From assembly GCA_013239625.1 (NCBI GenBank), contig MU056960.1, forward strand, positions 7,618,642-7,682,641: DNA of 64,000 bases, written 5' to 3'. Shown here piece by piece: positions 1-64,000 of the stretch. The position numbers and the translations under genes were made by a program. Numbering within the stretch: position 1 is the stretch's first letter; the number at the start of each line of letters is the position of its first letter. The notes under the pieces are model-generated. The model saw nothing but the letters and a program-made list of their open reading frames with translations, did not search any database and had not been told where the DNA came from. This DNA is from Lama guanicoe. Lineage: Eukaryota.

Positions 1-178
1 TTCGGCAGTTTCTTTAAAAATTAGACATGCACTTTCTTTGTGGCCCAGCAACTCCATTCCTGCATATCTATCAACAAGAAATGAAAACTTGTCCCCAAAA
101 AAAACCTGTATGCAGATTTTCACAGAAGCATTATTCATAATAGCCAAAAAAATGAAAAAAAAACCCATGTGTCCATCA

Positions 179-310
179 NNNNNNNNNNNNNNNNNNNNNN
201 NNNNNNNNNNNNNNNNNNNNNNNNNNNNNNNNNNNNNNNNNNNNNNNNNNNNNNNNNNNNNNNNNNNNNNNNNNNNNNNNNNNNNNNNNNNNNNNNNNNN
301 NNNNNNNNNN
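179..310. other. Assembly gap (N run)
   Basis: Run of N. Confidence 1.
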
Positions 311-321
311 CAAAAATCTAG

Positions 322-420
322 AGAGGGTAGCAGGTAGAGCTCAGTGGTAGAGCACGTGCTTTGTGTGCATGAGGTCCTGGGTTCAATCCCCAGTGCCTCC
401 CTTAAGGGAAAAAAAAAGTT
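322..420 (+). mobile_element. tRNA-Ala-derived SINE (vic-1-like)
   Basis: AGCTCAGTGGTAGAGCACGTGC...GGTCCTGGGTTCAATCCCCAGTGCCTCC + A tail; flanking AAAAATCTAG repeat. Confidence 0.85.
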
Positions 421-1049
421 TAAAAAAATCTAGGAAAGGCAAAACTGACATGATAGAAAGCAGATTGGTGTTTGCCTGGTGTCGGGGGGGAGGAGGAGGT
501 ACAAACAGGTACCAGGAAACGTTTGCAGGTCTGTGTACATCTGCTAAAACTCATTGAATTGTAGACTTAAAATGAGTGAATGCTTAGGCATATAAATTAA
601 ATTCCATTAAGTTGTTTTTTGTAAGCCTGTAGCCCAAACACAATACCACTGGATGTGAATGAAAAAAAAAACTTTCTGGTTATAAAGGCAAATATTTTGA
701 TGCTAATTGATTCTGCCAAATGGGAAAAATATTTGGCTGTTCTCCAAATACAGGTTCCTTTTAATGTAATGGATCCCTCTATTAAAATTCCTTTAAGGTT
801 AGATAAAATAAATATGTCTGTACAGGCCTATTGGTTTAAAGTGGAGCCCAACTTTTGCTTTATTAGCTTTGGAAATTGTGGCTTGTGAAATAGAAGTACA
901 TGTGGAATTTCTTGGAAAAAAAGTTCATGTATGACAAGTGAGACAAAAAAATAAGTCTGGCATATGGGTATCATGAGGACCTAATAACTGGGGCATTTGA
1001 CCGGGTCAGGGAAGTTTGAGAGCCTCTCTGAGGAAGTGGTCGTTGGGCT

Positions 1050-1583
1050 CTGCAAACAAAAGAAGAGCAAAGAGCAGTTGGCTCGGCATCCAAGTCTACA
1101 GAGATTAACCTCCTGCAGCTGCTGACTGACCGTGCACTCGATGCTTTGGACAAAGAAGTTAAGGCGATAACCGGATGAAGCTTTCTGGGCTTCAGACAGA
1201 GGAAATTAAGGATGACAGGATGCTCTGGACAGTTTTGGACAGACAGGCTGTTAGATAGTTAATAAGCATTTCAGGAAGAATTTTAATGAACCCTCTTCTT
1301 GCATCTTCCTGTACATAGAAAAGCACTATGCAGGGGTGGGGGGAGTCGTGTAAAAGATAAAGAAAAGCGCTGTAATCACTAACTTGAGAAAACTGTTCTT
1401 GTGAGTAGCAGGTATCTTTTACCAAAATATATGCTGACGGCTTGTATTCCTTGACCAAAAAAAAAAAAAAATTACATGTAAACTGGCCTCACCCTCTACC
1501 TCTTCGGAGCAGTTTTTCAGAGCTATCTGAGAAGCCATCTCCTGGGCCATAGTTCTCTGTCAGACCCTGAATAAAACCTCACA
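1050..1583 (+). mobile_element. ERV1-type solo LTR fragment
   Basis: LTR-like text ending ...TTTTTCAGAGCTATCTGAGAAGCCATCTCCTGGGCCATAG...CTGAATAAAAC; embedded in L2-like sequence. Family not assignable by eye. Confidence 0.6.
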
Positions 1584-1989
1584 TGTAGGGGAGGGGCAAT
1601 CATCGACTTTCCAGGAGGGAAGAAAGAGCGATCCAGGCAGCAGGAAGCACATGCAGAGGCCCTGCCACAGAAGCAAGCATGATGAACTGAAGGAATGAAA
1701 GACGAGCGGTGTGGGAGCAGTGATGGGGAGGCTGGCTGGGGAACAGGCAGGGGTCAGGCTGGGCAGGGCCTCTCAACCATGTTTAAGTTTCTTCATTTTA
1801 AATCAGAATTGGATTTGAGAAAATCACTCCGGCTGGATGGGGAAGGGGCCAGAGGGGCAACAAAGTGAACTGTCAGTGGCTGTGGAACTAGGCTGCAGGC
1901 TGTGATATTTATACCAAGATGGGGCAGAGGAAGGGAAGTAAACTTCTTTGGGGCAGTTAAGTTGATTTGGTGATGGAGAAGATTGGGGG

Positions 1990-2085
1990 ATGGGGGAAGG
2001 TAATAGCTCAGTGGTAGAGCGCATGCTTAGCCTGCACCAGGTCCTGGGTTCAATCTCCAGTACTTCTATTAAAAAAAAAAAAAAG
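1990..2085 (+). mobile_element. tRNA-Ala-derived SINE (vic-1-like)
   Basis: A box/B box tRNA head plus poly(A). Confidence 0.85.
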
Positions 2086-4964
2086 AGTGAAACTTAGGTT
2101 TTGGGCTTTGGGACTCATGCAATGAGATGGATGCAGTGGGATTCTCTGAGACAAAGAATTTATTCATTCAACAAACATTTGTTAGGTAACAACTATCTGT
2201 CAGACACAGCTGGAGATCTTTGAGAAGAACAAGATGTAGTATTTGTTCTCAAGGAATTTACAGTCTAGTAGGGAAGAAAGATGTAGACCAAGGAAAACAT
2301 AGCTCAGGAGTGTGCTGAGTTAGACCCCTGTTCCAGGCTAAGGAGGGACACGCAAGAGAGAATGTGGCCAGTCCTGTGGGGGGGCTTTACGCAGGGACTG
2401 GCAAGGGTAGAGACATGGGAGGCTTTAAAGGCATGAAGCTATAGAAAAAAGGAAAACATCTTGCCACTCAGCAGTGTGGCAACACCTGGGAGCTTATTAG
2501 AACTGCAGCATCTCCTGCCCCAGAACTGCTGATCTCCTGGGAATTATTGCAAGCTCCCAGCTGATTTGTGTGCACGTTAAAGTGTGAGAAGCCCATGTCT
2601 CATTAAGAATTCTGAGTCCTCCACAGGCCCATCTGGTTTTATATCTGGCTCTGTATTCAGTGGCTGCGTGGTCTGGGACAGGTTGATTCATCTTTCTAAG
2701 CTTCTGTTTCTCTCCTGTAAAATGGGTAATAACACCACCTCCTCCCGGGCTTGCTCTGAGGACAAATGAGGTGATGAAAAGTGCCAAGCGTAGTATGTGA
2801 CACCAGGTCAGGGGTCATTCAAGTTTTGAAGGTTTCTTTCAGGAGAGTTTCAGAAAGATTTCTTGACAAGTGGTCAGTCTCTTTAACCAAAAGGACGAAT
2901 AATCTCACTCGTCATAGAAGTAATACAAATTCTCTTACAATGAGTAGTGTTTCCCATATCCTCCCCAGATTAAATGCTGGGGAAGATAAGAAGAAAATGG
3001 AACCTTCTAGCACTTACTAACGGATTTAGAAAGAGGTCCGACCATCTGTACTCAAGAGAAAGTGGGCAGACGCATAGACAAATCCACAATTCCATACCTG
3101 GATATAAACCTGAGAAAATGCCCACTCAGGATCACTACAATATTGCTTGCAGTAGCAACGTCCTTGGTTACAAGTGACAGAAATTCTCCAATAGCAGTGA
3201 TTTAAACAAGACAGGAAGTTCCCCTTCCCTCGAATGCCCAGATGTCAGCAGTGCAGGGCTGGTAAGATGCTGTGTGGAAGCTGAGAACCCCAGGCTCCTT
3301 CTCTCCTTGTCCTGCCCTGCGTATCTTCCTTCCCCAAGATCACCTTGTGTCAGTAAGGATGCTCCACTTCTAGTCACAGGCAGGAAGACAGTGAAAGAGA
3401 GGGACACACACTGCCTGTTTATGGACACGTCCTGGAATTCACACCCCCTTCCCCTGAATCTGCATTTGGTCACACCTGGCTACAACAGGCTGGCAAGCAC
3501 TGTCTTCATGCTGAAGTCTCTGTGCTTTGCTAAAAACCAGGGGTTCTGTTACCCTGGAAAGGGAAGAATGAATGTGAGTGGGACAACTAATGGTCTCAGC
3601 CACAGGGGCCATGGGGGGTGCTCCCGTGAGGGACACAAAGACAGAAATCCTCAAGTATACACAAGTTAAATGTATTCCCATTTATTCTGCTGAGATTGAA
3701 TATATAATTTTAATGTGTTCAGACTTAGTAATGAACATAAAATATCTGAAAAAAATTAGTTACACCATATCATGGATTATTTAAATGTTAAAAAGATTTC
3801 TTTCTCTCTATATTTCCCATCTTATAAGTTCAAAGGAATACCACATTCCAACACAAAAATTTTTTTAAGAAAGTGATATGCTTTTGCCAAAATTATACCA
3901 CATGTCAGTGGAAAATTCATGGCTTTGTTAGTAAACAGTGCTGAGAAAATTGGCTCATTATATGGTGAAAATAAAACTTGGATCCCAGAGGCAAAGGTGA
4001 ATTTCAAAGAGTTGAAAATTCATATTAACAGTGAGCAGCCAGTCCAGCCTGGCATCAGCCAAGGAGAACAAATATTTGACCACACAGAGCAGATGCCAGC
4101 CAGCACACATACCAGCATGGACTAGCTGGACTTCAGCCTAATATTTAGTGGCCTAAATGTGAAAGAAAAGCTAATAAACTAACAGAAGAAAATGTCAAAT
4201 ATCTTAACAACTTTTAAATGAGAAATCAAAAAGCAATACACCAGTAATTAACACAACATCGTAAACAGACTGTAATTTTTTTTTAAAAAGCAGCAAATGA
4301 TACAACAAAATAGTTAATTCCTCTACATTAAAAGTTAAGTCATCTACACTATTCAGTGAAGGACACCCCTGGATATGCAAACATAGGTGCCATTTTGAGA
4401 GTTATTTGCAACTGCCCAGGAATAGATGAGCAGTCTTGAGACTAAACAACAACAAAAAAGACAGGAGGCCCCCATGAGAAAGTGAGCAAAGATAAATAAA
4501 CAATTCACAGAAAGGGAAACCAAAAAGGCTGACAGGTCTATGAAGAGATTCCCCAAATTATTGGTGATCAGATGAATGTATGTTAAAACACAGCACCACT
4601 GTGCACCCATCCAACTGGCAAAAATTAGAAAGCTGGGCAGTAACCAGTGCTGGGGAGGATCAGGAGACATGGGAAGCTTCAAGTGGGAGGGTCAGTGACC
4701 ATTCTTAAAAAAAATAGAGAAATTAACCTGTCTAACCCATAATCCCATCCTGGATACCTCTGCTGGAGAACTTTCCACAAAGCGCAGAAGGGGATGCATT
4801 CAGGGATGTTCATCGTGGCCTCGTATATGTGCTAGGGAGTCGGAGGCACCCAGGTGTCCACCAGTTAGCAAATATGGGAGTAAAAGGCAGTTGACACCCA
4901 CCGTGGAATCCCTCAAAGCAGGTCAAAGAAATGATGCAGATGGAGCATAAGCAATGCATGTTGT

Positions 4965-5070
4965 GGGGGAGGGGCACAGCTCAGTGGTAGAGCACATGCT
5001 TGGTATGCACAAGGTCCTGGGTTCAATCCCCAGGACCTCCATTCAAACAAACAAACAAACGAACAAACAA
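4965..5070 (+). mobile_element. tRNA-Ala-derived SINE (vic-1-like)
   Basis: tRNA head plus (CAAA)n tail. Confidence 0.85.
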
Positions 5071-5943
5071 CCCCACACAGGTTGAGTGAAAAAAGGAACA
5101 GCAGAAGATCTACAGCATAATATTACATACGGAAAAAGTCTATTCACACATACAACGTGGCATTTTTCAAGGATACAGTCACATTCAAAGACACGTAATC
5201 AATACATTAGTATGGGTGTTTACAGGAGAGGACAGTGTGAAGGAAGGGGACAAGTCACAAAACTAGAGAAGCCTTGCGTGGACTATAATCCAGAGATCTG
5301 AAACCAAAAGGCTCAAGGTGCTCAGCTATGCCTTAAATAATGTGTGTGCATCAGGAAGGTGGCTCTAAAGGGTCGTGGGGTGGAGGACACCCCAGGCTGA
5401 GAATCTACCATATTCTTTAAAAGACTAACCCGTGATCTGCTATGCTTAAGCTAATATGTGCGTGAGCTTGATCATTTAGTTTCCTGCAAGCCAAGGAGCC
5501 CTGTGCCTCCTGCAAACTTCACCCCCACCCACAAGTGACACTGAGGCCACTGCTGGTCCTAGATGTGGCATAAATTCCAGGCCTGGAATCCCACACCCAA
5601 CCCTTATTTCAACTGCTCCTTAAATACGAGCAGTTTCATAACAGAGATTTCAGTGAAAAAAAGGGTGAGGGATACCTTCTGCGTATCCCAGGGGGCTGCA
5701 AAACTCAGTACCCGATGTGCATGGAGCCACGGTCCACCCAGGGTGGCAAGGACAACCACACAACTAATCAGGTAGCTAACGGCTTGAAACGGGTCGACAG
5801 GAGAGAGGGTCAAAGATCACTCCTTGATTTTGCTTCAGCTTGAAGATAAGGTCTACCTCAGCTTCAGATGGCCCTTATGGGGCCAAAAGGGGGCAGCCGG
5901 TCTCCCCACGTCCAGGCTGGGCCTCCAAACAGGGAGTGGGGTT

Positions 5944-8900
5944 TCAGCCCCAGACCTCAATGAGGTCCCCGGATTCCATGCCCAGATCAGCTGGCAGCTC
6001 CTTGCCTGAAAGCTTTGTCCCATCAAAGAAGAAAGAGAGCTTGTGGCCCGAGAGTCCCATGGCCTCCTCGTAGCGGGACATGAGGGTCTTGAGAGGAGAA
6101 TCCTGGAGGGAGAGGAAAAAAATGGATGCAAGAATTTGAAAAGAGGGGCTGAGGAGAACTTATAGGGATGGACGGAGGACTTGGGACAGGGAGGACAAGG
6201 GATCACAGAGGGAAGGCGAGTAATCAAAGAAGCCAGCACAGCCGGTTCCTCCCTAGGTTCCTCACTAGGGAGCTGGGCCACAGAGCCCAGGGCTGGGACG
6301 TCGGCTCTGGATCAGGCAGGTTCTCCAAGGCCAGTCTCTCCCACCAGTGGAGGCATGTATGACCATGAGGAAGCCAGCCTGGGCTCTGGGGTGAGTGTCA
6401 TCAGAGCTGGGGGCCAGGCGTTCCCATTGAACTGGACGTGTGACCTTAGACAAGAGCTATGGGTTGACTGTGTCCCTACTGCACCCAAAAGATTACTGGT
6501 GGTCCTCACCCCTGGTAAACGTGAATGTGACCTTGTTTGGAAGATGTGATCAGGTTAAGATGAGGTCATATGTGATGGGACACACAGTGAGCACTAAGGC
6601 AATTGGACCGGTGCCCTCGTATGAAGAGAAAACAGACATACAGGGAGACACCCGGGAGAACGTCATGTGATAAAAGAGGTGGAGATTGGAGTGATGCCAT
6701 GAGCTAAGGGACTCCAAGGTTGTCAGCCACCACCAGAAGCTGAGAGGGAGCAGGGAAGGATTCTACCCAGAGTCTCAGAGGGAGCATGACCCTGCCGACA
6801 ACTTGACTTCGGACTTCGAGTCTCCAAAACTGGGAGAGAATACATTTCTATTGTTTGAAGCCACCCAGTCTGTCGTATTTTGTTACAGCAGCCCTGGGAA
6901 ACTAATACAGCAAGTTACTCCACTTCTATGGATATTGGACTCCTTATCTGTTAAATGAGGGTAACTGCAGTGCATTCCCACGTGAGATTGTTGTGAAATT
7001 CACTAACACCCTGAATGTAACCATCCTTAGCACAAGGACTGTCCACTTCTCTTTGAAGTGTGCCTGTTAGTTTGATGGGCTTTATTGGTTACTGTCCAAG
7101 GGTGATTTCCACTCTAACCAGGAGAAGGAGTTAGGAGACCAGAGCCAAGGTTCCCAGCAGAAGAGGGAGGGAAGCTGAACCCTGGCCTTTTCCCACCATC
7201 TAGGATGGGCGGGAACCCAAGACCACAGAAAGTGGTGACTCCACCCTCCACCAACTGACGAGAGAGACAGCGGAGGGCATGGGCAGGGGTACCGAGAGCC
7301 ACCTCTCCCACTCACTCGAGGCAGCGAGACTTCCAGCATCTGGTGCTTCTCCTTCCCCTGCACTCGCAGCTGGAGCAGTTGGGACGTCTCCGCAGCCTCC
7401 GGAGAACTTGCCAGCACCACACAATCTGCAAGAGGCAGGATGAGGAAGCCAGGCCTGAGCGTGGGTTGGAAGCAGGGCCCCCTTCGGGCCTCTCCCCACA
7501 GCCCCTCCCTGTGGAAAAGCCTCCTCAAGCCTCCCTGCCTTCCTCTCACCAATGATGTCAGCCACTCCAAGCTTTAGGGTCCTGGGGGTGGCGGTAGGGG
7601 ACAGCTCTGTTTCTCCAAAGAGCAAGAGGATCCTGCTTGGGGACACCCCGAGACGGGCGGCCATGTGGTCCACCACACTCTGTAGGGGCTCCGACTGGGA
7701 GGGGGACAAGAAGCAAAGGAAGCCTTCCTGCCTGTGTGCTCCCTGCCAATCCTTGCCCAGTTTCTGTCCTTAACCACTCTCTGAACTCCTCAGCTGTGAG
7801 GTCCACCAGATCGACCTGGCAAGGCACAGAATAAAATCATGTCAATGAAGGGTTCAGGCAAGTGACACAAAGAAACGAAGCAGCCATGGGTTAGGAGAAG
7901 AAAGGGAGCAGTGGGGACTGCAGCAAATCAGAACCGGATATGCCTCATCTAAACAGGCCAGCTGTTCCGAAGCTCCAGCTGATTGGTACCACATGGGAAC
8001 AGCAGCCAGGTACTGCATCTTCCTGTTTAAGAGAAACTGGAAATCTTGATCTTGGTATGAAATTGCCCATTGCAAAGGTTGGCTGTGAACGCCTATGTTT
8101 TAAAAGCACCCTACAGTGCAACAGATGTGCTGTTGATCAGGCCACAGGCTGCTAGTGTGCAAGCTCTGGCTTAGTTGCTTGCCCAATGCACTAAATGGTC
8201 ATTTCTGTTATCAATTCTTGGTTTAGAATTGGGGTCATCCCTACAAAAACAGGAGTCTTCACCAGGAAGCCAGGGGAGCTTGGAAGGAGCGAGTGACATC
8301 TGGGGGTCCAATGCAGTAAAAGCAAGCACGAGAGAGAAACACAGGGTCTAAGAGAAGGAAAGAGGGAGGGACACATCCCTGGGGAGGCCCCACCAAGCAA
8401 AGCTTCTTAGGATGTTTAAATGGAGCCTTGAGAAATGGGGGGGGGGGCGGGACTCTAAAAATAAATACATAAGTAAACCTAATTACCACCCCTCAAAAAA
8501 AATTAAAAAAAAAAAAGGGTGGGAAGTTTCCCAGAAAGAGAGGGGAGGAGGAGGAAAAAATCTGGACAAAGGGAACAGTGAGCACAAAGGTGGGGGCACT
8601 GAGAGCGCAGGGCAGCTCCAGACGACATGGTGGGCAAAGGAAGACATGGTCCCTTCTGCCCGGACACCACTGTCTCTCCACACGCATCTCCTGGGAACCC
8701 TTCTCTCAGACCCGTCAGGCACTTACCATTCTGATGGACAATCTGACCAGGTCAGCCCGGCACCGGATTTTGAGCCGCAAGACTCGGGGGTTCTCTGGGA
8801 GAGTGGGCCCCTCTACCAGGACCACTTCATCCTCTTGGCTCAGGTGCTCCTGGCCCTGGGGCTGCTTGGGACTCAGAGAGGAACGGAGGTCTTGGAGGCG

Positions 8901-11900
8901 CTTGTTCACTTCCCTGGAGTGCAGAAAGGACTTGGGGTCAGCCAGGGTGGACCCACCTCCATATTGTCCCTTTCCACTCCAGCCCAGAGCCCCCTGCCCT
9001 TGGCACCTTAACTTCTGGAGTGCCCGAGTATGCTTTCTGCTTTTGGTTCGTGGTGGAGGTGGGGGCAAAGGAGAGGTGTCCTCAACCCTGCAGACAAAAG
9101 AGGAACAGGATGGAGAACAAGGTGAGACCCCAGCCCCACACCTCTCTTCATGGGCTATAGACCCCTGGGGACCAGAGAGGGACCTGGAGAATCAGAAGGG
9201 AGCACCTTCTGGTAATATCCATCTTATTGGAAGGTAGGGGAAGGTAAGGACAGGAGAAATCTGAGTCATCATTTTTATATTTATATGACCCAAATATGAG
9301 GGAGGAGGATTCCTAACTTTTAAGAAAAGTGACTTCCCAGGTCAATGTCTGATAACATCCAAAAGACACCAAGCACTTATTATATGCCAACGGTTCACTC
9401 TAATCTACTCAAAATTTCTGACATGGGTACCACTATTATCCCCATTTTATAGAAGAGGAAATTGATGTACAGAGAGGATGGTTAAGAGCCAGCTGGCAGG
9501 ATCTGAACCACAGGGAGGTCTTGAGCTACTTCCTTCACCCCTGCATCATGACCATCTTAGACAAAAAGCTGAAACACTTCCCCTGCGGGGTCCTGAGGGT
9601 CTGCTGTCCTCCACAGGTGGGGACCACTTCTTTTCCCAAGAGCTTCATTCCTCACTGGCGCCTCCAGACTCCTTCTATCCCTTCTCCTTACCCTTTCAGG
9701 AGCTAGCCAAGGGTCCTGCCCCCCTCAGCCTACCCCACCAACTCCCTTTCTGCTCCGATAGCCCCAGTGCCCTTGCCTCACTCACGGTAACACCTTTTTC
9801 TTCTCTTCTCCATCCTTACTCCTCAGCTTCTTCTTCCAGGGAGACTCTGGACATGGGGAATCCTCAGCACGGGGACTGCTGGAATCTGCTATGTCCGGCT
9901 CTGGGGACGGTCAGGGGGCCGGGGGGGAGGAGTGTTAAGGGTTAGCCAAGAGAGGGCGGTGGAAGGCCAAGGAGAGACAAGTCAGGGGCTTCAGAAGGTT
10001 CTGAGGAAGGAGGAGACTAAGGGGCCCCCAGACACACATGACCACACAATAATACTAGGGAAGGGCTCCAGGGACATGAGTCAAAAGGGGAATGCCTAAC
10101 TCGGAGACAAGGATGCCTAAGTCGGAGAAAAGGATGAGCTGGAGTCTGACATAGAGCAGGAGAGTCCGAGCCTTGCACTAAGGCAGGAGACAACGTGCAG
10201 ACTGTCGGAAGGTGGCCCACTCCAACTGAAGCAGCGCTCTGCTCAGTTGTGATCACCTGCACCCCACAAATGAACAAAACTGAGCACACAACCCAGAAAG
10301 TATATATTTACTTAATATACACACATACCCTACTTACCATACATGTACATATTAGTATATATGGTATAAAACATACATTACAACAAATGTTGTCAAAGGA
10401 TGATTTTTTTTAAAAATATTTCTCTTATTTTCTTTCCATTCTCAAGTTGATGGGCACAGAGAGAATATGTGAGTCTTGGGGTGGTGGGGGAGGGGATGAG
10501 GTAAAGAGGTAAGTACAGGCCTGCTAAGCTCATGTTTCTCAAATTTCATCCATGTGAGCATCATTATCATTTTGACATATCTCTGTATTATTTAATACCT
10601 TTCTTTAAATTACTAATTGTTGGGGAGGGTATAGCTCAAGTGGTAGAGCATGTGCTTAGCATGCCTGAGGTCCTGGGTTCATTTCCCAGAACCTCCTCCA
10701 AAAATAAATAAGTAAATCTAATTACCTCCCCACAAATAAAATAAATAAATAAATAAATAACTCATTGTTTTTGTTTGTTTGGGGGGGGTGGTAATTAGGT
10801 TTACTTATTTATTTATTTTTAGAGGAGGTACTGGGGATTGAACCCAGGACCTCATGCATGCTAAGCACGCACTGTACCACTTGAGCTATACCCCCACCTC
10901 CAAATTACTCATTTTAACTTAAATGTCTAACAAAAGGAAACCAGGTACTATTCTAGAATATAGCTCTTTTCCATTTGCTTGCCACAATAAAAGATCATCA
11001 TTAACCATAAAAATAAATACTGTGATTACACAACACTGATAATAAATCCTAGATCAGTGTTCTCAACCAGAGGCAATTTTGCCTCCCTGGGAACATGTGG
11101 CAATGTCTGGAGACAATTTCGGTTATCACAATGAGAGGGGGAGGGGGTTGGGGTGTGATCCTGGCATCTGGTGGGTAGATGTCAGTATGCTGCTGAACAT
11201 CCCACAATGCACAGGACAGCCCCACACAAAGAATTATCCAGTCCAAACGTCAGTAGCACTGAGGCTGAGGAACTCTGTCCTAGTAGCTGCCAGAGGCCTG
11301 AGATTCTGCATTTCTGATAAGCTCCTGGGGATGCTCAGCACTCCTGGGCCCACATTTTAAGTAGCAAGGACAGAGGTATCCTTGTAATTCTATGTTCCAG
11401 GTACTGTACTAAACCATATATGTAGCCCACGAGGGGGCTTTCTATATATTCTACTTGTCATCAAAACCCTCTGACCTAGGTCCATAACTTAGCCCCATTT
11501 TGCTGATGAGGAAATTGAAACATTGTGAGATTAATTCACCCAAGGTCACACAGCTACTAAGGGGTGGAACTGGGACTCCAAACCCAGGCCAGCTAGTTCC
11601 TGAATCAGCTCTTAATCGTCCTGCCATACTCCCTCATGGTACAGAAGTCTTAGTCCAAGGTCTGCGTTTTCCCACTGGATCACTTCTTTGTTAGACTTGA
11701 TTCCTATTCACTGCCCTTGAATGGTTTGCAAAAGTCACATCACTCGGGGAGGACAAAGACTGGGCAGCCCTGATAAGATTCAAAGAACATCCTGTTGGCT
11801 CCAGAGTGTTCCCAAGAAACTTGCTGCAGATATAACAAGATGTTACAGGTTCTCAACACCTCCTCCTCCCCAGCCTCTAGGATTACAGAATCAAAATCTC

Positions 11901-13316
11901 TGAGGATAGAACCTGGAAATCAGTGTATTAGCACCTTCTTATGTCTATTAGAGTTGGGGGAAGATTTTTTTTTGACAGTACTTTCTGTGCCTTCTGGTTA
12001 TCCAGCTCCTTTCAGGAGGCTAGGATGCAGGAGTCACCTCTCCCGTTTCCTTCCCCTAGCCTCAGGGAACAACTAACTATAGGGATGTAAAACTCCAGAA
12101 AGTCTCAGAGAGCCCAGTGCTGGGCACCTCTCCCTGGAAGCCCTCCCTTACCTTCCTCAGTCCCTGGGGGACAGAATTTCAAGAGGGACATGTGATCTGG
12201 GATGAGGTGGAGGCTGCTTTTCACCTGCAAAGAAAAAGTAGATCAGTCCCAAAGCCTCCCTCCACTTAAAGGGAAAACTGGGGTCGATTCTTCCATCCCA
12301 TTCAGGTCTCCTCTAGCTCCCACGTTCTCCCTAAGGATGTAGACCCCACCGCCCTCTCACAGGGACTCAGAAGCTCAGCTTACCCAGGATCCAGAATTGG
12401 ATACCCTGACTCCTACACCCCTTTCCCTGATGCACTATAAGAATACAAGCGTAGTTTCCCATTTTTAGGAGGGTGCTAGTAATCTAGCTATTTTAGAATC
12501 CTTGGAAATCCCAGCCCCTCTAACATACCCTACCACGTGAGGACTCCAGCCTCCTGGAGCCCCCAGTCCTCCCTGAACTTCCAAGGACCGCAGCCCCCGT
12601 TCTCCTGGATCCTTAGTAATGGGCCTCAACCTTTCAAACCCAACGTGCCCCAAATCCCAGCCCCAGGTCCTCTCAGCTCCTCTGTAAACCATCAGGGATC
12701 CCAGTCCCTTGGCCTCTCTAAACTCCTGACACGCCAGCTCCCGGGAATCCCAAACTCCCAACACAATCCAAACCCCTTCACCTCCCCAATTTGCAGAAAC
12801 CCCATGAACCCTGCCACCTCTCTGGCTCCAAGGCCCTACCCCTGCTTCCTTTTCGTCCCCCAAGACCAACCCCAGAAAACCCTATCCTCAGCACTCCCAA
12901 GCCTAGCCCTCCCGGGTGTCCGGCTGCACCTTCTCGGAGTACACTGGAACCGCCGGTGCCTCGCCTGGATCCAGTAGCAGCCGCCGCCGCCGCCTGACCA
13001 GGACCGGAGGGGCTCCAGCCGGCCGTGCGTCCTCCCCTTCGCTGTCACTGTCGCTGTCGTCCCGGGGTGCGGCCGGCAAAGGGGGTTCCGGGAGCGGGAC
13101 CTCGACCGGGTCCGCAGAGCCGCACGCCGTTGCGACCTCCAAGACATCCTCATCGCTGTCGCTGACCAAGTCCACCAGCACTGAGTCCAGGGTGCGTCGG
13201 GCTGGAGATCCCTGGGAGCGAGGACGCCGACCCCGGCCGCCCCGGGACCCCCGAGCCCCTCGGCTGACACCACCGCCTCTGGGCCGCCGGCCCCGCTGCC
13301 TCACCGGCTCCGCCAT
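5944..13316 (-). CDS. NFATC2IP: NFATC2-interacting protein (NIP45), tandem SUMO-like domains; 418 aa
   Basis: Coding exons (minus): 13316-12930, 12224-12152, 9900-9786, 9087-9007, 8913-8727, 7694-7550, 7425-7316, 6102-5944; all GT-AG, 1257 nt in frame. N-terminal RG-rich MAEPVRQRGRRPRGG, SIM-like VLVDLVSDSDED, SLD1 (LRLKIRCRADLVRL...KLGVADII), SLD2 ending ...FDGTKLSGKELPADLGMESGDLIEVWG*. Confidence 0.97.
6455..6909 (+). mobile_element. MaLR (MLT1-type) solo LTR in NFATC2IP intron 7, inserted in a MIR
   Basis: GCTATGGGTTGACTGTGTCCC...GAATGTGACCTTGTTTGGAA...GTTACAGCAGCCCTGGGAAACTAATACA; 5-bp TSD-like ACAAG/GCAAG splitting the MIR core TGTGACCTT..CAAG|TTAC. Confidence 0.85.
10622..10755 (+). 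mobile_element. tRNA-Ala-derived SINE (vic-1-like, long-tail subtype)
   Basis: GGGGAGGGTATAGCTCAAGTGGTAGAG... + AAATAAATAAGTAAATCTAATTACCTCCCC tail. Confidence 0.9.
10770..10900 (-). mobile_element. tRNA-Ala-derived SINE (vic-1-like), inverted partner
   Basis: Reverse complement of the same SINE, immediately adjacent, tail-to-tail. Confidence 0.9.
11055..11277 (+). mobile_element. MER20 (hAT-Charlie) DNA transposon
   Basis: CAGTGTTCTCAAC...GGCAATGTCTGGAGACA...GGCTGAGGAACTCTG termini; TCCTAG-containing 8-bp TSD-like flanks. Confidence 0.85.
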
Positions 13317-13760
13317 GGCACACACCGGGACGCGACAGTCGCCCGCCTCTAGTCGACTCGCCCGGCCCCCTCCAGCGATTTCCGCCCTTTATTGGGCTAA
13401 CCGCCTGCTAGTCTGCGCCTCACCCCGCCCATACCCTTTGGGTCCGCCTCCCGCCTTTTCACTGGTCACTGCACCCGCCCATCATGCATTCACCACTGAA
13501 ACCAAGGCGCCAAACATTCCAATCAGTCTAAACGCAATCGGCGTAGGTTTCGATTCGATCCGGCTCACCCATTGGCTGAGCTGCCTCTCTTGCCTTCTCC
13601 TAGCCCCGCCCATCAAAGAGATTCTTTTTTCCGGTTGGTGAAGGAGCAGAGCATCCTGGGAATTGCCGGCGGCTAGTCCTCAGGCCGCAGAGAGGAGCGA
13701 GGCGGGCTGGAAATTGCTTCCAGAAACAGCGGGCGACAAGGGTATCCTCTTCTTTCTATC
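12900..13760 (-). promoter_or_regulatory. NFATC2IP CpG-island promoter
   Basis: High CpG density over exon 1; several CCAAT/ATTGG (~13391, 13519, 13571) and CCGCCC boxes; no TATA. Confidence 0.85.
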
Positions 13761-14031
13761 CCCTGACCACAAGTGGGCGGAGTAATCCCGTTCAACACCG
13801 ATTCCTCGCAGACACCCCTCCTCACTTGCAGAATCCACACAGTACACAACCTGGACCAAGACTTCAACACCATGCAACTCCCCGAATTACCTCCAACAGC
13901 ATACACACCCTCCCTCACACCAGACAGCTTCAAGCGCAAAGTCAACGCAACGTACATCCTTGCGACACCCTCCCACAATATAAGCTTAAACACCACTCGC
14001 CTCACAAACAACACTTGGAAGGGCAAATACA

Positions 14032-15010
14032 TGTGAAAAACTGGAAACTTAATTCTCCCTGTTGAAAATAAGGTACGTGACTTCTCCCCCTTCCTCCTTT
14101 GTCTTTCGGAATTTCTTTCGAAATGTTTGTAAGTCTTGATAATGGCTGAATAAGCCTCTTGCCCGTAAGTCGGGAACTCCAGGACCTGTGAGCAGTCTTT
14201 TTTTGAAATGCAAGCGTCAAGAAATAGCTTTCAGCCTCCCGATCTCCGCTCCAGCGGGAGAATGAGCCTAACTTCCTGGGGGCCTTGCTGCAATATACAA
14301 AACCACCCCTCATCAAAAACAGATGAAAAGTTTTTCTCCCTTGGATAAAAGCCGATCAATCACCACGATAAAGTTAGGATGAACTATGTGTGACAAAAGG
14401 TGCTGTCAAGCCCTCTTACTTGACGCCTAGTTATTGTTTCTCTTGAAAACGAGGTATGGGTTTTGTTCTTATTGTAATATTGCTCAAAGTGTAATATTAG
14501 ACCATTTATTTAAGATTTTTCTTATTTCCTAAGGTAAGCTTGTATCGCTACAAACTTCCCTCTTAGAACCGCTTTTGCTGTGTCCCATAGGTTTGGGATG
14601 ATGGTGTTTTTGTTTTCATTTATCTCTAGGTATCTTGATTTCCTCTTTTATTTTTCTCAGTGATCCATTGGTTGTTTAGTAGCATGTTGCGTAGCTTCCA
14701 CAAGTTTGTGTTTTTCTGCAGTTTTTTTCCTTGTTGATTTCTAGTCTCATAGCATTGTGATCGGAAGAGAGAGAGGTGGGTCTTTGAAAATTTATCCTGA
14801 AAACAGGATAATGGGTTGTACCTGCTTGGCTATATATAAGAGGGTGAGATTTCATTCTGCCTTTGCAATCAGTCTTAGCGGATTGCCTGTGATATGCATT
14901 CTGGTTTAATGCCTATTCAATAATAAAACTGTTTTCTGTCCCTACTATCTCTGTGGAGAGGTTTTCTGGGTTGGAAGAAGACTTTGTTTTTTCATTATAT
15001 TTCCCCAACA
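14032..15010 (+). mobile_element. MER34-like ERV1 solo LTR interrupted by an antisense L1 fragment (~14510-14765)
   Basis: TG start, TCCCTGTTGAAAATAAGG, TATATAA and AATAAA in the 3' half, ends TTATATTTCCCCAACA; internal L1 ORF2-like reverse text (ACAAACTTCCCTCTTAGAACCGCTTTTGCTG). Confidence 0.7.
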
Positions 15011-15136
15011 CACCCACCAATGAATGACATCACATACCTCAGAGGCTACCATATCCTCCACACAACTACAACTCCTGTTCAACGTGCACCCCAGTACAAC
15101 ACAGACACCCCCATATTGCCTTCAACTGCATGACCC

Positions 15137-15588
15137 TGTTGACCTTAAGAATAAAAGTCAGCTATTTTACCAGCAAGAATGGGTTTATTCAGGTATAGCA
15201 GAGGAATTGCAATTTAGGACAAGTAAGCTATAGCAAAAAGCCATTGACCAGTCAAACAAAGAAGAATGTGATTTTATAGAGAAAAGGGAGGGTGTTGGGA
15301 AGGGTTGTTTTGAATGAAAGTCCATTGGAAAAAAGTGAGAGTTCAGGATAATGATGGTTTCTCATAGCCTGAGTTACTGGGGTAGTAGACTTCTAGGAGA
15401 TGCAACGTATATCTTTTCCTGTTGGGACCTGTAACTGATGATTCTCTTCTGTCCATGATTCTTCTGTTGGGGTCTTTACTGACAATTCTTCCTGTAATTG
15501 ATGGCGAGTGGTATACTGTGTGAAAGTTCCCCCCGCTTCTAGCCTTCCGACTCTATTTTGATGAGGTTTCCCTTTATTCATTTTCACA
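15137..15588 (-). mobile_element. ERV-type solo LTR (minus strand)
   Basis: TG...CA termini, minus-strand AATAAA near its 3' end (~15189-15184), near-TSD ACCC/CCCC. Confidence 0.6.
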
Positions 15589-16694
15589 CCCCTGACACTT
15601 CACACCGTAAATGCCACACCACACTTCACACGTAATACCCACACAGCATACACCCAGTACCACCTGTCTCTCACACATATAACGTTCACATAACTTGTAC
15701 TTTGCACACCCATCCAATATAGCATCTTGACGACCACCCACATCTCATCCCATCCCTCTCCTCTACCAAATTAATATCCCCCACATGTGGACCCCAACTC
15801 AGCCCAGATCCCAAGTCCTCCACGTAGACTCAGCCAAAGGCCAAGATTGAAGGCAGACACCCCCAGCAGGTGGGGCTGTTTCCCAAGAACAGAGGGGACT
15901 CCAAGGACCTCCCAGCCCCAGGACACCTTCAGCCACTCTTTGTTGCCAGGCTGGAGATGCAGAGTTTGCACCAAAGTCCTTTCTGCAGCCTTGGGCCCCA
16001 CTTGGGAGATCACTGCAAACCAGGAGTGACCCTGAGGGTCTGAAACTTCCCTCAAGCCTCCTTCTCCCTAAATCTCACTCCAGAGCTATGCCAAAAGTCT
16101 AGCCCCTGCCAAAAAAAAAAAAAAAGATCATGGAGTGGGAAGTTGAGAAGCTTTAGAATGTGGCTTTCTTCTGAACAGGTCCCTGCACTGGAAAAAGTCC
16201 CAGTCCAAACGGTCTGGGTGCCCTCTGGCTCCTGGCACACAGTAGGCCCTTAATCAGTGCCAAATAATAATAATAGCTAATGTCCGAGTGCCCCCTATGC
16301 CACTGTCTTGTGCTTTCCATCTCATGTAAGGCTCATTAAGGTAGCTTGTCCTTATTTTATAGACCAGGAAACTGCAGCACAGAGAGCTTGAGTCTCACAG
16401 CCAGGAACAAGTGGAGCTGGGATTCAAATCCAGATAGTGTGCATCCAGAGCACCACGCTGGAGTTAGCACACATCAGTTCCTCATCTTCCCATGAGACTT
16501 CCCTGGGTGGTGGATGCTCATAGGAGTCGCTCCATTCCCTGATCCCTGAATCTCAGGAATTGCCACAATCCTTCATTCACTCCTCCTTCCCCCACTCATT
16601 TCCTGAGTTCCTGATCTTTGCCATCCCCTGGCTGGGTACCAAGGGCACAGAAAAGACCCAGACATGAATTTACCCTCAAGAAGGCAGGATGGTG

Positions 16695-16820
16695 CGGTGG
16701 GTACAGCTCAGTGGTAGAGTGCATGCTTAGCATGCATGAGGTCCTAGGTTCAATCCGCAGTACCTCCATTAAAAATAAAAAACAAACCTAATTATGTCCC
16801 GCCAAAGAAGAAAAAAGAAG
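16695..16820 (+). mobile_element. tRNA-Ala-derived SINE (vic-1-like)
   Basis: tRNA head + AAACCTAATTA tail motif. Confidence 0.85.
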
Positions 16821-18974
16821 GATGTTTTTTCACCAGAAGTCATGTGTTCCAGTGCTTCAGGCAGGAAACCATGAATGCAGCAGGCTGGGGAAAGGCAATA
16901 GAGAATGGTGGGGACCATGGTGATAGGGAAAGCTTATGTTAGCCGAGGGGTAAGGTGTGGGTGTAAATTCTAAGCTGGATTTAGGATGTTTATTTATTTA
17001 TTTTATTTTATTTTTGCCCATGTGCCCAAGATGGAAGCCCAAGGAAATGCTGAAGGTTCATTTCCCACTTCCTACACTCCAAACATACCCTATGCAAATA
17101 TAACAAGAAACACTGCTTTCTTTTCTTTTTCTTAATGGGAAATCAAAGCCACAACAGCGAGGCAGCAGCCCATGGGAGTGCTGAGATCCCTAGGATTGGA
17201 GTCACATGAGGACAGAAGTCAAGGCTGAGGGCCCAGGAATAGCAGAGAATTGAATCTAAGCCCCCTGCCCAAAGCTGGGAGCTGTGAAAAGGCTGTCTCC
17301 TCTGGGCACGGAAGACAGAGGGAAAAATAATCCATTCACAGACTTTGGAATGCAGTTTGGAAAAAGTTACTGCAGGAAATTAGAATTCCTCATGGTCACC
17401 AGAGTGTGGGCTTGGATTCAGACCAGACCTCTGAGGCAAAAGCCTGCTCTGAGAAACTCATGAATAAAAGGGTCAGAACCCCATGTAGTATGTAAGACTG
17501 TGGCAGAAGCCAAATCAGGCTGGCTCTAGGAGATGTGAGTGGGGCCCAAGAAACTCACGGGACTCCTACAGGAGAAACACAGATAAGTCAAAGAATCCTT
17601 CCATGGTGACATTGCCATGGGAGAATTCAGCCCATTGTACAGATGACAGTAACCACACCCTACCTCCTCCCTAATGCTATTTTATAACTGGGAAAACTGA
17701 GGGTCCCTGAGTTAAGTAAGTAGCCTAAAGTAAGTTAGCAATTAAAGTATTTAATTTCTCTGTGCCTCAGTCTTCTCAGCTATAAGGTGATAATAATTTA
17801 AGCATACCTTCCTCATAGGATTGTCATAAAGATAAAATGAGATGCTACTTGTAAAGCATTTATTAGAATTTATTAGAATGCCCATTTTAAAGGTTCAGAG
17901 ATGAAGAAGAAACAGAGTCTTTAAAACAAACACAGGACATTATGTAGAAAGAACTGGAACATTAAGAAAAGGAATGCTAGAAATAAAAACGTAGGTACTG
18001 AAAAAATCTAGGCAGTCTTACAGAGAGCATGGAAACTTCTGGAGCAGGAGAGGGACTTGGGTTTCAGGTAGCAGTCCTGGGTTTCGGAAGAGTACTGGAG
18101 TTGGGGAGACCAGGCAGTAGACACCAGGACTATCCACCTCAGGTGACTGATTCTGCCTGTGCCTGTGACAGGAGTTTGTGGTGGCGCTTGCTACGTAATG
18201 GTTTCAGGGCCTGGGGACTTTTAGCTCTGAAAGTCTTTGTGTTCCTGGTTTATATCATAGGCAGCTTATCAGGTAGTAGGCACAAGGGCTAGAATTGCAG
18301 CCAGATTTTGAGATTCACTTCCAGCTCTGTGAAGTGCTTGTTGTATGACCTTAGACCTGTTACTTGGCCTCTCTGGCACTTGGTTTTCCATCTACAAAAC
18401 TGCACCTAGGAAGAGAGTGTCAAGAATGATATAGACTCTGGAATTAGACTGCCAGAGGTCAAGTTCTGACCCCAACAATTATTAGGTAGGCAAGCCTTGG
18501 GCATGTTATTTAGCATCTCTGCCTCAGATGTTAAATACTCTTCCATGAAATAGGGTTGTTTGTGAAGATCACGTAAACTAATATACATAAAATACATAAA
18601 ATATACATAAAATACTTTGATACAATCCTGGCACATAAGAGCTCAGTAACCTTTGAGGTTATGGTAAGATTAAATATGTTCATTGATGTTAGAACTTAGT
18701 AGATGCTCAGTAAATGGCAGTGATGGCTGCCAATTCCTGGATTGCTTTCTCTTCACTGGGAGCCCCACATACAACTGCTAAATGAACAATAATTGAATGA
18801 CTGTATGGTGGGAATGGCAGGCAAGCGAGGAAAATGAGTGCAGACCAAGCCACAGGAGGGTAAAGGCCCTGTGGTACCCGAGATGCAGCTCTCCCTCCTC
18901 TGCTGGCTAGGGAAGGGATGGGAGTACAGCCATCCTCACCTTCCCTTCCCCTCCCATACAGGGCACTACATCAC

Positions 18975-19152
18975 AAGATTGGAAGAGCTCACTGAGTTTA
19001 TCTGGGAAGTGCAAAGTGGGTCAAAGCTTCACTTGTGTACACACACATGGGTAGACATCCTGAGTAACACTGCTCCAGAGGCCGACACCATCTGCTTGGG
19101 GTCCCGGATTTCAGAGTCTGGTGAGGATCTCAGGGGCCTGAGGAAGCCCAGG
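18975..19152 (-). other. CD19: CD19 non-coding last exon (3' UTR)
   Basis: Donor just after the stop (19310|GTGAG), acceptor-like ...ctccatatag near 19152. The sequence resembles the human CD19 3'UTR as I recall it (GACTCTGAAATC...GAGCTCTTCCAATC). GATAAA at 19002-18997 occupies the poly(A) signal position. Confidence 0.7.
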
Positions 19153-19319
19153 CTATATGGAGAAAATGGTGATGGGGAGGGGTCCAGGAGCCTGAGCATC
19201 AGCCTTGGAAACCCTTTCCCTTCCCCCTTCCTGAGAACCAGAATCTCACTTCCATCCCTGCTTTTCTCCTTCCTTCTTTCCCATCCTTAGAGGGCAGTTC
19301 CCAGCTCACCTGGAGGGAA

Positions 19320-24789
<5,470 letters not shown>

Positions 24790-24851
24790 GGTGATCAGAC
24801 TCCCTGGGGTGCCCAGCCTTGCGCGCGGGGGATGCTGGGGTAGGCGGGAAC

Positions 24852-24940
24852 CTGGTGGGCACTGAACCATGGGCGTCTGTGGGGGCGGGTGGGCAGTCCC
24901 CCTGAGAGGAAGGGGTGGTCACGCCTCAGGCGCTTTCTCC
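24852..24940 (-). promoter_or_regulatory. CD19 proximal promoter: PAX5/BSAP site, GC box, PyG/EBF box, second PAX5-like site
   Basis: Minus strand CAGACGCCCATGGTTCAGTGCCCACCAG (24879-24852) matches the human BSAP site as I recall it (CAGACACCCATGGTTGAGTGCCCTCCAG). Also CCGCCCCC (24888-24881), TTCCTCTCAGGGGGACT (24911-24895) and CTGAGGCGTGACCACC (~24929-24914). Confidence 0.85.
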
Positions 24941-25739
24941 ATGCACCCCTCCAGAACCACAAAACTCGCCTCCTCCCTGCTACACTTTTATTTTCATCCC
25001 AGCATTTGTCATGTGAAATGATCTTATTTGCATGTCTACTTACTTGCTGGCTTTCTGTTCCCCTCATTTAACTGTAAGCCCCTTGCGGCAGAGACTTCAC
25101 CCTGTTCATGACTGTACACACAGTGCCCTGGAACAGTGGTTGGCACATTGTAGGCACCCAAGAAATCTTTGTTGAATGAGTGTCCTCTCTCCTCCTCCTA
25201 CATGCCCCCGCCACCCTTCAACCTCAGGCTCTGAATTCACTTCCCTTCACACATGGCCTCTTCATTCATTCAACTGACATTTCCTAGGCTTTCTTCCATC
25301 TCCATACTCCCAGCCTATCACACATACGGCAGACCTGAGTCTGAATCCTCCACCTCCACCATTTGGCTAAATGTCTTCATCTCTCTTAGCCTTAGTTTCT
25401 TTCTCTGTAAACTGGGGATAAGAATAGTACTATCAAAATAGCTTCTGTGGAGATTAAACAGGGCAATACATGTTCGGCATTTTCCACCCAGCACAGCACA
25501 CAGCAAGATCTGAGAGACAGCATCCATGAATGGCTACTGGCTCAAGCCATTCTGCTGCTCCAGCTGAATGAAGCCTCCTCAAAGGGCAGAGTGGTGCCTG
25601 AGATCACACATTGGGCTGGGGGTACAACCGGGCACTAGAATCCAGGAGTCTTAACTCTTAAAGTTAACTCTGTTCTTTTGCCAAACACCCCCTATCTCTC
25701 TCTCTCTTCGCCTCTCCCTGCCTCTGCCTGTGAATCTCT

Positions 25740-25910
25740 GTGTTACTGCTGCCATCACTCAGGGAAAAGGGCCAGGGACCCAGGAGACCTGCTCTCTCAG
25801 TTGCTGGTTCCCAGGCCAGTCTCACTGAGCTGTGACTTCCTGTTTGCCTCGGGCAAACCCCAGGGGACCCCTCCCCCCAGCTGGCAGGGCCCTCACTTCT
25901 CTTTGGTCAG
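25740..25910. promoter_or_regulatory. Candidate CD19 upstream B-cell enhancer
   Basis: Within ~70 bp: ETS ACTTCCTGT (25835-43), EBF-like CCCCAGGGGA (25858-67), E-box CAGCTG (25878-83), PU.1-like CACTTCTCTTT (25894-904). Non-repetitive island among MIR/L2 remnants. Confidence 0.55.
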
Positions 25911-26519
25911 GTTGGGTTGGCTGGGAGGGGGTAGAGTGGGGCATCAGGGGAATGGAACGGGCAAGGGGGCAGGACCCCATCTGCCTTTCACTCAACAAAA
26001 TCTCTCCAATCCCGTTCACCAGTTTCCCAGCTGCCTCACATGCTGAGTCTTCTTGCTGGAGTGTGTCAGCCCCCAACTTAGAACATTGCAACCACTTTCA
26101 TCTATGTCAAAGTAAACACTCCATACCATGGCCTCCAAGGGCCTGAGGGAAGCTGCCCCTGACGACATTTCCCACCTCAGCCCTCTGCCACTCTGCCCCA
26201 GCTCAGGGCCTTTGCACTTGCTGCTCTTCTTCCTGGATCTCTCTACTCGGCTCTTCGCTCCACTGGCTCCTTGCTGTGGCTCAAGCCTCAGTTCAAATGT
26301 TACTTCCTCAGAGAGTCCTTCCCTGACCCACCAGGTACTTTGAATCTTATACCCCTGTTTTATTTCCCTCCTAGCATTTGCCCCCATCCTAAAGTCGGCC
26401 TGCTTACTTGTTAGTTTGTCTCCTGCCCTAGAATATTCACTCTGCTACAACAGGACTCCTTACTATCTGGCTCGCTGACATCCAGTAGGTGCTCAATAAG
26501 TATTTGTCATACAAAGGAA

Positions 26520-26778
26520 AGAAGTTAGTTATGGTTACCCAAGGGGAAAGGGGAGGGGGATAAATTAGGAGTATGGGATTAACAGATACAAACATACATA
26601 AAATAGATAAGCAACAAGGATTTACTGTATAACACGGGGAACTATATTTAATATCTTATAATAACCTGTAATGGAAAATAATCTGAAAAAACCCATATAT
26701 ATATGGGCTATATATATATATATATATAAAATCACTTTGCCGTATACCTGAAACTAATACAACACGGTAAATCAACTA
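26520..26778 (+). mobile_element. L1 3'-end fragment, left part (interrupted by the ERV)
   Basis: Typical laurasiatherian L1 3'UTR (...AACAAGGATTTACTGTATA...AATCACTTTGC..TACCTGAAACTAA..GTAAATCAACTA); continues as TACATCAATTTAAAAAAA at 35638-35660. Confidence 0.85.
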
Positions 26779-27324
26779 TGTTGGGGGACATGGCGGGCAG
26801 TGCAAGGGCAGTAAAAGAATTTACCAGAAACATAGAACGTTTAAGAGACAAAGGAGAGTTTAATGGATACGCTGCTCTAGGCAACAGTGGGCCACACAGA
26901 CGAGAGGTGTGAGCGCCGAGGGTGAAGGTGCAGGGTCTTTTATTGGGGGAAGGGGCTGTGAACACAAGGGGCGGGTGGGCTGCATGATCAGTTTGTGCAC
27001 AGCTACCTGATTGGTTGTAAGACTTGTCAGGGGCTACTCTGAGGAAAGGACTTTACGGCTCTCATAAGGGCAGATGCGCCGTGAGGCCTGTCTGCCTAGG
27101 GTGTTGTGAGACTGGCCATTTTCTGGGGGTGGTTAGTTTTGTTAAGATAAACACACGTCAAGGGAGATGTTTTCATCTTGCAGAAATGCAGGTATGTGGA
27201 GGGTCCTGAAGTGGGGGGTGGGGGTTAAGGGTACCAGTGGGCCCCAGGCACATGGAGAGCCCAGGAGTGGGGGTTTTATGGACTTCAGAGTGGCTTTAGA
27301 GAACGCCAGCCAGCCGGCTCCACA
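26779..27324 (-). mobile_element. ERV 3' LTR (546 bp)
   Basis: Direct repeat of 35082-35632. On the minus strand: CCAAT (~27014-27010), AATAAAA TATA-equivalent (~26945-26938), ATTAAA poly(A)-like (~26864-26859). Preceded by PPT AGGGGGAAA (27333-27325). Confidence 0.95.
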
Positions 27325-27439
27325 TTTCCCCCTGACAGATTGGCAGTGACCAATCTTTGGAACATGGGTGGAGGTCTCTTTCTTCTGGAACTACTTCTTG
27401 CTGAACATGAGTGTCAAGCTGTCCCTAACTATCGTGCTA

Positions 27440-29028
27440 ATCTGTCCAGGGTGTGGGGCCAAGATGGTCCTCCCCAAGAATCTGACTGCCTAAGGGGCAG
27501 CCTGAAAATAACCCCCTTTGACATCCAAGGGCTGCATCCCTTTGGTAAGGGCCATGGCATCTCTGGCTTGCGAGAGACGTCTGTTTTTGTTTCTTTGGAG
27601 CTTGGACCTCAAAGAGAGAGACAATTGTTTTTATAAGAGAGGGGAACAACATAAAGAATAAATGCATACAAGATAAATAGCCAATCTCAAGAAAAGGATG
27701 GAGAGGGGAAATTTTAAAATCCCTGTGAAAAAGGACCTTATTCCCTCTGGAATCCAAAAAAAACTATTAGAGCATGTCAGAAAATTGTTTGTTAACCTCT
27801 TTGCTGTGAGCATTGCTATCCCCTAGAGTACTTATGTCACTCTGTAGTTGAGTGAGGAGCAAAGTGAAATTACCACACACCAGGGAGATGGGGGCAGCTT
27901 TCAGTATGTATTATTGTACATGTGCCTGCCTGGGAAGCTGTGAGGATATCAAAAGCCATGTGATTTTGCAAAATCGTTCTCCTCATTAAGGTCATTTCTG
28001 TATTGACCAAAAATATACTTTCCCTGGTATCATTTCGTGCTTGTTGTATAGATTTTGTTAAGGCTTCCACATGCAGAATTACATATTCCAGGACCACTGG
28101 AGGGAAAATAAAAATGTATTAGGTGATCGTATCATTTAAAAACAGATCGAGACCACCGGGCATGCATAAAAGGAAAATCTGCAATTTTTGTACTTTGTAG
28201 GGTGGAATATCTGTGTTCCTGTGCCCAGGGGAAGCCCAAAGTGCATCAAGCAATCCATCCTGGGGGCAACCATGGCCAGAGGTTAATGCCACAGATCCAG
28301 TGAGTTCCACTGGGGGCTGGCCATATGGTGGGTCTGTATTGCCACGGTTTAAATTGCCATTTGGTGGCCAGATAATCAGTAGCCTATAAAATTATACGAT
28401 GAACACACTATTTTAAAAGAATGCATCCCAGATGTCGAGCGGAGTTAGCCACTGAGACAAGGAATGATTTTTTTTGTTCCCAACACTGGGGAGTTTTTAT
28501 GCTCAATCTGCCGTATTTAGGCATTAACCAGTTAGCTCCATCCCATAGTTGGTTGAAGCCTTCAGCTACTCATGAGGACTTTGAACATCTCCAGACCTTC
28601 TCTGGTGTGGCATTTTAGGTAACTTATCCATTCCCTGAATTGTGGCCGTTCAAGAGAATGAAAAATTGTGGCTTGGCAAATTAGTGGTGTTTTCCATAGG
28701 CCATTTTTGATGGATCATAGTTAGAAATTTCACATAGGAATTCAAAATCTTTACAGGGCGGAGGGTTTAAGGGGTCATGACGAGTTGTGTTTTCATTCAT
28801 AGCAAATATCAATTGACGAATAAGTGTGGAAAACTCTTTCCAATCAGATCCTTGTAGGGGTGAAACCCACCATGGCAACCCGGAGAATGCAGACACCAGG
28901 TCGGCCACAAACCCAGCAGTTAGAGTAGTTAAATGTACTAGCATATGTGAAGGCCCATTCTAAGAAACTGTTTCCTGTAACAGTAGAGGTAAAGTGCAGA
29001 GGAGAGTCAGAACAAAGAGGAGTGTCAT
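27440..29028 (-). pseudogene. env: ERV env remnant (gamma-type), disrupted
   Basis: Signal peptide MTLLFVLTLLC (ATG 29028), frameshifted into NSFLEWAFTYAST..NCWVC (CWVC 28918-28907), GLPWWVSPLQGSDW, furin-like RWSR|SVF (28158-28147), ISD LQNHMAFDILTASQAGTC, degenerate CX6CC (CTIIHTESC). Confidence 0.9.
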
Positions 29029-29384
29029 TTTTAGTACTCTAAATAGAGATTAATCTCATCAGATGTAAAATTGGTTGAACTGCCTTGAAGATACAGATCA
29101 AAAATGAAACCCCTGAACTGAGTTGCAGAGAAAGAGAGAAGATCTTCGGCGGGGATTGTAGTTAATTCTGAAAGAAGAATTTCATAAAAGACATCAAGTC
29201 AGGAACTCATGGGCAGCTAGAGCAAGGGTGAGAAATGAAGGGATTAGCGCGCTGGGACAACAGCAAACAGGAAGTATAGTGAGGCAGAGCGCTGGTAAGA
29301 AGATGTGGGTAAGAAGGCAAGGTCCTCAGCTGGCTGGCATCAGCCCAGCAGGTGGCACGCATTAAGCTAGGAATTGGGACTAGT

Positions 29385-32300
29385 GTCACCGATTTGCGTT
29401 TGAACGGTAGGCGGAGAGCCTCCAGAGGCTCACAGCTGGACGAGGTATTTGTTGGTGATGCCTCACCCATTTTTAATGCCGGCGGCGGGGCGGCAACCTT
29501 TTACACGGGACAGGTGTATCCAAGGAGTGAGCCTGTCTAGTTTCACTTCATTGCGGTGGGAGTGGTCAGAAGTACCTGCTAAGGCCACATCCAAACTGGC
29601 TGAAATGCCTGCTTGTCCTGTGGAAGAGTTCTGAGATAAACCCAGTCCCTGGGAACGAGTTTTTGGATGGGAGTTTCCCTGAAAATTGGGATCAGGCTTT
29701 GGATTTATATGATTGTGATATTCATGAAGAGCCTTTACAATTTGACTTAAAGTTGTCACGTATTGAGCAAGGTAGTGACCCTCAGCATCTGTTAGTAAAT
29801 CTGTTTGGAGGAAAGGCCTGCCATAAAGGAGCTCAAAAGGGCTTAAATGAGATTCAGCCTTTGGAGCAATTTGTGTTCGTAACAAAGCAGTACAGAGAAG
29901 GGTGGGCTGGGACTGCTGAGTTTCTTGCATAACCTTTGTTAGGATTCTTTTTATTGTTTGGTTGGCTCTTTCCACTTTACCAAAGGACTGGGAGTGCCAT
30001 GCGGCAGGTAAGTGATGTTCAATTTGTAGGGCTTCTGCCACCCCTTAAGTTATTTGAGAAACAAAATTTGGGTGATTGTCTGATTGGAAGGAGCAGGGTA
30101 GGCCGAAACAGGGAGTAATACGATCCAGCAAAGCAGTAGTTACTTCTGATGCCCTATTTTTGTGGGGAAGGCTTCAATCCATCCTGTGAAAGTCTCTATA
30201 AATACCAGGAGAACATGGGGAGTATAGCTTATTGGTAGAGTGAATGCCTAGCATGCATGAGGTCCTGGGTTCAATTCCTAGTACCTCCATTAAATAAATA
30301 AATAAACCTAAGTACCTCCCCCCATAAAAAAAATACCAGGAGATATTTTAGGGTCTTACATGGAGGCATATGGGTGAAATCTATTTGCCATTCCTCTTCT
30401 GGTACCTCTCCAAGGGTACCTTTCCTCTGAACTGGGTGGAGAGGTGGTGGCCTAACATTTCCTTCATTGTTGACCTGACAAGTTGGACGTGCATGGGAGA
30501 TGTCCCGTAGGGTTTGAAAAATTCCCTTTCCCACAAAAAGAGGTTGTATTAAGTCCTGTAGGTTCTTTGCCCCTAAGTGGGTAGATTGGTGGAGATTTTG
30601 TAACACTTTCCATTATAAGGCCCTCAGGAGTAATAATTATACACTTGGGGCTTTTAAGCCATTTTTCTCCAAGATTGAAGGTAAACCCCACTTTTGTTGC
30701 CTCTTGAATTTCTCTCTCAGTATACTGAGGAGCCATTAGTGTAAAAGTTGGAAATAAAGTTGCCTGTATAGGAAGTCCTGCTGCCTCTCTGGACTGTCTG
30801 CTTTGTGATTCCCTTGGGAAATCTCATCAGTTACCCTTTGATGTGCTTGACAGAGAATCACTGCCACCTTTGTGGGAAGATAATGGCTTCTAACAAGTTT
30901 AAGATTTCTGAAGCATGTCTAATGGGTGTATTTTGTGCTGTGAGAAGACCTCTTTCTTGCCAAATGGTGGCATGTGCATGAACAACATGAAAGGCATACG
31001 ATGAATCAGTGTAAATATTTAACTTCATTCCTGGCCCAAACGTAAAGCTCGAGTGAGAGCTATGAGTTTAGCCTTTTAAGCAGAAGTGGAGCCTCCCGGA
31101 AGGGGCCCTGACTCTATACCTTTGGTAAGACTTACAATGGCATAACCAGACAATCAAACCCCATTTAACATAAAACTACTGCCATCAGTAAACCAGGTGT
31201 CGTCAGGGTCCTGGAGCAGTTTATCCTGAAAGTCTGGTCTAGCCGCACAAGTTAAATCTAGTATCTCAAGGCCTGAGTGTTTTATAGAGGAGTTACAATT
31301 TGGATTAGGAAGGAAAGAGGCGGGGTTAAGAGTTTGACACAGTTTAATACTAAGTACAGGAGTCTCTAAGAGTAGCGTTTGATATTTGGTGATCTAACCG
31401 TCAGAGACCCAGTGAGAAGCCTTTGAATTTAGAATATCCATTACTTGGTGGGCCGTATAGGTAGTTAATGGTTGTCCCAGAGTCAATTTGGATGCCTCTT
31501 CGACTAACAGGGCCACAGAGGCTAGAGCTCTGAGGCAAGGGGGCCATCCCTGGGACACAGGGTCCAAATTTTTAGAGAGGTATGCTTCAGGTTGCTGGGT
31601 GGGTCCCAATGCTTGTTTAAGAACTCCCGGGGTGACATGTACAAACAGGATACAGGGCTTTTGTAGATTAGGCAAAGCTAAAGCTGGGGCGCTGTAAGAG
31701 TCTGTTTGAGAATTTGCAATGCTTGGTCCATCTCAGGGGTCCATTCTAATGGCTCATTTTCTGGATCCCATAAAGCTTCATAGAGCGGCTTTGCTATGAG
31801 GCCAAATTGGGGTATCCAGGTCCTACGAAATCTTGCCATTCCCAGGAAAGATCTGAGTTTTGTTTAGTCGCTGGAGTCCCCATGTCTAAAATTAGACTTT
31901 TTCTCTGGACTGGCGAACTCTTCATTCCTAGGTTTCTATGAGGCCCAGGAACTGTACCTTCTGAGTTGAAATTTGGGCCTTAGAGAGAAACTTTATACCC
32001 ACATGAGGTTAGTTTCTGTCATATCATTATAGTGAGAAGTCAGAAGAATCTTTATGAGGACTATATATTAGGAGGTCATCTACATACTGAAGTGAGGCAC
32101 CACCCGGAGAAAACTAAGGTAGAGAGATCTTTAGCTAGAGCTAAAGATCCGAATAAATGGGGACTGTCTCTAAATCCCTGGGGCAGAACTGTCCAAGTTA
32201 ACTGTTGGGATACTTGGGTTTCTAAATCCTGCCATTAGAAAGCAAAAATAAATTGAGAGTCAGAGTGTACAGAGATGCAGAAGAAAGCATCCTTAAGGTC

Positions 32301-32740
32301 TAACATGGAGTACCAAGAGGCCTCAGCAGGAATTTGTCCCAGGAATATAAAATGGTTTGGCACAATGGGATGTATGGGTATCACAGCCTCGTTGATGGCC
32401 CTGATATCTTGTACCATCCTGGATGTCCCATCAGCCTTTTTCACAACTAGGATCGGGGTGTTGCATGGAGAGTTACAAGAACGCAACAATCCAGTTGCAA
32501 GGAATTTGGTGATTAAGGGCTGGAGGCCCCTCCAGGCCTTGGGCTTAGGAGGGTATTGAGATTTTCAAGGTAAAAAGGTAGGATCTTTTCATTGAATTCG
32601 TACAGGTTTTGCAAAAAGGGACCTCCCTGGGGTTGTTATGTCCCAGACCTCCAGAGACTTGTTGGTAAATAGCAAAAGGTATCTCTTGTGGGCCCTGAGC
32701 CAGGGCTAATAAAGGACAGACACACTCTGGCAAGTGGAGG
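29385..32740 (-). pseudogene. pol: ERV pol remnant (RT, RNase H, integrase) with multiple stops and frameshifts
   Basis: SPCNTPILVVKK, LDLKDAFFCI, TWTVLPQGFRDSP, LQYVDDL (YVDD 32086-32075), AYLSKNLDPVSQGWPPCLRALA, WFTDGSS, IYTDS, LHQSTHLG, WQIDFTHMP, GKVERANQTIK, SPFELLYGRPF, WIHLSRVK, SCEPLEALRL. Confidence 0.95.
30217..30330 (+). mobile_element. tRNA-Ala-derived SINE (vic-1-like) inserted in the ERV integrase
   Basis: GGGGAGTATAGCT..GGTAGAG..GGTCCTGGGTTCAATTCCTAGTACCTCCA head, A-rich tail, 13-bp TSD AAATACCAGGAGA (30200-30212 / 30331-30343). Removing it restores integrase KYLLVF|IETFTGWIEAFPT. Confidence 0.93.
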
Positions 32741-33040
32741 CTGGCCTAAAGCTTAGTCATAATAGTTCTCCCTAATAAGGGGGTGAGGCATTCAGGGAGA
32801 ACAAGAAAGGCATGAGTAAAAGTAAATTTTTCAAGAGTACAAACTAACAGTGAGGTCAAACAGCCAGTTTGTGGATGGCCATCTATCCTGGTAAGGAGGA
32901 TCCAGGACCGAAGTGTTGGTCCAGAAAAACTAATTAAGGTGGAGTAAGTGGCTCCAATATCAACTAGAAATTGGACGAACTTTCCTGCCTATCCAAGGTC
33001 TCCCAAGGCTCTGCCATTGAGATGGAAAGCATGGGAGCCT
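32740..33040 (-). pseudogene. pro: ERV aspartic protease remnant
   Basis: Minus strand VQFLVDIGATYSTLISFSGP (active-site DTG degenerated to DIG, ~32976-32917) and FTHAFLVLPECLTPLLGR. Confidence 0.85.
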
Positions 33041-33049
33041 GCACGGCCT

Positions 33050-34495
33050 CTGGGCTCTGTCTGTCCCAGAAGAGTCATCTTCCCCCTCGCTGTTATCTGG
33101 CTCCTCATAATCAAGGAACAGAGTTGGGGGCATCTGTTGGTTTCTTACAGGTTTAGCCCCAGGAGCGCCCTGGGGCAGGGTGTCATCCTTGGCACAGGTT
33201 CTTGGCTCTGGGATGGCCCTCCTGCAAGAGGGAGAGAGGGACATCCCGCCTTCAGTGTCCCTTTTCCTTGCAGACAGGGCAGGGCCCCCAAGGAGCTCTA
33301 GAGTCTCCTCGCAGATGTGCAGGCTGTTGGCAGTGGAAACAGATGGGGGCTTGTCCTGGAGGAGGCTCCCTCTGGGAAATGCTGGCTCTCGTTACCCGGC
33401 TCAGGTGGTGCTGGCAGGACACTAGCAGTGACGGCGGCCATGTATTTATCTTGCCGTTTGTCCTTTTCTTTTTCTTTTCTCTCCTGTTCAACCTTTGATT
33501 TCTCCTCCCTGTTGTTAAAGACCTTAAAGGCCATATCTAATAGGACAGGAAAGGGAGTTTGTGGGCCCTGTTCAAGCTTTTGAAGTTTTTGTCTAATGTC
33601 TGGGGAGGCCTGACTAATGAAATGAACTGCTGGTATCGCAAGGCCCTCTGCACTTTCAGGATCAAGATTAGCATATTTTCACACGGCCTCTGCCAGCCTG
33701 GAGTGGAAGAGGGCTGGATTTTTGTCAGGTGTCTGAGTAATCTCTCTCGGTTTGGTATAATTAATAGAGTTATTATGGCCTTTTTCATTCTTTCTAATAA
33801 ACAAGTAGTCATATGATTACAATATGTTTTCCAGGGGGTCCCTTTCCTGATATGTCCAGTGGGGATCGGAGTCAGGGACTGATTCTTTTCCAGACCTAGA
33901 TGTGTCTTCAGTGTCAGGATTTTGGATGGCTCGAGTGTGAACCTCGTCAGCCCAGCACTGAGCCAAGGACCAAATGCGAGCTTTTTCTTCCTGAGTACAA
34001 GTGGAGAAAATGACAAATATATCCTGCCAGGTCAAATCAAAGACTATAGTGAGAGCTTGAAATTCTTGTATAAAGCGAGAAGGGTCCTGGCTAAAAGAGC
34101 CCAACCTGGCTTGGAAAGGGACATGGACCTGAATGGTACCTGCCTCGCCATTAGCAACCTCACGAAGGGTCAGCACGTTATCTTGTTTTGAGACTTCTGA
34201 GATATTCATCTTAACTGGGGGTGTTGGTTCTGTCGTGTCTTAAATACCTGATCTAGTATGTGGTGGGGGAAGGGGGCTTGATACGGAGGGGGAACTGAGA
34301 ATGGGGATGGGCATTCAGTGGTCGCTGGACCCAGGGAGAGAGAGACTGGGGAAGGAGAGGAAGCTGTTGGAGGAGTCCCAGGGCTGGGCCGGTTGGAGGA
34401 GGAGACAATGAAGGACATAGAGGAGACTGGTTGTTGTTAGGAACCCGAGAAAGGAGGGGGTCATCTAGGATATCAAGTTGGTTGTTAGATATCAA
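33050..34495 (-). pseudogene. gag: ERV gag remnant (PPPY late domain, capsid, two zinc knuckles), frameshifted
   Basis: ORF fragments: SVPPPYQ; LREVANGEAGTIQVHVPF..LGSFSQDPSRFIQEFQALTIVFDLTWQD; MAFKVFNNREE; CFHCQQPAH and CPVCKEKGH*. Confidence 0.9.
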
Positions 34496-35061
34496 AGAAG
34501 GTGGGTTTCCTAAAAATCAGGTGAGAGCAAGAAGAGGAAAGTTTGTATTGGGTCAGAGTGTAGGTCTCATGGGAAGGGCTTTCCAGTACTTTCCACTCGA
34601 CCAGCCTTACCCTATTACGTGTCTGGGGCTGACCAGGAGACAGGGTCCTGGGTGTCTCAATGCACCAGATGACCAGTTCTTATGTGTGCTTTCCCCGACA
34701 AGACACAAAGTCCCTTTGACCCAGGCATGGGATATGTAGTAGCAAGGAGTAAAGGAGTAGAGGTATTTAGAAAAGACATTTCCTGTGTGCATTCATGGCT
34801 GAGGGCCAGGGGGTCAGTCCTGCCTGTCAGACCGAGTTTTAGAGCCCGCTGAGAGTCGCCCAGCCAAAGTTCCTCAATTCTCTCGGCAAGACTTAGGGCA
34901 AGTCCCAAACGCCAGGGAGTGGCAGAAAGGAAAGTGTGAGAGAGGAAAGGAAAGCAAAAAGGGAAAAGGGAAGCCCGCCTTGACGATCTGGCCTCCAGAA
35001 TGGAGCTTCCAATCAAGCCAGAGGGAGACCCCCGTAAGGAGGGGAGAGAGGAGAAAGAAAG

Positions 35062-35079
35062 TCCCCATGCGGGCCGTCA
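35062..35079 (-). other. Primer-binding site, tRNA-Ile(AAU)-like
   Basis: Minus strand TGACGGCCCGCATGGGGA, 2 nt after the 5' LTR; 14/18 match to TGGTGGCCCGTACGGGGA (complement of the tRNA-Ile AAU 3' end). Confidence 0.7.
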
Positions 35080-35081
35080 AA

Positions 35082-35632
35082 TGTTGGGGGACACGGCAGG
35101 CAGTTTCATGGGCAGTAAAAGAATTTACCAGAGACAAAAGACAGTTTAAGAAACAAAGGAAAAGTTTAATAGATACGCTGCTCTAGGCAACAGCAGGACA
35201 CACAGACGAGAGGTGTGAGCGCTGAGGGGTGAAGGTGCAGGGTCTTTTATTGGGTGGGAGGGGCTGTGAACACAAGGGGCAGGTGGGCTGCATGATCAGT
35301 TTGTGCACAGCTACCTGATTGGTTGTAAGACTTGTCAGGGGCTACTCTGAGGAAAGGACTTTACGGCTCTCATAAGGGCAGATGCGCCGTGAGGCCTGTC
35401 TGCCTAGGGTGTTGTGAGACTGGCCATTTTCTGGGGGTGGTTAGTTTTGTTAAGATAAACACACGTCAAGGGAGATGTTTTCATCTTGCAGAAATGCAGG
35501 TATGTGGAGGGTCCTGAAGTGGGGGGTGGGGGTTAAGGGTGCCAGTGGGCCCCAGGCACATGGAGAGCCCAGGAGTGGGGGTTCTATGGACTTCGGAGTA
35601 GCTTTAGAGAACGCCGGCCAGCCGGCTCCACA
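35082..35632 (-). mobile_element. ERV 5' LTR (551 bp)
   Basis: Direct repeat of 26779-27324; followed on the minus strand by the PBS. Confidence 0.95.
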
Positions 35633-35660
35633 AACTATACATCAATTTAAAAAAAAAAAG
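35633..35660 (+). mobile_element. L1 3'-end fragment, right part with poly(A)
   Basis: Continuation of the L1 tail after the TSD: AACTA TACATCAATTT A(n). Confidence 0.8.
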
Positions 35661-37299
35661 AAGGAAGTTAGGAAGATTGAAAGAAAACTTTTCTCTTTTC
35701 TCCATGCACTCAGTCACCAAAGCTAGTCTGTTTTCTACCTTCAGTATTTCTAGAATGAATTTTCTTCTCTTTTTGAACTCTTCCCTTCTCAACCATAACC
35801 ATCTCAGCAGCTTCTTTTTTGGGCTCTCTGTCCTCTATCTCTTTTACTTCTCATCAACATTCCACACAGAGTATCCTTGGAATTAGCCAAATGCTTCCCT
35901 TGCTCAACAGCCTTTGAAGACTCCTGGGGTCTTAGGATAAAATCCAAGCCTGGTAAGTTGACTGGAGCCTAATTTATAGTCATCATTACACCCTCTTTCC
36001 AATAAACCTGCCACATATATGGGGAGTCTGGACTTTATTCTGAGGGCAAGAAGTTCTTGGGGATTTATAAGCCAGGAATTGACCCCGTTAGATTTGCATT
36101 TTCTAAAACTCCCCCTAGCTGATGTGTGGCGGTGAGAAGGTTGGAGGGAGGCCAGAGATCAGCAAGGAAAGTGTTCATTCACTCATTCATCAAATGTTTA
36201 TTTACTACTGCTTGTTTACTGGGCACTGTACTGGGTGCTGGGAAAATAATAGGGGACAGGAAAGACAAGGTTCCTAATCTCATGGAGCTCTGATTCAAGT
36301 CTTGGGGTCACAGGAAGCTATAGGGAGACAGGTAATAAATAAGTTAACCAATACACAATTTCAGATGGTGAGAAGTCTCTAATGTGATCTAATGGTGGAC
36401 AGATGATAGAGGCAGCTACCTTACACAGGGTGGTCAGGGAAGGCTTCACTGAGGAGGTGACTTCTGAGCCAAGGTTTGGGTGGGGAAAAGCTTGCTGTGT
36501 TCAAGTAAGATCATGTTTAGTTTTGTAAGAGATTGACATGCCCTTTTCCCACGGTGGATATACCATTTTACATTCCCATCAGGAATACATGAGAAACTGT
36601 TTCTCCATCTATTCACCAGCATTTGGTGTTACCAATCTTTTAAAATTTTAATTATCCTGGTAGTGTGCAAATAGGAAATTTGCATTTCCCTGATGGCTAG
36701 TAATGCTGACTATCATTTTTCGCACACTTATTTGCCATCCATGACATCACTGAAATCTCTATTGGTGTCCTTTGCACATTTTCAAATAGGATTGACTCAG
36801 AAGATTTTAAGGCAGGATGAGACATGGTCTATGTTTTACAAAGATCACTCTAATTGCTTTGAGAATTAACTAAAGGGGCTAAAAGGCGACAAAAGGGGAG
36901 CAGGAGTCAGTGTGGAAGTTCAGGAGAGAGATGATGGGGACTGCAGTTGGGTATCAGCGCTGGAGATGAAGAAAAAGGGACCCATTCTGGAATATCCAGT
37001 CCTTTGGAGGTAAAGCTCACACGACAGGAGGACACGAAAGATCCAAGGACTTCCAGGCTCCTGGAGTGTACTTTACAGGGGGAGAAATGGATTTGGGGGA
37101 AGGCGAATCAAGGTTCTAGACTTAAGTTTGAGTTGCCAGTCACCGTTCAAGAGGAGGTATCAGGTCAGCTGTTGGAGGGAGGGGTCACAGATGAGAGCTT
37201 GACCTAGGGCAGTCAGTGGCCGAGAGAGGAATGGAGGGATTTGTGAGGCACTCGGGGGCGGGGGGGATTAGCAGGAATCGGTGACTGGTTGAGTATCAA

Positions 37300-38150
37300 A
37301 GGAGGGGTGGGGACCTGGAAGTTTGACTGACTACGCGGGGACCCAGACCCAGGCGCCCAGAAAAGTGAAGTGGACCCAGCAGCCCTGCCCCGAGGGACGC
37401 TCCACGAGGCGGAGGAACAGGGAGGCCAGACCACAGTTCGCTGTAATGTGAGCCAGGCTTCGGCGGAAGGGCTGCCAGGGACTGACCAAGAGGCCGGCTC
37501 CGGGGCTCGGGAGAGACCGCGAGAACCTCGCCTTCCTTAGGTTGAGGCCGGCGGGTGTCCTGAGGAAGTGTAATTTGAGCAGAGCTCCCAGGTCACGTGG
37601 GGACGCCAGAAAGCCTTTGATGAAAAAACTTGTTCATGGTTTGAAGGACAGGCGTTCTTCTCGAACAGCGCTACCCAGTGAAGAAGACGGGGAGGGGCGG
37701 GGCCTGAGACCGAGGCCAGACGTCGACTCGGAAATCTCCGGCCGAGGCTTGGCCATCTCTCCAACTCCGGCCTCAGCCTCGAGCCCAGGACCCATCCGGA
37801 AACAGCCGAGCGGATCCGGAAACGGCCGAGAGGACCCGGAAGCGGTGAGCGCCGTCACCAGGGAGTGCGGGAACCCGCCGTTTGCGCGGAGGCGATGGCG
37901 GCAGCTGCGCCGGCGGCCGCGGGCGAGGATGACCGGCGGAGGCAGCCGGGAGCCGGTACGTGACGGTGCGTCCATGCACGCGAGGGGCTGCGAGACCGGA
38001 GGCGGGGCCGAGCTCGGCACTGGTGGCTGGGGGATGGTGAGGGGAGTCTGGAAAAAGGGGCGGGACCAAGCCCCGGCAAAGAGCCGGAGGGGGCGTGGTC
38101 TTTCGATTCCAGGGGGTGGGCCAGTGGCAGGTTAGAGGTGGGGCCCTCTG
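37300..38150 (+). promoter_or_regulatory. RABEP2 CpG-island promoter
   Basis: CpG-rich; three CCGGAA ETS/GABP motifs (37796-37841), GC box GGGGCGGGG (~37694), GTCACGTG E-box (37592-37599). Confidence 0.85.
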
Positions 38151-40338
38151 AGGGAGGGGAGGGGCCTGGTGGATAAGGGGCGGGGCCACTGGAAGGGAGG
38201 GGGTCGTATCAGAGAAAAGAGGGGATTGGGTGAACCTAGGGAAAAAGAGGCGGGGCTCTAGGCAGCAGACAGTGTAGCTAGATGAGGAGGAGGTGGGGAA
38301 GGGGCGGGGATAGATGAAGGTGCAAGGACCATGGCTGCAGTACTTAGTTGCAGGATTTGCAGATTTGGGAATATTGGGGATCCGAGAGTGATGAGCAAAC
38401 AGGCTGATCTCTGTCCTCCACAGTGCTGGGTCCCCAGCCCCAGGATGGGGCAGAAGTTGAAGCTGAGTCAGGGGAGCTCGGCCGGCTTCGGGCTGAGCTG
38501 GCAGGCGCCCTGGCAGAAATGGAAACCATGAAGGCCGTGGCCGAGGTGAGCGAGAGCACGAAGGCTGAGGCTGTGGCTGCAGTGCAGCGGCAATGCCAAG
38601 AGGAGGTGGCCTCCCTGCAGGCCATCCTGAAAGGTGAGGCAAGCGCTCCTCCCAGGCTCCCTCGGCGCCCTAAGTGGGAGTGCATAACAAGGAAGGGGTC
38701 ATGGCAGATAAGCTATGGGTAGGTTAGCAACGTTGCCTGGCACCGAGCAGGCCCAGGGGCTGAGAGGAAGAGGCGCCCTTTTCTGATTTACATAGAGGTG
38801 CTGCCTGTGCTAGCAGCAACTCTGTCAATTCCAGCTAAGTTTAGCTTGGAGCTTCTACCCATTCCCTGGCCCCCTGTCACTTCTTGTCCCTTACTGATGA
38901 CTGATCAACCCTGAAAGTGAGCAACTTCTCAGTTCCTTGAGAGCTCATTTGAGCCTCTGGCCAGCATACTCAGCCCTTGGCCTAGTCTCTAAGTCTAATT
39001 GGTTTCCTTTCTTCCCCAGCACCCCTACATCGACACACACCCTCCCCACCCACATGCATAGATTTCCCTCCATCACATCCTCTGTACTGGGCTGCATCAG
39101 CACCCCTCGCCCCAGATCCCCCAGCTTCTTTTCCTATTTCTCCCTCCTCCTCTGGTCAGAGGCCAGAGCCTCTGAAATAGCTTCCAGTCCCATCCCACCC
39201 CTTCGCTTCCACTGCCTCTGCTGTAGCGAAGCTCTCGTCAAATCCCCTGGACTGTTGCCCCAGCCTTCTTACAAGGCTCCCTCTATAGTCTGACCTTGAC
39301 ATTGGCTTCCAGAGTGGACATCCTACAGTTCCCATCCCACCATGTCATTTCCCTTTCTAACAACCACTCTTGGCTCCAGACTTATCTGGGGTCATACTTC
39401 CCACATTCCAGGCATCCACGTAGCACCTGTGCGACATGGTTGTCTCCTTTTATGACTTACCCTGTTGTCTACTTAATATTTGTTCTTTGAATAGATCCAC
39501 TTTTATAAAACGTATATACCTTTATTTTAAAGGAAATTTTCTGTCCCTACAAGAAACAGTATTCTAAATAACAATAATAATAATTTTAGTAACTAACATT
39601 TATTAAGCACTTACTATATGCCAGGCATTGAGCTAGATGCTTTATGAGTACTTAATCTTCATAGCAATCTCTCTAAGTAGGAACTATTATCTGTCTCTAC
39701 TTTACAGAGGAAGCTCTGAAGCCCAGAGAGGTTAGATAACTTACCTAAGGTGATACAGCTAGAAAGTAGCAGAAGATTTAAATCTAGGCACTCTGGCAAC
39801 AGAACCTTTACTTTTAATGTTAGTACATGCTAAAATTAATAACTATGCAAATGAAAACTGACCATGTTCCACCCACCACCACCTCTACCTCCCGCTGACC
39901 TGTAAGATAAATTCCAAACTCCTTGGCATGGCATTCAAAGCCTTGGCAGCCATGCACTGCCACCCTCTCCACCTCTCCCAGCATCTCCCTGTGCACCTTC
40001 ACTCCAGATCTTCCAACATGCTCACTGCACCCCAGCCACACCATCCACTTTCCCACCTCTGAAACTTTGCTCCTGTTACTTAATGTGTCCTTTCTCTCCT
40101 TCACCACTTGCTAGTGTCTCTCCTGGCCAGGGAGGCAGAGTGAGGGGCTCCTTCCTTTGGGATCCACAAGCCTAGGAAAGGTCCTCTCACAGCTCTTCCC
40201 CTGTTGCTTCGTAACTATTTCCCTGGCTGTCGTCCTCATTGGACTGTGGGCTCCTGGTGTCAGGGTTTGTATTTAATCAATTTCTCTATTTCCAGAGCCC
40301 AGCTCAGAGTCTGGCCCAGAGTAAATATTTATGACTAT

Positions 40339-40373
<35 letters not shown>

Positions 40374-43300
40374 AGTTGAAGTATAATTTGTTTACAATGT
40401 TGTGTTAATTTCTGATGTACAGCATAGTGACTTAATTATACATATATATATTTCTTTTCATATTCTTTTTCATTATAGGCTATTACAAGGGGTATTGAAA
40501 GTAGCTCCCCTTGCTATACAGTAGGACTTTGCTATTCATCTATTTTATATATAATAGTTAGTAATTAGATATTGATTGTTATTGGTATGTATTAATAGAA
40601 ACAGAGCTTATCTTTAGCATTTATTATCTACCAGGAAGAGGGCTGAACACCTTCCAGATGTCATGTCATTTGATCCTATATAGCAAGCCAGTGGGATAAT
40701 CATTAGCTGAAGACATTATGCAGAGAGGCTAACTGATGGCCCAGGACCACCTGCCATAAAGCCCCCTGTCTTCACCACTGTGGTGGATTGCCTGGCAGAG
40801 AGCCGCAGTGATGGCGAGCCCCCCCACCCACTCCCAGGTAGGGCCGGCGCACTGACCCTCCCTCTCCTCTGCCCTTCCTGCCCCGCCAGACTCCATCAGC
40901 AGCTATGAAGCCCAGATCAGTTCTCTGAAGCAGGAGCGGCAGCAGCAACAGCAAGACTGTGAGGAGAAGGAGCGGGAGCTGGGGCGCCTGAAGCAGCTGT
41001 TGTCCCGGGCCCACCCCCTAGACTCCTTGGAGAAGCAGATGGAAAAGGTTGGGGTTGGGATGGCCTGCCCTTCTCCTCTCCTCCCCACTCCACCCTGGGA
41101 TTTGGAAAGATGTTGAGGCAGCCAAACGTGACCATGGGGCAGAGGGATTGTCGGTATCCCATCGCCACATCACTGGGAACAGGGCACCCAGCGATCATTC
41201 TAAGTATAGCACACTCTAGCCCCGTGCTCAGCGTGGTCCTGGACCAGGTTTGCTTACCTCCACAATTGAGGAAAGTCATGTAGGGGGAGGGGAGCTAACA
41301 TTTAAGGATACCTCTCATGCACTAGGCACTGTGAAAACTGCTTGACACACTCAGTCTCCCATCTTTCCCTTGAAAGAGAGGTCCATTAGATTCACTAAAC
41401 AGGTGAGTAAGGTGAGGCTCAGAGAAGCTTAGTAATTCTCCCCAGGTTGTGCACATAAAAAGGAGCAGATCTGGGATTTAAAAATCTAGGCAGTCTGGTT
41501 CTAAAGTTTTGTTCTTAATCTCTATGGTATATCTCCTCCTTTATTCTTATTGTCATGAACAATCGTAAGCACATATTACCAGAGTCTTCATGTTTCAAAG
41601 CAAGTTCACATCATTCCCTCATTTGAGCCACACAGCAGCCCTGTGAGGTAGGTACTCACCTCATGTTACATGTGAGTAAACTGAGGCTCAGGGAGATGGA
41701 GTAAATCAATGAATAGAAGGACAAAGATCAAAACAGGAGCCCCAGAAGGGAAGGCTTCCAAGCCCCAGTTTCATACCAGAGGCTGCTGCTTGCATTTAGA
41801 GTGATCCTTGGGGAGCAGTTACATGGGGGTGGTGAAGGACAGGGTAAGTTAAAGCCGCCTGGTACAGCAGAAGGAGCCACAGGCCCAGAGGCAAGCAGTT
41901 CCAGCCCTGGCCCAATGCTTGCATCTAGCCATCACCCATCCATCACGTGGTCATCTGCAGAGCATATATTTTAGAGCTTCGGATGGGATCACAGGTGTTT
42001 TGTTTAGGCTATACGGGCTCACCCCACCTATTGCCACTGTTCACATAAGAGATTTGGAGGGTTAAACTGAGCTTGTCTGAGACAGGTTTTTGAGAGATTC
42101 AAGAGGTAGAAATGGCATGAATTGGAAGAGGTTGGGTGACTGGCAGATTTCTGCCTTGGATAGCTGGGTGGATAGCAGGGTCTTTTTTGCTGACCTAGTG
42201 CCTGTAAGAGGAGGAATGGCATCGTGAGTTGGGTCACATTTGGCTGTACTAGGATAGAGGAGCCTGTGCAATATCCAAGTGGAGCTATCCAGGGACTTTG
42301 GCTTTGCAAGTTCAACAGGCTCCCAAACCTGAAAAAGAGACTGAAAAGAAGTGGCCAGCAATATGATGGCGATGAAAGTGTGGGAGGACATATCAGTTAG
42401 GACAAAATTTGAAAAGCCAAATCAACAGTAGCTTAAATAAGATAGAAGTTTGTTTTTCTTAGAGTCCAGAGGTAGACATTCCAGGACTGATGTGGCAGCT
42501 CAACAAGTCAGTAGGAACCCAGGCTCCTCCTATGTTGCTGTTTTGCCATAGGTACCTAACTGCCTTGTGGTCCAGGATGACTGCTTGAGTGCCAGCCATC
42601 ATGTCTACAATTCAGCCAGCAAGAGGAGGAGGAGTAAAGAAAAGCACACCCTCGCCGTTTGAGGAGTTGTGCCTGGCACATTAACCTACATCTCATTAGC
42701 TGGAACTTAGTCATATGGCCTTGCTTAGTTACAGGGAAGCTGAGAAAGGTAGCTGGTTTTCTAGAATTTAGGCCACGAGCCCAGCTAAAAATGTGAGGCT
42801 CTAAGGTAAAAGAGAAAAGGACAAATGATGCTGGGGAAGAAAACTATGTCACTCTACAAGTGGGCAACAGGAAGATGGTTGTGACTTTGGCTGCCTACCA
42901 TGTGACCTAGGCAAGCCATGTGAGTTCTCAGAGTCTCTGTGTTCTTCTCTCTAAAATGGGCGTGAATGGCGTCTTCTTGGGAGGATTAGACGAGCTGATA
43001 TGCTTGGAGGGAAAGATCTGAACAGTTCTAAGGGTCCTGCAGTCAGGAGTGGGGACTGTCAAGGCCCGATCCCCCATCCTCAGGCCCACGAGGACTCGGA
43101 GAAGCTGCGGGAGATCGTGCTGCCTATGGAGCAAGAGATTGAGGAGCTGAAGGCGAAACTGTTGAAGGCAGAGGAGCTGATCCAGGAGATCCAGGTGAGG
43201 GGGCGACCAGGGGGCACTACGGGAAGAAGGGGTGCCACAGGACCCTGGCCCCCAAGACTCTTCTCTGTCCCCTCTCCGTAGAGACGTCCCCAGCATCCCC

Positions 43301-46300
43301 CTTCCCTGCACGGCTCCACAGAGTTGCTCCTGTCCCGGGACCCATCTCCTCCGCTGGAGCCTCTTGAGGAGCTGAGTGGAGATGGCACAGCGGCCGAGGC
43401 CTTCGCCCACAACTGTGACGACAGTGCCTCCATCTCCTCCTTCTCCCTGGGTGGCGGGGCTGGCAGCAGTGCCTCCCTGCCCCGTAGCCGCCAGGGCCTG
43501 AGCCCTGAGCAGGAAGAGACCGCCTCTCTGGTGTCCACGGGCACCCTGGTCCCTGAGGGCATCTACCTGCCCCCTCCTGGTTACCAGCTTGTTCCAGACA
43601 ACCAGTGGGAGCAGCTGCAGATGGAGGTGAGTGGAGCATGGGGAGCAGCCTACCAACTTGCATGCATCCGTCTCTCTCTCACCAAGCACTTACTGAGCAC
43701 CCAGTGTGTCCAGGCCCTGAGCTAGAGCTGGGGTTTTGACAGTGAAGATGAAAACCCCCACTCTTTTGGAGCTTCCTCCGAGTGAGGGGACCAGGGCCAG
43801 ACATGCACAGGGGCACATGAGGAAGATGGGGTCACAGAGTGAGATGCCCAGAACAAGACTCAGTAGGGTCACGGGGTGGAGACTGGCCCTGCAGGAGACT
43901 AAGGCTTAGATGGTGAAAAAAGAGGTGTTCCTCGAAGATTGGGGACCAAAGGAACTGAATTTCCAGGGCCCAGAGGATGAACAGACCATGGTGCATCTGG
44001 GGAGCAGCAAGGCCACCAAGGAGAAGAGAGATGAGATCAGAAAGGCAGGCAGGGGCCGCAGGAGGTCGGCCTCGGGGACTGTGGGAAGCCTCCGTGGAGT
44101 TTAAGGCAGGGCGAGGCCTGCTCTGCTTTAGGCTTTTAACAGATCACGTGGGCTTCTGTGTAGGAATGGACTGTCATCGTAGGAGGGGGCAACGAGGGAA
44201 GCAGGATGACCGGTTGGGAGAGAGATGCTCTACAGCATTTAGAGGAAGGTGGACCAGGAGCTGGCAGCAGAGATGGAGAGGAGTGAGTGGGTTTGAAATC
44301 CACTTTGGAGGCTGACGGGGCAGGGCTTGCTGGTGTGTTGGACCTGGGGAACAGCGGAAGAGAGAAGAGTCAGCATCAGTTCCTGGGCTTTTGGCTTGAG
44401 CGACTGAGCGGATGACGACATTGCCCACCGAGGTGCGGGAGGCCAGGCATGAGAGGCCTGGTGACGAGGGAGGCCTCCCCTTGGAGGCTGAGGCTGAGGC
44501 CGGGGTCTGTGGCAGGGGCGGCAGCTGCAGAAGGACCTGGAAAGCATCACCCGGGAGCGGGATGAGCTGCAGGAGGGCCTGAGACGGAGCAACGAGGACT
44601 GCGCCAAGCAGGTGGGCTCAGCCTCTGCTCCAGTCCCGTGCAGCCTCTGCTGCGTGCCTCCTCCTGGGCCCTGGCCTCACCCTTGCCCCCGCTTCCACCC
44701 ACAGATGCAGGTGCTCCTGGCCCAGGTCCAGAACTCAGAGCAGCTGCTGCGGACCCTGCAGGGGACTGTGAGCCAGGCCCAGGAGCGGGTTCAGCTGCAG
44801 ATGGTGAGGGCTGGGGGCCAGGGCAGGCGGGAGAGGAGTGGGCCGGCAGTTGGTTGAGGGGGACACGTGGAAGGTTGAGACACCTGTCCTGTGCCCTGCC
44901 CTCCTCCCCTCCAGCCGCTCTAACTTTGCCCCAGAGTTGGTGCCAGGTGGGTAAAAGGGTTTCAAGGGCACCCGGCCCTGCCTTCAGGCAGAGCCCACCG
45001 TGCTCTGTGATCTTGAGCTAATCCACAAGCTCAGAGCCTCAGCCTTGCCGCCTTGAAATTGAGATAATGGGACTTCGCTTGCAGAGTTGTGAGGATTAAA
45101 AGCAGGGATTGCAGAATCAGATACTTCCCAAAACCAGACTGGAGAGGCAGATGATTGAACTGGACCAGCTGTGAGGCAGGAGGGAATAGCAGGGCAAACC
45201 GAGGGACCCTATAAAGGGGGCTCATGCCCCTCGACTCCACTCGTTGGAGAGGGTAGGAGTGCAGGCTTGGTGCTGCCGAGTTTTCTCATTTGTCAAGAGA
45301 AGCCAGAGATCTGGATATTTATGTGCAGTCTCCCAGTTTTTAAAATTGGCAGTAATTTAAGGTTTAAAAACATCTGTATGGGGAGGAGGGTAATAGCTCA
45401 GTGGTAGAGCGCCTGCTTAGCATGAGTTCAATCCCCAGTACCTCCATCAAAAAAATTAAAACATTTAAAAAATTAAAAGCATCCGTATAGACCAAATAAA
45501 ACACCCGATGTGGCCTGTGCTGGCCACTTTGTGACCTCTGAGTCATCAAGGAGGGTGTAGAAAGAGCTTGGGAGCCACAGACACTTACTAAAGGGTGTTT
45601 CTTCCTTTCATGGCTGAGAAGGAGGGTGTGGGCTTCCTGGCTCTCCTTCCAGTGTCTGGGAAGAGTGTTCAGGGTTTGGCCTCACAGGAGACTGGAGATC
45701 CCTGTCCCCTCATCACCTCATACTAACTGTCTGTCCCCAGGCAGAGCTGGCCACCTCCCACAAGTGCCTGAGCCACGAGGTAAAGCGGTTGACTGAGGAA
45801 AACCAAGGGCTTCGGGCTGAGCAGCCACCGTCTTCAGTCCCCCTGGAGCAGGATGAGGGCCAGGAGGAGCCGCTGCCCAGCTCGCTGCCGGTAAGCCTGT
45901 TGCAGGCCCTTTCTCTCCACGTGCAGCAAAGCATTGGCCCTAGCCCGTGGGACTCGGGGACAGACCCAGGCTGCTGTGTACTAGCTATGTCACTGTGGCC
46001 AACTCACTTGACTTTTCTACGGCTCAATTTCCTCCTCTGCAAAATGGGACCATATCCCCTTTCCAGCACTGGCATGGACAGAAAGTAAGTTAACAGAACG
46101 CTTGACACCAAGGAAGCAGTAATTTGGTTTGTTATTTTTAAGTGACATGAGGTCCACAAAATTGAATTCATTGTAATCTTTGGTTCATAGCAAGCTTTCA
46201 TCATTCGATCTGTGCATGGCCTTTGTTGATGGAATTATTAAAAATATGATGATCACCCAGAACCCTCACCCACCCTGAGAACTACAATTTACATATCTCC

Positions 46301-48053
46301 TTACATGTGCCCCCACCCACCCAGTGTTCCTTGGCTCTGTCTCTGCTTCCTGAGCTTTATCATTCCTTTGCCACTCTTAGGTATTGTTTTTTACTACATA
46401 TACCTGACTGCCTAAATCGTGGAGTACTTTATAAAAGCTCAGAATCTTGCTCTGGATAATCTCCTGGAACTTTAAATCAGCGCCACTCCTGAGGGTCCTC
46501 CACCCGAGGAGTTGTGCTGCAGTAAAATATTCCTTGCTGTCCAGTGTGTTTGTCTAGTCTCCCCGTGGTGGGCATTCAGGTTGTTTCCCCTTTAACATTT
46601 TCATCCTTCCTCCATTCGTTTCCCCTCCCCACAGTCTCCATCTAGCCGCTTGGTTCCTGGGGCATCTGCTCCCTGCCCAGCCTATGACTTGCATCCTTCT
46701 AGGAGCTGCAGCAGCTGGTACGCCGCACGCGGCAGGAGGCGCGGGCCCATCAGCAGGCCCGGGAGCACGAGGCTGAGCGCCTGCGGATTGAGATTGTGAC
46801 GCTGCGGGAGGCGCTGGAGGAGGAGACAGCAGCGAGGGCCAGCCTGAAGGGGCAGCTGAGGGTGCAGCGTGAGGAGACAGGTGAGGGAGGGGGAGGGGAG
46901 CCACCCCACCCCCGAGGTGCTGGGAAGGGAGAGGGGGCACAGTCCCAGAACGAGCCTTGACCTCTTTCCTTTCTTTTCCTTTCCTTTCTGCACAGAGGTG
47001 TTAGAGGGTGAGTATGGGCTGGAGCCTGTCCCCAGCCGGGCGGGGCGGAGGAGAGAGGGTGTGGGCCTGACATTTTGGCCCTGCCTGACTTCCCAGCCTC
47101 CCTGTGCAGCCTGAGGATGGAGATGGAGCGGGTCCAGCAGGAACAGAGCAAGGTGAGGCTGGCCCGGGCCAGGCCGGGATGATGGGGGAGGGGTGGCAGC
47201 GGGAAGAAGACCCTCACCGGCCCCTGCTGCCCTTTATGTCTCCCTCAGTCCAGGCGGCAGGAAGTCCTAAGGCAGCCATCAGGCTCAGGCCGCACAGAAG
47301 AGGTCAGGGTCAGGAGTGGTGTCCAAGGGGTTACCCTATCCAGACATCCTGTTTCTTCGGCTCAAAACCCCAGCTCTGTGTCCTATCCTCCCAGGCCCAG
47401 CTCACAGACCTCCTCTCGGAACAGAGGGCAAAAGTGCTGCGGCTGCAGGCTGAGTTGGAGACCAGTGAGCAGGTGCAGAGAGATTTCGTACGACTGTCCC
47501 AGGCCCTGCAGGTACGGCACATCCCCTCCCCACTGGGCGAGCACAACTCCAGGTGACTTCTCCCAGGTCTTGCAAGGACAGTCCCCCAGTTAGGGGAGCT
47601 CTCTTCCTCTTCCTAGAGCTGGCATGGTCCTGTCCTCTGAGCTATTGCTCAAAAAAAGCTGAAGATCTCGTGTGTCCATCTTGGTTGGTCACACGAAGCC
47701 CTCAGCCCAGGGCCCGGCATGTGGACGTGCCGCGTGATCATCACGTCAGCTCCACCTGCCCCTGCCCACCCTTCCTCAGGCTGCTCTCTCAGGACCCCTT
47801 TCTTCTCTTGAATCCAGTTTCTCTGTGGGTTGGGGGAGGTGGGGCCCTAGGTACACTGGTTCTGGGCCCTTGTCGCTCAAGGGGCTGGTAGGTGGGCTGG
47901 CAGCTGCATTTTCCCACTAAGGGTCCTCTGCCTGCCTTGCTGGCCCTATAGGTGCGCCTGGAACGGATCCGGCAGGCAGAGAGTTTGGAGCAAGTGCGTA
48001 GCATCATGGACGAGGCACCCCTCAGGGACATCAGGGACATCAAGGACACCTGA
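37895..48053 (+). CDS. RABEP2: Rabaptin, RAB GTPase-binding effector protein 2; 564 aa
   Basis: Exons: 37895-37955, 38424-38633, 40890-41047, 43084-43194, 43282-43626, 44516-44611, 44705-44803, 45741-45890, 46703-46880, 46996-47007, 47097-47152, 47395-47511, 47952-48053; 1695 nt in frame. Motifs METMKAVAEVSESTKAEAVAAV, AHEDSEKLREIVLPMEQEI, ELETSEQVQRDFVRLSQALQVRLERIRQAE, ends DIRDIKDT*. Confidence 0.97.
40340..40560 (-). mobile_element. L1 3'-end fragment with (TA)n
   Basis: TTGAAGTATAATTTGTTTACAATGTTGTGTTAATTTCTG..TACAGCATAGTGA.. is the reverse of the L1 tail seen at 26520-26778. Confidence 0.8.
45380..45470 (+). mobile_element. tRNA-Ala-derived SINE (vic-1-like), internally deleted
   Basis: tRNA head lacking the GTCCTGG segment; TSD-like TTAAAA(A/G)CATC(T/C)GTAT on both sides. 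Confidence 0.8.
46996..47007 (+). CDS. RABEP2: RABEP2 12-nt microexon
   Basis: Long pyrimidine tract + cacag|AGGTGTTAGAGG|gtgagt; phase 1-1, reads (E)VLE(A) in frame with the flanking exons. Confidence 0.85.
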
Positions 48054-48521
48054 GGGGCTGGCACCCACCCACCCTGGAGGAGACTGCCCTTCTCCACTCC
48101 TGAACCATGAGGCTGAGGCTCTGGGGGTCTCAGGATGGAGACGTCTCTTTACCGTCTCCGAGCCTGAGAGGGTCCCTGTCCATCACCTCCTCCTAGGGGT
48201 GGCTGGGCCTTCTGTGTCCAAGGATGACACCTGGATGAGGGTCCCAACGCCCTCTGGGAACCAAAGGGTTAGGCTCAGCCCTGCGGCTTTCTGGCTGCCA
48301 TGCTGCCTCCTGAGTCCCAGCCAGACTGACAGCCACACCTCCCCTCCCTGAGGTACAGCCAAGCTGTGAGTGGTGGCTGGGAGCCTTCGGCCGTGTCCCT
48401 CCATATATGCTCCCTGGGACAGGCAGCTGCTTTCCAGACTGCGTGACACTAAGATACTTGCTCCGAGGGGTCCCACGCAGGCCCAAGATGGGCACGGAGA
48501 CAAGGCCAGAGTTTTCTGTCA

Positions 48522-48527
48522 TTTATT
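48522..48527 (-). terminator. ATP2A1 poly(A) signal AATAAA
   Basis: TTTATT on +, ~250 nt after the SERCA1b stop. Confidence 0.8.
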
Positions 48528-48530
48528 TTC

Positions 48531-48536
48531 AATAAA
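48531..48536 (+). terminator. RABEP2 poly(A) signal AATAAA
   Basis: First AATAAA on + after the RABEP2 stop. Confidence 0.8.
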
Positions 48537-48771
48537 TAAGCAGCTCAGCTCAATCGGTCGCCTTGTCCCTGCAAGCCCCACGGGACTGGGGAGGGGAGGT
48601 TTTACCAGGGCAGAAGTGGGGGTGGGTTGCTGAGGGGGGAGGAAAAGTGAAGGGGACATTGTGTTTATAAACAGAAGAGGGGGGCGGGGAGTAGGGAACG
48701 TGGAGATCTGTGCCACAGCTCTGGCTGAAGATGCATCGCTATCAGGGTTGGGGGGAGGACAAAAGGACTGG

Positions 48772-63546
<14,775 letters not shown>

Positions 63547-63779
63547 TGTGCTCCCTTCCTGGGGGCCAGGGGGCGGTGTGTTCCTTCTGGGGGGGGTTCT
63601 CACGTGTTCGGGGTCTTCCTCAATGTGTCCACCTGCCTGTCTGTCTGGGTTTCTTCCTTTTTCGCTCCTGCCCCCCCCAGGTTATTCTTCCCTCCACGAA
63701 GCTCTGACCCCAGTCCCACTTGCAGCAGCCGGCCACCCCCCCAGCCCCCAGCTGGTCCTTATGAGGGAGTGGGGGGGCC

Positions 63780-63918
63780 NNNNNNNNNNNNNNNNNNNNN
63801 NNNNNNNNNNNNNNNNNNNNNNNNNNNNNNNNNNNNNNNNNNNNNNNNNNNNNNNNNNNNNNNNNNNNNNNNNNNNNNNNNNNNNNNNNNNNNNNNNNNN
63901 NNNNNNNNNNNNNNNNNN
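63780..63918. other. Assembly gap (N run) in the ATP2A1 promoter
   Basis: Run of N flanked by G/C-rich sequence. Confidence 1.
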
Positions 63919-64000
63919 GCCCCAGCCCCAGGGAAACAGGGGAGGGAGAGACTTCACTTTCTGTCTTCTGCTACTGACCCCTCCCCCAACTGCCTCAACT

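What the first reader, a model, noticed from the sequence alone, without database searches (positions are those of the whole stretch)
24789..35637. Near-full-length ERV sits in sense orientation just upstream of CD19, between the divergent CD19 and RABEP2 promoters
Seen: an 8.85-kb provirus with both LTRs and TSD, transcribed in the same direction as CD19. Its 3' LTR ends ~2.0 kb from the CD19 ATG and ~0.9 kb from a B-cell TF motif cluster; its 5' LTR is ~2.3 kb from the RABEP2 ATG. Both LTRs retain CCAAT, an AATAAAA TATA-equivalent and an ATTAAA. Known: sense-oriented class I LTRs often act as alternative promoters, and full-length ERVs attract KRAB-ZFP/TRIM28 silencing. Inference: this lineage-specific insertion could give LTR-initiated CD19 transcripts, put the LTR under B-cell enhancer control, or insulate/silence at the CD19-RABEP2 boundary. 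I do not recall an equivalent provirus at the human locus.
Basis: partly seen in the sequence, partly recalled or inferred. Interest (0 to 1): 0.75.

Follow-up and report, generated by a model that had tools for sequence, protein, structure and literature searches.

The report
Decayed retrovirus upstream of camelid CD19
An 8.85-kb endogenous retrovirus with all its genes broken sits 2 kb upstream of the B-cell gene CD19 in an alpaca-like camelid genome; it is likely an old, silent passenger, and nothing found here shows that it drives CD19.

Summary
The structure is real. A class I (gamma-like) provirus lies at 26,779-35,632 on the minus strand, with two LTRs, a 5-bp target duplication and an isoleucine primer site, inside an L1 remnant between divergent CD19 and RABEP2. 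It is dead as a virus: pol has at least 9 frame changes, 13 stops and a SINE. It is older than its 96% LTR match suggests. A 259-bp stretch is identical in both LTRs while the rest differs by 8%, which fits 4.7% decay in pol. Such stretches are common in this genome and reported in camelids. The functional claim is unsupported. Orientation says nothing between divergent genes, the promoter words are family defaults, CD19's promoter and enhancer-like cluster lie downstream and intact, and no camelid CD19 protein model starts in the LTR. No reads were laid on the locus, so LTR-driven CD19 transcripts remain untested (about 12%); a plausible splice route exists. Verdict: an ordinary new member of a known kind, with low to moderate interest.

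The parts
35082..35632 (-). 5' LTR, 551 bp; CCAAT 35,318-35,322, AATAAA 35,246-35,251 (TATA-like by position, inferred), ATTAAA 35,165-35,170
26779..27324 (-). 3' LTR, 546 bp; CCAAT 27,010-27,014, AATAAA 26,939-26,944, ATTAAA 26,859-26,864
35282..35540 (-). 259-bp stretch of the 5' LTR (U3) identical to the 3' LTR
   Evidence: 0 of 200,000 permutations reach it
26974..27232 (-). the same 259-bp identical stretch in the 3' LTR
26774..26778 (+). target-site duplication AACTA, left copy
35633..35637 (+). target-site duplication AACTA, right copy
35062..35079 (-). primer binding site, 14 of 18 match to tRNA-Ile(AAU)
33252..34239 (-). gag remnant in pieces (Gag_p30 hits below the curated cut-off; decayed Cys-His motifs at the end)
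32749..32988 (-). protease remnant (RVP)
29453..32651 (-). pol remnant (RT, RNase H, integrase), at least 9-10 frame changes and 13-16 stops in the aligned parts
30200..30343 (+). tRNA-derived SINE inserted in integrase, with 13-bp TSD; same family as 7 other copies in the window
27631..29038 (-). env remnant in pieces; CWVC motif in SU, immunosuppressive-domain-like stretch in TM nearest to syncytin-1 among solved structures
27325..27333 (-). polypurine tract before the 3' LTR
26529..26778 (+). host L1 3'-end remnant, left part (6,883 candidate copies, best 84%); L1 label recalled
35638..35660 (+). rest of the same L1 end with its poly(A) tail
   Evidence: sequence shown directly
25835..25883 (.). 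ETS / EBF-like / E-box cluster, likely the native CD19 upstream enhancer (inferred)
   Evidence: mouse enhancer via PMC3444840
24702..24789 (-). CD19 exon 1 coding part; an in-frame upstream ATG at 24,870 and an acceptor-like site at 24,901 precede it
37895..37897 (+). RABEP2 start codon in a CpG island (o/e 0.79)

Best explanation
This is a complete but coding-dead class I endogenous retrovirus in an L1 remnant between CD19 and RABEP2, and it is likely an old, fixed, methylated passenger that leaves CD19 under its own promoter and enhancer. Shown: structure, broken genes, insertion site, patchy LTR identity. Inferred: integration roughly 8-31 My ago depending on the rate (about 20 My at 2.2e-9 per site per year), so probably before the camel-alpaca split; decay without selection on the genes; later copying of 259 bp of U3 from one LTR to the other by gene conversion (about 65%; assembly collapse about 30%), which halves the apparent age; silencing by germline methylation. 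It landed 0.9 kb beyond the enhancer-like cluster, pushed RABEP2 8.85 kb further away and was tolerated.
For: Pol: 9-10 frame changes and 13-16 stops against two unbroken homologues; SINE in integrase. Window-specific changes at codon positions 1+2: 24 of 513 columns, 4.7% (CI 3.0-6.9), matching 8.2% LTR-pair distance outside the identical stretch. Nearest pol relative 79%, other LTR copies 74-83%. CpG o/e 0.35-0.38 in the LTRs and 0.27 inside, against 0.79 at RABEP2. Motif survival is ordinary: CCAAT 4 of 10, AATAAA 6 of 10, ATTAAA 6 of 10, all three 3 of 10 other copies. Identical runs of 108-356 bp in 5 of 18 other loci with a long direct repeat; putative intra-element conversion in 1,787 of 6,877 alpaca LTR elements (PMC8605555). 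14 of 24 listed runs, five organism labels, hold 0.86-0.94 of the words of 24,100-28,100, above the 0.81 that flank plus a solo LTR could give.
Against: The LTRs keep more CpG (12-13) than 10 other copies (2-9), which fits a younger age but also lower methylation. The identical stretch includes the CCAAT box. A donor-like word in U5 (26,824) and a strong acceptor-like site 112 nt before the CD19 ATG (24,901) give a route to full-length CD19. Two runs recorded as RNA hold 0.28 and 0.14 of the words and which part they hold is unknown. The stop count is higher than 4.7% decay predicts (P about 0.006 with a rough model), so the age may be greater. Human HERV-E.CD5, a similar layout and similar LTR age, is a working B-cell promoter (PMC4379568).
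Confidence: 0.72

Rival explanations
1. One LTR is a minor alternative promoter of CD19, as HERV-E is for human CD5. Transcription would start about 25-30 nt after AATAAA, use the U5 donor (26,824 or 35,128) or the leader donor (34,610) and splice to the acceptor at 24,901 (full-length CD19) or to exon 2 (leader lost), helped by the enhancer-like cluster 0.9 kb away.
For: Sense orientation, intact motif set, short distance. Donor and acceptor candidates exist and the one LTR ATG before the donor is out of frame with CD19 via 24,901. Precedent in PMC4379568.
Against: The U5 donor word is a family feature (core kept in 6 of 10 copies), scores only 78 on a recalled table, and sites as good occur 2.3 times per kb. 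ATTAAA lies about 55 nt after the predicted start, upstream of that donor. No B-cell motif from the scanned set in the 3' LTR. No LTR-derived part in 11 camelid CD19 protein models. None of the RNA runs listed is labelled as lymphoid tissue.
Confidence: 0.12
2. The provirus acts as a silenced block (KRAB-ZFP/TRIM28, H3K9me3) or as a spacer that shields CD19 from the RABEP2 CpG-island promoter and so changes expression levels.
For: It more than triples the distance between the two start codons (13.1 kb with, 4.3 kb without). Internal CpG loss shows past methylation. TRIM28 silencing of ERVs is established knowledge (recalled).
Against: Both flanks keep promoter-like CpG content (RABEP2 0.79, CD19 promoter 0.47). 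Three poly(A) hexamers on the minus strand already lie between RABEP2 and the 5' LTR, so no terminator is needed. No data on chromatin were available.
Confidence: 0.1
3. On the separate question of the 259-bp identical stretch: it is an assembly artefact, one LTR's letters having been used for both copies.
For: Zero differences in 259 bp beside 8% elsewhere; a near-equal run (269 bp) in another provirus of the same assembly; fragmented assembly of 55,231 contigs.
Against: Run lengths in other loci vary from 108 to 356 bp. Copies 8% apart are not expected to merge in an assembly graph (inference). LTR conversion tracts of 14-450 bp are documented in humans, including between the two LTRs of one element (PMC4921805).
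Confidence: 0.3
4. The insertion is young (4-10 My), specific to South American camelids and perhaps polymorphic, as the overall 96% LTR match suggests.
For: Overall LTR distance 4.2%. At the 5e-9 rate used in PMC8605555 even the corrected age is 8-9 My. It is the least decayed of four related copies compared.
Against: 13 or more stops are very unlikely at 2% decay (P about 2e-6, rough model). 4.7% decay per copy exceeds the roughly 2.5% per lineage suggested by 3 changes in 27 upstream codons between this window and dromedary (very small sample). All 14 large DNA runs listed hold internal sequence, though they were picked as best holders.
Confidence: 0.2

Closest known systems
Class I (gamma-like) ERVs; ERV1 of camelids (PMC8605555)
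   Same: RT nearest to MLV (E 4e-27, against 3e-9 foamy and 5e-9 HERV-K), Gag p30, gamma-type TM nearest to syncytin-1, short TSD, patchy LTR identity as reported for about a quarter of alpaca LTR elements.
   Different: No paper found describes this locus or family; supergroup (HERVW9, HERVHF, HERVIPADP-like) not resolved.
HERV-E.CD5 (human chr11; PMC4379568)
   Same: Two-LTR class I provirus, sense, a few kb upstream of a B-cell surface gene, LTR distance about 8%.
   Different: HERV-E.CD5 has shown fusion transcripts and an unmethylated U3 in B cells; here neither is shown. Different family (Ile primer), host and gene.
Intra-element LTR gene conversion (PMC4921805, PMC8605555)
   Same: A few hundred bp of identity between otherwise diverged LTRs, inside the 14-450 bp range reported.
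   Different: Here not yet told apart from assembly collapse.
ARTenvV provirus (PMC9604959)
   Same: Ancient gamma-like ERV with remnants in camelids.
   Different: ARTenvV lies at CREM-CCNY and keeps an env frame in other artiodactyls; this element lies at CD19 and has no open env. Sequence kinship not tested.

Membership tests
Class I (gamma-like) ERV | Paired TG...CA LTRs with short TSD, PBS and polypurine tract | tested here: met
Class I (gamma-like) ERV | RT closer to gammaretroviruses than to beta or spuma | tested here: met
   MLV 98 bits, foamy 40, HERV-K 40
Class I (gamma-like) ERV | gag-pro-pol-env order with gamma-type capsid | tested here: met
   (Gag_p30 below curated cut-off, E 5e-5)
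Class I (gamma-like) ERV | Gamma-type env: CXXC in SU, immunosuppressive domain and CX6CC in TM | tested here: inconclusive
   CWVC and an ISD-like stretch are present; the CX6CC motif is decayed; no Pfam env hit
Class I (gamma-like) ERV | No dUTPase in pro or pol | tested here: inconclusive
   no dUTPase hit among 23 provirus fragments scanned, but the fragments do not cover all of pol
HERVIPADP / HERV-I-like group | Ile primer site and Pol clustering with HERVIP | tested here: inconclusive
   PBS matches tRNA-Ile 14 of 18; PBS is an unstable marker (PMC4724089); no named reference sequences for a tree
HERVW9 or HERVHF supergroup | Pol phylogeny; two zinc fingers in NC | not testable with these tools
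   two decayed Cys-His motifs seen; homologues found were unnamed; likeness of gag and LTR layout is recalled only
Exapted LTR promoter (HERV-E.CD5 type) | Sense orientation upstream of the gene with intact core motifs | tested here: met
Exapted LTR promoter (HERV-E.CD5 type) | LTR-initiated transcript spliced into the host gene | not tested
   no reads laid on the locus; protein models show no LTR part, which does not test untranslated exons
Exapted LTR promoter (HERV-E.CD5 type) | Unmethylated, open LTR in the expressing cell | not testable with these tools
   no chromatin data; CpG o/e 0.35-0.38
Exapted LTR promoter (HERV-E.CD5 type) | Motifs kept better than in neutral family copies | tested here: not met
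   all three words kept in 3 of 10 other copies; small sample of best-scoring copies

The most novel reading that the evidence does not exclude
Camelids have a retroviral first exon for CD19: the 3' LTR, next to the B-cell enhancer, starts a transcript that splices from U5 (26,824) to the acceptor at 24,901 and makes full-length CD19, and recent gene conversion keeps U3 of the two LTRs identical. That would be a camelid counterpart of HERV-E.CD5 in the lineage that makes heavy-chain antibodies.
Probability: 0.1. Interest if true: 0.55.

Novelty: new member of a known kind. Interest (0 to 1): 0.22.

Why it matters
As a passenger it is a useful dated marker: a provirus inside an L1 and carrying a SINE, whose LTR clock reads half the age its genes show, a warning for LTR dating in camelids. 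It also shows that the CD19 promoter and enhancer-like cluster work within 2 kb and tolerate a 9-kb insertion just beyond. If an LTR did start CD19 transcripts, it would be a species-specific control of the central B-cell co-receptor in animals used for nanobody work, testable with one RT-PCR.

Tried and rejected
Overall LTR distance as a clock (4.2%, 4-14 My): rejected because the differences are clustered. Orientation as evidence: rejected, any insertion between divergent genes is sense to one. The 27-residue N-terminal extension of dromedary CD19 models: maps to 24,790-24,870, contiguous with exon 1, not to the provirus. The 1,196-aa wild camel model is a fusion with downstream genes, not with the provirus. 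Homologue search with the longest integrase piece found one bat protein at 41% and no near-identical camel product: no evidence on presence in camels. Rfam found only the SINE as tRNA. The bacterial promoter scan is not relevant to a mammal. The first motif count and the donor look-up in other copies used unaligned windows and were replaced by the aligned count. Earlier findings of the scan: nothing returned. Paper searches: 'CD19 promoter' + 'endogenous retrovir' 0 papers; CD19 + RABEP2 + LTR 0 papers; camel or alpaca ERV searches listed none on this locus by title or abstract start. The library lacks most subscription journals, and no supplements were read; the element lists of PMC8605555 may include this provirus.
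Full report
Observation. Pfam finds Gag_p30, protease, RT, RNase H and integrase pieces in order. The TM piece is nearest to syncytin-1 among solved structures (E 2e-4) and RT is nearest to MLV. The primer site matches tRNA-Ile(AAU) genes of the same genome at 14 of 18 positions. CD19 runs on the minus strand from 24,789 and carries residues of the alpaca models rather than the camel ones; llama, vicuna or guanaco cannot be excluded. RABEP2 starts at 37,895 on the plus strand.

Insertion site. The element splits the 3' end of an abundant repeat (6,883 candidates, best copies 79-84%) whose poly(A) tail follows the right TSD. I recall this as a cetartiodactyl L1 end; if so, no orthologous provirus can exist in humans. 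That was not tested on a human sequence. An ETS, EBF-like and E-box cluster at 25,835-25,883 is the only one in the window (recalled patterns, chosen after the fact). In mouse an upstream Cd19 enhancer binds E2A, EBF and Pax5 (PMC3444840, passages; the primary paper was not read). The cluster and the promoter both lie between the provirus and CD19, so the insertion separates neither from the gene.

Decay. Against two unbroken homologues from unnamed sources, pol shows 9-10 frame changes and 13-16 stops over about 1,000 aligned codons (some stops may come from alignments running past a break). A tRNA-derived SINE with a perfect 13-bp TSD sits in integrase. No gag, pol or env frame is longer than 193 codons.

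Age. The LTRs differ at 22 of 546 aligned sites (4.0%), but positions 93-351 are identical while the rest differs by 7.7% (K2P 8.2%); 0 of 200,000 permutations give such a run. An independent count agrees with the larger figure: at pol columns where three related copies agree, the window copy differs at 24 of 513 first and second codon positions (4.7%, CI 3.0-6.9). At 5e-9 per year (PMC8605555, passages) that is 8-9 My, at a recalled 2.2e-9 it is 19-21 My, at 1.5e-9 27-31 My. Old and New World camels split about 16.3 My ago (PMC12127551, passage). Three changes in 27 upstream codons between window and dromedary hint at about 2.5% per lineage, so the element is probably older than the split, but this is weak. 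The family is old: the 39 other LTR places scored are 74-83% identical, the nearest pol 79%.

The identical stretch. Of 23 other provirus-bearing loci examined, 18 had a direct repeat of 200 bp or more at provirus-like spacing (not all checked as LTR pairs; some are probably L1). Six of the 18 had an identical run with permutation P < 0.01 and five had runs of 108-356 bp; among the 4 with hits to this LTR at both ends, 1 had such a run. Putative intra-element conversion was reported for 1,787 of 6,877 alpaca LTR elements (PMC8605555, passages), and human LTR tracts reach 14-450 bp (PMC4921805, passages). Conversion is the likelier cause; assembly collapse stays open because no reads were laid. 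The comparison with the commonest letter of 10 other copies did not separate the two.

Presence in other animals. For 24,100-28,100, 14 of 24 listed runs (DNA by guess, five organism labels, six studies) hold 0.86-0.94 of the sampled words. Flank alone is 67% of the stretch and flank plus one LTR 81%, so these samples likely carry internal sequence too. They were chosen as best holders, one may be the source sample, and heterozygotes are not excluded. Presence in camels was not shown.

Function. Against a promoter role: orientation is uninformative between divergent genes; the three motifs survive together in 3 of 10 other copies; the 3' LTR has none of the B-cell motifs scanned except one RUNX-like word, and an unspliced read-through would cross 43 ATGs and 4 poly(A) hexamers; none of 11 camelid CD19 protein models mapped has a part from the provirus (11 of the 19 cluster members); CpG o/e is 0.27-0.38 over the provirus. 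For it: the LTRs keep more CpG than 10 other copies, a donor-like word in U5 and an acceptor-like site at 24,901 would give full-length CD19 (recalled scoring table; equal donors occur 2.3 per kb), and HERV-E.CD5, with the same layout and 7.8% LTR distance, is a B-cell promoter that splices into CD5 exon 2 (PMC4379568, passages).

Comparison and verdict. The element meets the class I tests that could be run; its supergroup is unresolved, and PBS is a poor marker (PMC4724089, passages and section 9). It is not the ARTenvV locus (PMC9604959, abstract and passages). Survival as a full-length copy is expected once LTRs have diverged (PMC4905674, passages). Four searches found no paper on this locus. 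Best reading: an old, coding-dead, likely silent passenger with partly homogenised LTRs (0.72). LTR-driven CD19 transcripts remain possible (0.12) and are cheap to test. Interest 0.22.

Noticed in passing
window 24,790-24,901 (minus strand): An in-frame ATG 27 codons before the CD19 start is used by dromedary gene models; a strong acceptor-like site (24,901) and a strong donor-like site (25,043) lie just upstream and could define a short non-LTR upstream exon.
   Followed up: partly
L027+L028 (G000:C5323, about 23,704,700-23,713,760): A related, equally broken provirus whose LTRs differ by about 15% apart from a 269-bp identical run.
   Followed up: partly
L049+L050, L061+L062, L067+L068, L071+L072: Other class I loci with long identical runs (356, 187, 135, 108 bp) in their direct repeats; L071+L072 has three LTR-like copies, suggesting two proviruses in tandem.
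   Followed up: no
window 30,200-30,343: The SINE in integrase is followed by a second short inverted piece of SINE-like sequence inside the same 13-bp TSD.
   Followed up: no
CD19 exon 2, window 24,250-24,300: Camelid, pig and dolphin CD19 carry a few extra residues in the first Ig domain (GTLKEPQG) that human CD19 lacks.
   Followed up: no
G000: The genome holds at least 150 RT-like places of varied age, so this provirus is one of many; several pairs have identical scores, which may be duplicated contigs.
   Followed up: no
window 5,956-9,895 (minus strand): Exons matching the NFATC2IP-like part of a fused wild camel gene model lie downstream of CD19 (gene name recalled).
   Followed up: no
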